From positions 4,320,001-4,384,000 of the forward strand of contig OZ251518.1 in NCBI GenBank assembly GCA_965242965.1: a stretch of 64,000 bases of DNA, in the 5' to 3' direction. The translations under genes and the position numbers were made by a program. Below, piece after piece: positions 1 to 64,000 of the stretch (positions are counted from its first letter, which is position 1; the number at the start of each line of letters is the position of its first letter). Below the pieces are notes generated by a model that was not told the DNA's origin, searched no databases, and saw only the letters and a program-made list of their open reading frames with translations. The stretch comes from Candidatus Poribacteria bacterium (GTDB lineage Bacteria > Poribacteria > WGA-4E > WGA-3G).

Positions 1-1097
1 TCTGGTCCTTGTTCATCGTCGCGATTCTGTTGTTGCTAGCGTTCCCTGTGCTTTCCTCCGCGCTGGCACTGCTCATCTTTGATAGGCTTGCCGGAACAAC
101 GTTCTTCACGGCGACAGCGGAAGGTGGCGGAGACCCGTTGCTCTGGCAGCATCTGTTCTGGTTCTTCGGGCACCCCGAGGTCTACATCCTCATTTTACCG
201 GGGATGGGCATCGCTTCCGAATTGATTCCCGTGTTCTCACGGAAACCGATTTTCGGATACCGCTCTATGGTATACGCCATGATTGCGATTGCGTTTTTAG
301 GGTGGATTGTTTGGGGACACCACATGTTCCAGAGCGGCATGCAACCGGTTTTGGGTTCCGCGTTTATGACGACAACGATGCTCATCGCCGTGCCATCGGC
401 GATTAAGACGTTTAACTGGCTCGGCACGATGTATAAAGGTTCAATCCAATTTACGTCGCCGATGCTTCACTCCATCGCCTTTGTCTCAATGTTTGTGATT
501 GGTGGGCTGAGCGGCATCTATATGGCGAACACACCGGTGGACATTTTCATTCACGATACCTACTACATCGTCGCGCATATCCACTACGTCGTCTTCGGCG
601 GAAGTCTGTTCGCTATATTCGGTGGTATCATCTTTTGGTTCCCGAAGATGTATGGCCGCTATATGAACGACATGCTGAACAAAATCCATTTTTGGCTGAC
701 CTTCGTGGCGTTCAACTGCACCTTCTTCCCGATGCACATTCTGGGTGTCGGCGGGCACATGCGGCGTATCTCCAACCCGATGCAGTATGAATTCCTGCAA
801 GGGTTTGAAGGGATGAACATCTTTATCACGATGAGCGCGTTCACGCTGGGCGCGGCGCAGCTCATTTTGGTGTTCAACTTTTTCTGGAGCATCTCGCGCG
901 GCAAAGTTGCAGAGCAGAATCCGTGGCATGTTAACACGCTGGAATGGGAGGCACCCACACCGGTGCCGCACGGCAATTTCGTTGGGCCAGTCCCGACGGT
1001 TTACCGCGGTCCCTATGAATACAGCGTGCCGGGCGAAGAATCGGATTGGATTCCGCAAGCGCAACCCGAACATGCACCTGCAACAGGTGGCGATTAA
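1..1097 (+). CDS. ctaD: Cytochrome c oxidase subunit I, A1-type (5'-truncated by window edge)
   Basis: WFFGHPEVY (CuB His/Tyr, A1 Glu), WGHHMF and AHIHY heme ligands, multiple TM helices. Confidence 0.97.
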   Translation, partial: WSLFIVAILLLLAFPVLSSALALLIFDRLAGTTFFTATAEGGGDPLLWQHLFWFFGHPEVYILILPGMGIASELIPVFSRKPIFGYRSMVYAMIAIAFLGWIVWGHHMFQSGMQPVLGSAFMTTTMLIAVPSAIKTFNWLGTMYKGSIQFTSPMLHSIAFVSMFVIGGLSGIYMANTPVDIFIHDTYYIVAHIHYVVFGGSLFAIFGGIIFWFPKMYGRYMNDMLNKIHFWLTFVAFNCTFFPMHILGVGGHMRRISNPMQYEFLQGFEGMNIFITMSAFTLGAAQLILVFNFFWSISRGKVAEQNPWHVNTLEWEAPTPVPHGNFVGPVPTVYRGPYEYSVPGEESDWIPQAQPEHAPATGGD

Positions 1098-1149
1098 AGG
1101 TTTTTGTAAGGGTGGATTTCTATATCCACCCGCACTCTAGAGCATCTCC

Positions 1150-2100
1150 ATGAGAACGCACGAGCAGACATCAGAAAATCCTTATAGTCCGTGGCTGCAT
1201 CGGTTCGCACGCCTCGCGGTGGGCGCAACCTTCCTGCTGATTGTCATCGGCGGCATTGTCACTAGCACCGAATCCGGTCTGGCTGTCCCCGATTGGCCGA
1301 CGACGTTCGGATACAACATGTTCCTGTATCCGTTGTCGGAGATGGTAGGCGGCGTGCTTTATGAGCATAGCCACCGGCTCATGGGTTCGCTAGTTGGGCT
1401 GCTGACGGTAGGGCTCTTCATCATGGTAGTGGTGAAAGATTCGCGCACGTGGCTCCGATGGCTCGGTTTCATCGCCTTAATCGGCGTGATTGTGCAAGGA
1501 GTCCTCGGCGGGCTTCGGGTGACGCAGCTCTCGCTTTTCCTTGCGATGGTGCATGCCTGTCTTGCGCAAGCGTTTTTCGCATTGCTGTGTGGAATTGCGT
1601 GGTGGACATCCCGCGAAGCGCGCTTGGAAATCGCGCCTACCGGGGAGCAAAATGGCGAGGGACGTAAGTTACGGCGGTTAAGCCTGATAACGACATGCCT
1701 GATTTACGTTCAACTGATTTTTGGCGCGATTTTGCGACACACCGGGAATCGATTGGATGCGCACCTGCTGTTCGCCTTTTTGGTAACACTCCATATCTTC
1801 CTTTTGGCAAGGCGGATGTGGCAAGCAGAGACTGCAACGCCTCTCAAAAGCGAACCTACCGTATTAGTGGGCCTCTTGGCTGTCCAACTCATGCTCGGCA
1901 CCGGGGCGTTTCTTGTGAAACTCACCGCGCTCGGCGAAACGGTGTCCACATGGCTCACGGTAGCGATAACTACCGGGCATGTGGCAGTCGGCGCGCTGAT
2001 GCTGGTTACCAGTTTCGTGTTAACCTTGAAGATTTACCGGCACACAGCCGTGCCAACGACTGAGGCCTCCGCTACGCCGGCCCATGGAGAACTCGTTTGA
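1150..2100 (+). CDS. ctaA: Heme A synthase (COX15/CtaA)
   Basis: GGIVT..SGLAVPDWP, YEHSHRL, QGVLGGLRV, conserved His residues; lies in oxidase cluster. Confidence 0.9.
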   Translation: MRTHEQTSENPYSPWLHRFARLAVGATFLLIVIGGIVTSTESGLAVPDWPTTFGYNMFLYPLSEMVGGVLYEHSHRLMGSLVGLLTVGLFIMVVVKDSRTWLRWLGFIALIGVIVQGVLGGLRVTQLSLFLAMVHACLAQAFFALLCGIAWWTSREARLEIAPTGEQNGEGRKLRRLSLITTCLIYVQLIFGAILRHTGNRLDAHLLFAFLVTLHIFLLARRMWQAETATPLKSEPTVLVGLLAVQLMLGTGAFLVKLTALGETVSTWLTVAITTGHVAVGALMLVTSFVLTLKIYRHTAVPTTEASATPAHGELV

Positions 2101-2129
2101 GAAAGCGGCCGCAAAACGGAAGAACCATT

Positions 2130-3047
2130 ATGCGCACCACACCAGCGGATTTAGCAAATCAGGTAGACGAACCTGCGCGCAGCACGCTCGCATTGAGTCG
2201 CGCTGCGGATTTCATTGCGTTCGTCAAACCGCGGTTAGTCCTGATGATACTCATCACAACCGCGGCAGGCTTCTATATCGGTTCGCAACAGGCAGTCAAT
2301 TGGCTGCGATGCTTGCATACCCTCATCGGTGCGGGTTTGACTGCCGCCGGTGTGCTAGGGTTGAACCAATATCTTGAGCGCGATATTGACGCGCAGATGA
2401 AGCGGACACAGGACAGACCGCTTCCAGGGGGTAGGATGCTCCCGCTGGTAGCACTGCTTTTCGGTGTGATGCTCACCGGCGGTGGGATGCTCTACCTTAC
2501 CTTCATCGTGAATCCGCTGAGCGGGTTAGTCATTTCGCTCATTGTGGCGAGTTATCTGTTTCTCTACACACCGCTCAAACGGAAAACATCGCTCTGCACG
2601 CTTATCGGTGCGGTGCCGGGGGCATTGCCGCCTGTCGTCGGTTGGGCGGCGGCCCGCGGGACGGTAACGGCGGAAGCATGGGTGCTGTTCGCGATTCTCT
2701 TTTTGTGGCAGCTCCCGCACTCGCTGGCGATTGCCTACATCTACCGCGATGACTATGCAAAGGCGGGACTTCGGTTACTGCCTGTCATCCACCCTGATGG
2801 AGCAAGCACACGGCGGCAGATTGTCATTAACTGCGTCGCGCTGCTTGCGATAGGGTTGCTACCCGCGCTGCTCAGCATCGCCGGCGGAATCTATTTCTTG
2901 ATAGCACTGCTGTCGGGGTTAGCGTTTCTCGCGTTCGGCATCTATTTAGGCGTTGCGCGTTCGGTGCAAGCGGCACGGTATCTGTTATACGCGTCGCTGC
3001 TCTATCTGCCGATAATCTTCATCACGATGGCACTAGATAAGGTTTAA
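2130..3047 (+). CDS. ctaB: Protoheme IX farnesyltransferase (heme O synthase); start may be 2097
   Basis: KPR, NQYLERDIDAQMKRTQDRPLP, YTPLKR, GAVPGALPPVVGW, FLWQLPH, YRDDY. Confidence 0.95.
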   Translation: MRTTPADLANQVDEPARSTLALSRAADFIAFVKPRLVLMILITTAAGFYIGSQQAVNWLRCLHTLIGAGLTAAGVLGLNQYLERDIDAQMKRTQDRPLPGGRMLPLVALLFGVMLTGGGMLYLTFIVNPLSGLVISLIVASYLFLYTPLKRKTSLCTLIGAVPGALPPVVGWAAARGTVTAEAWVLFAILFLWQLPHSLAIAYIYRDDYAKAGLRLLPVIHPDGASTRRQIVINCVALLAIGLLPALLSIAGGIYFLIALLSGLAFLAFGIYLGVARSVQAARYLLYASLLYLPIIFITMALDKV

Positions 3048-3048
3048 C

Positions 3049-3159
3049 ATGAATACGCCAGACAATCGCACCCGAAATCGCCGCCTCGGCATCACGCTGT
3101 TTTTAGTGTTCGTAGTGCTGGTTATCGTCGCAACTGTGGCGATTATCCGCGGCGGCTGA
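3049..3159 (+). CDS. 36-aa single-TM small protein of the oxidase cluster (not in ORF track)
   Basis: MNTPDNRTRNRRLGITLFLVFVVLVIVATVAIIRGG*; fills the gap between ctaB stop and the RBS of the next gene. Confidence 0.65.
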   Translation: MNTPDNRTRNRRLGITLFLVFVVLVIVATVAIIRGG

Positions 3160-3170
3160 GGAGAAACCTG

Positions 3171-3761
3171 ATGTTACGTGATACGCCGGTAGAAGGAAAT
3201 TCTCGTCTGATGAGCAACGCGCGGTTAGGCATTCTAGTCCTACTCGGCGCGGAGATGATGCTGTTTTCGGGGCTTATCGGCGCGTTTCTCGTCTTTCGGA
3301 TGGGGAACATCACCTGGCCGCCGCCATCGCATATTGATATTCAGTTACCCCGCGCGGTGACTGGCATCAATACCGCGTTCTTGCTGCTGAGCGGCTGGAC
3401 GATGTTTCAGGCTCTCCGCGCAATTCAGAAGGACCAGGGGAAGCAACTCCGCAATTGGCTGCTGGTTACCGGCGCGTTAGGATTACTTTTCCTCGGCATC
3501 CAAGGAAGCGAATGGGCACAACTGATTCGCAGCGGCATGACGCTTCAGTCAGGTATCTACGGCGGCATCTTTTATGTGCTAATCGGGTGCCACGCTGTGC
3601 ATGTGGCGGGTGCAGTAATATGGCTGCTCATCGTGCTTGGAATGGCAGTGTCAGGGAGGTTTTCCGCGTCGCATCACGTCGGCGTTGAAACCTGCACTAT
3701 CTATTGGATTTTCGTCGTCGCGCTCTGGCCGATTCTTTACTTCTTGGTGTATCTCGCCTAA
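3171..3761 (+). CDS. ctaE: Cytochrome c oxidase subunit III family protein (copy 1)
   Basis: LGAEMMLF, INTAFLLLSG, FLGIQGSEW, GCHAVHV, YWIFV. Confidence 0.9.
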   Translation: MLRDTPVEGNSRLMSNARLGILVLLGAEMMLFSGLIGAFLVFRMGNITWPPPSHIDIQLPRAVTGINTAFLLLSGWTMFQALRAIQKDQGKQLRNWLLVTGALGLLFLGIQGSEWAQLIRSGMTLQSGIYGGIFYVLIGCHAVHVAGAVIWLLIVLGMAVSGRFSASHHVGVETCTIYWIFVVALWPILYFLVYLA

Positions 3762-3778
3762 GGCGATGGGAGGCTTTT

Positions 3779-4012
3779 ATGCGATTCGTTTTTTGGGGAG
3801 TTGTCCTGATGCTCGTCGTGCTGATTGTGCCGACGTGTCTTGAGGCATGTCCCGCCTGCAAAGACTTGAAGGAGCCCATCGGAAGAGGTTTTAATTCCAG
3901 TATCTTCTTCATGATGGCAATGCCGTTTACCGTTGTCGCGCTCATCGGCGGGAGTGTTTTCTATCATTACCGGCGTGCAAGCAAAAATCGGGATAAAACG
4001 GGCACGCCTTAG
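3779..4012 (+). CDS. Small membrane protein with ACPAC motif after a signal-like segment
   Basis: GGGAGG RBS before ATG 3779; hydrophobic N-terminus, CPAC, C-terminal TM helix. Confidence 0.7.
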   Translation: MRFVFWGVVLMLVVLIVPTCLEACPACKDLKEPIGRGFNSSIFFMMAMPFTVVALIGGSVFYHYRRASKNRDKTGTP

Positions 4013-4160
4013 CCTCCGCGCGGCTGCTAGGGAAATCGAGACCAGGAGGTCTCTCCTACCGGGGAGAGGGGAGAAACCGAATCGTCCTGCGCTGGATTGA
4101 ATAGGTTGGATTTGAAATCCGATATGTGTTAAAATATAAACATGAAAGGAGTTAAATCGA

Positions 4161-4811
4161 GTGGAACACGCTACCACGTTAGAACATACTGAAGACGTAT
4201 ATGAACCGTCGCTTACGCCGGATAGCCTCGGCAAACTCGGCATGTGGATATTCCTCGTCGGGGATACCATGTCGTTCGGGGCATTGCTAGCGGCGTATGC
4301 GGCCGTCCGCGCCGGTGCCGGCGCGATAGGCTGGGTACCGCCGACCGAGATCCTCGGTATCAACCTCACCGCGTTTATGACGTTTCTGCTGATTTGTAGT
4401 AGCGTCACCATGGTGAAGGCGTTGGAAGCCATTCAGAACGGTAACGTTTCCAGAATGTGCACCTTCCTCGGCCTCACGATTGCAGGCGGCGTTATCTTCC
4501 TCGGCCTGCAGGTGTATGAATGGAACGCGCTTATCAAACACGGGTTGACGTTAACCGAAATCCCGCATCACGGGTTATCGGGAGCGGCCATTAGCGGTTC
4601 AACGCTTTTCGGGCCCGCCTTCTATACCATCACGGGGTTTCACGGGTTGCATGTCACCGGCGGTGTCATCTACCTCATCGTTATCCTCATCCACGGGTTG
4701 CGGGGACGGTATACCGCCGAGTTTAACCATGAAGTGGAAATCGTCGGGCTCTATTGGCACTTCGTCGATCTGATTTGGATTATGGTTTTCACCTTTATCT
4801 ATTTGTTGTAG
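4161..4811 (+). CDS. Cytochrome c oxidase subunit III family protein (copy 2)
   Basis: KLGMWIFL, TFLLICSS, ITGFHGLHV, GLYWHFVDLIW; AAGGAG RBS, GTG start. Confidence 0.92.
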   Translation: MEHATTLEHTEDVYEPSLTPDSLGKLGMWIFLVGDTMSFGALLAAYAAVRAGAGAIGWVPPTEILGINLTAFMTFLLICSSVTMVKALEAIQNGNVSRMCTFLGLTIAGGVIFLGLQVYEWNALIKHGLTLTEIPHHGLSGAAISGSTLFGPAFYTITGFHGLHVTGGVIYLIVILIHGLRGRYTAEFNHEVEIVGLYWHFVDLIWIMVFTFIYLL

Positions 4812-4892
4812 GCATCGAGACCGGGAGGTCTCTCCTACCACGGGTATCAAGACCGGGAGGACCTGCCTACCCGATTTAGGAGGACATACATC

Positions 4893-5237
4893 ATGGCAGA
4901 AACGCATCACAAAGAGCACCCGAAATACATGAACATTTTCTGGTGGCTCCTCGGACTCACCATCGTTGAGGTTGTTGTGGCGATACCTGAATACTCCACG
5001 CTGCTCAAAGGCATCTTGCTCATCGGGCTAGCATGCGGCAAGGCGATTTTGGTTGCCAACTATTTCATGCACCTGAAGTTTGAGCGGAAGACGCTGGCAC
5101 TCATCGTCATAACGCCGTTCCTTATCTGCGTTTTTCTCGTTTTCATGCTGATGCCAGACCTGACAGCGGAAAAACGACTTGAGAAATTCGCGCCGCAAAG
5201 TGGGGCAGCGACGAAAGTTATCGATACGTCCCATTAA
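4893..5237 (+). CDS. Cytochrome c oxidase subunit IV family protein
   Basis: LTIVEV, KAILVANYFMHLKFE, three TM helices. Confidence 0.9.
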   Translation: MAETHHKEHPKYMNIFWWLLGLTIVEVVVAIPEYSTLLKGILLIGLACGKAILVANYFMHLKFERKTLALIVITPFLICVFLVFMLMPDLTAEKRLEKFAPQSGAATKVIDTSH

Positions 5238-5295
5238 CGAATAACGAATCCGGTAGGCGCGCTACGAAAGCGCGCCTAGAACGGAGAAAAAAGAG

Positions 5296-5943
5296 ATGAG
5301 TTTACCTAACGAAGGCGAACATCGGAAACTTGATAAAAGCACGCTGTTGTGGGTGCTGTTAGGCGTTGTCATTGTCGGCATCGCGGGCATCAATTTATGG
5401 GCGATGTTTGACAAGCGTTCGGCGGCGATGCCTAAAACGGATGCGGATGAGCATCACCCTTTACCGCTGCAGTTACCTGACTTCGCCTTGACGAATCAGC
5501 AGGGGCAGCCGTTTGGACTGGCAGACCTCGGGGGCAAAATCTGGGTGGCGGATTTCATCTTTACGCACTGCCCGACAATTTGCCCGACAATGACGCTGGA
5601 GATGGCGCGCTTGCAATCCGATTTTGTAGAGAAACCGGTTTACTTCGTCTCATTCTCCGTAGATGCGGAACGCGATACGCCAGAAGTGCTCTCCCGTTAT
5701 GCCGCGCAATACGGTGCAGACGAGAGACGCTGGCACTTCCTCACCGGCGAAAAGGAACGCATCCATCAATTGGCAAAAGAGGGGTTCAGTTTGGCTGCCG
5801 GGCATAGCGGAAGTGACATTTTACATAGCCCACGGTTTGTTCTCGTCACACCGGACGGTGAACTTTACGGCCGCTACGATAGTCGGAGCAAACCCGCGTT
5901 GTTGCGCCTCCGCAGAGACATCAACGCGCTTCTGAGTGAGTGA
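5296..5943 (+). CDS. SCO1/SenC copper chaperone
   Basis: FIFTHCPTICP (CxxxC), SVDAERDTPE, HSPRFVLV; N-terminal TM anchor. Confidence 0.93.
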   Translation: MSLPNEGEHRKLDKSTLLWVLLGVVIVGIAGINLWAMFDKRSAAMPKTDADEHHPLPLQLPDFALTNQQGQPFGLADLGGKIWVADFIFTHCPTICPTMTLEMARLQSDFVEKPVYFVSFSVDAERDTPEVLSRYAAQYGADERRWHFLTGEKERIHQLAKEGFSLAAGHSGSDILHSPRFVLVTPDGELYGRYDSRSKPALLRLRRDINALLSE

Positions 5944-5952
5944 TACCAAATT

Positions 5953-6300
5953 GTGTCAAATCGTCTTGCGTCTGTAGGTTGGTGTGAGATGCTAACTAAC
6001 GTTCCGAATCTGCTGATTTCCGTTGCGATTTTTCTGATTCACTTCCCGTTCGGTTTCTATCGCGTCCGATACAAAAAATTCAGTCGCCCGTGGAGCCGGT
6101 GCCTCTACATTCCGATTGTGCTGAATATCGTCATGCGGCGATTTGTTCTCAATTGGGAGTGGAGCACCGCGATGATTTACCTCTGGCCTGCAACGCTGTT
6201 GGCGCATCTCCTCAGTGGATGTTGGGGTTCGCTGCGCAATCGGCCGCATACTGAACACAAAGAGACCAAAAATGCTAAAGAAAATTTACGTTCCCGTTGA
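5953..6300 (+). CDS. Small hypothetical membrane protein (start may be 5989)
   Basis: Three hydrophobic segments, PFGFYR..KFSRPW; same strand as and overlapping the next gene. Confidence 0.6.
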   Translation: MSNRLASVGWCEMLTNVPNLLISVAIFLIHFPFGFYRVRYKKFSRPWSRCLYIPIVLNIVMRRFVLNWEWSTAMIYLWPATLLAHLLSGCWGSLRNRPHTEHKETKNAKENLRSR

Positions 6301-8206
6301 TAATTCGGACTACTCCGATGCGAGTATCGCCTTGGCGGTAGAATTCGCGAAGAAGTTCGGTTCACATCTGATAGGTTCGCACGTTTACGCCGCGAAAATG
6401 CATGACGTGCGCTTTAAACAGATGGAATACACGCTGCCGGAGGAGTATCAGGACGAGGTAGAACTCGAAAAGCAGCGCCGCATCCATGATACCCTCATCA
6501 CGATGGGGTTGCAACTCATTTCGGATTCCTACCTCGAGGTGATGAAGCAGAAGTGCGCTGAGTGTGACATCACGTTTGAAGCGAAAATGCCAGAGGGCAA
6601 ACACTTCATCAAATTGGTGGAGGACATTCAGGACAGCGACTACGATATGGTGGTTATGGGCGCGCTCGGCATGGGCGCAGTCAAGGATAGCCTCATCGGT
6701 GGTGTTTGTGAGCGCGTCGTCCGGCGCATCACTACCGATACGTTTGTCGTCCGAAACCTTGAACCCTTTGAAGAACAAAACGGCAATATCCTCGTCGGGA
6801 TTGACGGGAGCCCCGAATCTTTTGCAGGGTTGAAAACCGCGCTCCGCATCGGACAGGCGTTTAACAAACCGGTCGAGGCTGTCGGTGTCTACGATCCGTA
6901 TTTGCACTACATCGTCTTCAACTCCGTTGTAAATGTGCTGACAGAGCGCGCCGCGCGCACCTTCCGGTTTAAAGAGCAGGAACAACTTCACGAAGAGGTA
7001 ATTGATACCGGGCTGGCGAAAATCTATCAATCGCACCTCGATGTCTCCCGCGCGATTGCCAAAGATGAGCACGACTACACGCTGAAAATTACATTGCTTG
7101 ATGGCAAAGCTTACGAAAAGATTCTGCAATATGTCCGCAAAACAGAACCGTGGCTCCTCGTCTTAGGCCGTGTCGGTGTTCATAGTGAGCAAGATATGGA
7201 CATCGGTAGCAATGCCGAGAACCTGCTGCGCCTCGCGCCGTGCAACGTTTTGTTATCCAGTCAACGTTATTTCCCGCAGATTGACGTGAAGGCGGAGGAG
7301 ACGCTCGTCTGGACACAAGAGGCATCGGATCGAATGGCGAAGGCACCGCCGCTGGTGCGGGGCATCGCGAAAACGGCAGTGCATCGGTTCGCGATTGAGC
7401 GCGGGCATTCCGTGATTACGGAAAGCGTCATTGACAAGGCGATGGAGGCGATTATGCCGAATCGTTCCTCCGAAAAGTTGACGCGCGTCGCCAAGGATTT
7501 GGCGGAGCAGAAACTCTTGGAATCGGAGGCAGTGAAAACCTACATCTGTGGCGAATGCGGCTATGCAGCGCATGAGCAGGAGCCTATCCAATGTCCGGTG
7601 TGTAGTTCGGCTTCGGAACGTTTTCAGATGGTGGACAAGAGTTCGCTGGAGCACATCGCCGTTGATGAAGGCGGTGCGGCGGAAGAGGAGACGTTTGATG
7701 GCATCCGCCTCAAATGGACAGAACAAGCGAAGAAGGCTTTGCGGCGCGTCCCACGTGGCTATATGCGCAGGAACGTCAAAGCGCGTATTGAGAAATCGGC
7801 GCGTTCGCAGAAAATCGGCACTATCACGAACGCGTTCGCGATGCAAATTATTGAGGATAGCATGGGCGAAGCGGCCGCTGTCCGTGAAGACGCGCCTGAA
7901 CTCCGAGCCGTTGGCGCGTCCACACGCGCACAACCTCAGTCCGAAGCACCTTTGGATAACTTTGAGAGTTCTGTCCAATGGACAGAAGACGCTGTGAAGC
8001 GGCTCAACCTAGTCCCTGCCGGTTTTATGCGGAATATCACGCAGACGCGCATTGAGCAGCGCGCGCAAGAAATCGGCATTGAGGAAGTCACGCTTGACTT
8101 CGCCGCCCGTGTCATTGAAGATGGCAGAAGCCTTGCCAATGAAGTGCTTGGACAGTACTATCAAGGCAGCTCAGATGAAGGGCAGCAAAACGGCGCGTCC
8201 TCTTAA
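6272..8206 (+). CDS. Tandem universal stress protein domains + rubredoxin-like module + three PCP_red-like domains
   Basis: KKIYVPVDNS, MGALGMG..LIGGVCERV, ILVGIDGS, IGSNAENL (USP x2); YICGECGY..CPVC; three WT.eA..rl...P....R....riE..A helical repeats. Confidence 0.85.
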   Translation: MLKKIYVPVDNSDYSDASIALAVEFAKKFGSHLIGSHVYAAKMHDVRFKQMEYTLPEEYQDEVELEKQRRIHDTLITMGLQLISDSYLEVMKQKCAECDITFEAKMPEGKHFIKLVEDIQDSDYDMVVMGALGMGAVKDSLIGGVCERVVRRITTDTFVVRNLEPFEEQNGNILVGIDGSPESFAGLKTALRIGQAFNKPVEAVGVYDPYLHYIVFNSVVNVLTERAARTFRFKEQEQLHEEVIDTGLAKIYQSHLDVSRAIAKDEHDYTLKITLLDGKAYEKILQYVRKTEPWLLVLGRVGVHSEQDMDIGSNAENLLRLAPCNVLLSSQRYFPQIDVKAEETLVWTQEASDRMAKAPPLVRGIAKTAVHRFAIERGHSVITESVIDKAMEAIMPNRSSEKLTRVAKDLAEQKLLESEAVKTYICGECGYAAHEQEPIQCPVCSSASERFQMVDKSSLEHIAVDEGGAAEEETFDGIRLKWTEQAKKALRRVPRGYMRRNVKARIEKSARSQKIGTITNAFAMQIIEDSMGEAAAVREDAPELRAVGASTRAQPQSEAPLDNFESSVQWTEDAVKRLNLVPAGFMRNITQTRIEQRAQEIGIEEVTLDFAARVIEDGRSLANEVLGQYYQGSSDEGQQNGASS

Positions 8207-8220
8207 ACAGGATTAGTCGT

Positions 8221-8249
8221 TTGACGAGAAATCAAGAATTTGGTATGCT
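8221..8249 (+). promoter_or_regulatory. Sigma70-like promoter
   Basis: TTGACG-17 bp-TATGCT with TG extension. Confidence 0.55.
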
Positions 8250-8304
8250 ATTCACGAAGAACCTTGAGTTTAGCGGAAAACCCTCTAACTCTTAGGAGAT
8301 ATTT

Positions 8305-8781
8305 GTGGAACAACCTCACAACACTCCGCGCGACGACGAGCACAAAGACGAAGAATATGTCGCCTTTCCTGGCGGGATTCCAAAGAAGTGGCTCGGTCCT
8401 GCAATGACGCTTCTTTGCGGTGTCGCTGTCGTTTATGTGCCTTGGGCTGTTTGGCAAACGATACGTGTCGGTATCGCTGCTGGCACCCCTGGTGTTCATA
8501 TTGCGAGAGATGTATTTCAGCATCTTGTGTTTTTTGCTGCGGGCATGTCTTTTCTGATTGTCGTCTGTGCGAAGATTTTGGAGCGAGTGATCATGTATTA
8601 CTTACAAGCGAAGAAGCGCATTGATGATGCGGAACGACGCACTGAACAGGAACGCCAACTCCGCTTGCAGCTTGAACAGCAGCTGCAAATTGAACGCCAA
8701 CGCGCCGAGGCAGCTGAACAACGCGCCGAGGCCGCCGAACAACGCGCCGAGGCCGCCGAAAACAAGAAACCTCATGCGTGA
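8305..8781 (+). CDS. Hypothetical two-TM protein with coiled-coil tail (QRAEAAE repeats)
   Basis: AGGAG RBS, GTG start, two hydrophobic helices, heptad repeats. Confidence 0.75.
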   Translation: MEQPHNTPRDDEHKDEEYVAFPGGIPKKWLGPAMTLLCGVAVVYVPWAVWQTIRVGIAAGTPGVHIARDVFQHLVFFAAGMSFLIVVCAKILERVIMYYLQAKKRIDDAERRTEQERQLRLQLEQQLQIERQRAEAAEQRAEAAEQRAEAAENKKPHA

Positions 8782-9368
8782 AAATAAACGGCTAGCCGAC
8801 GCATTGGCTGCCACCGGGGCGGTGTCTACTGCGTTCAGACGGTTCACTCAACTCTTTCGTTTGCAAAATAGGGAATCGTCCAGACCGGGGGAATTCGCCT
8901 ATCCCTCATGTGGTTTCCTTGAATTGATACGAAACATGCATAAAATTGTCGTCTGTGCGAAGATTTTGGAGCGAGCGATAATGTATTACTTACAAGCGAA
9001 GAAACGCATTGATGATGCGGAACGACGCACTGAACAGGAACGCCAACTCCGCTTGCAGCTTGAACAGCAGCTGCAAATTGAACGCCAACGCGCCGAAGAA
9101 GCCGAACAACGCGTTGAACAGGAACACCAACTCCGTTTGCAGCTTGAACAGCAGGTGCAAACTGAACGTCAACGCGCTGAGGCCGCCGAAAATGGGAAAC
9201 CTCATGCTGGAAAATAAACGGCTAGCCGACGCATTCGCTTAGGCCGCCACCGGGGCGGTGTCTACTGCGTTCAGACGGTTCACTTGACCCTTTCGTTTGC
9301 AGAATGAGGAATCATCCAGACCGGGGGAATCCGCCTGTTCCTTGAATTGACACGAAACATGGATAAAA
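8557..9368 (+). repeat. Imperfect tandem duplication, about 390-420 bp unit (8557-8945 and 8945-9368)
   Basis: Both units run from ATTGTCGTCTGTGCGAAGATTTTGGAGCGAG to GAATTGA(T/C)ACGAAACATG(C/G)ATAAAA. Confidence 0.92.
8936..9217 (+). pseudogene. 5'-truncated duplicate of the coiled-coil half of 8305..8781
   Basis: IVVCAKILER..MYYLQAKKRIDDAERRTEQERQLRLQ nearly identical to upstream gene; TM region missing. Confidence 0.6.
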
Positions 9369-9446
9369 CGGAGTTCCCCTCTGTAGTTTGCGCTCGCCTG
9401 AGCGCACGAGAATTGACACGAAACATGCTTAAAACGGAGTGGCATC

Positions 9447-10724
9447 ATGAAGACACGTATTTTGAAAAACGGAGTGGCGATGCTCTTATGCCTACTCATC
9501 TTGACGCTCGCGGCGAACAGTTTCGCTGAAAACTGGCCCCAGTGGCGCGGACCGCGCAACGATGGAACGAGCCACGAAACCGACGCGCCTATTCACTGGA
9601 GCCGCACCGAAAATATCAAATGGCGTTTGCCGCTACCCGGCGAAGGTGCAGCGACACCGGTTGTCTGGGAAGACAAAATCTTCCTGACATCCGCCGAAGG
9701 TGAAGCACTCGTTCTGTTGTGCATTAGCACCGATGGGGAAGTCCTCTGGAAACGCACCTTAGGACACGGCAACCGTGTGGTGCGCGGCGGCGAAGGCAAC
9801 TTTGCCGCACCTTCCCCTGCTACCGATGGCGAACACGTTTGGACGTTCATCGGCAACGGTAACCTCACATGCCATGACGTTGAGGGAAACCAACTCTGGC
9901 AGACTAACCTGCAGGAACGCTACGGCACGTTCAACCTCTACTTTGTCATGTCAACCACGCCGCTGCTTGATAAGGACAGACTTTACATCCAACTTATCCA
10001 CAGCAACGCGTGGCTCGTCTTGGCACTTGACAAAACTACCGGTGACGAGATTTGGAAGCATCGCCGCGATAGCGATGCCACCGCTGAGTGCGAACAGGCA
10101 TATACTTCCCCGGTGCTCTATCGCGATGCTGAACGCGAGTTTCTCGTTGTGCACGGCGCAGATTACGTCACAGCGCATCGCCTGGAAGATGGCGGCGAAC
10201 TCTGGCGATGCGGCGGTTTGAATCCCGTCGCGAGTTACAACTATTCGCTCCGTTTCGTCGCTTCACCGGTTGCAACGGCGGGACTCATTGTTGTGCCTTC
10301 CGCGAAAAACGGACCGGTTTTGGGCATCAATCCAGGGGCACAAGGCGGTGACATTACCGACAGCCAGTGGCAAATCTGGAAACTTCCGCAAGGCACGCCG
10401 GATGTTCCCTCACCGCTCATCCACGAGGGGTTAGTCTATCTGTGCCGAGAAAACGGAGATTTGTTGTGCCTTGACGCGAAGACAGGCGAGCGGCTTTATC
10501 GAGAACGCACGCATCGGCATCGGCATCGGGCATCGCCGGTCTCCGCGAACGGGTTTATCTATCTGACTTCTCGCGATGGCGTTGTGAACGTTGTCAAGGC
10601 TGGACGTGATTTTGAAATTGTCGCCACGAATAAGATGGAGGAACCCATTGCGGCATCGCCGGTTATTGCGAATGGGACGCTTTATCTGCGAAGTTATGAC
10701 GCGCTTTACGCCATCGGTGAATAG
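9447..10724 (+). CDS. Secreted PQQ-binding-like (BamB-type) beta-propeller protein
   Basis: Signal peptide ending in SFA, ENWPQWRGP, repeated ..TG...W blades, ASPV. Confidence 0.9.
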   Translation: MKTRILKNGVAMLLCLLILTLAANSFAENWPQWRGPRNDGTSHETDAPIHWSRTENIKWRLPLPGEGAATPVVWEDKIFLTSAEGEALVLLCISTDGEVLWKRTLGHGNRVVRGGEGNFAAPSPATDGEHVWTFIGNGNLTCHDVEGNQLWQTNLQERYGTFNLYFVMSTTPLLDKDRLYIQLIHSNAWLVLALDKTTGDEIWKHRRDSDATAECEQAYTSPVLYRDAEREFLVVHGADYVTAHRLEDGGELWRCGGLNPVASYNYSLRFVASPVATAGLIVVPSAKNGPVLGINPGAQGGDITDSQWQIWKLPQGTPDVPSPLIHEGLVYLCRENGDLLCLDAKTGERLYRERTHRHRHRASPVSANGFIYLTSRDGVVNVVKAGRDFEIVATNKMEEPIAASPVIANGTLYLRSYDALYAIGE

Positions 10725-10786
10725 GCATGAAAGGGCAGGGCAGATTTCCATATCCCCCCGACACTCCAAGAGACGAGGAAACGCAA

Positions 10787-11167
10787 ATGCGTCCTTCACG
10801 TTCAGAAGTTGCCAAAATAGGGGAAGCACTCGCTGCGGCGCACCTTAAGGAAAAAGGGTATCACATCCTTGTGCAGAATTACCGCGCGTTCCGCGGCGAA
10901 ATTGACTTGGTGGCGAAGGACGGTAACCGCATCGTTTTTGTGGAAGTGAAAACGCGCCGCAGCCTCAAGTTTGGGCTTCCGCAAGAGTCCGTTACCCTTC
11001 GCAAACAGCAACAGATTTCCAAAATCGCTTTGGCGTATCTACAGGCGCGAGATTTGTTAAATGCCCCCTGCCGTTTTGATGTTATCGCGATTCGCCTGTC
11101 CTCCGGTTTGAAGTTGTTGCATCTTGAACACATCAAGAACGCTTTTGAGTTTCAAGAGGAAAAATAG
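10787..11167 (+). CDS. yraN: YraN (UPF0102) family nuclease
   Basis: GE..A..HL..KGY, GEIDLVAKD, VFVEVKTR, RFDVIAI. Confidence 0.93.
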   Translation: MRPSRSEVAKIGEALAAAHLKEKGYHILVQNYRAFRGEIDLVAKDGNRIVFVEVKTRRSLKFGLPQESVTLRKQQQISKIALAYLQARDLLNAPCRFDVIAIRLSSGLKLLHLEHIKNAFEFQEEK

Positions 11168-11197
11168 GGAAAACGCATTGCTCAGGACGCTTCCCCT

Positions 11198-11585
11198 TAC
11201 CGTAGGCGAAGGTCTGTAGTAGAAGAACTCCCCCTTACCGTAGGGCGAGGGCCTGTCCCTCGCCGTGCCTTGGGCGTATCAAGAAATGTTCTTATTCCCT
11301 TGAAATCGCGGGGGACAGGCCCCCGCGCTACGGTGCGAAACTCGGTTCCGTTTTCATTGCCATCTTACCGTAGGGCGAGGGCCTGTCCCTCGCCGTGCCC
11401 TGGACGTATCAAAAAATGTTCTTACTCCTTGAAATCGCGGGGGACAGGCCCCCGCGCTACGGTGCGAAACTCGGTTTCCGTAGGGCGTGGGCCTGTCCCT
11501 CGCCGCGCCCTGGACGTATCAAGAAATGTTCTTACTCCTTGAAATCGCGGGGACAAGCCCCGCGCTACGGCGAGAAACTCGGTTT
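11198..11585. repeat. Three tandem REP-doublet units
   Basis: GTAGGGCGAGGGCCTGTCCCTCGCC...CGCGGGGACAGGCCCCCGCGCTAC units starting near 11238, 11368 and 11478. Confidence 0.9.
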
Positions 11586-11643
11586 CCGTTTTCATTTTTT
11601 TCTCGTATCCTACCGCGCAAACACCCGCTAGGAACAACAAAAA

Positions 11644-12291
11644 ATGTGGTATACCAACAACCAATTCTGGACACCCCGCGCGTTATACCGCTGGGGACAC
11701 AGATTAACAACCCTCTTCTGTAAATGCATGGGACACCTTGAGGCACACGGCATTCAACACATCCCTCGCGAAGGCGGCGTGCTGCTCGTCTCAAACCATG
11801 TCAGTCTACTGGACCCGGTTATTGTCGGCTCCGCCGCGAGTCGTGAGGTTCACTACATGGCGCGGAGCAACGTTTTCAGCGTGCCGGGTTTAGGACAACT
11901 CATCTCTGCCTACAACGCGTATCCTGTAAACAGAGGCGCGCCGGATTTAGGCGCGCTCCGAAAAACTATCTCACTGCTGCAAGAAGGAAACGTGGTGCTG
12001 ATTTTTCCGGAAGGCACTCGCAGCGTTGATGGAACTTTAGGGAAGGCACACGATGGCGCGTGTTTCATCGCGCACCGTGCCGACGTGCCAACGCTGCCTG
12101 TCTACCATAGCGGCGCGGAACAGATGTTGCCGCGGGGGAGCAAACGCCTTCATCGCACACAACTGACTGTAACGTTTGGAAAGCCCATTAATTTTACAGG
12201 CCTAGACCGGTTTGATGTGCGCCGCGAGATGTATCAGCACATGGGCAGACAGATGATGGAAGCAATTGCGAATCTCAGGGATAACTTATGA
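11644..12291 (+). CDS. plsC: 1-acyl-sn-glycerol-3-phosphate acyltransferase
   Basis: NHVSLLD (HxxxxD), FPEGTRS. Confidence 0.9.
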   Translation: MWYTNNQFWTPRALYRWGHRLTTLFCKCMGHLEAHGIQHIPREGGVLLVSNHVSLLDPVIVGSAASREVHYMARSNVFSVPGLGQLISAYNAYPVNRGAPDLGALRKTISLLQEGNVVLIFPEGTRSVDGTLGKAHDGACFIAHRADVPTLPVYHSGAEQMLPRGSKRLHRTQLTVTFGKPINFTGLDRFDVRREMYQHMGRQMMEAIANLRDNL

Positions 12292-13392
12292 TGTCGGATT
12301 CGCCAAAATTACCAACACATCGCCATCTTGGACCTGGTATGTTTTCCCTTCTGCGCGGAGTTTACCCGTGCTGCGCGCCTGTTGAAAGCCGCCACACGCT
12401 GCCAACTCTTCCCAGTGGATTGTCTCGGCACGGATGAAGCCGCGGCCAAAATCGGTGTGAATGACGCTCGCCGCCTCGACCGCTGTCTGTCCCTGCCGCA
12501 GCGTCCACGCGCGGACCTCTTTCGGGCCCCCAGTAAAAAAGGTGATGAGCCCGAGCAATTGATATGAAGTCTGGATGAATCGTGTGAGTGCCGATTCGCC
12601 TAACCCCATCTCTTCCATGAAGACTTCCGCGTCTGCCTCGTCCAATTGCGCGATTTCCATCTCCAACTGCGCCGCAAGCACAATGATTGCCGTGCGCGGT
12701 TGCGCCGCAGCCTCAGCGAACTGTTCCGCAATCGCATCTGCCGCATCTAGTTGCACCTCGCCGATATTCAAGATATGCAGCAACGGCTTCAACGTCAAAA
12801 ACCCGTAACCTCGAATCAATTTTTCCTCGACAGCAGAAAAATCGAGGGAACGGAGAGGCGTGCCGCTCTCCAAAGTCTGCTGACACTTCTCTAAAATTTG
12901 CAGTTCGTTTTGCAGGGCAGCGGACTTTTGGTTCTGGTACTGCTTTCGGAGTCGGGTAAGCCTATCCTCGATTACCTGCAGGTCAGCGAAGGTGAACTCA
13001 AGCGCGACGATTTCCATGTCGCGTTCGGGGTTGACGTTTCCATCAACGTGCGGCACCGTTGCGTCTTCAAACAGGCGGACGACGTGCACGAGGGCATCGA
13101 CGGTGCGCAGTTCGGCGAGCAGTGTCGGCGGAAAAGTGCTCTCGCGTCGTTCAACTTCCAGCGGTTTTTTGGGGCCACCCGCGACATCAACGTAATTGAT
13201 TGTCGCCGGTGTTCCCTTTTTCGGTTTAAGCACTGCTACCAGCCGGTTCAAGCGATAGTCTGGGACAGCGATGGTGCTGAGGTTTGTCTGTTGGCGGCCC
13301 GTGTAACTCCCGGTCTCTGCCGTGGAGCGAACTAAGGCATTAAAAACAGTTGTTTTTCCAACATTCGGTCTTCCGACAATTCCTATTTTCAT
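12286..13392 (-). CDS. ychF: Redox-regulated ATPase YchF
   Basis: GIVGRPNVGKTT, HVVRLF, LGLITFFTGGPKEVRAW, IHTDFGRGFIRAE. Confidence 0.95.
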   Translation of the reverse strand: MKIGIVGRPNVGKTTVFNALVRSTAETGSYTGRQQTNLSTIAVPDYRLNRLVAVLKPKKGTPATINYVDVAGGPKKPLEVERRESTFPPTLLAELRTVDALVHVVRLFEDATVPHVDGNVNPERDMEIVALEFTFADLQVIEDRLTRLRKQYQNQKSAALQNELQILEKCQQTLESGTPLRSLDFSAVEEKLIRGYGFLTLKPLLHILNIGEVQLDAADAIAEQFAEAAAQPRTAIIVLAAQLEMEIAQLDEADAEVFMEEMGLGESALTRFIQTSYQLLGLITFFTGGPKEVRAWTLRQGQTAVEAASVIHTDFGRGFIRAETIHWEELAACGGFQQARSTGKLRAEGKTYQVQDGDVLVILANPTS

Positions 13393-13573
13393 ATTTTTGG
13401 TTTTGCGAGGGGCAGGCCCGCGCCCTACGGGATGTTTCGTGAGTTAGAAACGTTCGCGAGGGACAGGCCCTCGCGCGACGGTGAAACAGCGGTTTTGATT
13501 TGCGTTTGCGAGGGACAGACCTTCGCGCTGCGGTAAAACGGCAGTTCCGATTTTGCGGGATTTTCGATTTTGA

Positions 13574-13602
13574 TTGACACCGTTTGCTAAAAATGCTAAT
13601 CT
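13574..13602 (+). promoter_or_regulatory. Sigma70-like promoter
   Basis: TTGACA-17 bp-TAATCT with TG extension. Confidence 0.5.
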
Positions 13603-13702
13603 TATTGATAATAGATTAGGACTTACGTAAATGCCGAGTTCTGCCACCGACGGTATTTGTTCTGCATCTGTCCTACATATTTTAACGAGAGGTGACCGCG
13701 AC

Positions 13703-14083
13703 ATGACAACTCCGAATCGGAAGTGGATTACGAGAGGCTTAACTATCCTCTTAATGCTCATGGTATGCCTTGCGGTTTTGCAATGGTTTATCATCAAAGA
13801 ACTCTTCAGTTTCGGCGCGGACATGGTGAAGGACGCGCTGATAAAACAGGCTCCCGAAGGCGTAGCCCGTGCAGATATTGAGGAGACGTTTGAACGCGTC
13901 AAAACCGCCGGGCAGCAGCTGCCGTTTAGTTTCCTCACCGGGCGAATCAGCCTCGGGAAAATCAGAGACGTTGGCAACTACGCGCTGGAAGCGAATGCAG
14001 ATGAATTCTGGGACGCTGAGGAAATTAACACCCTCCTGCGGATGATGAACGCCTCCGTAGGGTTCAAAGGAAAGGTTGAATAA
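13703..14083 (+). CDS. Hypothetical protein with N-terminal TM anchor
   Basis: GAGGTG RBS before ATG 13703; hydrophobic helix; co-directional with the next gene. Confidence 0.7.
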   Translation: MTTPNRKWITRGLTILLMLMVCLAVLQWFIIKELFSFGADMVKDALIKQAPEGVARADIEETFERVKTAGQQLPFSFLTGRISLGKIRDVGNYALEANADEFWDAEEINTLLRMMNASVGFKGKVE

Positions 14084-14087
14084 CACG

Positions 14088-14840
14088 ATGCAACTCACGC
14101 CACCTTACGAAAAATTCGCCTACGCCTACGATAGGATGATGAAAAACGTCAACTACCCGCGCTGGGCGCGCTATCTCAAAGCTCTTTTTGAGAAAAACGA
14201 CAGCAAACCGCGCCGTATCCTCGACATCGCTTGCGGCACCGGCGCGCTCACCGTCCTACTCGCCACAAAAGGTTATGAGATGACCGGGGTGGACAGAGCC
14301 GCCGGCATGTTGCACATCGCACGCGAAAAGGCGGAAGCGCATGACGTGCAAGTCAACTTCCACCAAGGCGATATGCGCAACTTCCAACTCAACCAGCGGT
14401 TTGATGTCATTCTCTGCACCTACGATAGCATCAACTATGCCATCACCGAAGACGAACTCAGCAGCGTCTTTCAATGCGCTTCAGAACATCTGGAACCGGA
14501 CGGTTTGTTCATCTTTGACATCACGACAGAGCGGAACATCGTTGAGCATTTCCACAACAAGACCTTCGCCGAAAATCACGAGGACTACTCCTACATTTGG
14601 CGGAACAACTATTTCTATCACACCAAAATGTGCCGAACGCACCTGACCTTTTTTATTCGGGACGGCGCGGCTTTCCATCGGTTTGAAGAGATTCATCAGC
14701 AGAAAATGTTTGAGGTGGATACCGTCAAGGCTCTGCTCAAAGCCGCCGGCTACAAAACGCTGAGCATTTACGATATGTATACCTTCAATCGGTGGAACCG
14801 CTATTCGGATCGGATTAATTTTACGACGAGGCTAGCGTGA
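14088..14840 (+). CDS. Class I SAM-dependent methyltransferase
   Basis: ILDIACGTG, GDMRNF, FDVILCTYDSINY. Confidence 0.9.
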   Translation: MQLTPPYEKFAYAYDRMMKNVNYPRWARYLKALFEKNDSKPRRILDIACGTGALTVLLATKGYEMTGVDRAAGMLHIAREKAEAHDVQVNFHQGDMRNFQLNQRFDVILCTYDSINYAITEDELSSVFQCASEHLEPDGLFIFDITTERNIVEHFHNKTFAENHEDYSYIWRNNYFYHTKMCRTHLTFFIRDGAAFHRFEEIHQQKMFEVDTVKALLKAAGYKTLSIYDMYTFNRWNRYSDRINFTTRLA

Positions 14841-14859
14841 CAAGGAAACCCCCGGGCCC

Positions 14860-15128
14860 GTGGCGCGAGGGCCTGTCCCTCGCGCGCGCAACCGAAACCG
14901 CCGTTTCACCGTAGCGCGAGGGCCTGTCCCTCGCGCGCGAAAATCGGAAACGCCGTTTCCACCGTAGCGCGAGGGACAGGCCCTCGCGAATACAGAAGCC
15001 GCCGTTTTACCGTAGCGCGAGGGCCTGTCCCTCGCGAACGTTCATAACTCACGAAGAATCAAGACCAGGAGGTCTCTCCTACCTCGCGAACAAGGCATCC
15101 CGTAGCACGAGGGCCTGTCCCTCGCGAA
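14860..15128. repeat. Tandem GTAG-REP array (five GTAGCGCGAGGGCCTGTCCCTCGCG-type copies)
   Basis: Copies near 14860, 14911, 14964, 15012 and 15102 with mutually similar linkers. Confidence 0.9.
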
Positions 15129-15159
15129 CACGCAGGACTATGCAAATGAATCGGATCTG

Positions 15160-16212
15160 CTACAGCCCCTCAGCGAGCATATCGCCCACCTGTTCCGTGG
15201 TATAGCCCATGCGGCCGGCACCCAGGTCCTTAATCTTGCCACTTGCAAGCAGGTTGCTGATAGATTTCTCAACCGCCGCCGCCGATTCTGCCTGTCCGAG
15301 GTGCTCTAGCATCATCCCGGCTGCGCCGATTGCGGCGATGGGGTTAATCTGATTTTTGCCGGTATAGCGTGGGGCGGAGCCGTGAATCGGTTCAAACATC
15401 GCGACGCTCTCCGGGTTCAAATTGCCGGAGGCGGCGATGCCCATGCCGCCCTGAATCATCGCACCCAGGTCGGTGATAATATCGCCGAACATATTACACG
15501 TCACGATGACATCAAACCACTCCGGGTTTTTCACCATCCACATCGTCGTGGCATCGACGAGGGTGTGTTCCTTCTTAATATCGGGGAAATCCTCGCCGAC
15601 TTCGTGAAAGACGCGTTGCCAGAGATCATGCGCGAACGTCAGTACGTTCGTCTTATCGCAAAGCGTCAGCGTGTTTTCCTTGTTGCGTTTCCGGGTGAAC
15701 TCAAACGCGTAGCGGATGCAACGTTCCACGCCTTTGTAGGTGTTAATCATTTCCTGAATAGCGACTTCATCGCGGGTGCCGCGCTTGAGGAATCCGCCGA
15801 TGCCAGCGTATAACCCCTCGGTATTTTCACGGACGATGACGAAATCGATGTCCTCGGGGCCCTTGTCCTTGAGCGGCGTAGGCACACCCGGGTAGAGTTT
15901 CACAGGACGTAAATTGATGTAGAGATCGAGTTCAAACCGAACCTTGAGCAGAATGCCTTTCTCCAAAATGCCGGGTTGGACATCGGGATGTCCGATCGCG
16001 CCGAGGTAGATGGCATCGAGCCCGCGAAGCTCTTCTAATACCGACTCCGGTAGCACCTCGCCGGTTGCAAGATACCTGTCACCGCCGACATCGTATTCCA
16101 CGGTTTCGTATTGGAAGCCTGCCTGCGCGGCGGCCGCCCCGAAGACTTTCATCGCTTCGCGCGTCACTTCGGGGCCGATACCATCGCCAGGGATGAGGCC
16201 GATTTTATACAT
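15160..16212 (-). CDS. leuB: 3-isopropylmalate dehydrogenase
   Basis: [44 protein letters not shown]. Confidence 0.85.
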
Positions 16213-16275
16213 AAAGTTCCTCCAAAACGGAATTAAAAGTCAAACGTCTTATATTTTACCACATCTGCACCGAGA

Positions 16276-17340
16276 TTGCAAAGGAAAAATTCCATTTTGA
16301 GCACCGAAACGCGCCTCAAAACCATTCTCAATACATTCCGCGATGTGCGCATCCTTGTCATCGGCGATTTTTATCTCGATGCCTATTGGCACATCGACAA
16401 AACGCGCTCCACTCTGTCGCTGGAAACGCCGTGGCATACCAACCCTGTCGTCGAGCAACGTTATAGTCCCGGCGCAGCAGGCACCGTCACGAATAATCTG
16501 AACGCTTTGGGAGTCGGCAAAATCTACACACTCGGCGTTATCGGGAAAGACGGGTTTGGACAGACTCTCCTGAACTGCCTGCGGGAAAAGGGATGCATCA
16601 CCGATTTCATGATTCAGGCACCTGAACGAGTGACACCTACCTATCTCAAGCCGATGCATCGCGGTTATGAAGGCGTGGAAAACGAAGGACCGCGGTTTGA
16701 TATTGAAAACCAAGTGCCGATGGCGGAAGCTGTTGAAAACCGCGTTATCAGCGCGCTTCACGAATGCTTGCCACGCGTCGATGCCGTTATCATCGGAGAT
16801 CAGATGCCGCACGAGAATTTGGGTGTGGTTACGACAAAGGTGAGAGAGACGCTTTGCGAACTTGCATTAGAGTTTCCGGAAAAGATCTTTTTCGCCGATT
16901 CCCGCACGCGCATCGGCGCATACCGCAACGTCATCGTGAAACCGAATCGGTTTGAGGCGATGCGCGCCGTTGAACCAGAGTGGAGTGGAGAATCTGTTGA
17001 CAGAGAAACGGCGGAACGATGCGCGCGCATCCTCGCGGAACGGACAGGAAAGCCTGTCTACGTGACGCTTGGTGCGGAGGGTATTCTCGTCTGTAATCAG
17101 GGGAAGATTACGCACATCCCCGGCATCCCCTTGGAGTGTGCGGCAGACCCGGTTGGCGCGGGAGATAGCGTCTCTGCAGGGCTCGTGGCGACGCTGTGTA
17201 CGACGCGCGGTTTGGACAGCGTGAATCTCGCCGCGTATGTCGGGAATCTCGTCGCGGCCATCACCGTCACTAAACTCGGCGAGACAGGGACAGCTTCACC
17301 CGAAGAAATCCTCCAACGCCATCGGAGTTTCAACCCATGA
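16276..17340 (+). CDS. PfkB/ribokinase-family kinase resembling the HldE kinase domain (start uncertain)
   Basis: ILVIGDFYLDAY, PGAAGTV..NL, VKPNRFE, DPVGAGD. Confidence 0.85.
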   Translation: MQRKNSILSTETRLKTILNTFRDVRILVIGDFYLDAYWHIDKTRSTLSLETPWHTNPVVEQRYSPGAAGTVTNNLNALGVGKIYTLGVIGKDGFGQTLLNCLREKGCITDFMIQAPERVTPTYLKPMHRGYEGVENEGPRFDIENQVPMAEAVENRVISALHECLPRVDAVIIGDQMPHENLGVVTTKVRETLCELALEFPEKIFFADSRTRIGAYRNVIVKPNRFEAMRAVEPEWSGESVDRETAERCARILAERTGKPVYVTLGAEGILVCNQGKITHIPGIPLECAADPVGAGDSVSAGLVATLCTTRGLDSVNLAAYVGNLVAAITVTKLGETGTASPEEILQRHRSFNP

Positions 17341-18110
17341 ACGTTTTTGATGCCATCACCCAACGCCGCAGCCATCGCGGCGATTTCCAGCAACGCGCCC
17401 TTGACGAGGCAGATATCGGGAAACTCATCGAAGCGGCGCGATGGGCACCCTCGCCGTTTAATGTCCAACCTTGGGATTTGCTCCTCATCCGAGAGCCCGA
17501 AGCGAAAACGCGCCTCGCCGAGTTGACAGAAACCGCCATCGTCGCGCAATTCAAAGACGCGAAATTTCTGGACGATAACAGCCGATGGATGCGCCTCACC
17601 GAGGCAGAATGGCAAGAACGCGGCGACGGCGTGCTCTTGACAGAACACGTCACGCTGCCGAAGTTTCTGCAAAGTTCACCGGAAAAGTTGAAACCGCTTT
17701 TAGACAACGCAAAATCGTTGAAGATTTTGGGACATTTAGGGGCGGGAAAAAAGCCTGCGAAAGAGATTGCGCAACAGGTGCGCGACGCGCCACTGCTGCT
17801 CTTAGTGACGATGGATTGCCAAAAACGTCCGCCGGGTGAGGGGGCAAAACGATGGATGTGGCTCAGCATCGGCATGCTGATTCAGAACTTACTCCTCGCC
17901 GCCACCGCGCTCGGTATCGGTGTGCAATTCGTGAGCGCGCCTTTGGAAAGCGAGGAGCATCGCGATAAAATCCGAGAACTTTTCAACCTGCCGGAACAGC
18001 ATGAGGTAATGACACTGCTCAGACTCGGTTACGTTGACAGAACCGGTGGGAATGCTGTCAGGTTGGAAGCATCGGATTTTGTGCATTTTGAGAGATACGG
18101 CGAGGGATAG
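17337..18110 (+). CDS. Nitroreductase family protein
   Basis: AITQRRSHR, ARWAPSPFNVQPW, QNLLLAATALGIG. Confidence 0.9.
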   Translation: MNVFDAITQRRSHRGDFQQRALDEADIGKLIEAARWAPSPFNVQPWDLLLIREPEAKTRLAELTETAIVAQFKDAKFLDDNSRWMRLTEAEWQERGDGVLLTEHVTLPKFLQSSPEKLKPLLDNAKSLKILGHLGAGKKPAKEIAQQVRDAPLLLLVTMDCQKRPPGEGAKRWMWLSIGMLIQNLLLAATALGIGVQFVSAPLESEEHRDKIRELFNLPEQHEVMTLLRLGYVDRTGGNAVRLEASDFVHFERYGEG

Positions 18111-18142
18111 ATTTTCCCTCGCCCTACGATGACGCGCGACAC

Positions 18143-18256
18143 CTAGCGATTCGCCAACAACTCTTTCAGTGCAGCTTTTTTCTTTTTCAGTCGCCGTTGC
18201 TGGCGTTGGCGAATCTGGGTCCGCCGGCGGACCTGGCCGCTTTTACTGCGTGGCAT
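18143..18256 (-). CDS. 37-aa highly basic small protein
   Basis: AAGGAGGTGA Shine-Dalgarno just upstream of ATG; MPRSKSGQVRRRTQIRQRQQRRLKKKKAALKELLANR. Confidence 0.75.
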   Translation of the reverse strand: MPRSKSGQVRRRTQIRQRQQRRLKKKKAALKELLANR

Positions 18257-18319
18257 AAGTTCACCTCCTTTGTGATAGAAATTCATATCCGTAGTTCGTG
18301 TTCCTGTCGGACAGTTCCC

Positions 18320-18762
18320 CCGGTCTCGATGCAATAGGGCGGCGAACCTCCCGGGGCCGCGATGGCAGAAAGCCCCCCTTCCTCGTAGGGCGAGGGCCCT
18401 CGGATGCCACACGCGCATCCGAGCGGGTTTCCCTCGCCATCGCCCGCGCGCCAGGTCCTGTAGGGCAAGATCGTCTGAAGCTCTGGCATTTGCCAAGCGA
18501 TCCTGAACTGTTTGTGATCAGGCGATCACAAACTACAGAGGAGGAAACACACATCATGACGATGGAGCTCGCGGGGGACAGGCCCCCGCGCTACGATAAA
18601 AAACGCCTCCCTCACCCCTCACCGTAGTGCGAGGGCCCTCGCATGCCACACGCGCATGCGAGAGGGTTTCCCTCGCCATCGTGCGTGCACGCGGAATCCA
18701 ACGCTCGCGGGGGACAGGCCCCCGCGCTACGGGAACCTCGAGACCAGGAGGTCTCTCCTACA
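18320..18762. repeat. Composite REP cluster related to the interior of element 20464..21003
   Basis: Shares GGTCTCGATGCAATAGGGCGGCG..GCAGAAAGCCCC and ATCACAAACTACAG..ACGATGGAGCTCGCGGGGGACAGG blocks. Confidence 0.85.
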
Positions 18763-18768
18763 GTTTCA

Positions 18769-20046
18769 TCAAGATTGAATGGTTTTGGCGAGATACATGA
18801 GAGCCTCTTCACACACCTCTTGAATCTCCTCCATCGCGACGATGAGTCCCTCTTCCGAACGGGCATGCAACTGAAGCCGCTCCTCAGTCAGCGTGATGTA
18901 GAGTTCGCGTTCAACATCAACAAATTCGATTTGCGTTTCTGTCTCTGCCGCGATGACGAAAGTTGCCGTGCCTTCAAAAATTTCACGTGTTGCCATCCCC
19001 TCGAAATTTTTATAGAGGGCGCGCGCGGCGAGTTCGTCTGGCGTAAAGGTCGGAATTGGTGGTTCTTCTTCCAGAGTGGGTTCAGGCTCTGGTTCAGGTG
19101 CCGGCTCCGGATCTTCTAGCTCCTCTGGCTCTTCGGGCTCCGCTGGCTCCTCTGGCTCTTCGCTAACAGGTTCCGGTTCAACCTCAACCGGCGGCGATTC
19201 AGGTTCTTCCGGTGCCTCTTCTTCGTCAGGCGTATCCGGCGTTTCCTCATCGTCCTCATTCGCGGGCGTTTCCCCCGCTGCCGCATCTGAGAAGAGGGAG
19301 AGCGAATCTGCGGAAGCATAGGATGCCGCGGACTCCGTTTCATACTCCAAGACATCAGAGAGGATCTCTTTCACGTCATCACGTCCCTCAAATGCGACAT
19401 CCGGCTCTTCCACTATCATCCGTAGCGTTTGGATGCCGATAGTTTGAATGAGCGGGTGGAACACCAGCATTTCTGTCGGTGCTACCTCAAAGAGCGAGCG
19501 TGCGACGAGTGCCACCTCCGCCATATCGCGATTGCCGATGAGTTTCAACCGCGTTTCGCATGCTGTCAACGCCTGTATCAGACGCTGCATGAATTCCGGT
19601 GTCACTAAGTGCGGCAGCACCTCCGTGCGGAAATGTTCGCAGGCGCGCTCCGCCTTCTGCATCTGCAAGTCCTGCTGTGAGAAGCTGTCCGGGCTGACTT
19701 GACTCTCTGGTGGAGTTTCCATCAGCACAAGCTCTTCTGACGCTTCCTCCGGAGAATCCGAAGGTGCCTCTTCTGCCGCGCTGTCCATCTCATAGTCCTC
19801 AAGGAGTTCTGTCACCCAGGTGTACATCAATTCAAAATCGAAGTGCACATTCTCCAATTCGGGTTCGTTGAGGAGTTCGCGGCTCTGCGAGATACAAGCG
19901 TGCAGCCGCTCCTTTTCCGATTTCTCGTAAGGGAGCCTGCGTTGCTTTTCTACGGCTATCTGTTTTTGACGTGATTTCCGGTCGCGATTGCGTTTTTCAC
20001 GCTTCCGCGCCACATTCGCGGACCGGCGCGCTTTTTTCTTTGCCAT
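18769..20046 (-). CDS. Hypothetical protein: basic N-terminus, long acidic E/P-rich linker
   Basis: 425-aa ORF, AGGA RBS, upstream promoter-like sequence. Confidence 0.8.
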   Translation of the reverse strand: MAKKKARRSANVARKREKRNRDRKSRQKQIAVEKQRRLPYEKSEKERLHACISQSRELLNEPELENVHFDFELMYTWVTELLEDYEMDSAAEEAPSDSPEEASEELVLMETPPESQVSPDSFSQQDLQMQKAERACEHFRTEVLPHLVTPEFMQRLIQALTACETRLKLIGNRDMAEVALVARSLFEVAPTEMLVFHPLIQTIGIQTLRMIVEEPDVAFEGRDDVKEILSDVLEYETESAASYASADSLSLFSDAAAGETPANEDDEETPDTPDEEEAPEEPESPPVEVEPEPVSEEPEEPAEPEEPEELEDPEPAPEPEPEPTLEEEPPIPTFTPDELAARALYKNFEGMATREIFEGTATFVIAAETETQIEFVDVERELYITLTEERLQLHARSEEGLIVAMEEIQEVCEEALMYLAKTIQS

Positions 20047-20173
20047 TGTCCTAATCTTTTTTTGCCTCGCCAGCGGCGAGAAATGCAGGCGGCGTTGAAT
20101 GACGGGGCCGCCCTTCAGTTATCTTTCTGGGACTTCAAACAAACTGTCATTTTAAAGTTTACCATCTTTTTAT

Positions 20174-20240
20174 AGTATATAGCAAGATAAAAAGTTTTGT
20201 CAAGCGAAAATTTGACATTCTCCAGAAAATCTGGTATATT
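20174..20240. promoter_or_regulatory. Back-to-back sigma70-like promoters
   Basis: Plus: TTGACA(20212)-17-TATATT; minus: TTGACA(20203)-18-TATACT. Confidence 0.6.
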
Positions 20241-20272
20241 ACGCGTAGTTTAAATCTAACCTGAGTAGTTAG

Positions 20273-20440
20273 GGCATCCATGCTGTCGACATGATTTTAT
20301 CCGACATCGCGCGCTCCCTCGGCTTTGCGGTAGAGAAGATTCTCGTCGTGCCGGGAAAGAAGGGAAATAGCAGTCAGCAGATGGGTGTGTATGGGAGGGT
20401 GCTGCTGCGGAAGTGTGTCACTGTTTGGCGGAAGCGATGA
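20273..20440 (+). pseudogene. C-terminal remnant of a site-specific DNA methyltransferase
   Basis: Reads GIHAVDMILSDIARSLGFAVEKILVVPGKKGNSSQQMGVYGRVLLRKCVTVWRKR*; recalled similarity of VD.ILS/KGNSSQQMG to R-M methylase C-termini; in-frame stop immediately upstream. Confidence 0.6.
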
Positions 20441-20463
20441 GTGACTATCGTTGGCATTTAACT

Positions 20464-21003
20464 CAAGGTGTTTCATAAATCCGTGTAGGCGCGCCCTCCC
20501 GGTCTTGATACGAGCGATGTCCCGGTAGGAGAGACCTCCTGGTCTCGATGCAATAGGGCGGCGCGCCTACCGGAGCCGCGGCGGCAGAAAGCCCCTTCAT
20601 CGTAGGGCGAGGGCCCTCGGATGCCATACGCGCATCCGAGCGGGTTTCCCTCGCCAGCGTTTTGCTGCCAGACCCCTTCACCCCTGTAGGTCAGGATCGC
20701 CCGATCCTGACCTGTTTGTGATCAGGCGATCACAAACTACAGCGGCGGAAACACACATCAGGACGATGGAGCTCGCGGGGGACAGGCAACCGCACTACGA
20801 TGAAAAAAACGCCACTCCCTCACCGTAGGGCGAGGGCCTGTCCCTCGCCATCGTTCATGCACAATCCAACGCTCGCGGAGGACAGGCAACCGCACTACGG
20901 GAAAATCGAGACCGGGAGGGCTATTGCATCGAGACCAGGAGGTCTCTCCTACCGGCGCGCAGGAGCTGTCACCGCGACGTTGAGCGATTTATGAAACCCC
21001 CTC
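20464..21003. mobile_element. TIR-bounded non-autonomous element E1 (degenerate ends)
   Basis: caAGGTGTTTCATAAATC...GATTTATGAAACcCCCTC; REP-filled interior; no clear TSD. Confidence 0.75.
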
Positions 21004-21312
21004 AATTAATAAGGTATCAACTAATCTTGTGAACTTTTTTCGTTGCAAATTTCTGTCTTTTATGGTATTTTAGAGTTCACGGACATTTGCATGTCAAGAA
21101 AGTATACATGAATCGGGTGCCAGTCTCCGGTAGGACCGTTGCGCAGAAGGCAGAGAGCTCTCGGGTTTTGTGGAGAATAAGTTTCACATCCCCATGAAAA
21201 CCATGAGGGTATGCGCCGGAACGGGGATCGGTTTTGTAGTCTATCGGCTGTATCGGTTAACAGACGTGGTAATTGAGCAGAAGCATCGGAATGGGAAATG
21301 GAGGGATACGAG

Positions 21313-22362
21313 ATGAAAATTCCATTTAACTTTTACGATTTTTTGGGATACGCGTTCCCTGGGTTCGTCGTCATAATCATAGCGTTTATTTTGATAAATC
21401 CGGAGTTGTCGTTGGAATTTATTCTGAAAGTCACAACTCTAGATGCAACGCCTACAGATCAAACCGAGCCAGCAAAAAGCGGGTTAGAAAGGTCTTTGCC
21501 TACTAGCATATTTCAGATGATTTTCTACGTACTCGCTTGTTATCTCGTTGGACTTGCGGTCCACGGATTCACTGATTGGTTTTTCGCGACACTTTCAAAA
21601 AAATGGGAGCCGCTGAAAAGATATTATTCCGATCAAGGGACGTTTGAAAGGGGACTATTTGACTCTAGTTATAGAGAAGATCCTACAGACTTTGTCCCCT
21701 ACTCAGACCATTTTGTGGGCAAGTTGAAAACGCAGATCGAGAAAATTTTTGATGTCAAAGTAGATAGAATCATGCGTGAAGCAGGAGATTGGGTAGGGGA
21801 TCAAAAGTATATGGAGATTTTTGAATTTTGTCGTAGCGCGGTTATCGAACGGAGCCCCGCGCACTATTCACGTGCTTTTGCGTTGTTATCTCTCTACAAC
21901 TCTGCCAGACTTCTAGGAGGGATATTTCTTCTTGCAACAGTAGGATTTTTGGTGCGAATTTTTGTCCCGCAGCAACCCTTTGAGTGGACATGGCTCGCAG
22001 TCTACATTTTGATTTTATGGCTTCTTTGGATTGGGAAAAAGGGAGAAAAATCAAATGACTCTGCGAAAAAAAGATCCAAGAAGGGCTGCACAAAATCAAT
22101 AGGATTTGCTTATTGGGCAGTTGGGGGATTGGGGGCATTAGTGGCATTGGTGCGGTTATGGATTGATGCTCCTACTCCTCAAAATGAGGTAGGGGATTTC
22201 AAGACCCTATTCTGGGGTTATTGCGTCAGTGCAGCCCTATGCCCCATATTTTTCTACCTCTATAACCTTTTCAGGAGGTATTACCGCAACAGCATTATCT
22301 ACGGGTTTTATGAATACGCTGTAACCCGCGAAAAGGATACGGAGAAGTCCAATGCCACGTGA
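21313..22362 (+). CDS. AT-rich multi-pass membrane protein of unknown function (start may be 21298)
   Basis: About six TM segments, FYDFLGY.FPG start motif, visibly lower GC than neighbours. Confidence 0.8.
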   Translation: MKIPFNFYDFLGYAFPGFVVIIIAFILINPELSLEFILKVTTLDATPTDQTEPAKSGLERSLPTSIFQMIFYVLACYLVGLAVHGFTDWFFATLSKKWEPLKRYYSDQGTFERGLFDSSYREDPTDFVPYSDHFVGKLKTQIEKIFDVKVDRIMREAGDWVGDQKYMEIFEFCRSAVIERSPAHYSRAFALLSLYNSARLLGGIFLLATVGFLVRIFVPQQPFEWTWLAVYILILWLLWIGKKGEKSNDSAKKRSKKGCTKSIGFAYWAVGGLGALVALVRLWIDAPTPQNEVGDFKTLFWGYCVSAALCPIFFYLYNLFRRYYRNSIIYGFYEYAVTREKDTEKSNAT

Positions 22363-22644
22363 TGTCGCGAAGTTGAGTGAGGTGGTGTGTCATAAATCTA
22401 TTTCGGTAGTTATCTCCCCGTTGGGGAGCGGGCGAATATCGTAGGGCGAGGGCCCTCGGATGCCACACGCGCATGCGAGAGGGTTTCCCTCGCCATCGTC
22501 CGCGCAATCCAACGCATGCGGGGGACAGACCCCCGCACTACGATAAAAACGGTTCTTAGGTCCTAAAGGCCCTAAAACGCCACCGCTTGACGATAGACAA
22601 CGCGGGGGACAGGCCCCCGCGCTACGGAAAATAGGGACAGCACG

Positions 22645-24162
22645 TCAATATAGCAACCGAATCTGTTCCCCGCCGTGATGCATCTCCGCCTGCTGACGCG
22701 TGTCAACCATCCATTGCTGCGGTAGAATGACATCTGGCACCCCTGTTTTAAAATAGTGCTCGGCAATCTGCCAAAACTGAATCCGCGGGATGCGGGTATT
22801 CCCAATCGTCAGGAAACCTTCTCGCGCCGCTTGTGCACGCATGCCATCGGTGGGTGCAGTAAGCGTGACGAAAATGCCCATGTCTGCCCCTTGGTCGCGC
22901 ATCGCCGTGCGGAAATCGCGCAGCATCCCCCGATTCAGATGCTTGCCCGATTTGACTTCCACCAAAATATGGGTATAATGCTCAACCCCTTCCTTGACAT
23001 GCGTCAGCACACTGCCATGGCCGTCAAACCCATCGTCCCCTGTTTTTCGTGTGACAGCGATTTTGGGAAGCAACCCAATCACCCATGCCTCAAATCCAAA
23101 CCGGTCCATCTCAGCCAATTTCATGGCATCTTGCAGGCTTTGAGGATATCCATGCACTTGGTAATCAACCCCGCGCGTGAACGTCTCCGGATGCCGTTGC
23201 TGCATCCGGCGGAGAATAGGCTCAATCGCCAAAATGGTTTTGTCTATCCCAATCCACCGGCGGTTAAGTCCGTGCGCCGCATCAATCGTCGTACCGCACC
23301 CACAGAACGGATCTAACACTAAATCGCCTTCGTTTGACGACGCTTTGATAATGCGTTCCAGCAGCGCAAGCGGTTTCTGCGTCTCATACCCCAACCGCTC
23401 TTTGGACGAAGTGTTCAGTTGCAATCCCTTCTCCACCCACAGCGATGTCAACGGCGTGCCGAGGTTCTCGTCAAGATACTTGATTTTCGGCTTGCCGGTT
23501 TCTTGATATTTCCGCCCGCGCAACTTCGCGTACTGCCGTCCATCCGCATCAACGTATTTATACTCCTGCCGAATGTAGTCCTCCGACAACGGTTCATATT
23601 GGACGTTGAAGCAGTGCTTATCCCCCTTCGTGTAGTAGAGAATCGCATCGGTTTGCGTTGAAAACTTTTTCGTCGCATTGTTCTTAACGCCGGCATACTT
23701 CCGCCAGACGATTTCATTCCGAAACCGATGAAACCCGAAAATGTTATCCACAAGCAGTTTCAGATAATGCGACATCTTCGCATCACAGTGTAGATAGAAA
23801 CTGCCTGTCTCTTTTAGCACGCGATGGATGTGGCAGAGACGCGGTGCCATGAAGGCGAGATACGCCATCCGCCACGACTCGTTTTCAACGGCGCGGAAAG
23901 CGGCTAACAATTGCGCAGCCTTCGGATAATCGCCCGCGAGTTCGTGCATCAGATGTGCATAATCCGTTTCGGAATTTTCGCCCCACTTCCAGATATCGGT
24001 ATATGCCTTCGTTTGCGTGCTGCTTTTCTTGCCCTTGGTGTGCAAAAAAACGTTGTAATCGCGACCGGTGCCGAAGGGCGGGTCGGCGTAACAGATGTCC
24101 ACGCCGCGGTCGGACATCGTTTGCATGACTTCGAGATTGTCGCTAAAGTAGAGATGATTCAT
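22645..24162 (-). CDS. Amino-DNA methyltransferase (beta order) fused to Mrr-like PD-(D/E)XK domain
   Basis: DPPF before DPFCGCGTT, TQKPLALLERII; C-terminal GDDGFDG...VEVKSG. Confidence 0.9.
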   Translation of the reverse strand: MNHLYFSDNLEVMQTMSDRGVDICYADPPFGTGRDYNVFLHTKGKKSSTQTKAYTDIWKWGENSETDYAHLMHELAGDYPKAAQLLAAFRAVENESWRMAYLAFMAPRLCHIHRVLKETGSFYLHCDAKMSHYLKLLVDNIFGFHRFRNEIVWRKYAGVKNNATKKFSTQTDAILYYTKGDKHCFNVQYEPLSEDYIRQEYKYVDADGRQYAKLRGRKYQETGKPKIKYLDENLGTPLTSLWVEKGLQLNTSSKERLGYETQKPLALLERIIKASSNEGDLVLDPFCGCGTTIDAAHGLNRRWIGIDKTILAIEPILRRMQQRHPETFTRGVDYQVHGYPQSLQDAMKLAEMDRFGFEAWVIGLLPKIAVTRKTGDDGFDGHGSVLTHVKEGVEHYTHILVEVKSGKHLNRGMLRDFRTAMRDQGADMGIFVTLTAPTDGMRAQAAREGFLTIGNTRIPRIQFWQIAEHYFKTGVPDVILPQQWMVDTRQQAEMHHGGEQIRLLY

Positions 24163-24268
24163 CGTTTAAAATTACCCAGCGGTAGACGCGGTTTGTAACC
24201 GCGCACGTATTCAATGACGCAGTTACAAACCAATGCCTACCGGGTCCGTTTCCCGTATGTCCTGCTAC

Positions 24269-25054
24269 TTAACGCAGCCGCTTGATTTTGCCCCATGAAG
24301 TGGCAAGTTTGTCCTGCGCATCGACAGCCGTTAAGAACCCAGACATACCGACATCCATGCTCTCTTTCACTTCGTCAGCGGAGAGCGCACGGTTCCAGAG
24401 ACGCACCTCGTCAACCAGACCCGGCCATGCCTCCCCAGACCAGGTGCCGATCTGGAGTTGGCTCGGCGTTCCCGCAGGCGCGACAGGATTGTTAGTCTCC
24501 TGCGCGAGTGTCACTTCACCATCAACGTAAATCTCCACCAACCCGTTGTTGTCGGAGGTATGCGTATAGGCGAGATAATACCACTTGCCGAGCTCCAATG
24601 CGGTGTCGTTATCGTTGACATCCAAGAACCCGCCGGCGGCACCGTTCGTCCACACCTTCAGGCCGTTGGCGGGGTTCATGCCGAAGCCGAAGCCGATGTG
24701 TCTGCCAACGCCGCCCGAGCGAGTGCCGAAGATAATCGCGTGCGCGCTCGGTAACCGCGTGAGATTCACCCACGCCGCCTGCGTGATGGCATCTTCAATG
24801 TGGAACGCCGCGTCATCTTCAACCGCGACGAAATCCGCAGCAGCAGCGAATTCGAGTGCCATCCCGTGCTTGCCATCTACCCACTTCGCATCGCCGTTGA
24901 GTTCACCGGTGAACCCGTTTTCCGAGAAGTCTCCGGTACTCGTCCCTGTGCCTTCGTCAAGAGGCATGTAAAGCACGAGCCCATCCATCAAATCCGCGGC
25001 CGCGTAAGTGCAGCAAGCCACGGCAAAAATTAGCATCATCAATAAGTATTTCAT
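24269..25054 (-). CDS. Secreted LamG/concanavalin-like protein
   Basis: Signal peptide, LVLYMPLDEG, W.DGK.G.AL.F, DEVRLWNRALS, C-terminal AVDAQDKLATSWGKIK. Confidence 0.9.
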   Translation of the reverse strand: MKYLLMMLIFAVACCTYAAADLMDGLVLYMPLDEGTGTSTGDFSENGFTGELNGDAKWVDGKHGMALEFAAAADFVAVEDDAAFHIEDAITQAAWVNLTRLPSAHAIIFGTRSGGVGRHIGFGFGMNPANGLKVWTNGAAGGFLDVNDNDTALELGKWYYLAYTHTSDNNGLVEIYVDGEVTLAQETNNPVAPAGTPSQLQIGTWSGEAWPGLVDEVRLWNRALSADEVKESMDVGMSGFLTAVDAQDKLATSWGKIKRLR

Positions 25055-25137
25055 CTTTTCCTCCTATTGGAATTGTAATGAGAATATAATAACAGAAACC
25101 GCGTAGGTTTGTCAAGTTTCTGTCGTTTGAGATTGGA

Positions 25138-25350
25138 AATCCTGCTCATATCTTGCTAATCTCGAAAATCTTGTAAATCCTGCTCCTTTCTTGCTCATCT
25201 TGTAAATCCGGAGCAGGATTATCACGATTATCAGGATTTACCAGGATTCTGAACCCATAATCGTGAAAATCTTGTAAATCTTGTAAATCCTGCTCATATC
25301 CTGCTCCTCTCTTGTAAATCTTGTAAATCCTGCTCCTAATCCTGCTCCTG
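25138..25350. repeat. Short (9-10 nt) tandem repeat tract with an inverted internal block
   Basis: Repeated AATCTTGTA/AATCCTGCTC units, inverted GAGCAGGATT..CAGGATTT at 25211-25248. Confidence 0.85.
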
Positions 25351-25352
25351 AT

Positions 25353-25381
25353 TTGACATTCCCCCCAAAATGTGGTATAAT
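25353..25381 (+). promoter_or_regulatory. Consensus sigma70 promoter
   Basis: TTGACA-17 bp-TATAAT with TG extension, followed by AGGAGG RBS. Confidence 0.8.
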
Positions 25382-25404
25382 AAATATGCAGGAGGTAAAC
25401 TAAA

Positions 25405-26241
25405 ATGAAAAACCAAACCCAAGACGCGCAATATACGATGGGGCGCAGTGAAGCCGAGACCAGGCGTTTAATCGAACAATCGCAACTCTATGACGGCGTA
25501 ACCCGGCGGTTTCTCAACGCCGCGGGCATCGGGAAGGGGATGAAAGTCCTTGACATCGGCAGCGGCGCGGGAGACGTGGCACTGACGCTTGCCGAATTTG
25601 TCGGAAACGATGGCACTGTTGTCGGCGTAGATGTGAACGCCGAGATCCTCGAAACGGCACGAAGCCGTGCGGAAATGGCAGGAATCACAAACGTTGAATT
25701 CATCGCAGGCGATGCGCGCACGCTGGATTTGCCAGACGATTTCGATGCCATCGTCGGCAGGCTAGTTTTGATGTATATGGCAGAACCGGGGGATGCGCTG
25801 AAGCAGTTGGCGACGCGCTTGAGGCCCGGCGGCATCGTCGCCTTTCAGGAAATTGAATTGACGTTCTACCGTGCCCTCGCGCATCCCGATACACCGCTCG
25901 TCAATAAACTGACCGCGGGGGCAATCGCCGTGTTTGAGCAGTCTGGGGCGCACATCGGCATGGGCCTCCACCTTTACCGTGCTTTCGTTGACGCGGGGCT
26001 GCCCGAACCGACGCTCCATTTTGAGACACCGATGGGCGGTCCCGCGGCATGGCCCGGTTACGAGTTCCTCGCGAATAGTATCCGAAGCATTCTCCCCCTG
26101 ATGGAGAAATACGGCATCGCAACCGCCGAAGATGTAGAAGTGGACACGTTAGCAGAGCGGTTGCGCGCGGAAGTTGTCGCCGCGAAACGTCCGCTTCTCC
26201 TGCCGCCGCATATCACCGCCTACGCAACGCGACCGGAATAA
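25405..26241 (+). CDS. Class I SAM-dependent methyltransferase (tandem paralog 1)
   Basis: VLDIGSGAGDV, FDAIVGRLVLMY, LRPGG. Confidence 0.9.
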   Translation: MKNQTQDAQYTMGRSEAETRRLIEQSQLYDGVTRRFLNAAGIGKGMKVLDIGSGAGDVALTLAEFVGNDGTVVGVDVNAEILETARSRAEMAGITNVEFIAGDARTLDLPDDFDAIVGRLVLMYMAEPGDALKQLATRLRPGGIVAFQEIELTFYRALAHPDTPLVNKLTAGAIAVFEQSGAHIGMGLHLYRAFVDAGLPEPTLHFETPMGGPAAWPGYEFLANSIRSILPLMEKYGIATAEDVEVDTLAERLRAEVVAAKRPLLLPPHITAYATRPE

Positions 26242-26258
26242 AGGAATTTGAGTCTATC

Positions 26259-27101
26259 ATGAGCAACGCAACCCGCGATGCCGCTTATGCTTTAGGCAGA
26301 ACGTCACACGAAACGACACGGCTCATTGAGCAGTCGAAAATCTACGGTGGTTCAACGCGACGGCTGCTAGAAGCGGCGGGCATCGCAAACGGCATGAAAA
26401 TACTAGAAATCGGCAGCGGTGCAGGCGATGTGGCACTCACCCTCGCCGACTTAGTCGGAGAAGAGGGACACGTCGTCGGCGTAGATGTCAACGCCACTAT
26501 TCTGGAAACGGCGCGTGCGCGCGCTGAGGCGGCGGGTTTCGCGAACGTTGAATTCATCGCCGGCGATGCACGCACGCTGGAACTTCCCAACGATTTTGAC
26601 GCGCTCGTCGGCAGATTCGTGCTGATGTATATGGCGAACCCGAGCGACGCGCTCAAACACCTCGTCACGCACCTCCGTCCCGACAGCATCGTCGCGTTTC
26701 AGGAACCTGAATACACCATTTACCCGGCGTTATTGCATCCGGATACGCCGCTGATGAATCAACTTATCTCGTGGATTGTAGAGGTGTTTCAAGCTTCTGG
26801 CGCGCATCTGGACAAAGGCATCGGGCTTTATCGCGTCTTCGTTGAAGCGGGATTGCCTGAACCTGTCATGCACTTTGAGGCACCTGTCGGCGCGGCAGAG
26901 ACGTGGGCCGGTTACCGCTACATGGCGACGATTTTTGAGAGTCTCCTCCCGATGCTGGAGAAATACGACATCGCAACCGCTGAAGAGGTTGACGTGGAAA
27001 CGTTGGCATCGCGGATTCGGGAGGAGGTGCTGATTGCGAAGAGGCCGTTTTTCTTGCCGCTGCATCTCTCGGCGTATACGCGAAGGGGTTCTCTAGCTTA
27101 G
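26259..27101 (+). CDS. Class I SAM-dependent methyltransferase (tandem paralog 2)
   Basis: ILEIGSGAGDV, FDALVGRFVLMY; collinear with 25405..26241. Confidence 0.9.
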   Translation: MSNATRDAAYALGRTSHETTRLIEQSKIYGGSTRRLLEAAGIANGMKILEIGSGAGDVALTLADLVGEEGHVVGVDVNATILETARARAEAAGFANVEFIAGDARTLELPNDFDALVGRFVLMYMANPSDALKHLVTHLRPDSIVAFQEPEYTIYPALLHPDTPLMNQLISWIVEVFQASGAHLDKGIGLYRVFVEAGLPEPVMHFEAPVGAAETWAGYRYMATIFESLLPMLEKYDIATAEEVDVETLASRIREEVLIAKRPFFLPLHLSAYTRRGSLA

Positions 27102-27102
27102 G

Positions 27103-27693
27103 GAGGGTGTTTCATAAATCCGTTGGCGCGCCATCCCGGTCTCGCTGCGAGCGATGTCCCCGTAGGAGAGACCTCCTGGTCTCGATTGTTCCCGTAGCGC
27201 GGGGGCCTGTCCCCCGCGTTGGCCAGCGTCACGATGCCATCTTAGGTCCTTTAGGACCTACATGTCTATAGAAAAACGTGCAGGTCCCACGGCAAGGTCC
27301 GTTAGGACCTTAATAAAACCCGCGCGGCCCTGGCAAAAACTATTAAGGACCTAAAGGACCTTAGGCTTCTTCGCGTTCGCGCGTGCTATAGACATTAAGG
27401 TCCTACGGACCTAAGAGACGTTTTTCCGTAGCGCGGGTGCTGGCGAGGGACAGGCCCTCGCCCTACGGTGAAAGGGAGGCTTTCCTCCTACCGTAGCGCG
27501 GGGGCCTGTCCCCCGCGATCGTTGGATTGCGCGAGTTCCATCGTCACGATGTGTGTTTCCCCTGTCTGTAGTTTGTGATCGCCTGATCACAAACGGGTCA
27601 GGATCGGGCGATCCTGACCTACAGTCGGGGAGCGCACGCTCAATAGCGCGGGGGCCCGTCACCGCGACGGTGGGCGATTTATGAAACACCCTC
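27103..27693. mobile_element. TIR-bounded non-autonomous element E2
   Basis: GAGGGTGTTTCATAAATC...GATTTATGAAACACCCTC; flanks AGCTTAGG / AGTTTAGG (8 bp, 1 mismatch). Confidence 0.85.
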
Positions 27694-27840
27694 AGTTTAG
27701 GCACAGATCGCGGGGGACAGGCCCCCGCGCTACGTGATAACGGGCAGATTGCGAGGGACAGGCCCCCGCGCTACGGGTCAACATGCCAATCGCGGGGGAT
27801 AGGCACTCGCGCTATGTGATAACGCGCAATAGAAAAAAAT

Positions 27841-27952
27841 TTGACACATCCCCCAAAATGTGTTAAAATATCTTCTAATTATCACTTTCCGGTCTGTTTT
27901 ACCTAAAAAAAGCGATTTTAGGTTGACATATCCGTTTGAAATGTGATATAAT
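27841..27952 (+). promoter_or_regulatory. Two tandem sigma70 promoters upstream of the rpsF operon
   Basis: TTGACA(27841)-17-TAAAAT and TTGACA(27923)-18-TATAAT, both with TG extension. Confidence 0.75.
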
Positions 27953-27977
27953 TGTGTTACTAAAGTTAAAATCATCT

Positions 27978-28134
27978 GGGCGGGGCATCAGTCCAGTGTG
28001 AGAGTGGGTGTTAGACGCGGGTAACCGTGCAACTCACGCGTGCAGTCGGTTGCACACATCGCAGAATTCCACACGAAGCAACGGGATACCGACAAAATGA
28101 ATCCCCACGCTTCAGCGTGTAGGGAGTATGTCAA
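27978..28134 (+). ncRNA. Orphan IS200/IS605 (TnpB) right-end, omegaRNA-like sequence
   Basis: GCGGGGCATC..GAGTGGGTGTTAGAC..ACTCAC, terminal hairpin GAATCCCCACGC-TTCA-GCGTG..GGGAG and end TATGTCAA; recalled pattern of tnpB 3' ends; no tnpB/tnpA ORF. Confidence 0.6.
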
Positions 28135-28177
28135 GTTAATGTTTTCCGCGCGAAACGCGGCGGACATCATAATCAAT

Positions 28178-28241
28178 CTCTGCTCCCGGTGATAGCCGGT
28201 ATGCTGTGCTTTACCGCGGGGCCATTAGTCCGAAGAGAGGC
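28178..28241 (+). promoter_or_regulatory. Putative S6:S18 ribosomal-protein leader
   Basis: CTCTGCTCCCGGT...ACCGCGGGGC...AGAGAGG pairing that sequesters the rpsF RBS; position matches the known leader. Confidence 0.5.
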
Positions 28242-28248
28242 AATCAAT

Positions 28249-28563
28249 TTGAAATCATACGAACTCCTGCTTATCATCACGCCCGACCGCGATGAAAGCG
28301 AAGCGGAGGCTCTGTCAGCGAATGTGCAGGGCATCATAGAGAACGGCGGGACGCTCCTCAAGGTAGATGCTTGGGGCAAAAAGCGGCTCGCTTATCCGAT
28401 TCAGAAACGCACCGAAGGCTACTACGTGCTTTACATTTTTGAGAGCGCGCCCAGCTTTATTGCGGAACTTAATCAATCGCTGCGAGTCATCGAAGCGATT
28501 ATGCGGCACATGATCGTCCTTTATGAGGGCGACGCTGAGGAACTGAAGAGTGCCGCCGAATAG
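28249..28563 (+). CDS. rpsF: 30S ribosomal protein S6 (TTG start)
   Basis: YELLLII.P, WGKKRLAYPIQK..EGYY, IMRHMIV. Confidence 0.95.
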   Translation: MKSYELLLIITPDRDESEAEALSANVQGIIENGGTLLKVDAWGKKRLAYPIQKRTEGYYVLYIFESAPSFIAELNQSLRVIEAIMRHMIVLYEGDAEELKSAAE

Positions 28564-28685
28564 GCGAGATCGGGTGGTGATGAAGGCTGAAAATATAACA
28601 GCACGACTCAAACGAGCATCATCACTAAACAACGCGGACGAGATAGGTTCTGTTAGGTTCTGTCTCGTCACGCAGAGGAGAAATC

Positions 28686-29138
28686 ATGGCTAGCTACAAC
28701 CGGGTCATTCTGATGGGTAATCTCACCCGCGACCCAGAACTGAAATATCTCCCGAGTGGCACGTCTGTCGCGAATTTTGGCATCGCAATGAATGATGTCT
28801 ACACGGACCGGCAGACAGGCGAAAAGAAGGAGAATCCCTGTTTCGTTGATGTCGCCGCTTGGGGCAGACAAGCCGAAGTGGTGAACGAGTACCTCAGTAA
28901 AGGGAGCCCCATTTTTCTTGAGGGGAGCCTCAAATTTGACTCTTGGGAGGCTGATGATGGAACAAAGCGGAGCAAACTCTCCGTTACCGCGTTCCGCATT
29001 CAGTTAATCGGTGGGCGGCGCGATGGAGACGAAGGCGGCGGTTACACCGAAGCCGCGCCCGCGGCCGCACCGACAGCGCAGGCTCCCGCGCCACCACAGG
29101 GTGCTCCGTCATCGACAGAGGACGACATCCCGTTCTAA
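28686..29138 (+). CDS. ssb: Single-stranded DNA-binding protein
   Basis: [16 protein letters not shown]-terminal DDIPF. Confidence 0.97.
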
Positions 29139-29229
29139 TCGTTCGGGCGGCATAGCACCGCCCGCGGATACCGCGTTGGACGCGCACACGCTGCGCGTCC
29201 AACGCGCCTATTATAGGAGAACACTAGTT

Positions 29230-29430
29230 ATGGCATTCCGCAGGAGACAGCGTTATAGCAAACTTGAATCCGTGGATTACAAGGATGTGGATACGCTGCG
29301 CAGATTTATTAACGAACGCGGAAAAATCGTGAGCCGCCGCGTCACGGGGCTCTCCGCGAAACAACAGCGCATGGTGAAGCGCGCCATCAAACGCGCTCGG
29401 AACATGGCACTTTTACCGTTCACACGATAG
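29230..29430 (+). CDS. rpsR: 30S ribosomal protein S18
   Basis: [42 protein letters not shown]; AGGAG RBS. Confidence 0.96.
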
Positions 29431-29462
29431 ACGAAGCGGCGGTGCCGATAGGCGCGCTTTTG

Positions 29463-29728
29463 GGTAGGCGGGCCATCCTTGTCCCGATGTCATCGGGTCA
29501 GGATCAGGCGATCCTGACCTACAGGGCCTAGTAGGCGGGACATCCTTGTCCCGATACCGATACTTGTAGGCGGGACATCCCTGTCCCGATACCACATTTG
29601 GGTAGGCGGGACATCCTTGTCCCGATAACGCCCGAATCGAGACCAGGAGGTCTCTCCTACGGGGGGATGCATCGAGACCGGGAGGTCTCTCTTACTGAAC
29701 GCATCGAGACCGGGAGGTCTCTCCTACT
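29463..29728. repeat. REP cluster inside the ribosomal protein operon
   Basis: Several GTAGGCGGGACATCCTTGTCCCGAT and ATCGAGACCRGGAGGTCTCTCCTAC copies. Confidence 0.9.
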
Positions 29729-29766
29729 GGCGGTGCCTCGCCGCTGAAATAGGAATTGATTTAATC

Positions 29767-30219
29767 ATGGAAATAATTCTCAAAAGAAACGTTGAAGGAC
29801 TCGGCGTGCCGGGCGATGTCCTGAAGGTTGCAGACGGCTATGCACGCAACTACCTCTTGCCGATGCAGCTGGCGGTGCATGCAACCGAACGGAATCGGAA
29901 GCAGCTGGTGCACGAGAAACGGCTCATCGATCATCAAGTCTCGAAGGACCGGGAAATCGCCCGCGAAATCGCCGGGCAAATCGCCGGCGTTACGTGTAAC
30001 CTCCGCAGACGCGCCGGTGAAAATGACCGGCTTTTCGGCTCTGTCACCACCACCGATATCGCCGAAGCATTGCGCGCCGAAGGCTTTGAATTGGAACGCC
30101 GCGTCTTTGACATGGGCGAACCGATTCGCGAACTCGGCGTATTCATGGTGCCGGTGAAACTACACGCAGATGTCGTCGTTGAACTGCGCGTTGTGGTTGA
30201 ACGCGAAAGCGAAGAATAA
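29767..30219 (+). CDS. rplI: 50S ribosomal protein L9
   Basis: VADGYARNYLLP, RLFGSVT..DI, PIRELG. Confidence 0.96.
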   Translation: MEIILKRNVEGLGVPGDVLKVADGYARNYLLPMQLAVHATERNRKQLVHEKRLIDHQVSKDREIAREIAGQIAGVTCNLRRRAGENDRLFGSVTTTDIAEALRAEGFELERRVFDMGEPIRELGVFMVPVKLHADVVVELRVVVERESEE

Positions 30220-30260
30220 CGCTGCGTCTTTGATGTTGTGATGAAACGCTCGGGTGAAAT

Positions 30261-31595
30261 ATGCAGGCTGAACCGGTTGAAACTCTTGCCGACACGGAAG
30301 CAGAACGCGCGGTGCTCGGCGCGATGATGACAGAGAAAGCCGTTATCCCGCGCGTCATCGCACTGCTCGGGCATACGTCCGATGCCTTTTTCACGACAGA
30401 CCATCAGCTCATCTACACTGCAATCCTTGAGGTTTATGAGCGCGTTAGCAACGCAGATCCGCTCCTCGTTGCGAATGAACTGAACCGCACTAACCAGTTA
30501 AACCGCACCGGTGGCGCGGACTATCTCTACGAACTGCAAGCACCTATCGTAGAGACAGAAAGCACGGAGTTCTACGCCGAGATTCTGCACGAGAAGGCGA
30601 CGCGCCGCCGCCTCACGCAGGCCAGTTCACAGATTCGGGAACTCGCGATGGACGAAGATGTGGAGTTGTCCGATGTCATGAACCAAGCGCAGGAGGCCGT
30701 TTTCGAGTTAGGGCAAACGGACGCGCAACGCGGGTTTACACGCATCCGGCCCCTGCTCACACAAAGCATCGACGAAATTGAGAAGCTGTTCCACAAAAAG
30801 ACACGGCTCCTCGGCGTTCCCACCGGTTTCATGGATTTCGATCTGATGACATCCGGGTTGCAGCCCGGCAATTTCATCATCATCGCCGCGCGGCCGAGTA
30901 TGGGAAAGACAACGTTGGTGCTGAATATCGCGCAGAACATTGCCCTGGAACAGGAGAGTCCTGTCGCCATTTTTAGTCTTGAAATGCCTGCGCAAGACAT
31001 TGTGATGCGGATGCTCTCCGCCGAAGCGCAGATAGATTTCGGACGACTCCGAACCGGCAACTTCAGCGAAGATTATTGGCGGCCCCTCACCGAAGGCGCA
31101 AGCCGACTCGCCGAAGCACCTATCTTGATTAACGACAACCGCGGGCTCACGGTGCAGGCATTGCGCGCCGAAAGCCGGCGGTTGAAAGGCGAACATGAAA
31201 ACCTCTCCCTCATCATTGTTGACTACCTGCAGCTGCTTAGAGGAACGGGCCGCTATAATTCCCGTGAGCAGGAGATCTCGGAAATCTCGCGTTCCTTGAA
31301 GGTGCTTGCATGGGAATTAAATGTCCCCATCATCGCCTGTTCGCAACTGAGCCGCGAAGTGGAACGGCGGCCCGATAAACAGCCGCAACTCTCCGATTTG
31401 CGAGAGTCCGGGGCAATTGAGCAGGACGCAGACCTGGTCGCGTTCTTATATCGAGAGGACTATTATCAAGAAGATGAACAGGTGGACGACCGGGTTGAAG
31501 CGCATCTCCTCATTAAGAAACAGCGCAACGGTCCTACAGGTCCCGTCCCCTTATACTTCACCAAAAAGCAGATGCGGTTTGAGAATATCAATTAG
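30261..31595 (+). CDS. dnaB: Replicative DNA helicase
   Basis: AARPSMGKT, FSLEM, IVDYLQL, SQLSREVE, DLRESGAIEQDAD, KQRNGP; no intein. Confidence 0.97.
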   Translation: MQAEPVETLADTEAERAVLGAMMTEKAVIPRVIALLGHTSDAFFTTDHQLIYTAILEVYERVSNADPLLVANELNRTNQLNRTGGADYLYELQAPIVETESTEFYAEILHEKATRRRLTQASSQIRELAMDEDVELSDVMNQAQEAVFELGQTDAQRGFTRIRPLLTQSIDEIEKLFHKKTRLLGVPTGFMDFDLMTSGLQPGNFIIIAARPSMGKTTLVLNIAQNIALEQESPVAIFSLEMPAQDIVMRMLSAEAQIDFGRLRTGNFSEDYWRPLTEGASRLAEAPILINDNRGLTVQALRAESRRLKGEHENLSLIIVDYLQLLRGTGRYNSREQEISEISRSLKVLAWELNVPIIACSQLSREVERRPDKQPQLSDLRESGAIEQDADLVAFLYREDYYQEDEQVDDRVEAHLLIKKQRNGPTGPVPLYFTKKQMRFENIN

Positions 31596-31612
31596 TAGCC
31601 TCTGCAGGACTT

Positions 31613-32437
31613 ATGGACCATCATTCCTCCACAGACGAACGCTCAGGCGGATTCGGAATTCTGCTCAAAAACCGATTGCACGACACGCTTTCCGAGATAG
31701 GACAGGCGTGGACGCTGTTTTTTCAGACGCTCGTTCAGATTTTCCGGCCGCCACTTCAGTTAGAGCTGCTGATGAAGCAGCTGCTGCTCATCGGCTTCAA
31801 TTCGTTGTCTGTCGTGCTAGTATCGGGATTTTTCACCGGGATGGTATTGGGTATCCAAGGCTACATTCAGTTGAAACCTTTCGCCGTGGAGGGCTCAGTC
31901 GCGCGGTTCGTTTGTGTATCCGTGGTGAAAGAACTCGGTCCGATGATTACGGCGTTTGTGCTTGCCGGGCGCATCGGTGCGTCAATTACGGCGGAACTTT
32001 CAACCATGAAGGTGACAGAGCAAATCGACGCGTTGGAGGTGATGGGCACCAATCCGGTAAAATATCTGGTTGTGCCGCGGTTCCTTGCATGCGCCATTAT
32101 GCTGCCGACGTTGACGATATTTTCAACGTTCGCGGGCATCGGCGGCGGTTTCATCGCCGTGGTGTCCCTGTTTGATGTCAACGGCTACTTCTTCCTATTG
32201 GAAGTCCAAAGGAATCTGTTCGTGGCGAGTGTCCTCGTCAGTCTCATCAAGGCGACTTCGTTCGGGATGGCGATTGCCGCTGTCGGGTGTTACAAAGGTT
32301 TTAGCATATCAGCCGCGGGCGGCGCGGAGGGTGTCGGTACGGCGACGACCGGCTCTGCCGTTATCTCGCTGATAGCCATCCTGGTCCTCGATTTTGTTTT
32401 GAACCACGTTCTGTTTAACATTTTGGGCTGGGTTTAA
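31613..32437 (+). CDS. mlaE: MlaE-family ABC permease
   Basis: KELGP..TA..LAGRIGA.ITAELSTMKVTEQIDALEVMG, GAEGVG.ATT. Confidence 0.92.
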   Translation: MDHHSSTDERSGGFGILLKNRLHDTLSEIGQAWTLFFQTLVQIFRPPLQLELLMKQLLLIGFNSLSVVLVSGFFTGMVLGIQGYIQLKPFAVEGSVARFVCVSVVKELGPMITAFVLAGRIGASITAELSTMKVTEQIDALEVMGTNPVKYLVVPRFLACAIMLPTLTIFSTFAGIGGGFIAVVSLFDVNGYFFLLEVQRNLFVASVLVSLIKATSFGMAIAAVGCYKGFSISAAGGAEGVGTATTGSAVISLIAILVLDFVLNHVLFNILGWV

Positions 32438-32448
32438 CATGTTAGGTT

Positions 32449-32681
32449 GAGGGTGTTTCATAAATCGTTCAACGTCGCGGGGACAGGCCCCCGCGCTACG
32501 GTGAGAAAAACGCCGCCCCTTCAAGTAGGGCGAGGGCCTGTCCCTCGCCATGCGTTTGGCTGTCGGCCGCATCACCCCTGTAGGTCAGGATCGCCTGATC
32601 CTGACCCGTTCGGGATCGGGCGATCCCGAACTACAGACGTGGGCCCGATGTCTTACCGAAACGGAGTTATGAAACACCCTC
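32449..32681. mobile_element. TIR-bounded non-autonomous element E3
   Basis: GAGGGTGTTTCATAA...TTATGAAACACCCTC with perfect 10-bp duplication ATGTTAGGTT (32439-32448, 32682-32691). Confidence 0.92.
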
Positions 32682-32695
32682 ATGTTAGGTTAGTT

Positions 32696-33508
32696 ATGAT
32701 TGTTGTTAAGGATATCTGGAAAACTTTCGGCGGCAAAAGCGTCTTAAACGGGCTGAGCCTTGAGATACCGCGCGGCGAAACCCTCGTTATCATGGGCAGA
32801 AGTGGCTGCGGCAAGAGCGTCCTGCTGAAAATTATCACTGGGCTCATCGCAGCGGATGCTGGCGAGATATGGTTTGACGGCACCGAAATCTCGAAACTCA
32901 AAGCAAAGAAACTGAACGCAATTCGCAGGAAAATCGGGATGCTGTTTCAGTCCGCTGCGCTGTTTGACTCAATGACTGTAGCGGAAAACATCGCTTTTAT
33001 GTTGGACCAGCACACGAAACTCACGCCGGCCGAAATGCGGAAGGTTGTCGATGAGAAACTCAGCCTCGTCGATTTGGAAGGCGTTCAGGAGTTGCGGCCG
33101 GCGGAATTGAGCGGCGGGATGCGCAAACGCGTCGGCTTGGCGCGCGCTCTCGCCTTTAACCCAGAAGTCGTCCTTTACGATGAACCGACAACCGGACTGG
33201 ACCCGGTTACGTGCAACGAAATTAATCAACTCATTCGCGACTTGCACGAGAAACTGCAAGTCACCTCTGTCGTCGTGACGCACGACATGCACAGCGCGTT
33301 CAGCGTTGCAACGCGGATGGCGATGATTCATGAAGGCAGACAGATTGCCTACGGCCGCCCGGATGAGATTCTTAACAACGATGATCCGATTTTGCAGCAG
33401 TTCGTCCTGTTTGGTGCGCCAGATCAGATTCTCAACATGGAAAATCCGGTCCTGCAAGAATTTATCGGTAGGCGTGACCTCGGCGCACACGGAGAAATCG
33501 CTTTATGA
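32696..33508 (+). CDS. mlaF: MlaF-family ABC ATPase
   Basis: GRSGCGKS, LFQSAALFDSM, LSGGMRKRV, YDEPTTGLDP; true start MIVVKD after element E3. Confidence 0.92.
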   Translation: MIVVKDIWKTFGGKSVLNGLSLEIPRGETLVIMGRSGCGKSVLLKIITGLIAADAGEIWFDGTEISKLKAKKLNAIRRKIGMLFQSAALFDSMTVAENIAFMLDQHTKLTPAEMRKVVDEKLSLVDLEGVQELRPAELSGGMRKRVGLARALAFNPEVVLYDEPTTGLDPVTCNEINQLIRDLHEKLQVTSVVVTHDMHSAFSVATRMAMIHEGRQIAYGRPDEILNNDDPILQQFVLFGAPDQILNMENPVLQEFIGRRDLGAHGEIAL

Positions 33509-35097
33509 AATTCTGGAGCCCATCTGTCAAAGTCGGCGCAATGCTTGTCATCGCCGCGATATTACTCGTCCTGCTCCTCACTAACGCAGAAAATTGGCCC
33601 TGGGCCACCTCCGGGGACGAAATGCGTTTTGAATTCAGCACCGTGAGTGGACTCTACGTCGGCGCAGGTGTCTACTTATCCGGTGTGTCGCTCGGGAAAG
33701 TGACAAGCATCAAATTACAGCCTGAAACCAATAACGTTGAAATTCGGGCGAAAGTTAAAAACGGCTTTCAGTGGCTCCGAGAAGGGTGTGGTGCCAGAAT
33801 CTCCATGAACGGGTTTGTCGGCGAGGTTTACATCGCGCTTGACAACGGCCCCATCGGGAACAGAACGTTAACGCCCGATGATTTGCCGATTATCGGGACG
33901 GACCCGGTGAACGCGCTGGAACTACTGGAGCAGACGAGCGCGGGCATGACGCAAGCCATAGAACTCACAAAAGCGGCGAACGAACTCCTGCAATCCAATC
34001 AAGAATCCATTGAACTCGGCATTAAAGAGATACGTGAACTCGTCGCGCTCTCGGCTCGAACCATCGAAAAACTCACCGTCGATTCGGAAGAGACTGTTAA
34101 CGCGCTGATGCAACTCGCGTTTGATAATGACAAACGTCTCCAGCAGACGTTCCTGAAAGCGAACCGCCTGCTCAGCCAATTGGAAGGCGATTCCCTGATG
34201 GTGAGCAGTCAAATTAGCGACATTTCACGAGAGCTGCTCAGGCTGATGAACCAGAATTCGCCAAAATTGGAGGGCATTTTAACGGACATCGCGACCAGCT
34301 CGTCGGAATTTCGGCAAATCACAAGGGAATTTCGGAACGACTTTGACACTTTGTCCAACGATATCTCCGGGCTCGTTGCGAAGGGAAGCACCGCGCTTGA
34401 AACAGGCGAGGCAAACATCACGCCGATTTTAGAGAACTTGCAGGCGACAACGGCGGCGTTCACGGCATTGGAAGAGAATATCAATCGGCTTTTGACGACA
34501 GTGCAAGAAGGCGAGGGCACCGTCGCGCAACTGCTCAACACCCCCGAACCGCTTGCGGACGCACGCCGCACGCTGAACAACCTCAACGAAACGATGACAG
34601 CGGTGCGCGCACTCTCGCAACAGACCGGAAAGCAGTTGAAAAGTTTTGAATTGCCGAAACTGGGGTGGGATTACGAACTCCGTTATTTGGGGCAAAGTTT
34701 GCAGGCAGACATCGCACCGGGGCTGCAGCGGCACCTGCATAATGAGTTCGCCTTCTCGCTTTCACCCCAACCGCACTCGCACTACCGCATCGGGTTAGGC
34801 GTTCGGAACGAGAAAATCGCTTATGAATTTCAATACGCCTATGATGTGACAGACTCCCTTCGGGCGCGCGTCGGGTTCATGCGTTCCAAAGTCGGCGCAG
34901 GACTTGAATTCTGGCTGTTATCACGGCGACTCGGCATTAACATTGAAGGCGTTGGATTGACAGGCGATGCGCCGCAATTGAATACTGAATTAGCCATTCG
35001 GCTTTTTCGGCACGGGGAATTGCTTTTCGGTGTAGAGAATTTGATAGACGAACGGCGTTGGACGAGCGGGTTTCGTTTCATTAATAGTGAGTGGTAA
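33505..35097 (+). CDS. MlaD/MCE-domain protein with long helical region and beta-rich C-terminus
   Basis: N-terminal TM, F..VSGL.VG..V.LSGV.LGKV, GEGTV.QLL. Confidence 0.88.
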   Translation: MKFWSPSVKVGAMLVIAAILLVLLLTNAENWPWATSGDEMRFEFSTVSGLYVGAGVYLSGVSLGKVTSIKLQPETNNVEIRAKVKNGFQWLREGCGARISMNGFVGEVYIALDNGPIGNRTLTPDDLPIIGTDPVNALELLEQTSAGMTQAIELTKAANELLQSNQESIELGIKEIRELVALSARTIEKLTVDSEETVNALMQLAFDNDKRLQQTFLKANRLLSQLEGDSLMVSSQISDISRELLRLMNQNSPKLEGILTDIATSSSEFRQITREFRNDFDTLSNDISGLVAKGSTALETGEANITPILENLQATTAAFTALEENINRLLTTVQEGEGTVAQLLNTPEPLADARRTLNNLNETMTAVRALSQQTGKQLKSFELPKLGWDYELRYLGQSLQADIAPGLQRHLHNEFAFSLSPQPHSHYRIGLGVRNEKIAYEFQYAYDVTDSLRARVGFMRSKVGAGLEFWLLSRRLGINIEGVGLTGDAPQLNTELAIRLFRHGELLFGVENLIDERRWTSGFRFINSEW

Positions 35098-35260
35098 GCG
35101 GAGCAGGATTTGCAGGATTTCCAAGATGTGCAATATGGTTTCGTTTTATTAACAGTGAGTGGTAAGCGGCAACCGGGGGGAGCGCGCGGTAGGAGGGACA
35201 TCCCTGTCCCGATAGGGTGAAAAATTGAGACCGGGAGGGCGCGCCTACGGGGATTAATGT

Positions 35261-36781
35261 ATGCCTATACGAAAGATTTTCTTCGGAGATAATTTACATA
35301 TATTGCGAAATTTTGAAGGGGGGGTCAGTATCATCTGCACGGACCCGCCTTTTAACAGCGGCCGCGACTATAACACGTTCCTTTCTGAATCGCAATCGCA
35401 GCGGACTGCGTTTGTGGATACGTGGACATGGGACGATGCAGCGCAAGACGCGAGGCGTGAGATAGCGCGCCTCGCGCGGGAATCGGATACCTACGCCGCC
35501 CTAAACGATGCCTTATACGGCTACGATTACGTCTTGCAGAAAGCGACGAGCGGTCCGCCGAGTGCGATGCGCGCGTATCTCGCCTTCATGGGGCCACGTC
35601 TCGTGGAGTGTCATCGTGTTTTGCATCCGACAGGAAGCATGTATCTGCACTGCGATTCAACGGCATCGCACTACCTGAAAGGGTTGATGGACGCTATTTT
35701 TGGCCTGTCGAATTTCAGGAATGAGATTGTCTGGAAACGCTATAGAGGGAAACGTTCAGGGGCGAAAACAAAATTCCCTGCTGTCACGGATACGCTGTTG
35801 TTTTACGTGAAGAGTAAAGATGCAGCGTTTGCATTGCCGTTTACGCCGTTAGATCCGGATTACGTAAGAAGAGTTTACCGGCATGATGACGGTGACGGTA
35901 AAGGGCTATACAGATTCGGCGGACGTATCCGGGATAGAAAATACTATCTCGCTAATAGCCGCGGTGTGCCAACTACGAATCTGTGGGACGATGTTCCGGA
36001 ACTCAATGGGACGAATCCCGAACGCCTCGGTTACCCGACACAGAAGCCTCGCGCATTATACGAACGAATTATTGAGGCATCGTCAAAACCGGGGGATATC
36101 GTGCTGGATCCGTTTTGTGGCTGCGGGACGACGATTGATGCGGCGGAGACGTTGAATCGGCAATGGATAGGGATTGACATCACGCTTCTCGCGTTGGATC
36201 CGATGCAGAAACGGCTGCGCGAGCGGCATGGACTTGAACCGTCCGTTGATTATGACATCGCGGGCTATCCGACGAATATGCAGGAAGTGACGCTGCTAGT
36301 GCGCGATCAGAAGAAATATCACGACTTCGCCAATTGGGCAGTGACGCGCATCGGGCTTGAACCGACAGCCAATAGCGGCGATGGCGGGTTTGATGGCACC
36401 GGCACCGTGAAGGTATGGAATCCACGGAACCAGAAATCGCGAAATACGCGCGTTATCGCCGAGGTGAAAACAGGGAAACCGAATGTGTCAATGCTGCGGG
36501 CATTCTGCCATACTATCCGTGAAAGGAAGGCGCAAATCGGCATCTTCATCACATTGGAACCGGTCAGCGGTGGCATGAAGGCGATGCAAGAGGATATGGG
36601 AACGTTTCAACATAACGGCGTATCTTATCCGCGCCTCCAATTCTGGCAGATTGACGAAGGTTACTTTGCCAATCCAGAGTCGCTGAACGAGACGATACGG
36701 TTACCGTGGCGCATTGAATCGCGGTTCAAATCGGAACGGCATTTTAAAGATGAGCAGACGGAGTTTATGTTGAGAGGTTGA
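35261..36781 (+). CDS. Amino-DNA methyltransferase (beta order) fused to Mrr-like domain, paralog of 22645..24162
   Basis: DPPFNS, YPTQKP, DPFCGCGTT; GDGGFDG...AEVKTG. Confidence 0.9.
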   Translation: MPIRKIFFGDNLHILRNFEGGVSIICTDPPFNSGRDYNTFLSESQSQRTAFVDTWTWDDAAQDARREIARLARESDTYAALNDALYGYDYVLQKATSGPPSAMRAYLAFMGPRLVECHRVLHPTGSMYLHCDSTASHYLKGLMDAIFGLSNFRNEIVWKRYRGKRSGAKTKFPAVTDTLLFYVKSKDAAFALPFTPLDPDYVRRVYRHDDGDGKGLYRFGGRIRDRKYYLANSRGVPTTNLWDDVPELNGTNPERLGYPTQKPRALYERIIEASSKPGDIVLDPFCGCGTTIDAAETLNRQWIGIDITLLALDPMQKRLRERHGLEPSVDYDIAGYPTNMQEVTLLVRDQKKYHDFANWAVTRIGLEPTANSGDGGFDGTGTVKVWNPRNQKSRNTRVIAEVKTGKPNVSMLRAFCHTIRERKAQIGIFITLEPVSGGMKAMQEDMGTFQHNGVSYPRLQFWQIDEGYFANPESLNETIRLPWRIESRFKSERHFKDEQTEFMLRG

Positions 36782-36783
36782 TT

Positions 36784-37247
36784 GAGGGTGTTTCATAAAT
36801 CGCTCAACGTCGCGCTGACAGGCCCCGCGCTACGGTGAAAAAACGGTTCCTTCACCGTAGGGCGGTGGGAAAACCTGTCCCTCGCCATGCATTTGGCTGG
36901 CAGAATGCATCACCTCTGTAGGTCAGGATCGCCTGATCCTGACCCGTTTGTGATCAGGCGATCACAAACTACAGAAGGGGAAACACACATCGCGACGATG
37001 GTGCTCGCGGGGGACAGGCAACCGCACTACGAAAAAAAAAAACGGTTCTTAGGTCCGTAGGACCTTAATGTCTATAGCCCGCGCGATCGCGAAGAACCCT
37101 AAGGTCCTTTAGGTCCTTAATAGTCTTTGCCAGGGCCGCGTGTTTTTATTAAGGACCTAAAGGACCTTGAAAACGGGACGACACGGGCTGCTATAGACAT
37201 GTAGGACCTAAAGGACCTAAAACGCCATCGAAATATGAAACACCCTC
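36784..37247. mobile_element. TIR-bounded non-autonomous element E4
   Basis: GAGGGTGTTTCATA...TATGAAACACCCTC; flanks AGGTTGATT / AGGTTAATT (9 bp, 1 mismatch). Confidence 0.85.
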
Positions 37248-37388
37248 AGGTTAATTAACACCGGGCGTAGCAAGCGGTAGGCGGGACATCCCTGTCCCGA
37301 TAACACACGCATCGAGACCGGGAGGTCTCGCCTACAGGGATGCATCGAGACCAGAGGTCTCGCCTACAGGCGCGCGAAATGGAGAAAT

Positions 37389-38753
37389 ATGGCACGAGAA
37401 AAACGGAGATTTGTCTGTCAAGAATGCGGTTACGCAACACCGAGAGAGTTGGGACGTTGCCCAGGGTGCAAAAGTTGGCAAAGTTTCGCCGAAGAGGTAG
37501 AAGTTCCCGCATCCTCCTCAATGTCTCATCGCGGTATCGGGCAAACCACCAGTCGGCCGGAGCCTATCTCGCAGGTGACAGCGAGTGACGTGGAAAGGCA
37601 TCTCACCGGCATGGCAGAGTTCGACCGGGTGCTTGGCGGCGGCATTGTCCCTGGCTCCGTCATCCTTATCGGCGGCGACCCGGGCATCGGAAAATCGACG
37701 CTGTTGCTCCAAGCCAGTGATGCGCTCAGTCGGAATTACGGCGATGTGCTTTACGTTTCCGGTGAAGAATCGGTGAGCCAGACGAAACTCCGCGCAACGC
37801 GGCTCGGTGTATCTTCGGATACCCTCTACGTGCTTTGCGAAAATAATTTGGACCAGGTCGAAAAGCATATTAAGACATTCGGTCCGAAAGTTGTCATCAT
37901 TGATTCAATTCAGACGGTGTATTTGCCGAGTATCCAATCCGCGCCGGGAAGCGTCACCCAGATTCGTGAATGCACGGGGACGCTCCTTGCCACGGCGAAG
38001 AGCCAGAATCTACCTATTTTCCTCGTCGGGCATGTGACGAAGGAGGGGGCACTCGCCGGTCCTCGCGTTTTAGAACACATGGTAGACACGGTGCTTTACT
38101 TTGAGGGTGAACGGCACCACATCTATCGCGTGTTGCGTGCGAATAAAAATCGGTTTGGTTCAACGAACGAAATCGGCATCTTTGAAATGCAGAGCAAAGG
38201 TCTTGTGGACGTGTCGAATCCTTCCGAGCTCTTTCTCAGCAATCGGGAGGAGGAGGTATCGGGTTCTGTTGTCGTCTCCAGCATGGAAGGCACTCGGCCA
38301 TTGTTGATGGAAGTCCAGGCACTCGTCGTGCCGACGAACTATAGTAACCCGCGCAACACGGCAACCGGTGTTGACAGACACCGCATCGCGCTGCTCATCG
38401 CCGTGCTGAATAAACGGGTAGGCATCGACGTTGGCGACTCCGATGTCTTCGTTAACATTACCGGCGGCTTGCGCGTCGATGAACCTGGCATCGACCTCGG
38501 CGTGCTGATGGCCATCACTTCAAATCATCGGGATATTCCTGTGGACAAGCGCACCGTTGTCATCGGAGAAGTGGGGCTCGGCGGCGAGATTCGGCCGGTG
38601 ACGCATGTCGAAAGACGGCTCAGGGAGGCGGCAAAACTTGGTTTCAAACGGGCGATTTTTCCTGAATATAACCGAAAGGGATTGGAAATAGAGGAAGGAA
38701 TTGAGCTCGTCGGGGTGGGTGATGTCTATGATAGCCTGAGTGCGATTTTGTAG
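37389..38753 (+). CDS. radA: DNA repair protein RadA/Sms
   Basis: CQECG..CPGC Zn finger, GDPGIGKST, KNRFG. Confidence 0.97.
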   Translation: MAREKRRFVCQECGYATPRELGRCPGCKSWQSFAEEVEVPASSSMSHRGIGQTTSRPEPISQVTASDVERHLTGMAEFDRVLGGGIVPGSVILIGGDPGIGKSTLLLQASDALSRNYGDVLYVSGEESVSQTKLRATRLGVSSDTLYVLCENNLDQVEKHIKTFGPKVVIIDSIQTVYLPSIQSAPGSVTQIRECTGTLLATAKSQNLPIFLVGHVTKEGALAGPRVLEHMVDTVLYFEGERHHIYRVLRANKNRFGSTNEIGIFEMQSKGLVDVSNPSELFLSNREEEVSGSVVVSSMEGTRPLLMEVQALVVPTNYSNPRNTATGVDRHRIALLIAVLNKRVGIDVGDSDVFVNITGGLRVDEPGIDLGVLMAITSNHRDIPVDKRTVVIGEVGLGGEIRPVTHVERRLREAAKLGFKRAIFPEYNRKGLEIEEGIELVGVGDVYDSLSAIL

Positions 38754-38951
38754 GAGAAACGCATCGAGACCAGGAGGGCTCGCCTACCGGGCGGAGCGCG
38801 CCGTAGGAGGGACATCCCTGTCCCGATAGGGTGAAAAATCGAGACCAGGAGGGCTCGCCTACCGCTGCCCAGAACGTAGCGCGGGGGCCTGTCCCCCGCG
38901 ATCGTTGCTCGCCTACCGGAAGAAGAGGGAAAACGGATGCGATGGACGCAG

Positions 38952-39656
38952 ATGAACAGCAAAATATGCACCCTTATTCCGGCCGCAGGCGAGGGGAGCC
39001 GACTCAAAAGTGCCGTTAAAAAGCCGTATTTAGCATTGGCACAGAAACCAATCTTAACGTATACGGTTCAGCGATTTGAGCAAAATACGGCAGTAGACGC
39101 AATTTTTGTGATTGTCAACGAAACAGATTTTGAACTCTGCCGCGCGACTGTTCTCGCACCTTACGCGTTTCAGAAGGTGCAATCGCTTGTCGCCGGTGGT
39201 GCAACGCGGCAGCAGTCTGTCCACAACGGCATCCGTGCCCTCCCGGCGGATGCGGATTTTGTGATTGTCCACGATGGCGTGCGTCCGTTTGTAACCGATG
39301 AAACGATTTTCGCGTGCCTTGACGCGGCGGCAGAATGGGGTGCAGCGGTGGCAGCCGTGCCTGTCAAGGAGACGATTAAAATCGCGAACGCGGAAGACTT
39401 CATTGTTGAGACACCGCCTCGCGAATGTCTCTGGACGGTGCAAACGCCGCAAGTCTTTCGGAAATCACTGCTGGAGGAAGCGCATCAAATCGCAGCAGCG
39501 CAGCAACTCACAGCAACCGATGATGCCGCCCTCGTTGAACAACTGGGGTATCCCGTTAAGTTGGTGAACGGTAGTTACGCGAACGTGAAGATTACGACAC
39601 CGGAAGATCTGCGTATTGCGAACGTTCTTCTAGAGGAACCTGGCCAAAGTTTGTAA
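38952..39656 (+). CDS. ispD: 2-C-methyl-D-erythritol 4-phosphate cytidylyltransferase
   Basis: PAAGEGSR, GGATRQQSV, VHDGVRPF, QTPQVF, NVKITTPEDL. Confidence 0.95.
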   Translation: MNSKICTLIPAAGEGSRLKSAVKKPYLALAQKPILTYTVQRFEQNTAVDAIFVIVNETDFELCRATVLAPYAFQKVQSLVAGGATRQQSVHNGIRALPADADFVIVHDGVRPFVTDETIFACLDAAAEWGAAVAAVPVKETIKIANAEDFIVETPPRECLWTVQTPQVFRKSLLEEAHQIAAAQQLTATDDAALVEQLGYPVKLVNGSYANVKITTPEDLRIANVLLEEPGQSL

Positions 39657-39838
39657 GAAAAGACTAACGTCTTTTCGGCCTGAAAAGACAGCCTCGCTTC
39701 ACCAAACGAACGTGAACAACCGCTAGGAACAACAAAAGCATCTGGCCAAAGTTTGTAAGAAAAGACAACGTCTTTTCGGCCTGAGAAGACAGCCGCGCTT
39801 CACCAAACGAACGTGAATAACCGCTAGGAATAACAAAA
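39640..39838 (+). repeat. About 102-bp tandem duplication spanning the ispD stop to the ispF RBS
   Basis: CTGGCCAAAGTTTGTAAGAAAAGAC...CCGCTAGGAA(C/T)AACAAAA at 39640 and 39742. Confidence 0.92.
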
Positions 39839-39840
39839 AA

Positions 39841-40326
39841 ATGCGAGTCGGTATTGGTTACGATGTCCATCGGTTAGTCGCCGACCGGAAATTGATTTTG
39901 GGCGGCGTTGAAATCCCATATCATCTGGGGCTATTAGGACATTCGGATGCAGATGTCTTGACACACGCAATTATTGATGCTATACTGGGTGCAGCCGCTT
40001 TAGGTGACATCGGGACGCACTTTCCGGATACGGATGCGCGTTATGCAGGCATGGACAGCCTCGTTTTCCTCCGAGATATCGCCGCCAAGATTCGGCAATC
40101 AGGATACGAGATTGGCAATGTGGACAGCACCGTTATCGCGCAGCGGCCGAAACTAGCACCTTACATGCCACAGATGCGCGCAACGCTCGCCGAAACGCTC
40201 GGCATCGCCGTAGAACAGATAGGCATCAAAGCGACAACTTCCGAGGGACTGGGCATCGTTGGGGAAGAGAAGGCGATTGTCGCGCAAGCCGTCGCGTGCC
40301 TGAGTAACAAAGGAGGGCAAACCTAA
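39841..40326 (+). CDS. ispF: 2-C-methyl-D-erythritol 2,4-cyclodiphosphate synthase
   Basis: [36 protein letters not shown]. Confidence 0.97.
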
Positions 40327-40331
40327 GAAAA

Positions 40332-41768
40332 ATGGGACTTCAGATTTACAACTCGATGAGCCGACAACTGGAAGACTTTGAGCCCCTCAACGCAGACCGG
40401 GTGACGATTTACAACTGCGGCCCCACGGTCTACGATTACATCCACATGGGCAATGCCCGCACGGCGTTGGTGACAGATATTATCCGAAGGTATCTGACGC
40501 ATAAAGGCTATAACGTCAAACTCGCGCAGAATTTAACCGATATTGACGATAAGATTATCGCGCGCGCGGCGGAACTCGGCATCAGCGAGAAGCAACTCGC
40601 AGAGCATCGCGGCGACGCGTTTCTTGAGGATTCGCAGCGGCTCGGCATCCAGCCCGCAGACGTGCATCCGAAAGCCACCGAACACATTCCGGAGATGTTA
40701 ACCCTCATCAAGACGCTCATTGACAAAGGTGCCGCTTATGTCATTGATGGAAGCGTTTACTATCGGGTGAACGCCTTTCCTGAATACGGCAAGTTGTCGC
40801 ATCGGAAACCGGAAGATTTGCTCGCCGGCGCGCGCGTCGAAATCGATGAACGTAAGGAAGACCCGAGGGACTTTGACCTTTGGAAAGCCGCTAAACCCGG
40901 TGAACCAACGTGGGATAGCCCCTGGGGCAAAGGCAGACCGGGGTGGCATATTGAATGTTCCGCCATGGCGATGAAGCACCTCGGCGAAACGTTGGACATG
41001 CACATTGCTGGCGAAGACCTGCTGTTTCCACACAACGAGAACGAAATCGCGCAGAGTGAACTCGCAACGGGAAAGCTGTTTGCCCGTTATTGGGTGCATG
41101 TCGCCTTCCTGAAAATCGATGGGCGGCGGATGGGTAAATCTGAACACAACTTTATCCTCCTCCGAGACGCGCTGGATAATTATCCTACCGAGGTAATCCG
41201 CCACTTTCTCATCTCGGCGCAATACCGCCACCCGCTGGACTACAACCCGGAAAGTCTCGCCAAATCGGAAGGCGCGCTCCGTAGATTGAACAACTGCCTT
41301 GAGGCGTTGGCGGTTTATGAAACAAGTACTGAGGCGAATGTGGAAGACGAAGCAGAAACCTCCCTCCGCGATGCAACGCTGCAAATGAAAGCGGACTTTG
41401 AGGCGGCGATGGATGCCGATTTCAATACCGCGCGTGCCCTCGGCGCGATTTTCACACTCATCGGCGTGGTGAACCGTTTTATCCAGAAAACGGAGACAGA
41501 TGCCGCCGCCGCTGTCCTCGCAGACGCGCGTGAGGCACTTATTGAGACATGCGGTGTCCTCGGTATCTATAACGCGCAAGCCGACGATGTTCAAGACGAC
41601 AGCGGTGAACTTCTCAATCACCTCGTCACGCTGCTGCTTGATATTCGTCAAGACGCTCGTCAGCGCAAGGATTGGGAGACATCGGACAAAATTCGCGACC
41701 GGATGAAAGAACTGAACATTGAGATACAGGATACGCGGCAGGGCGCGACCTGGAAATTTATCTCATAA
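40332..41768 (+). CDS. cysS: Cysteine--tRNA ligase
   Basis: CGPTVYD.IHMGN, GRPGWHIECSAM, FPHNENE, RMGKS (KMSKS variant). Confidence 0.96.
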   Translation: MGLQIYNSMSRQLEDFEPLNADRVTIYNCGPTVYDYIHMGNARTALVTDIIRRYLTHKGYNVKLAQNLTDIDDKIIARAAELGISEKQLAEHRGDAFLEDSQRLGIQPADVHPKATEHIPEMLTLIKTLIDKGAAYVIDGSVYYRVNAFPEYGKLSHRKPEDLLAGARVEIDERKEDPRDFDLWKAAKPGEPTWDSPWGKGRPGWHIECSAMAMKHLGETLDMHIAGEDLLFPHNENEIAQSELATGKLFARYWVHVAFLKIDGRRMGKSEHNFILLRDALDNYPTEVIRHFLISAQYRHPLDYNPESLAKSEGALRRLNNCLEALAVYETSTEANVEDEAETSLRDATLQMKADFEAAMDADFNTARALGAIFTLIGVVNRFIQKTETDAAAAVLADAREALIETCGVLGIYNAQADDVQDDSGELLNHLVTLLLDIRQDARQRKDWETSDKIRDRMKELNIEIQDTRQGATWKFIS

Positions 41769-41817
41769 CCCGTAAGCGCGCTTCGGACGCGCACAACTTT
41801 CTATAGGAGAAAACAGA

Positions 41818-42459
41818 ATGATTTATCGATTCATGGGATTTTTCCTTCTGCTTACCTGTTTTTCAGTGGTGCTGACAGGCTGCAGCGCGCTATTTTCGGA
41901 ACAGGAGTGGAGCGAAAACTACGCGCTCGGAGAAGGCGTGCGCGCATCGAGCCCACAGATGATTGACGGCAAATTGAATACCATCGGCGAAACAATGTTC
42001 CCCGAAGGCGCGTCTGGGTTCGCCGGCGCGAACCCCGCATCCGAAGTGGTGATTATGCTGCCCGAAAAAAAGACTATCCGCCGAATCGTCGTCCATTCCG
42101 ATAATCTAACGGAGTTCGACATCCACGCCGATAAAGGGAGCATCGCCGTTGAAACGGACTGGCAGATGATCAAAGAGATAAAGAGTGTCAAAAGCAGTCC
42201 GATTCAGATTTCGTTGTTGATTCCGTTTCCTACCGACAAGATTCGGCTTCGCGTTCTAGGCACGAAAGACGACGCGCTCTTGAATCGGCAGCAACGCGCG
42301 CGTTCTGGGGGACGCGGCTGGTTTACCGGTAATCGTCGCGCCGTCGGGAAAATCCGCGAGATCGAACTCTACGGCTATAAGTCCGCCGAACAGGTAGCGG
42401 AAAAGGCAGCCACCGATAAGCGCGAAAAAGAACTTGACGATTTGCTGCAATTAGAGTAA
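41818..42459 (+). CDS. Putative lipoprotein, discoidin/galactose-binding-like
   Basis: Lipobox LTGC; ENYA, MIDG, IRLRV, IREIELYG pattern. Confidence 0.7.
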   Translation: MIYRFMGFFLLLTCFSVVLTGCSALFSEQEWSENYALGEGVRASSPQMIDGKLNTIGETMFPEGASGFAGANPASEVVIMLPEKKTIRRIVVHSDNLTEFDIHADKGSIAVETDWQMIKEIKSVKSSPIQISLLIPFPTDKIRLRVLGTKDDALLNRQQRARSGGRGWFTGNRRAVGKIREIELYGYKSAEQVAEKAATDKREKELDDLLQLE

Positions 42460-42583
42460 CATGTCTTGCAGGGTTTCGCATCGTCAGGTTTTCGATGCAA
42501 TTTTTCATCTGAAGGCGGCAGTTCGCGCAACGCCGCCTCATTACCACAGACGGTTTTTGCGCCGTTTGACAAGGAGGCAATAC

Positions 42584-43171
42584 ATGCGTTTTGGTTTATT
42601 CGCGATACTCCTCTGTGCGGTGATAGGGATGTCGGGATGTATTCTTTCGTCCACTCCCTCCCTCAATTGGAGTAAAAACATCGCCATCGTGGCGACGAGC
42701 CAAGATTCAAAGTTTCACGACGACAATATCCACACTCAGGGTGAAACCGGTCCGATTCTCTCAGCCGAAAAAGATGAAGCCGCCCAGATGGAGGCAGATA
42801 AATTCACTGAGGCTGTTTTAGAATGGGGGAAGCCGCAGACTATCCAGCAGATTGTCGTCAAAGCGCAGGAAGGGGAGCTGGAATTCTTCGCGATTCAGTA
42901 TATGGATGAAGGCGGAAAGTGGGTAACGGTGAAAGAGGTGAGAGACAACATCCGCGAAGTCTACAGATACACCTTGAAAGAGCCGGTTCTGACGACGAAG
43001 TTCCGGTTGAAAGTGCCGCGGCAGTGGGAGTCGCGCCGCGTCGGCGGCCAGAAACGTTCAAGGCGCAGTGAGAGTGGTGCCCCGAGCGCGTCAGAGTATA
43101 AGAAGATTCAGGAAATTGAGCTCTACTACGCGCTGCCCCCCGAGCCGGGGGAATCGGCATCAGCGGAGTGA
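42584..43171 (+). CDS. Putative lipoprotein, discoidin-like, related to the previous gene
   Basis: AAGGAGG RBS, lipobox-like MSGC, WSKNIA, KFRLKV, IQEIELY. Confidence 0.7.
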   Translation: MRFGLFAILLCAVIGMSGCILSSTPSLNWSKNIAIVATSQDSKFHDDNIHTQGETGPILSAEKDEAAQMEADKFTEAVLEWGKPQTIQQIVVKAQEGELEFFAIQYMDEGGKWVTVKEVRDNIREVYRYTLKEPVLTTKFRLKVPRQWESRRVGGQKRSRRSESGAPSASEYKKIQEIELYYALPPEPGESASAE

Positions 43172-43198
43172 GTCTATGCATCCGCAGCACCATTACAC

Positions 43199-43657
43199 CG
43201 TAGGGCGAGGGCCTGTCCCTCGCCATGCTGCGATCGCGGGGGACAGGTCTGCTCTCTCCCTTGCGCTACGAGAAAAAAAACGGTGCCGTTTACCGTAGGG
43301 CGAGGGCCTGTCCCTCGCCATGCATCCGCAGCACCATTTGCACCGTAGGCGAGCGGGTTTCCCTCGCATGCAGCGATCGCGGGGGACAGGCCCCCGCGCT
43401 ACGGTTAAAGAAAACGGTTACCTTCGCGGGGGACAGGCCCCGCGCTACGGAAAAAAAGCGTGCCGTTTACCGTAGGGCTTGGGCCCTCGGATGCCACACG
43501 CGCATCCGAGCGGGTTCCCCTCGCCATGCAGCGATCGCGGGGGACAGGCCCCCGCGCTACGGTTAAAAAAACGTTCACCTTCGCGGGGGACAGGCCCCCG
43601 CGCTACGGTTAAAAAAGCGTGCCGTTCACCGTAGGGCGAGGGCCTGTCCCTCGCCAT
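43199..43657. repeat. Composite REP cluster
   Basis: Alternating GTAGGGCGAGGGCCTGTCCCTCGCC and inverted GTAGCGCGGGGGCCTGTCCCCCGCG. Confidence 0.9.
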
Positions 43658-43704
43658 GCACCAAAGCAACGGAACCCTAATCGAACACATTGCGAACGAC
43701 GAAA

Positions 43705-44898
43705 ATGTTCTCCAACGAAACAAAAAGCCTCATTCATCTCAATCTGATTCAAGGCGTGGGCCCTAAAACCGTTCAAGTCTTGTTTGAACTTTTCGGTAGC
43801 GCAGAACAGGCACTGAACGCGACACAGGCGGAATTAGAGAAGAGAGAGAATCTCTCGCCTGCAATTCGTGAACTGCTTATCCGAAAACAGGTCAAGATTC
43901 CGCTCGAAAAGGAGTTGGAACTGATTGAGCAATACGGGTGTCAGGTTATAACGCAGGACGATGCGGCGTATCCGCCACTTTTGAAAGAAATCGCCGATGC
44001 ACCGTTGATGCTTTATGTCAAAGGGGAACTCAAACCGGAGGATGCGCTCAGCATCTCGTGCGTGGGTTCTCGGAGCGCGAAGGACTATGGGCGGCAGGTC
44101 AGCCATCGATTCAGTTATCAACTCGCGCAACGCGGCGTAACCGTGGTGAGTGGGCTGGCACGGGGAATTGACACCAATGCGCATCGCGGCGCGCTTGACG
44201 CTGGCGGCAGGACGATTGCTGTCATGGGCAACGGGCTGAGCCTTATTTATCCTGCCTCAAACGATAAATTGGCGGAGGAGATTATGCAAGCCGGCGCGTT
44301 AATCTCCGAATTTCCGATGGGCATGCAACCGATGGGCAAGAACTTCCCCCGGCGGAATCGTATCATTAGCGGCATGACACTCGGCACCATCGTCGTGGAG
44401 GCATCGAATCGGAGCGGCGCGCTGATTACCGCGCGGCATGCACTGGAACAGGGACGGGAGGTGTTCGCCGTCCCGGGTCCGATTTTCTCCGAACTTTCAA
44501 CCGGCACCCATAAACTCATTAGAGAAGGCGCAGGGTTGGTGCACTCTGTCGAGGAACTTCTTGAAGCACTCCCGCAACACGCGCGAAATATGCTGTCTAC
44601 GTCAATGTCAATGCCGCTGGACACCCCCGCTACAGACGCACCTTCTTCCACCGAAGCTGAACCCCGTAGGCGCGCGTCCAGTTCTGTCCCGACATCACCT
44701 GAACCCGCGGCACCGTTACCCGAACTCACCGATGATGAAAAAACGGTATTTCAGGCGATTGAGGCACCGTCAACCCACATTGACGTTATCGTCCAAACAA
44801 CACAAATGCCGGTAGGCAAGGTATCCAGTGTGCTATTGATGTTGGAGTTGAAAGGCGTTGTGCAGCAATTGCCGGGCAAATTTTTTTGTTGTTCCTAA
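43705..44898 (+). CDS. dprA: DNA-processing protein DprA
   Basis: VGSR, VSGLARGID..AH, FPRRNRIISG, SGALITA..A.EQGREVFAVPG, C-terminal winged helix. Confidence 0.96.
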   Translation: MFSNETKSLIHLNLIQGVGPKTVQVLFELFGSAEQALNATQAELEKRENLSPAIRELLIRKQVKIPLEKELELIEQYGCQVITQDDAAYPPLLKEIADAPLMLYVKGELKPEDALSISCVGSRSAKDYGRQVSHRFSYQLAQRGVTVVSGLARGIDTNAHRGALDAGGRTIAVMGNGLSLIYPASNDKLAEEIMQAGALISEFPMGMQPMGKNFPRRNRIISGMTLGTIVVEASNRSGALITARHALEQGREVFAVPGPIFSELSTGTHKLIREGAGLVHSVEELLEALPQHARNMLSTSMSMPLDTPATDAPSSTEAEPRRRASSSVPTSPEPAAPLPELTDDEKTVFQAIEAPSTHIDVIVQTTQMPVGKVSSVLLMLELKGVVQQLPGKFFCCS

Positions 44899-44900
44899 GG

Positions 44901-45249
44901 GAGGGGTTTCATATATCAATGCCTTCCGGTAGGAGAGACCTCCCGGTCTCGATTCTTCGGGTAGGAGAGACCTCCCGGTCTCGATGCCTCCTCGGTAGGA
45001 GAGACCTCCCGGTCTTGATTAGGTAAGGCGTGCCCAATCTCGACCTGTTCGGGTGCAGGCGCACCCGAACTACAGGGCTAGCGTGCGCGCCGCTTGTAGT
45101 TCAGGAGCACCTGCTCCTGAACTGTTTGTGATCAGACGCTTGCAAAAGACAAATGTCTTCTTGATACGCACCACATCGAGACCAGGAGGAAGAAATCGAG
45201 ACCAGGAGGTCTCTCCTACCGGGAAGAAATCAAGATATGAAACACCCTC
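44901..45249. mobile_element. TIR-bounded non-autonomous element E5
   Basis: GAGGG-GTTTCATAT...ATATGAAACACCCTC; flanks share only TAAGG. Confidence 0.75.
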
Positions 45250-45266
45250 AATTAAGGGAGGCATCC

Positions 45267-45842
45267 ATGGCCACCGTTGCAGCACAAACCTACTTTACGC
45301 CGGAGGAATACATCGCTCTGGAACGCAAGGCGGAATTCAGGAACGAGTACTTCTCCGGACAAATCGTTCCAATGTCCAGTGGGAGTTACAATCACAGTCT
45401 CATCGTCACGAATATATTAGGCGAACTTCACCTCCAATTCAAGGGACAGGGATGTGAAGTGCTCACTCACAGGATGCGAGTGAGGGCGATTCCAAGGGAT
45501 ACCTATGTTTACCCGGATGTGGTTGTTGTCTGCGGCGAGCCCGAGTTTGAGGATGATACCTTTGATACCCTCCTCAACCCCATTCTCATCGTGGAAGTGC
45601 TGTCGCCTTCCACCGAGGCGTATGACAGAGGTGAAAAATTCGCGCGCTACAAACACCTCGCGTCCTTGCAAGAATACGTTCTCGTCTTGCAAGACAAGGT
45701 GTGGGTAGAACACCATCGCTGCCACGGCACACAATGGGTGCTCAGCCATTATCGCGCCTTGGAAGAGGTTTTACTGCTTCCCTCCATCGGATGTGAATTG
45801 CCCTTGCGCGACATCTACGCACGAGTCATACAGAATGATTAA
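45267..45842 (+). CDS. Uma2-family PD-(D/E)XK nuclease-like protein 1
   Basis: EEY..LE, YPDVVVVC, VEVLSPST..YDRGEKF..Y. Confidence 0.92.
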   Translation: MATVAAQTYFTPEEYIALERKAEFRNEYFSGQIVPMSSGSYNHSLIVTNILGELHLQFKGQGCEVLTHRMRVRAIPRDTYVYPDVVVVCGEPEFEDDTFDTLLNPILIVEVLSPSTEAYDRGEKFARYKHLASLQEYVLVLQDKVWVEHHRCHGTQWVLSHYRALEEVLLLPSIGCELPLRDIYARVIQND

Positions 45843-45853
45843 AGGAGACACTC

Positions 45854-46429
45854 ATGGCCACCGTTGCAGCCCAAACCTACTTTACGCCAGAAGAATACAT
45901 TGCTTTGGAACGCAAAGCGGAATACAAAAGCGAATACTTTGACGGACACATCATCGCAATGGCCGGCGCAAGCAGCAAGCATAATCTCATCACGGGAGAT
46001 ATATTTTATGGGCTCTACCCGCAATTAATAGGGCATGGGTGCGAAATTTTTACCAGCGATATGCGAGTGCGGGCGAGCCTGGGCGATGCCTACTTTTATC
46101 CCGATGTGGTTGTTGTCTGTGGCGAGCCCGAGTTTGAGGATGATGTCTTTGACACGCTTCTCAACCCCATTGTCATCGTGGAAGTGCTTTCACCTTCTAC
46201 CGAGGCGTATGACAGAGGTGAAAAATTCGCGCGATACAAACACCTCGCGTCCTTGCAAGAATACGTTCTTGTCTCGCAAGACAAGGTGTGGGTAGAACAC
46301 CATCGCCGCCACGGCACACAATGGATGCTCAGCCATTATCGCGCGCTAGAAGACGTGCTGCCGCTTCCCTCTATCGGATGTGAATTGCCCTTGCGCGATA
46401 TATACGCACGAGTCACCGTAAAGAATTAA
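45854..46429 (+). CDS. Uma2-family protein 2
   Basis: Same motifs; AAGGAG RBS. Confidence 0.92.
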   Translation: MATVAAQTYFTPEEYIALERKAEYKSEYFDGHIIAMAGASSKHNLITGDIFYGLYPQLIGHGCEIFTSDMRVRASLGDAYFYPDVVVVCGEPEFEDDVFDTLLNPIVIVEVLSPSTEAYDRGEKFARYKHLASLQEYVLVSQDKVWVEHHRRHGTQWMLSHYRALEDVLPLPSIGCELPLRDIYARVTVKN

Positions 46430-46440
46430 AGGAGAGAGAC

Positions 46441-47031
46441 ATGGCCACCGTTGCAGCCCAAACCTACTTTACGCCCGAGGAATACATCGCTTTGGAACGC
46501 AAAGCACACTTCAAAAGCGAATATTTTGACGGACATATTATCGCAATGTCCGGTGCAAGCTTTAAACATAGCCTCATTGTCTCCAATATATCGGGTGAAC
46601 TTCACCTCCAATTCAAGGGGCGAGGATGTTCAGTTCATACCAACGATATGCGGGTGCGGCCGAGCCTGGGCGATGCCTACTTCTATCCGGATGTCGTCGT
46701 TGTCTGCGGGGAGCCCGAGTTTGAGGATGATGTCTTTGACACGCTCCTCAATCCAATTGTCATCGTTGAGGTGCTATCACCTTCAACGGAGAGACGTGAC
46801 AGGGGCGAAAAATTCGCTCGCTACAAACACCTCACCTCCTTGCAAGAATATCTCCTCGTTTCGCAAGACAGCGTGCGCGTTGAACACCATCGCCGCCACG
46901 TTGCACAGTGGATGCTCAGCCACTATCGCGCCTTGGAGGAAGTGCTATTGCTTCCCTCAATCGGATGCCAGTTATCTCTGCGCGATATCTACCGGCGCAT
47001 CACATTTTCTCACGAGACAGAAAACGCATAA
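46441..47031 (+). CDS. Uma2-family protein 3
   Basis: Same motifs; AAGGAG RBS. Confidence 0.92.
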   Translation: MATVAAQTYFTPEEYIALERKAHFKSEYFDGHIIAMSGASFKHSLIVSNISGELHLQFKGRGCSVHTNDMRVRPSLGDAYFYPDVVVVCGEPEFEDDVFDTLLNPIVIVEVLSPSTERRDRGEKFARYKHLTSLQEYLLVSQDSVRVEHHRRHVAQWMLSHYRALEEVLLLPSIGCQLSLRDIYRRITFSHETENA

Positions 47032-47058
47032 AAGCGGACTTCGCTAAGGGTAAACACC

Positions 47059-48036
47059 ATGAACGCAACAGAATTAGAATTTGAAAAACCACTCATCGAA
47101 CTGGAACACCACCTCACGCAACTAGAGCTCTTCGCGCAAAATCATCCAACGTTGGAGCTCGCCGAAGGAATTGGTGCATTAAAACAGAACGTCAACGCGC
47201 TCACAAAGCAAACGTTCCAAACGCTCAGCCGATGGGATAAAGTTCGGTTAGCACGGCACCCGCAGCGGCCCCAAGCCGCTGTCTACATTGACGCGCTCTT
47301 GGAAGAACCGCTTGAACTCCACAGCGATAAATTATATGGCGACGACAGAGCCCTTGTCGGCGGTTTGGCGTGGTTTGAGGGACAACCTGTCGTCTATCTC
47401 GCGCAGCAGAAAGGCACGAACCTCCAAGAACGACAGGAGACGAACTTCGGCTATACGCACCCCGAAGGCTACCGCAAAGCGCGACGGCTAATGCAGTTGG
47501 CAGACAAATTCAATCGTCCCCTAATTTGCTTTGTGGATACACCCGGCGCGCACTTCGATCTTCGTTCCGAAGAATACGGACAAGCGATGGCCATTGCCGA
47601 AAACCTCGCCGAGATGATGCAGCTGCGCGTCCCCATACTCGCCGTTATCATCGGCGAAGGCGGCAGCGGCGGCGCACTCGCCATCGCCCTCGGCAACCGC
47701 GTGTTGATGCTAGAATACGCCATATACTGCGTCGCGCCACCCGAAGCATGCAGCGGCATCGTATGGAAAGACAAAGGCGAGCATGCCCCGGAAGCCACAG
47801 AAGGCTATAAACCGACTGCCCCAGACCTGCTTCAATTAGGCATTATCGACGAGGTTATCCGTGAGCCCCTCGGCGGCGCGCACCGTGATGCCGATACCGC
47901 CGCACAGAATGTCAAACGTGCACTCCGGAAACACCTCGCCGAGTTGATGCAGCTGAGCCCGCAACAACTCGTCCAGCAACGGTACGAACGGTATCGGCAC
48001 ATCGGGCTTTATGGTGAAGACGCTCCTAGAATCTAG
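47059..48036 (+). CDS. accA: Acetyl-CoA carboxylase carboxyltransferase alpha subunit
   Basis: LEFEKP, ARHPQRP, PEGYRKA.R.M, DTPGA, GEGGSGGALA, EPLGGAHRD. Confidence 0.96.
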   Translation: MNATELEFEKPLIELEHHLTQLELFAQNHPTLELAEGIGALKQNVNALTKQTFQTLSRWDKVRLARHPQRPQAAVYIDALLEEPLELHSDKLYGDDRALVGGLAWFEGQPVVYLAQQKGTNLQERQETNFGYTHPEGYRKARRLMQLADKFNRPLICFVDTPGAHFDLRSEEYGQAMAIAENLAEMMQLRVPILAVIIGEGGSGGALAIALGNRVLMLEYAIYCVAPPEACSGIVWKDKGEHAPEATEGYKPTAPDLLQLGIIDEVIREPLGGAHRDADTAAQNVKRALRKHLAELMQLSPQQLVQQRYERYRHIGLYGEDAPRI

Positions 48037-48039
48037 CAA

Positions 48040-48365
48040 GTAGCGCGGGGGCCTGCCCCCCCGCGATCAAACCGCTGTCCAGAACGTAGCGCGGGGGCCT
48101 GTCCCCCGCGATCAAACCGCTGTCCGGAACGTAGCGCGGGGGCCTGTCCCCCGCGATCGCTCCGGTGAAGGATGCCGTTTTTTACCGTAGCGCGGGGGCC
48201 TGTCCCCCGCGATCGTCCGAGGATGCGAACGATGGCGAGGGACAGGCCCTCGCCCTACGGTAAGACGGGGCCCCTCTGTAGGTCAAGAGCGCCTGCTCTT
48301 GACCCGTTCGGGAGCGGGCGCTCCCGAACTACGGTCTCTGGGCCCGGCGAGGGCCCTCGCCATAC
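48040..48365. repeat. REP cluster
   Basis: Four tandem GTAGCGCGGGGGCCTGTCCCCCGCGATC-type copies plus other REP types. Confidence 0.9.
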
Positions 48366-48377
48366 GGAGAATAAAAC

Positions 48378-49520
48378 ATGAAAATCCGAACCATCACCAC
48401 TGGCATCCCATCGCCATTTTCACATGACTACCTCCAGCACGCCGCCGAATTCAACGCCGCGTGCCGAACCCGTTTTCAAGCAAACGGCTACGAGGTGCAA
48501 TCAACGCGCCTCAGCACACAAGTCTGGAACGCCGAAATAGACGTGGCGGATATCTTCGCTTTAGAACAAAAAACAGAAGCGTTAGGCATCGAATTCCTCA
48601 GTCTCGGCACAATATTTCCCGCGCATCCCAACGCCGCACAGCACTTTGAAACCGTCGCCGACGCAATCGTCAAAACCGAAACCTTCTTCGCCTCCACCTC
48701 TATAGGCATGAAGCCAGACCTTTTAACAGAAAAAGGAGCGTCAAAGTTCTTAGCGCGCACCGCCAAAATCATCCAGCAGATAGCGCGCCGCACCGAGAAC
48801 GGATACGGCAACCTCCGCTTCGCCGCCTTGATGAATTGCCCACCGAATACCCCCTTCTTCCCCGCCGCATACTGGCAAGATACCGGTATAAACTTCGGCA
48901 TCGGATGGCAAGCCGCTGACTTGGTATATGACACCTTCGCTGACGCACCCGACTTAAACACCGCCCTCCAGCACCTCAAAACGCGCATGGAAACAGAGGG
49001 ACAAAAGGTTGTCACCATCGCGCAAACCCTCGCACAGGAACATAACGTAAAGTTTGTCGGCATAGACGTATCCCCCGCGCCCATGGCAGACGAAAGCATC
49101 GCCTACGCAATAGAGCAACAACTCCCTGGCCGCTTCGGCGAACGCGGCACCTTAACCGTCTGTGCAAACTTGACACGCACTCTCCGCGCCCTAGAGCTCC
49201 CGTTATGCGGCTATTCCGGACTCATGCTCCCCGTGCTTGAAGACATCGGCTTAGGACAACGAAGCCAAGCTGGTTGCTTTAACCTAGACAGCCTCCTCCT
49301 CTACTCTGCTGTCTGCGGCACCGGTTTAGACACCATCCCCATCCCCGGCGATGCCTCCACAACCCAAATCAGTGCTATTCTAGCAGACGTAGCCACCCTC
49401 TCTGCGCGTCTTTCCAAACCGTTATCTGTCCGCCTTTTTCCCGTGCCTGCCCTCAAAGCCGGCGAGATGACCCGGTTTGAATCACCGTATTTGACCAATA
49501 CCACGGTGATGTCAATATAA
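48378..49520 (+). CDS. DUF711 family protein
   Basis: MKIRTIT, FAAL.N.PP.TPFFPAAY, GYSGLMLPVLED, VCGTGLDTIP.PGD. Confidence 0.85.
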   Translation: MKIRTITTGIPSPFSHDYLQHAAEFNAACRTRFQANGYEVQSTRLSTQVWNAEIDVADIFALEQKTEALGIEFLSLGTIFPAHPNAAQHFETVADAIVKTETFFASTSIGMKPDLLTEKGASKFLARTAKIIQQIARRTENGYGNLRFAALMNCPPNTPFFPAAYWQDTGINFGIGWQAADLVYDTFADAPDLNTALQHLKTRMETEGQKVVTIAQTLAQEHNVKFVGIDVSPAPMADESIAYAIEQQLPGRFGERGTLTVCANLTRTLRALELPLCGYSGLMLPVLEDIGLGQRSQAGCFNLDSLLLYSAVCGTGLDTIPIPGDASTTQISAILADVATLSARLSKPLSVRLFPVPALKAGEMTRFESPYLTNTTVMSI

Positions 49521-49537
49521 TACGCTCCCCAGAGACC

Positions 49538-49850
49538 GTAGTTCGGGAGCACCTGCTCCCGAACGGGTCAAGAGCAGGCGCTCTTGACCTACAGAGGGGC
49601 CACGTTTTACCGTAGGGCGAGGGCCTGTCCCTCGCCGTGCCTGGACCTTGGAAAAGACCGTAGTTCGGGAGTGCCTGCTCCCGAACGGTTCAAGATCGGG
49701 CGATCTTGACCTACAGAGGGGCCCACGTCTTACCGTAGGGCGAGGGCCTGTCCCTCGCCATGCAACGATCGCGAGGGACAGGCCCTCGCGCTACGGTGTA
49801 AGCGACACTTCTCGCAACGCTTGCGGGGGACAGGCCCCCGCGCTACGGTA
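49538..49850. repeat. Composite REP cluster
   Basis: GTAGTTCGGGAGCACCTGCTCCCGAAC and other GTAG hairpins, duplicated unit. Confidence 0.88.
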
Positions 49851-49906
49851 ACCATGCCCCGCCATCCTTCCCAATCGCCCAATCCCAAAAACCCGCAATA
49901 AAAAAA

Positions 49907-49935
49907 TTGACATTTTTCCACTGTTATGATATAAT
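49907..49935 (+). promoter_or_regulatory. Consensus sigma70 promoter
   Basis: A-tract, TTGACA-17 bp-TATAAT, TG extension. Confidence 0.75.
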
Positions 49936-50346
49936 TTAAAACATAATGCCGAATAGGCTGCGCGCGACACAACTGCAAACCCTAACCGCACGTTACCCGC
50001 AAACCGGGCATCGCGCAACAGAACAACTATTATGATTACACGAAACAACCTCCGCAAACTCACTCGCGAAACCGGTGTCGTCCTCGCGCTCTGACCTACA
50101 GAATGGGGCGGCTCGGTCACCGTAGGGCGAGGGCCCTCGGATGCCACCCGCGCAGGCGAGCGGGTTTCCCTCGCCGTGCCTAGATCTTGTAAAAGAACGT
50201 AGGGCGAGGGCCTGTCCCTCGCCATGCAGCGATCGCGGGGGACAGGCCCCGCGCTACGGGGTCAGCGGCATTTCTCGCAGCGATCGCGGGAGACAGGCCC
50301 CCGCGCTTTTGACAAAAATAGGATAGCCGCCGAAAGAGGAATACCC

Positions 50347-51804
50347 ATGAACCAAAAACCGCACGTCCTACTCATCACGACAGACCACTGGCCCAACTCC
50401 CTGCTAGGAGTCAGCGGACACCCAAAAATCCAAACGCCGACGTTAGACGCGCTCGCGCGCGCAGGCACCCGTTTCACGCGCGGTTATAGCGAATGTCCAG
50501 TCTGTGTCCCCGCGCGAAAAACGCTCATGACAGGCACGCCGCCCCGCACTCACCGAGACAGGGTTTTCAACGACAGGCAAGGCTTAAACGGCATCCCGAC
50601 AATCGCGCAGACCTTCCGCGATGCCGGGTATCAGGCTTACGCTGTCGGCAAACTGCATGTCCATCCGCAGCGCAACCGCATCGGATTTGACGATGTCATC
50701 CTCGGCGAAGAAGGCAGACTGCAACACGGCGTAATAGACGATTATGAACTTTTCCTCGGCGACCGGGGTTATGCCGGACAGCAATTCGCCGGCGGCATGT
50801 GCAACAACGATTACCTCAACCGCCCCTGGCACCTCCCCGAAGACTGCCACGTCACGAATTGGAGCACGCAACAGATGGTGCGCATGCTCAAACGCCGAGA
50901 TCCGACGCGGCCAGGGTTCTGGTATCTCTCCTACTGCCATCCGCATCCGCCTTTGGCACCGCTGCAGTGCTACATGGACATGTATCGCGATAGCGGCGTG
51001 GACATGCCGTATTGCGGCGAGTGGGCAGCCGATACCGATAATTTGCCGTGGCCCTTAAAAGCGCGTCAGATGCAAGACGCGCATTTCACCGAAGACCTGG
51101 TTCGTTCCGCGCGTCAGGCATTTTACGCGCTTTGCACGCACATCGATCATCAGTTGCGCGTCGTTATCGGCACACTGCGCGAAGAAGGATTGCTCAACAA
51201 CACAATTATCCTCTTTACGTCCGACCACGGTGACATGCTCGGCAACCATCAGTTATGGGCAAAACGGCTCTTTTACGAAGATTCCGCCAACGTCCCGATG
51301 CTCCTCGTCGGCACCGCAGGCGATGAACGCGTTGGGAATCACCGCGTTGACGATAGACTCGTCGGCTGGCAAGACGTGATGCCGACGCTGCTCCACCTCG
51401 CAGGGATTGATGTCCCGGAAACGGTAGAAGGCATCCCTATGGTAGGCGATGAAAAACGCGAGTGGCTGTATGGCGAATGTAGCGAAGGCGCGAACGCGAC
51501 GCGCATGATTCACGACGGCCGTTTCAAACTCATCTACTACGCCACCGGCAACTGCACGCAACTCTTCGATTTACAGGAAGACCCGAGTGAGTTGCATAAC
51601 CTTGCAGACTCATCTGCGCACGCCTACACCGTTGCACGCTTGACGAACCACCTCATCGGTGAACTCTACGGCGGCGATGAAAACTGGGTGCAAGACGGTG
51701 CTCTCGTCGGCTTGTCAGACAGAGAGTATCGTCCCTCTCCGAATCGGGCGTTATCGGGACAACGCGGGCTGCATTGGCCCCCGCCGCCATCTGCGGGCCG
51801 TTGA
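50347..51804 (+). CDS. Cys-type sulfatase
   Basis: CVPARKTLMTG (CxPxR), GKLH, TSDHGDMLG; start MNQKPHV after GAGGA RBS. Confidence 0.93.
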   Translation: MNQKPHVLLITTDHWPNSLLGVSGHPKIQTPTLDALARAGTRFTRGYSECPVCVPARKTLMTGTPPRTHRDRVFNDRQGLNGIPTIAQTFRDAGYQAYAVGKLHVHPQRNRIGFDDVILGEEGRLQHGVIDDYELFLGDRGYAGQQFAGGMCNNDYLNRPWHLPEDCHVTNWSTQQMVRMLKRRDPTRPGFWYLSYCHPHPPLAPLQCYMDMYRDSGVDMPYCGEWAADTDNLPWPLKARQMQDAHFTEDLVRSARQAFYALCTHIDHQLRVVIGTLREEGLLNNTIILFTSDHGDMLGNHQLWAKRLFYEDSANVPMLLVGTAGDERVGNHRVDDRLVGWQDVMPTLLHLAGIDVPETVEGIPMVGDEKREWLYGECSEGANATRMIHDGRFKLIYYATGNCTQLFDLQEDPSELHNLADSSAHAYTVARLTNHLIGELYGGDENWVQDGALVGLSDREYRPSPNRALSGQRGLHWPPPPSAGR

Positions 51805-52061
51805 GATACCTCGGGTTTTGATGCATCCCGGTAGGAGAGACCTCCTGGTCTCGATGTATTCCAGTAGGAGAGACCTCCTGGTCTCGATTCTATTTGCGAT
51901 CAGGCGATCGCAAACTACAGAACGGGGAGGATTCGATGTCCCCCGGTAGGAGAGACCTCCTGGTCTCGATGCATTCCGTCCTTCGGATTCGGGACCGGGA
52001 GGTCCCTCCTATGCGAGAAAATGGCATTCGCACCAAAAACTAAATGCCTCAGCCTTAAACG

Positions 52062-53819
52062 ATGAACACTGCAACCCGACAAAAATTCAGTGACGAAGAA
52101 CTCCGCCGCCAACTGCGCCTCGGCGAGGACAGTTATTGGGAATTTAAGCAGATTGAATTCGCTGGTAATGTTCCCAAGAGTCCTCGTCGCGATGACCTCG
52201 CAGACGAATTCGCCGCCTTCGCGAATGCAGATGGCGGTGTAGTGCTGTGCGGCGTGAAAAACAGCGGCGAGGTGCAAGGCATGTCGCGCGCACAGATGGA
52301 CGCACTTGAACGGATCTTGGTGGAGCTCTGCACCGATTCCATTAAACCGCCGATTCGTCCCACTATTCTTCGCAGAGAAGTAGAGGAAGGACAACCGTTC
52401 CTCCTCGTTGAAATCCCGCAAGGCTCTGATGTGCACGAAAGCCCAGGGGGCAGCTATCTCCGCGTCGGAAGCTCAAAGAACAAGATGACGAACGATGAAC
52501 GGCTACGCTTGGCTCAGCGGCGTGGACAAGCGCGCTTCCTCTGGTTTGATAAACAGCCTGTCCCAGAAACCGGCTTCGGCACTTTAGATGAAGCACTTTG
52601 GAAACCGCTGTTAAGCACGGAAGGGGCTATCAACCCCGAAGCGGCACTAGAGAAAATGGGACTTCTCACTCGCGACGAAAACGGGACAACGCGAGCCACA
52701 GTCGCCGGAGTCCTTTTCTGCAGCCGCACCCCGGAGCAGTGGCTACCAAACGCTTGCATCACCGCCAACTATTATCATGGCGAAGAGCGCGCCTCTGGAC
52801 AGATCGATACGCAGACAATTACCGGACCGCTGAACGAACAAATAGAGAATGCCCTCGCCTTTTCTATCAGAAATATGCGCGTTGGTGCATACAAAAGCCC
52901 GGCTCGCACCGACTTGCCGCAATATAGCGAAGCTGCACTCTTTGAAGCCATCGTCAACGCTGTCGCCCACCGTGATTATTCCATTCACGGCAGCCGCATT
53001 CGCCTTTCAATGTTCGCGGAACGCATTGAAATCAATTCGCCCGGCGGCTTGCCGAATAACTTGACACTTGATAGCATGGGATTGCGTCAATCAACGCGCA
53101 ACGAAACCATCGCATCGGTGCTCGGCCGAATACCTGTCAGGAATGTCCGAGGAGCCGGTGACCGGCAGTTCTTCATGGAGCGGCGCGGGGATGGAGTGCC
53201 AACTATCCGACGTGAAACACAGGCATTGAGCGGGAAACTACCGGAGTACCAACTCATTGATGACGCTGAACTCTCCCTTAAAATTCCCGCCGCCGCCACG
53301 GAGCCGACACCGGCCACTGCCGTTATCTGGGCTCGCCACGCAGGCACGCCGATACCGAAGGTGGAATTGTTAGCACTGTTTCCGAATGAGACATCGCAGT
53401 ACGTCGCCACGGACTATGCTGGCAAGGCGCGCGTTGAGCTGCACTCCACGCATTTTCCGATGATAGTATTTGCGGCCGCGCCGGGCTTCGCCGCGCATGT
53501 TGAACTCGATTGGGTGCCGGCGCAAGGCGCGCTTGCAATTGAAATGCAAAAATTGTCCGATGGCGGCTCGGTTATCTTTCCTGAAGCAACAGGCAGTCTT
53601 CCCGGTTTGAGAGGCCATTTGAATCCGATTCTCGATGCGCACGAACGCACCTATCTCTATGCATCTAACATTGCTATCAACGAGGGACAACCGCAACCTG
53701 TCCATTTCATTCCCGGTGAAGAGTTGCGCCTCACCGATGCCTATGGAAAAGAATTGATGGCGCGCATCGTCGCAATTACCGGCAGATCTGCATTAGTGGA
53801 ATATCGTCAGATTCAGTAA
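52062..53819 (+). CDS. Schlafen/AlbA_2 + HATPase-like (RecG-C type) protein with extra beta-rich C-terminus
   Basis: GEDSYWEFK, AFANADGG, EAIVNAVAHRDY, SPGGLP, RNE.IA, MERRGDG. Confidence 0.88.
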   Translation: MNTATRQKFSDEELRRQLRLGEDSYWEFKQIEFAGNVPKSPRRDDLADEFAAFANADGGVVLCGVKNSGEVQGMSRAQMDALERILVELCTDSIKPPIRPTILRREVEEGQPFLLVEIPQGSDVHESPGGSYLRVGSSKNKMTNDERLRLAQRRGQARFLWFDKQPVPETGFGTLDEALWKPLLSTEGAINPEAALEKMGLLTRDENGTTRATVAGVLFCSRTPEQWLPNACITANYYHGEERASGQIDTQTITGPLNEQIENALAFSIRNMRVGAYKSPARTDLPQYSEAALFEAIVNAVAHRDYSIHGSRIRLSMFAERIEINSPGGLPNNLTLDSMGLRQSTRNETIASVLGRIPVRNVRGAGDRQFFMERRGDGVPTIRRETQALSGKLPEYQLIDDAELSLKIPAAATEPTPATAVIWARHAGTPIPKVELLALFPNETSQYVATDYAGKARVELHSTHFPMIVFAAAPGFAAHVELDWVPAQGALAIEMQKLSDGGSVIFPEATGSLPGLRGHLNPILDAHERTYLYASNIAINEGQPQPVHFIPGEELRLTDAYGKELMARIVAITGRSALVEYRQIQ

Positions 53820-53964
53820 TTATGGCAATTCCCGTTCGTCGTGCCCTGTTAGAGAAAACAAGGTTTGCAGTAAAAACCTTGCGCGAAACGGTTGAAAGAT
53901 GGTAAACTAAAAGAAGATTTTGATGACACCGAGCAATTCAGCATAAAAAAAGGAGACACGGAAA

Positions 53965-54732
53965 ATGATTTCCCAAACAGACATTCAAGCAACTTGCGAT
54001 GACATCGTTCGCGAATTCGCACCGCTCCAAATTATCCTCTTCGGTTCCTATGCCTACGGCACACCGACAGATCACTCCGATGTCGATCTACTGGTAGTCA
54101 TGCCGATTCCCCAATCGGAAACGCGACAGCAGGAATTGGAGATTCAGCGACGAATACCACGCCGCTTCCGCATGGATTTACACGTTCGCTCACCGGCGGA
54201 GATTGCCTATCGCGTCTCATATAACGATTGGTTTCTGCGCGAAATCCTCGAAAAAGGAGATGTGCTTTATGAAGTCAGTGCCTCCCGCACGGATTTCTTG
54301 AAAATAACGCCGGAAATAAACCAATTGCCCGATAAGGAAACGGGATTCGTGAATCCACTGACACTTGAATATATCGAGAAGGCGGAAGGCGATTATGCTG
54401 ACGCAAAGTGGCTGCAGCAAGCACCGAAACCGAACTATGACAACATTTGCTTCCACGCGCAACAGGCGATAGAAAAGTATCTCAAGGCGTGGTTGCAAGA
54501 GACAAACCGCCCGGTACCGAGTACGCACAATTTGGTGGAGCTGCTTGATTTGATTGTGCCAGTCCTTCCCGCGTGGAACAGATGGCGCGACGACTTTTCA
54601 CTGTTTACCAAACATGCCGTGGATTCTCGCTATCCCGGCCATTTCGCGACTGCGGCTGACGCGGCGAACGCTATGCGCATCTGCACCGAAGTCTGTCAGG
54701 CAATTCGTGCGATACTGATGCCGATGCCATAA
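53965..54732 (+). CDS. Minimal nucleotidyltransferase (MNT)-HEPN fusion
   Basis: LFGSYAYG.P...SDVDLLV; KAEGDY, CFHAQQAIEKYLKA, THNL, RYPG. Confidence 0.88.
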   Translation: MISQTDIQATCDDIVREFAPLQIILFGSYAYGTPTDHSDVDLLVVMPIPQSETRQQELEIQRRIPRRFRMDLHVRSPAEIAYRVSYNDWFLREILEKGDVLYEVSASRTDFLKITPEINQLPDKETGFVNPLTLEYIEKAEGDYADAKWLQQAPKPNYDNICFHAQQAIEKYLKAWLQETNRPVPSTHNLVELLDLIVPVLPAWNRWRDDFSLFTKHAVDSRYPGHFATAADAANAMRICTEVCQAIRAILMPMP

Positions 54733-54744
54733 TTTTCGAGGAAC

Positions 54745-55222
54745 GTAGCGCGGGGGCCTGTCCCCCGCGATCGTTGTCCGTACTCTGTAGGGCAAGATCG
54801 CCTGATCTTGCCGTTCGGGAGCAGGTGCTCCCGAACTACGGTCTTTTATAGGATCCGGGCACGGCGAGGGACAGGCCCTCGCCCTACGGTAATATGGAGC
54901 GTTTTTTTTCACCGTAGCGCGGGGGCCTGTCCCCCGCGATCGTTGTCCGTACTCTGTAGGGCAAGATCGCCTGATCTTGCCGTTCGGGAGCAGGTGCTCC
55001 CGAACTACGGTCTTTTATAGGATCCGGGCACGGCGAGGGACAGGCCCTCGCCCTACGGTAATATGGAGCATTTTTCCCGTAGCGCGGGGGCCTGTCCCCC
55101 GCGATCGCCCGACCCGCGCGAAAAACGCCCACCGACCAAGGCCATTTCCTTCCCGATCTAGGCACGGCGAGGGAAACCCGCTCGGATGCGCGTGTGGCAT
55201 CCGAGGGCCCAAGCCCTACGGT
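54745..55222. repeat. Tandemly duplicated (about 169 bp) composite REP unit
   Basis: Near-identical units starting at about 54745 and 54914, partial third. Confidence 0.9.
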
Positions 55223-55299
55223 AAAACGTGACGGTTTGGAAAACTCTCAAACCACAGAACTAGAATAACTAAATCGTCATGAAAAAAACAACTCATATC

Positions 55300-55328
55300 T
55301 TGACAAAAATGCAGAAATCATATAAAAT
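55300..55328 (+). promoter_or_regulatory. Sigma70-like promoter
   Basis: TTGACA-17 bp-TAAAAT. Confidence 0.65.
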
Positions 55329-55417
55329 AAACACAGGTTTTCCACAAACCTTATCGTAATTTTTTAATTCTCAGGACTTACGCAAACTCACGTTGCGTTA
55401 ACACGAAAGGAAGAAAA

Positions 55418-55768
55418 ATGTTAGCTGAAATACGTCAAAGAGAAGGTATCATTGTCATTCGGCCCACCGGACGCATGATCGGTGCGGCAAACGCAGAACT
55501 CCGACAGCAGATTAGCGAGGAACTAGAGGAACACTTTGAAGCACCCAAGGTCCTCTTTAACTTGGAGGCGGTCACGCGGATGGATAGTAGCGGGCTCGGC
55601 ACGCTTGTCTCCGCGCATGTCACCACCTCCCGAAAAGGTGGCCGCACCGCACTTGTCAACGCCGGCGCGCACATCAGAAACCTCCTCGTCCTCGGACGGC
55701 TGATGACTGTGTTCGAGACCTACGATACTGAAGATGAAGCCATCGTCGCGATGACTGCGGATAACTAA
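55418..55768 (+). CDS. STAS-domain anti-sigma factor antagonist
   Basis: V.RMDSSGLGTLV phosphoacceptor motif. Confidence 0.92.
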   Translation: MLAEIRQREGIIVIRPTGRMIGAANAELRQQISEELEEHFEAPKVLFNLEAVTRMDSSGLGTLVSAHVTTSRKGGRTALVNAGAHIRNLLVLGRLMTVFETYDTEDEAIVAMTADN

Positions 55769-55874
55769 GAAACCGGGAAACCCCGGATTGACTCGGGTTG
55801 TCGCGAACACGCGTTCGCGACAACCCGCGCCTCTAAATCGTGGTAGGCGAGGGACAAGAGCCCTTACCCTACCA

Positions 55875-56203
55875 CGATCGCGGGGGACAGGCCCCCGCGC
55901 TACGGGAAAAAACGGCCCGGGTTACCGTAGGGCGAGGGCCTGTCCCTCGCCATGCCCCGGTAGGCAGGACATCCCTGTCCCGATAGGTTCAACATTGACA
56001 CCGGGAACGCTCTCCTACGCGGAGGGGGAATCGAGACCAGGAGGTCTCTCCTACCGGAGAGCATCGAGACCAGGAGGTCTCTCCTACCGGGGAAAGTCGA
56101 GACCGGGAGGTCTCTCCTACCGGGGCATCGGGTCCTCCCCTCTCTGTAGTTTGCGATCGCCTGATCGCAAACAGAGCATCAAGACCTGGAGGGCTCTCCT
56201 ACC
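55875..56203. repeat. Composite REP cluster
   Basis: Tandem TCGAGACCAGGAGGTCTCTCCTAC plus other types. Confidence 0.88.
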
Positions 56204-56226
56204 GGGGAGAATGGAAAAGGAGATTT

Positions 56227-57396
56227 ATGGCACATCAGCATAGCCTGACACTCACCGTGAACGCGGGCTACCACAACAGGGATGGATGCCCCGTTATCGT
56301 CACTGGCAGCCATCCCGGCATCAGCCGATTCGCAAACCGCGAGGTTATCTTAACCGATATAGAGAGCGGCGATGTCATCGCGGCGCAGTGCAATGCCACT
56401 GATAACGGCAAAGAGACGACTTTGGCATGGATCCTTGATAACCTCGCCGCCGGCACCTCGCGGACTTACACCCTCACGGAGGGAACCGTCGCGGACGATA
56501 CCGGCGTTCAACTCAACGACGAAGCGGAGACGATCGGTGTTACGCTGAACGGGCGGCCGTTCACAACGTTCCGCTACGGCAAATCGCAGTTTCGTCCTTA
56601 CTTCTTCCCAGTGTTAGGACCGGAAGGACGCGAAGTGACGCGCGGCGAAACGAGCGACATCTCGAAGGACCACGTGCATCACCGCTCCCTCTATGTCGCA
56701 TACGGCGAAGTTAACGACGTAGATCTCTGGGGCGAAGGGAGCAACTCAGGCAGGGTTGTCCATCAAGGTTTCACCGAGAAGCACGGCGGTGCTGTCGTCG
56801 GCAGGATTTACACCGACAACACTTGGGAGACGCGCGATGGCGACATCCTGATGGCAGACACGCAACACTTCCGCATCTACAATCTGCCGGAAGACGCAGC
56901 CCTCATCGATCTGGATTTAACCTTCATCGCCTCTGTCGGAGATGTCCACTTCGGCGATACGAAAGAGGGCGGCATCATGTCGATCCGCGTGCATCCCTCA
57001 ATGAACGCCGCCGATGGCGGGAAGATAGAGAACGCGTTCGGTGGTATCAATGAAGGTGAGACGTGGGGCAAGCGCGCCCATTGGTGCGATTATTCCGGCG
57101 TAGTTGCTGGCATACCTGTCGGCATCGCAGTGTTTGACCATCTCGTTAACCCGCGGTATCCCACCTACTGGCATGTCCGAAACTACGGGCTGATGGGGAG
57201 CAACATCTTTGGCGGCGGCACTTTTGAAGGTGACAAATCCAAAGACGGCTCCTATACGCTCAAAAAAGGGGAGGAGATGCACTTTCGTTTCCGCGTGCTG
57301 ATTCATGCAGGGGATGCAACCGTCGGCAGAGTGGGACAGAAGTATCACGATTTTATCAATCCACCAGCGGTTGAAGTTACCGGCCCCAGCGCGTAG
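56227..57396 (+). CDS. DUF6807/'PmoA-family' beta-sandwich protein (not methane monooxygenase)
   Basis: RPYFFPV..P.G..VTR, DHVHHRSL, DLW, FGDTKEG, W.DYSG, NPRYPT.WHVR.YGL; soluble. Confidence 0.75.
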   Translation: MAHQHSLTLTVNAGYHNRDGCPVIVTGSHPGISRFANREVILTDIESGDVIAAQCNATDNGKETTLAWILDNLAAGTSRTYTLTEGTVADDTGVQLNDEAETIGVTLNGRPFTTFRYGKSQFRPYFFPVLGPEGREVTRGETSDISKDHVHHRSLYVAYGEVNDVDLWGEGSNSGRVVHQGFTEKHGGAVVGRIYTDNTWETRDGDILMADTQHFRIYNLPEDAALIDLDLTFIASVGDVHFGDTKEGGIMSIRVHPSMNAADGGKIENAFGGINEGETWGKRAHWCDYSGVVAGIPVGIAVFDHLVNPRYPTYWHVRNYGLMGSNIFGGGTFEGDKSKDGSYTLKKGEEMHFRFRVLIHAGDATVGRVGQKYHDFINPPAVEVTGPSA

Positions 57397-57547
57397 GCAA
57401 CGCTCGCGGGGGCCTGTCCCCCGCGCTACGGTGAAAAAAAACGCCCCGGGTTACCGTAGGGCGAGGGCCTGTCCCTCGCCATGCAACGGTTTTCCGCGTA
57501 GGGCTTGGGCCCTCGCCATGCCTCAATCAATCAAAGGAGATTCAAAC

Positions 57548-58621
57548 ATGTCTATCCGCACTATCCACGTTGGATGCACCCACTTTGCGCACGGCCGCTT
57601 GCAGGCACAGATTAACGCAACTGGCTTAGAACCAGTCGCGTGTGTCGACATCGATCTTGAGGCGGCGCGCGCGGGCGTTGCCAACCTTCAAGGCGATGTC
57701 CCCGAACACCTCGCCGAACGTATCTATACGACGATAACGGAAGCGAAAGAGAAGCACGACGCGCAAGCATGCCTTATCTACGCCTCAACAACGGCGCACG
57801 CCAAACTCATCATTGAGAGCCTGAACCTCGGCATGCACACCCTCTGCGTCAAGCCGATTGCGACGACGCAGGCGGAGTTCCGCGAGATTATTCAGGCGTA
57901 TCAGGCGAACCCGGGGCTCATGCTCGTGCAGGGACAGAACAAACGGTGGAACCCCGCCGCAGCGAAAATGCGCGAATGGCTCCGTGAAGAAAACGGCATC
58001 GGCGAAATGTTAGCAGGCGAATGCAGATTCTGGATACGCCAGAATCTGTTCACCGGGCCCGACTCCCGACAACCCGATGCATACGTCGATGGGCTCTTCT
58101 TCCACGCCGGCACGAGTCACCAGTTGGACCAGCTCGTCGCCGCGAAGGGATTGCCGAAGTATGTCACGGCGCACATCCATAATCGTCGAGACCCGGCACT
58201 CGGACAAATTGAGGCTTGGGGAACCGCGGGCGGCAACGCGCTCATGGAATATGCCAACGGCGCATCGTTCTCTTACGCCGGCACGCGCGCAGGACATACC
58301 TCTCCCTTCGGCTGGAGTGGACATTGGACATTCCACGGCGAAAACGGTGATCTGCGCCGAGATGCAGGACACCTACAACTCTTCCGAACGGGAACATGCG
58401 TTGAAGACGTAACTCTGCAGGACCTGCACGCCGGGCTCATTGAGGATGACAGGCTGCAATTTGACGCATTCGCCGATGCGATTACCAACGGCATTGACAG
58501 GGAATGGATGCAGGAGACAACCCTCGGCACTTGGGTGCTGATGGAGGCATGCAACGAATCGGCGCGAACGCATGCGCGCGTTGATGTGGAAGCATTCGCC
58601 GCGAAGATGCTTGGCAATTGA
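57548..58621 (+). CDS. Gfo/Idh/MocA-family oxidoreductase
   Basis: Rossmann N-terminus, H.LCVKPIA (EKP variant), SHQLD; AAGGAG RBS. Confidence 0.85.
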   Translation: MSIRTIHVGCTHFAHGRLQAQINATGLEPVACVDIDLEAARAGVANLQGDVPEHLAERIYTTITEAKEKHDAQACLIYASTTAHAKLIIESLNLGMHTLCVKPIATTQAEFREIIQAYQANPGLMLVQGQNKRWNPAAAKMREWLREENGIGEMLAGECRFWIRQNLFTGPDSRQPDAYVDGLFFHAGTSHQLDQLVAAKGLPKYVTAHIHNRRDPALGQIEAWGTAGGNALMEYANGASFSYAGTRAGHTSPFGWSGHWTFHGENGDLRRDAGHLQLFRTGTCVEDVTLQDLHAGLIEDDRLQFDAFADAITNGIDREWMQETTLGTWVLMEACNESARTHARVDVEAFAAKMLGN

Positions 58622-58689
58622 AGGCTTACCCAAATTTTCGTAGGTTCTCTCTTCAGGTCTGTAGGACTTTCAAGCACCGTTTTTTTTTC

Positions 58690-59185
58690 GTAGCGCGGGG
58701 GCCTGTCCCCCGCGATGGCTCAAGCACCGTTTTTTTTCGTAGCGCGGGGGCCTGTCCCCCGCGATCGTTGGAGTACGCGTGCATGAACAATGGCGAGGGA
58801 CAGGCGTTTTTCCAGTGTGTTTCCCCTTCTGTAGTTTGTGATCGCCTGATCACAAACAGGTCAGGATCAGGCGATCCTGACCTACAGGTGTGATGCGGTT
58901 TGATAGCCAAACGCATGGCGAGGGACAGGCCCGCGCCCTACGATGAAAGGGAACTTTTCTCCGCCCGTAGCGCGGGGGCCTGTCCCCCGTGATCGTTGGA
59001 GTGCGCGGACGATGGCGAGGGAAACCCGCTCGCATGCGCGTGTGGCATGCGAGGGCCCAAGCCCTACGATGAAAGGGGCCCTATTGCATCGAGACCGGGA
59101 GGTCTCTCCTACGGGAGCATCGCTTCGGGTAGGCGGGACATCCTTGTCCCGATACGCACATCGAGACCGGGAGGTCTCTCCTACG
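58690..59185. repeat. Composite REP cluster
   Basis: At least five GTAG hairpin types. Confidence 0.88.
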
Positions 59186-59272
59186 GGAACATCGCTGGCA
59201 TCGAGAAAAACCGCCTAATCCAGAACGTAAGGACAGATTTCTATAATTATCCACATGCAACGGAGAACAGAC

Positions 59273-60910
59273 ATGCAATCTCCACACGGAATCACAGCAT
59301 CAGCGTTTCGCCCATCCGTGATGGGTAGAAACGGGATGGTTACCTCCGGCCACGCGCTCGCCTCGCAGGCCGGGATTCAGACGATGATGGCAGGCGGCAA
59401 CGCCGTCGATGCCGCCATCGCAACCGCCGCCGCGCTCGGCGTAGTTGAACCCGCCGGCTCCGGTGTCGGCGGCGATGGGTTTATCCTCATCTATTGGGCG
59501 AAAACCGGACAAGTCGCCGCGGTGAATGCTACGGGGCCCGCGCCGCGCGCCGCCACTCGCGAAACCTATCTCAAAACCGGCGGCATTCCGATGAAAGGCA
59601 TGCGAAGCGTCTCGGTGCCGGGACTCGTTGATGGCTGGCTCCTCGCGCACGAACGTTACGGGAAACTCTCCTTGGCCAAGGCCTTTGAACCGGCGGTATC
59701 CCTCTGTGAGGACGGGTTTCCGATCAGTTATCGGCTTGCCAACGGCCTCCGCGGCGAACTCGCGCGTTTCGCCGCCGAACCGGACAGCCGCGCCATCTTC
59801 ACAGACGACGGTGAACCACTCGCCCCCGGCGAACTGCTCTATAACAAGAATCTCGGCGCAACGCTGCGGAAAATCGCGAAGGCGGGACGCGAGGTGTTCT
59901 ATGAAGGCGAAATCGCCAAAGCCATCGGCGAATTTAGCCAGAACCACTACGGACTGCTCACCGCCGATGACCTGGGGGATTACCACGCGCATTGGGCAGA
60001 ACCGATTCACGTCAACTACCGCGGCTATGAAGTCTACGAGATGCCGCCCAATTCTAGCGGACACATCCTGCTGCAAGAGTTGAACATCGTTGAGTTGTTT
60101 GACATGCAAGAACTCGGATGCAACACCGCTGAAAGCGTGCATCTGATGGTGGAAGCGAAAAAACTCGCCTTCGCCGACCGGGAGAAATACATGGCTGACC
60201 CGGGCTGGGTGGACATTCCGTTGGAAGGTATGTTGTCTAAAACTTATGCCGCCGAACAGGCTGAACGCATCGAACGAGGCACCGCGGCCGTTGATGTCCC
60301 CGCCGGCGCACCGGAGGCACACGAAGATACTACCTGCTTCTGCACAGCGGACAGGGAGGGAAACCTCGTCTGTGTGCTACAGAGCATTCAATCCGGGTTC
60401 GGTTCTAGCCTCGTCGCCGGTGATACCGGTATCCTGCTGAACAACCGTATGACCTATTGGCATTTGGAGGAGGGGCATCCGAACTGCCTGATGCCGGGCA
60501 AGCGTGTCCGCCACACGATGAATCCTGTCATCGTTACAAAAGATGGGAAGCCGTTGATAGCATGCGGCACGCCGGGCGCGGATACACAGGTGCAAACGAA
60601 TCTGCAACTCGTGACGCATATCCTTGATTTCGGAATGACACCCCAAGAGGCAGTCTCCGCACCGCGCTGGCGCAGTTTGCAGAACCCGATGGAATCGACA
60701 ATCCCGCACGTCTGCTCTAACGCTCTTCAGTTAGAGGGCAGATTTCCTGTCGAAGTGCAGGAGAGTTTAGCAGGCAAAGGACATGAACTCCAGATACTTA
60801 ACGATTGGGGCGGTCCCGGCAGTGCGCAGGTTATCATGGTTCACCCGCAATCTGGTGCGCTCATCGGCGGCTCCGATCCGAGGACTGATGGATATGCCAT
60901 CAGTTTTTAA
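59273..60910 (+). CDS. ggt: Gamma-glutamyltransferase family protein
   Basis: GGNAVDAA, SGVGGDGF, VSVPG, DTT nucleophile, LLNNRM, PGKR..HT, GGSDPR. Confidence 0.92.
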   Translation: MQSPHGITASAFRPSVMGRNGMVTSGHALASQAGIQTMMAGGNAVDAAIATAAALGVVEPAGSGVGGDGFILIYWAKTGQVAAVNATGPAPRAATRETYLKTGGIPMKGMRSVSVPGLVDGWLLAHERYGKLSLAKAFEPAVSLCEDGFPISYRLANGLRGELARFAAEPDSRAIFTDDGEPLAPGELLYNKNLGATLRKIAKAGREVFYEGEIAKAIGEFSQNHYGLLTADDLGDYHAHWAEPIHVNYRGYEVYEMPPNSSGHILLQELNIVELFDMQELGCNTAESVHLMVEAKKLAFADREKYMADPGWVDIPLEGMLSKTYAAEQAERIERGTAAVDVPAGAPEAHEDTTCFCTADREGNLVCVLQSIQSGFGSSLVAGDTGILLNNRMTYWHLEEGHPNCLMPGKRVRHTMNPVIVTKDGKPLIACGTPGADTQVQTNLQLVTHILDFGMTPQEAVSAPRWRSLQNPMESTIPHVCSNALQLEGRFPVEVQESLAGKGHELQILNDWGGPGSAQVIMVHPQSGALIGGSDPRTDGYAISF

Positions 60911-60993
60911 TCCATCGCAACGGTGAATTTCCATATCGCTCAGATTGCATCGGCAGATTGCTATATCTGTTCGGTTTGTAAAAAGGAAACATC

Positions 60994-61212
60994 ATGCAAG
61001 CGTTCAAAATTATCGTTGAAAAACACGCCGATGGGTATATCGGCTATCCGCTTGGGCTGAAAGGCACTGTCATCGGACAGGGGGACACCTTCAAGGAAAC
61101 TGTCGATGACGTAACCTCCGCTATCCAAGTCTATCTTGAGAACTTCGGGCCAGAAGAACTTGAGGTAGAAGAACCTGCCTTGGACGTGTTCATCGCGGAA
61201 GTGACAGTCTGA
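60994..61212 (+). CDS. HicB-family antitoxin-like protein
   Basis: IIVEKH.DGY.GYPLGL.G.VIGQGDT..E...DV.SAI. Confidence 0.8.
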   Translation: MQAFKIIVEKHADGYIGYPLGLKGTVIGQGDTFKETVDDVTSAIQVYLENFGPEELEVEEPALDVFIAEVTV

Positions 61213-61491
61213 TGTGACTGCCTGATAGCGCGTTTTCCGTTCCGAGAATTGATGGATACACCACCAATTTTTAAATGTAAGTTCAGGAATTCAAGACGAC
61301 ATTTCTCAGCAAGATGACTGCCTCATAAACGGGTGCTTCTTCAAGGTCTGTAAGACCTTAATGTCTATAGCACCCAGAACGCCAAAAGCCCTAAGGTCCG
61401 TAGGACCTTAATGTGTTCTCACGTTATGCATGTCTTTTCCTAGCAAATCTTGAGAGGGGCAAACACGTTTTTCTACAGACATGTTTTTTAC

Positions 61492-61520
61492 TTGTCTTTT
61501 GCTTCCAAATGTCGTATAAT
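61492..61520 (+). promoter_or_regulatory. Sigma70-like promoter separated from its gene by element E6
   Basis: TTGTCT-17 bp-TATAAT. Confidence 0.55.
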
Positions 61521-61526
61521 TAGTAT

Positions 61527-61824
61527 GAGGGTGTTTCATAACTCCGTTTCGGTATTTATCCGCCTTGGGGAGCGGGCGAATACCGAAAGGCATCGGACCC
61601 ATCTCTGTAGTTCGGGTTCGCCTGCACCCGAACGGGTCAGGATCAGGCGATCCTGACCTACAGGGATAATGCAGTCTGACAGCAGAACGCATGGCGAGGG
61701 GAACCCGCTCGCCTGCGCGTGGGGAAACCTGCGCGGGCCCTCGCCCTAGGTGAATGGGCGGCGTTTTTTTCACCGTAGCGCGGGGCCTGTCCCCGCGACG
61801 TTGAGCGATTTATGAAACACTCTC
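61527..61824. mobile_element. TIR-bounded non-autonomous element E6
   Basis: GAGGGTGTTTCATAA...TTATGAAACACtCTC with perfect 9-bp duplication AATTAGTAT (61518-61526, 61825-61833). Confidence 0.92.
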
Positions 61825-61881
61825 AATTAGTATCGTAAGGACAGCGGACGAACCTCCTGTCCATCACAAGGGAGATTTATC

Positions 61882-62613
61882 ATGACAAAAATTTTCACGG
61901 CAGTAATTGTCGTTATGTTAGTCGTGGGGATTGCGCCCATGACTGATGCAGATCCTGACGCACCCAATGCACAGAGCGAGCAGCACGAACACAACCCGGA
62001 ATCGCCAGATAACCGTCCGCAGGCAGCACCGCAGACAACATCACGAGGAAACATCGGCGACGTGATACTTACCATAATCTGGAGGACAATCAGTACCATA
62101 ATCGGGGGTCTCTTCTGTGGCTTCTTGCTCTACAAAGGGTACCAATGGATGGATGAGATGCGATACCACCCGAAAAATTCCTCATGGCAAAAAACGCCAT
62201 CGGGAGTCTGGTATTCTAACGCCATATGGCAATTCGATCCTGACGATGGCAAGCGTTGGCTAAAAATTTTTGGAATAGACAAAATAGTCCAAAAAGCGAT
62301 TAGCGGGCGGAGATTATCTCCTGAGGAAGAGATTGAATCTCATACACCAAAAGAGATTCGTCTACCTCCAATAACAGTAGATGTCCCTATTTCTTTCGTG
62401 CCAACGCTATTTGAGGTAGTAAATCGGACTCTATACGTCAGGGACGAAAAATTGTCAGATTTGCCACCTCAAATACGTGAATTAACAGATGAATGGCAAG
62501 TTATGCCATTGGAAACTTACAACAGTCCAGAAGGGTATATCCGATACGAGGTTGTGCTAACCCATGCAATCAACGAAGATGTCTGGAGGCAATACAGGGA
62601 TTCTAACCCATGA
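61882..62613 (+). CDS. AT-rich hypothetical membrane protein with signal-like N-terminus
   Basis: GGGAG RBS, N-terminal hydrophobic segment, internal TM helix. Confidence 0.7.
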   Translation: MTKIFTAVIVVMLVVGIAPMTDADPDAPNAQSEQHEHNPESPDNRPQAAPQTTSRGNIGDVILTIIWRTISTIIGGLFCGFLLYKGYQWMDEMRYHPKNSSWQKTPSGVWYSNAIWQFDPDDGKRWLKIFGIDKIVQKAISGRRLSPEEEIESHTPKEIRLPPITVDVPISFVPTLFEVVNRTLYVRDEKLSDLPPQIRELTDEWQVMPLETYNSPEGYIRYEVVLTHAINEDVWRQYRDSNP

Positions 62614-62988
62614 TAAGGCATGCACGCCGCTATGGAGCGGGAGTGCAAGCCTTATATCAAGGATGAGCGGAATCTGATGTTGGTTAAAGTCGGTAGACGA
62701 GAGGCGAAAAACCCTACTGGCATTTCCAGTTTGGATTAACCTTCCACGATAATGCAACCGAAATTTCGGCATCGCGAGGGACAGGCCCTCGCCCTACGAG
62801 TTGGGAGAAGACTGCGCTTGGCTTGGCGAGGGACAAGCCTCGCACTACAGTCACTGTAGTTCGGGAGCACCCGCTCCCGAACAGTTCAGGATCAGGCGAT
62901 CCTGAACTACAGGGATGATGCAGTCTGGCAGCCAAACGCATGGCGAGGGACAGGCCCTCGCCCTACGGGAACCGAAAAGGAGACAAAA

Positions 62989-64000
62989 ATGAAAATCTTA
63001 GTCACCGGCGGCACAGGCCGCATCGGAGCGAACCTCGCAAAAAAATTATTGGAAAAAGGCCACGAAATCCGCAGCTTCGTTTATCCCGGCGATGTCCATC
63101 GTGTCAATCGCCTTGATGGATATGAACGCGTCGAGACGGTCCTCGGAGATCTACGCGAATCCGAGGATGTCAAAAAGGCGGTTGAAGGCGTTGATGCTAT
63201 TTACCATATCGCCGCCGCATTCGGCGGGCCGTTTGACAACCGCGACTATCTCGCCATCAACGGCATGGGCACGCTCAACCTGCTTGAGTGTATCCGCGAG
63301 TGCAACCCGAACATCCATCGCCTCGTCTATGCCTCCACTGAAGCGATTTATTGGAACCTTACCGAAAAATGGCGGATTTTTGAAGAGCCGATTACCGAGG
63401 AGATGGTGGCAAAATACCACGCGATGCCCTATTTCCTCACAAAATGGATCGGCGAAGAGCTGTGCATGACGTATCATCACCAACACGGTATCCCGACTAC
63501 CGTCTTCCGTTTCACAACGGTGATCGAACCGAGCGAATTTCTCAACGAAGAAGGCATGCCGAAGCAGTTCATCTTGAGTCCCCTCTATCAACGCTACAAG
63601 AATTTCAAGGGGGACCGGCCGCTTGACATCGTGGCGGCGCACATGGTGAGAGCCGGGTGGAACGGCGAAGAAAAAATTGTCAAGAAACTCAGCCCGGACG
63701 GCCGCCCCTATAAGGAGCATTACGCCGATATTCGCGACATCGTCCAAGGATTGATACTCGGCCTGGAGAAGGATGCCGCTGTCGGTGAGGAGTTCACCCT
63801 CGGCGGAAAGGCACTCTTTGACTACGAAGAAATCGTCCCGTATCTGTGCAGACGGTATTACTTGGAGGCTGTGGAGGTGCAGATGCCGACGGCGAACTAT
63901 TTTGAGTTTGACTTGGGCAAAATCAGAAGATTGCTCGGTTTTGAACCGCAGCACGATCTGGCGAGCATCCTCGATGCCGCCGAAGCGATGCGGCGCGGCG
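62989..64000 (+). CDS. NAD-dependent epimerase/dehydratase (3'-truncated; not in ORF track)
   Basis: AAGGAG RBS; MKILVTGGTGRIG; YFLTK (YxxxK). Confidence 0.88.
   Translation, partial: MKILVTGGTGRIGANLAKKLLEKGHEIRSFVYPGDVHRVNRLDGYERVETVLGDLRESEDVKKAVEGVDAIYHIAAAFGGPFDNRDYLAINGMGTLNLLECIRECNPNIHRLVYASTEAIYWNLTEKWRIFEEPITEEMVAKYHAMPYFLTKWIGEELCMTYHHQHGIPTTVFRFTTVIEPSEFLNEEGMPKQFILSPLYQRYKNFKGDRPLDIVAAHMVRAGWNGEEKIVKKLSPDGRPYKEHYADIRDIVQGLILGLEKDAAVGEEFTLGGKALFDYEEIVPYLCRRYYLEAVEVQMPTANYFEFDLGKIRRLLGFEPQHDLASILDAAEAMRRG

Follow-up and report, generated by a model that had tools for sequence, protein, structure and literature searches.

The 5' leader of the rpsF operon in this Candidatus Poribacteria genome holds, behind the operon's native promoters, a 165-nt insert (27970-28134) that is almost certainly the omegaRNA scaffold and right end of a PATE, a gene-less derivative of the IS200/IS605 family. 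Since the left-end hairpin of the family is missing, the copy is a remnant of a PATE and not a complete member, and it is probably a passive, tolerated one without host function. Positions are those of the window, the whole stretch of 64,000 nt that was analysed (C1:4320001-4384000). Particular to the locus are that the copy is immobilised, that exactly the scaffold has been retained, and that it lies ~12 nt past the inferred start of a consensus ribosomal-protein promoter. The locus documents well how IS605-family debris persists, with a precise insertion at TTAA in the 5' UTR of an essential operon and empty sites in sister genomes. The TnpB guide-RNA module was recognised from the raw sequence, with no nuclease nearby, and was then confirmed by a covariance model.

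The insert is composed of a left tip of ~8 nt, the omegaRNA-scaffold region and the right end; the left-end hairpin and the internal region are missing (Table 1). The sequence features named in a preliminary description, which was made from the letters of the window, are all present: GCGGGGCATC at 27980-27989, GAGTGGGT at 28002-28009 pairing with ACTCAC at 28032-28037, the terminal hairpin (TCCCCACGC / TTCA / GCGTG..GGGA) at 28102-28125 and the end GAGTATGTCAA at 28124-28134. The unit was drawn there as 27978-28134. Its right end is exact and its start is not: the repeat copies, the empty sites and covariance model R1 place the start at 27970/27971. Similarity among all copies stops directly after ...GTATGTCAA, and TTAA stands directly 5' of all six gene-less copies examined, which are the window copy, three of three full copies in this genome and two of two full copies in the same-genus genome G001. 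Window positions 27971-28134 have three more copies in the genome at 86-92% identity, and this four-copy repeat, together with a match to R1 at an E value of 6e-20, puts the segment far beyond chance.

Table 1. Features of the rpsF leader, of its insert and of the related copies (window positions unless a contig is named; a slash in the target-motif row marks the insertion point)
Feature	Position	Strand	Basis
P1, native rpsF-operon promoter TTGACA-17-TAAAAT	27841..27869	+	11/12 consensus matches, TG before -10
P2, native rpsF-operon promoter TTGACA-18-TATAAT	27923..27952	+	12/12 consensus matches, TG before -10
TTAA target motif (candidate TAM), directly 5' of insertion	27966..27969	+	G002 empty site ...AAAGTTAA/GTGAATG
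Remnant of gene-less IS200/IS605-family element (PATE), 165 nt	27970..28134	+	Repeat copies, empty sites, R1 match
ATCATCT, proposed deletion microhomology	27971..27977	+	Same heptamer twice in full copy c607
Stem 1, CTGGGC / GTCCAG, loop GGGGCATCA	27976..27996	+	Double-sided changes
Candidate pseudoknot, 5' strand GGCATC, partner 28126-28132	27984..27989	+	Complementarity, one-sided changes only
Stem 2, GTGGG / CTCAC, enclosing stem 3, CGCGG-GTAA-CCGTG (28016-28029)	28004..28037	+	Double-sided changes
Short hairpin TGCA-GTCGGT-TGCA, variable middle	28041..28054	+	Predicted on MAFFT alignments A2 and A4, compensatory changes
Subterminal right-end hairpin TCCCCACGC / TTCA / GCGTG-TA-GGGA	28102..28125	+	Likeness to tnpB 3' regions
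Right-end tail GTATGTCAA, element end after TCAA	28126..28134	+	GAGTATGTCAA invariant in the 20 sequences of alignment A1
Flank in TnpB-guide position GTTAATGTTTTCCGCGCGAA, also start of native rpsF leader	28135..28154	+	Position by analogy with the elements outlined in PMC10055086 and PMC10097598
Native rpsF 5' leader, with conserved AATCTCTGCTCC...GTCCGAAGAGAGG part	28135..28248	+	Conserved in five relatives compared
rpsF (ribosomal protein S6), TTG start	28249..28563	+	104-aa translation
Copy c607	C1:607382-607546		92% identity to window segment
Further full copy	C1:3705001-3705189		91% identity, 24-nt palindromic insertion in hairpin loop
Copy c5303	C1:5303024-5303188		86% identity to window segment

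The assignment to an omegaRNA scaffold comes from the 3' ends of tnpB genes. The last ~35 nt of the segment (28102-28134) are 79-91% identical to sequence at or just after the stop codon of three tnpB genes of the same genome (T1003, T3670 and T3124), and of 20 loci returned from relatives, 9 have the terminal hairpin at the 3' end of a tnpB homologue. Among the 17 right ends listed, 15 read ...GGGAGTATGTCAA with covarying hairpins, and the other two end in ...TGTCAG and ...GTATCAA. Contig C50 of G001 has an intact tnpB, with a product 62-65% identical to T1003, and the 3' end of this gene is overlapped by 137-144 nt homologous to the segment (74% identity). In a multiple alignment, the codons ...NAAINIL, which belong to the last RuvC motif, directly precede the segment. 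The sequences behind model R1 are 11 tnpB-linked 3' ends, without any gene-less copy; the model matches the window at 27970-28134 with 79.1 bits (E 6.3e-20) over model positions 1-140 of 140, and its second-best place in the window reaches 11 bits (E 0.2). Genome-wide, R1 finds nine places, among them T1003 (113 bits), T3670 (107 bits), T3124 (30 bits) and the four family copies (44-79 bits). This positive check against tnpB 3' ends, with the 74% identity to the G001 gene, bears out the earlier suggestion of an IS200/IS605 right end and omegaRNA coding region without a nuclease in cis. Two further orphan places in the genome score 33 and 31 bits with R1.

There is practically no chance that the likeness to IS605 ends is accidental and that the segment has nothing to do with TnpB, being a REP-like repeat or a structured leader of the ordinary sort. 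The full-length R1 match, obtained with a model from tnpB 3' ends only, the 74%-identical 3' end of an intact tnpB from a sister species and the precise insertion boundaries refute it. What would speak for such a likeness is that Rfam has no match at the gathering score anywhere in the window and nothing relevant at E ≤ 10 in 27300-28800, that the single-sequence fold of 27971-28154 (-55.9 kcal/mol, z -0.03 against shuffles) has no extra stability, and that REP-like palindromes lie just upstream. None of the Rfam matches at E ≤ 10 in 27300-28800 falls in 27841-28248; they are microRNA-type chance matches to the REP-like palindromes, which stand directly upstream of the locus, and weak ones inside rpsF and ssb.

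The fold of the scaffold is conserved. It was scored on 29 model-aligned sequences, of which 26 are distinct, and has five helices and a candidate pseudoknot. The paired cells amount to 97.0%, against 75.5 ± 1.1% in shuffles (0/500) and 34-46% in slid controls, in an alignment (A5) that was fitted to the model and leans towards the model structure; changes on both sides occur in 18 of the 29 pairs. Over the 26 distinct sequences, double changes affect 6/6 pairs of stem 1 (97.9% of cells paired), and 5/5 and 4/4 pairs of stems 2 and 3 (96.7% and 96.9%). The right-end hairpin (helix 6) shows them in 3/8 pairs. Plain MAFFT alignments give compensatory pairs in 10/22, 13/33 and 6/32 cases, and the hairpin at 28041-28054 is restricted to a long-scaffold subfamily. 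The stem-1 loop GGCATC (27984-27989) is complementary at six positions to G-ATGTC (28126-28132), directly before the guide position; these candidate pseudoknot pairs are kept at 93.5-98.9%, with one-sided changes only (G-U to A-U three times, A-U to G-U twice, C-G to U-G twice). None of the 31 invariant columns of A1 is altered in the window copy, which has no disrupted pair in an eight-sequence alignment of gene-less copies. These eight copies come from two species and show compensatory changes and almost no broken pairs, which suggests that the scaffold has been under selection after the loss of coding capacity.

The insertion is documented by two genomes of the same genus, G001 and G002, which have the same two promoters and leader, lack the segment and run uninterrupted through TTAA/GT. 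The empty site of G002 reads ...TATAATTGTGTTACCAAAGTTAA/GTGAATGTTCC..., and the window reads ...TATAATTGTGTTACTAAAGTTAA/(27970-28134)/GTTAATGTTTTCC.... The element went in directly 3' of TTAA with no target duplication, and the empty site is scarless in both genomes. The 20 nt in the guide position (28135-28154) are homologous to the sequence right after TTAA in these empty sites, which had been proposed as something to look for in the rpsF leaders of relatives. The insert is absent from the rpsF leaders of 5/5 relatives compared, a set that overlaps with the 60 other Poribacteria rpsF loci, where R1 at E ≤ 1 matches none (0/60); a public-genome search with the rpsF translation had returned 65 loci. 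Of 61 genomes, only this one and G001 match the 164 nt over the full length, and 10, this genome included, have any match to the segment. In two runs from two studies, some contigs have a joint in which 165 nt (27968-28132) are skipped, and others span the junctions of the occupied form. With a short side of only 28 nt at 85% likeness, this joint may stem from a related or other species. One of the two samples with the skipping joint may be the source of the assembly.

The two near-consensus sigma70 promoters claimed in the preliminary description score 11/12 (27841-27869) and 12/12 (27923-27952) in our scan, and the segment does lie between the promoters (27841-27952) and rpsF (from 28249). 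Both promoters are native to the rpsF operon and not part of the element, since G001 and G002 carry them and the leader with the site empty. A sequence near-identical to P1 stands upstream of rpsF in these two genomes, neither of which has the insert, and P2 is conserved in five relatives (G001, G002, G004, G005 and G007). Within 27300-28800 the scan counts five sites that resemble promoters, and shuffles give 1.3 ± 1.2. Among the 60 further Poribacteria rpsF upstream regions, 53 have a P2-like promoter by regular expression; from the end of the -10 to the start codon, 49 of these 53 measure 117-175 nt, against 296 nt in the window. The S6 genes of 5/5 relatives are 74-93% identical to the 104-aa rpsF translation. 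Judged by promoter consensus and conservation, transcription from P2 would start near 27959, which would put the insert at about +11 to +12, and the segment is very likely co-transcribed with rpsF. A contig of run X1, presumed to be an RNA run, covers only from 28171 onward and is uninformative on expression.

The rpsF leader is bound by the S6:S18 complex. The insert shares the place of that leader, the rpsF 5' UTR, and the conserved AATCTCTGCTCC...GTCCGAAGAGAGG part lies downstream of it. Since the insertion is upstream of the conserved part and absent from relatives, the 165-nt segment is not part of the rpsF leader motif. In 42 of the 60 Poribacteria rpsF loci, the AATCTCTGC motif stands at a distance of 58-89 nt from the start codon, on its 5' side. 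Three of these 60 leaders, read by eye, hold an unrelated inverted-repeat element, and these small insertions indicate that the rpsF leader tolerates insertions.

The genome encodes five long TnpB frames, all outside the window: T1003 (468 aa; C1:1004561-1003155), T3670 (430 aa), T3124 (408 aa), T5283 (370 aa) and T973 (531 aa). Profile searches give seven matches to PF07282 (TnpB zinc-ribbon) and two to PF01797 (Y1 transposase), and none of them falls in C1:4320001-4384000, in agreement with the statement that the window has neither tnpA nor tnpB. T1003, the closest TnpB, has the domains OrfB_IS605 and Cas12f1-like TNB, and its match to ISDra2 TnpB structures has an E value of 2e-28. By sequence alignment only, the RuvC residues D, E and D line up in T1003, T3670 and T5283, T3124 has D in the E column, T973 is ambiguous at RuvC and has no zinc-ribbon cysteines, and none of the five long frames is a clearly nuclease-dead (TldR-like) TnpB. 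Compatible-looking TnpB genes, as the proposed loading in trans would require, do exist elsewhere in the genome; three of the five frames appear to have the catalytic D, E, D, and a nuclease-dead partner is not evident. One of the two PF01797 matches is a 79-aa piece broken by two TGA codons next to T3124, and the other lies in an atypical protein of 368 aa, where it takes up residues 231-341; no intact ordinary-sized TnpA is seen in the genome (assembly 94.7% complete).

The guide was searched against the genome as well. The only 16-mer match with 0 mismatches is the locus itself; one other exact 12-mer match lies at C1:1823953 and is preceded by AAAAGC. No TTAA-flanked match exists in the genome at ≤1 mismatch in 12 nt, and the sole TTAA-preceded match at ≤3/16 mismatches has three, guide positions 1 and 2 included. 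Nor did the genome yield a convincing target in trans for the guides of all four copies and T1003. A TAM-adjacent target, for which the preliminary description had suggested a search, is not found in the genome, which offers no TTAA-flanked second target, and the natural target of the window guide would be the empty rpsF site itself. The empty sites of G001 and G002 each have 3/16 mismatches to the guide. A ~35-copy repeat, TAGGAC-CTTAATGTTTTC, was considered as a guide target and rejected: it has a mismatch at position 1 and is not TTAA-flanked in register, and we take the likeness to be due to chance or to another repeat family.

These results bear on the possibility of domestication, in which the segment would have been kept either to regulate the operon as a part of the rpsF leader or, as a guide of TldR type, to lead a nuclease-dead TnpB to a promoter. 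An intact fold and a place in the 5' UTR of an operon that is essential and autoregulated would suit such a role. It is nevertheless highly improbable, as the segment is absent from two same-genus genomes and from 60/60 other Poribacteria rpsF loci, so that the empty sites nearly refute it. The conserved part of the leader is downstream and untouched, the guide has no TTAA-flanked match at ≤1 mismatch in 12 nt, and 0/5 long TnpB frames are clearly without catalytic residues, T3124 and T973 being ambiguous. The earlier proposal of a domesticated or conserved rpsF leader does not survive its occurrence at 0/60 other loci.

The other copies in the genome reveal what the window copy has lost. All three share ~290 nt more on the left, which gives a full unit of ~460 nt that starts right after TTAA with ATCATCTTTGATGTCAAATCCCC... 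and the left-end hairpin. This hairpin is present in 3/3 full copies, absent from the window copy, and resembles the left ends upstream of T3124, T3670 and T1003. No ORF is detectable in the three full copies, and tblastn of five TnpB proteins against the four copies finds no TnpB coding remnant (best E 0.08); the repeat copies are gene-less IS200/IS605 derivatives, that is, PATEs. The full copies carry ~230 nt of cargo of their own, with an extended -10-like site, TGgTATAAT (by eye), which is missing from the promoter scan because its -35 has only 3/6 matches. Positions ~107-360 of a full copy have no match in the G001:C50 tnpB element or upstream of the tnpB genes of this genome, a full copy has nothing in Rfam at E ≤ 1, and the genes downstream of the three full copies have no Pfam family above the cut-off.

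The short form of the window has no counterpart of the 165-nt type elsewhere in the genome. Copy c607 has two occurrences of the heptamer ATCATCT, one immediately behind TTAA in the left tip and one immediately in front of GGCGGGG, where the shared part opens; the window junction reads TTAA-A-ATCATCT-GGGCGGGG. A deletion between the two heptamers in a full element at TTAA gives the exact window junction and leaves the flank untouched. We considered the use of an internal site by TnpA as the origin of the short form and rejected it: stem 1 is unlike the left-end hairpin, and the ATCATCT microhomology is simpler.

Our preferred model is the following. A gene-less element of ~460 nt would have inserted after TTAA at about +11 of the rpsF-operon transcript, and ~290 nt would then have been lost between the two ATCATCT repeats; no full-length copy is seen at the site. 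The loss would have removed the left-end hairpin and the internal promoter-like stretch, and without the left-end hairpin the window copy would no longer be excisable by TnpA. What remained would be the part homologous to the tnpB 3' end plus the right end, in other words a complete omegaRNA scaffold. The native rpsF promoters would read through it, the scaffold and the flank in the guide position would form the first ~180 nt of the operon mRNA, and the remnant would be tolerated, probably as a neutral passenger, in a leader that accepts insertions. Of the options in the preliminary description, its fallback of a mere IS scar is the best reading, refined to a left-end-deleted PATE that keeps the whole omegaRNA scaffold. 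As a counterpoint, an intact scaffold is also expected of a guide RNA that is still used.

A working orphan guide RNA is an alternative that we regard as unlikely. The RNA would be made from the strong rpsF promoters, and bound and trimmed in trans by T1003 or T3670, and the complex would cut TTAA-GTTAATGTTTTCCGCG, the empty rpsF allele; the occupied allele could be favoured when empty alleles arrive by recombination, and binding and trimming could cut the leader off the rpsF mRNA. The scaffold is whole, has every position that is invariant in A1, and starts ~12 nt past the inferred transcript start, so that little 5' trimming would be needed. Compensatory changes in gene-less copies of two species, the aligned RuvC D, E, D of T1003, T3670 and T5283 and the match of T1003 to ISDra2 TnpB structures likewise speak for it, and PATE omegaRNAs are said to need TnpB in trans, as outlined in PMC10055086. 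The empty-site form does occur in the same samples as the occupied form, but the joint, with its 28-nt short side at 85% likeness, may stem from another species, and the empty sites of G001 and G002 are 3/16 mismatched to the guide. Cross-use of the scaffold is uncertain as well, since BLAST finds no similarity to T1003's own scaffold region beyond the last ~35 nt and R1 gives the segment 79 bits against 113 and 107 for T1003 and T3670. By eye, both tnpB-bearing elements examined sit after TTAT, unlike the 6/6 gene-less copies after TTAA. Finally, the copy is not excisable, and the usual job of the guide, the re-cutting of the donor joint, never arises in this cell. It is more doubtful still that a guide RNA captured by host promoters, and made constitutively from them, loads T1003 or T3670 against the empty rpsF allele in the same sponge-associated samples and so acts as an immobile 'allele-drive'. 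If that were true, binding or trimming of the leader by TnpB would couple the nuclease level to the fate of the ribosomal-protein mRNA.

The window family is of a known kind, since it fits the PATEs with omegaRNAs outlined in Meers et al. 2023 (PMC10055086). That account presents PATE-like elements in Geobacillus stearothermophilus, which often encode omegaRNAs that would need TnpB in trans. As with those, the full copies here are gene-less and have end hairpins like those of tnpB elements in the same genome, they are inserted after a short conserved motif without duplication, and their right-end scaffold would need the TnpB of another element. Unlike the PATEs outlined there, the full copies have ~230 nt of cargo of their own, unmatched in the tnpB-bearing relative. 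The window copy differs from a mobilisable PATE in lacking the left-end hairpin and ~290 nt, which makes it a fixed remnant, and it would be read from native ribosomal-protein promoters.

In ISDra2, according to the structural account of Nakagawa et al. 2023 (PMC10097598), the omegaRNA scaffold overlaps the disordered C-terminal tail of TnpB, and a pseudoknot joins -2..-6 with -102..-106 inside stem 1 (-116..-111 with -91..-86). The family described here resembles that arrangement: the scaffold extends over the tnpB 3' tail and the right end, takes its guide from the flank and has several stems. The topology of the ISDra2 pseudoknot is also matched, with 28126-28132 facing 27984-27989 in stem 1, here as a candidate indicated by complementarity and one-sided changes only. 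In a comparison by description and not by sequence, the scaffold is ~159 nt here, against 116 nt in ISDra2. The left-flank motif is TTAA or TTAT instead of TTGAT, and no nuclease gene lies in cis. With TldR guide RNAs, as they are outlined in PMC10705468 and 10.64898/2026.09.22.753285, the segment shares a guide RNA of TnpB type, a promoter-proximal host context and the end of its service to transposition; unlike them, it has no clearly dead TnpB in the genome and no TAM-flanked promoter target, and it is not conserved in relatives. In a full-text literature search we came across no earlier account of such a guide-RNA remnant in the leader of a ribosomal-protein operon.

Should TnpB make use of such remnants in trans, guides would also come from orphan scaffolds that lie behind host promoters, a source that has gone unnoticed, and domesticated RNA-guided regulators could plausibly have their beginnings there; otherwise the segment is simply a scar that the host tolerates. 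Annotation of Poribacteria genomes may benefit from the element family and its covariance model, since in these genomes the repeats would otherwise resemble unexplained structured leaders. Two of the other copies are also found at promoters, c607 directly after a 12/12 promoter and c5303 inside a -10, places that a TTAA target in a GC-rich genome would favour.

Host promoters are the location of two of the three full copies of the PATE, the gene-less IS200/IS605-family unit of this genome. The copy c607 lies immediately 3' of a TTGACA-18-TATAAT promoter (12/12 matches), and downstream of it are an RBS and then a GTG-start gene with a signal-peptide-like start. Insertion of the copy c5303 has interrupted the -10 element of a TTGACT-17-TAA|AAT promoter. 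The full copies possess their own cargo of ~230 nt, which is placed between the left end and the scaffold and contains a long hairpin and, as read by eye, a TGgTATAAT extended -10-like site. A search of a full copy against Rfam gave no match for this cargo, and no counterpart was found in the tnpB-bearing relative.

Full PATE copies and adjoining promoter sites, in coordinates of the extracted loci
Feature	Locus	Position	Strand
Full PATE copy (c607)	L002	1501-1945	-
Promoter site of c607	L002	1947-1976	-
Full PATE copy	L003	1452-1925	-
Full PATE copy (c5303)	L004	1212-1658	+
Promoter site of c5303	L004	1187-1215	+

The right-end hairpin loop of the third full copy, c3705, carries a 24-nt insertion (L033 1477-1500, corresponding to C1:3705026-3705049 in own-genome contig coordinates) that is palindromic in itself (..GGCACATGTGCC..). 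The flank of c5303, AATAGTTTGCAACGTT, is found again with one mismatch at C1:2450723 (-) and C1:1095876 (+), where it follows other ...GTCAA ends; the recurring flank may represent one repeated target that was struck several times, or else the elements may be related.

Weak additional matches to the omegaRNA covariance model were detected in the same genome at C1:2463219-2463387 (-, 33 bits) and C1:1546007-1546080 (+, 31 bits). The genome profile search gave no match to the TnpB zinc-ribbon family PF07282 near either position, and both are possibly additional orphan scaffolds. Within the window, the weak, non-significant match at 61607-61727 (+; 11.3 bits, E 0.2) is probably due to chance. The TnpB-like frame T973 (L011, C1:972093-973688) encodes 531 aa and is considerably extended at its N terminus; the TnpB alignment shows no zinc-ribbon cysteines in T973 and leaves the assignment of its RuvC glutamate ambiguous. 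Judged from its sequence, T973 might be a derived, possibly inactive relative of TnpB.

Directly upstream of the rpsF promoters, window 27400-27820 is occupied by a cluster of GC-rich REP-like palindromes, whose units resemble GCGGGGGACAGGCCCCCGCGCTACG and whose contig depth is very high in the sequencing runs compared. MicroRNA-type Rfam matches at these palindromes were rejected as spurious. The locus C1:3146083-3149418 (L015) encodes a protein of 368 aa whose C-terminal region holds a Y1_Tnp domain; this protein could be a REP-associated transposase.

The rpsF leaders of other Poribacteria (L067, L054 and L085) contain a small element of another kind, whose inverted ends resemble GGACTTACGCATT...AATGCGTAAGT, inserted at two different places within the leader; in L054 and L085 its position is within the conserved hairpin of the leader. 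The repeat TAGGACCTTAATGTTTTC, present in ~35 copies in the own genome, may belong to a family related to this element.
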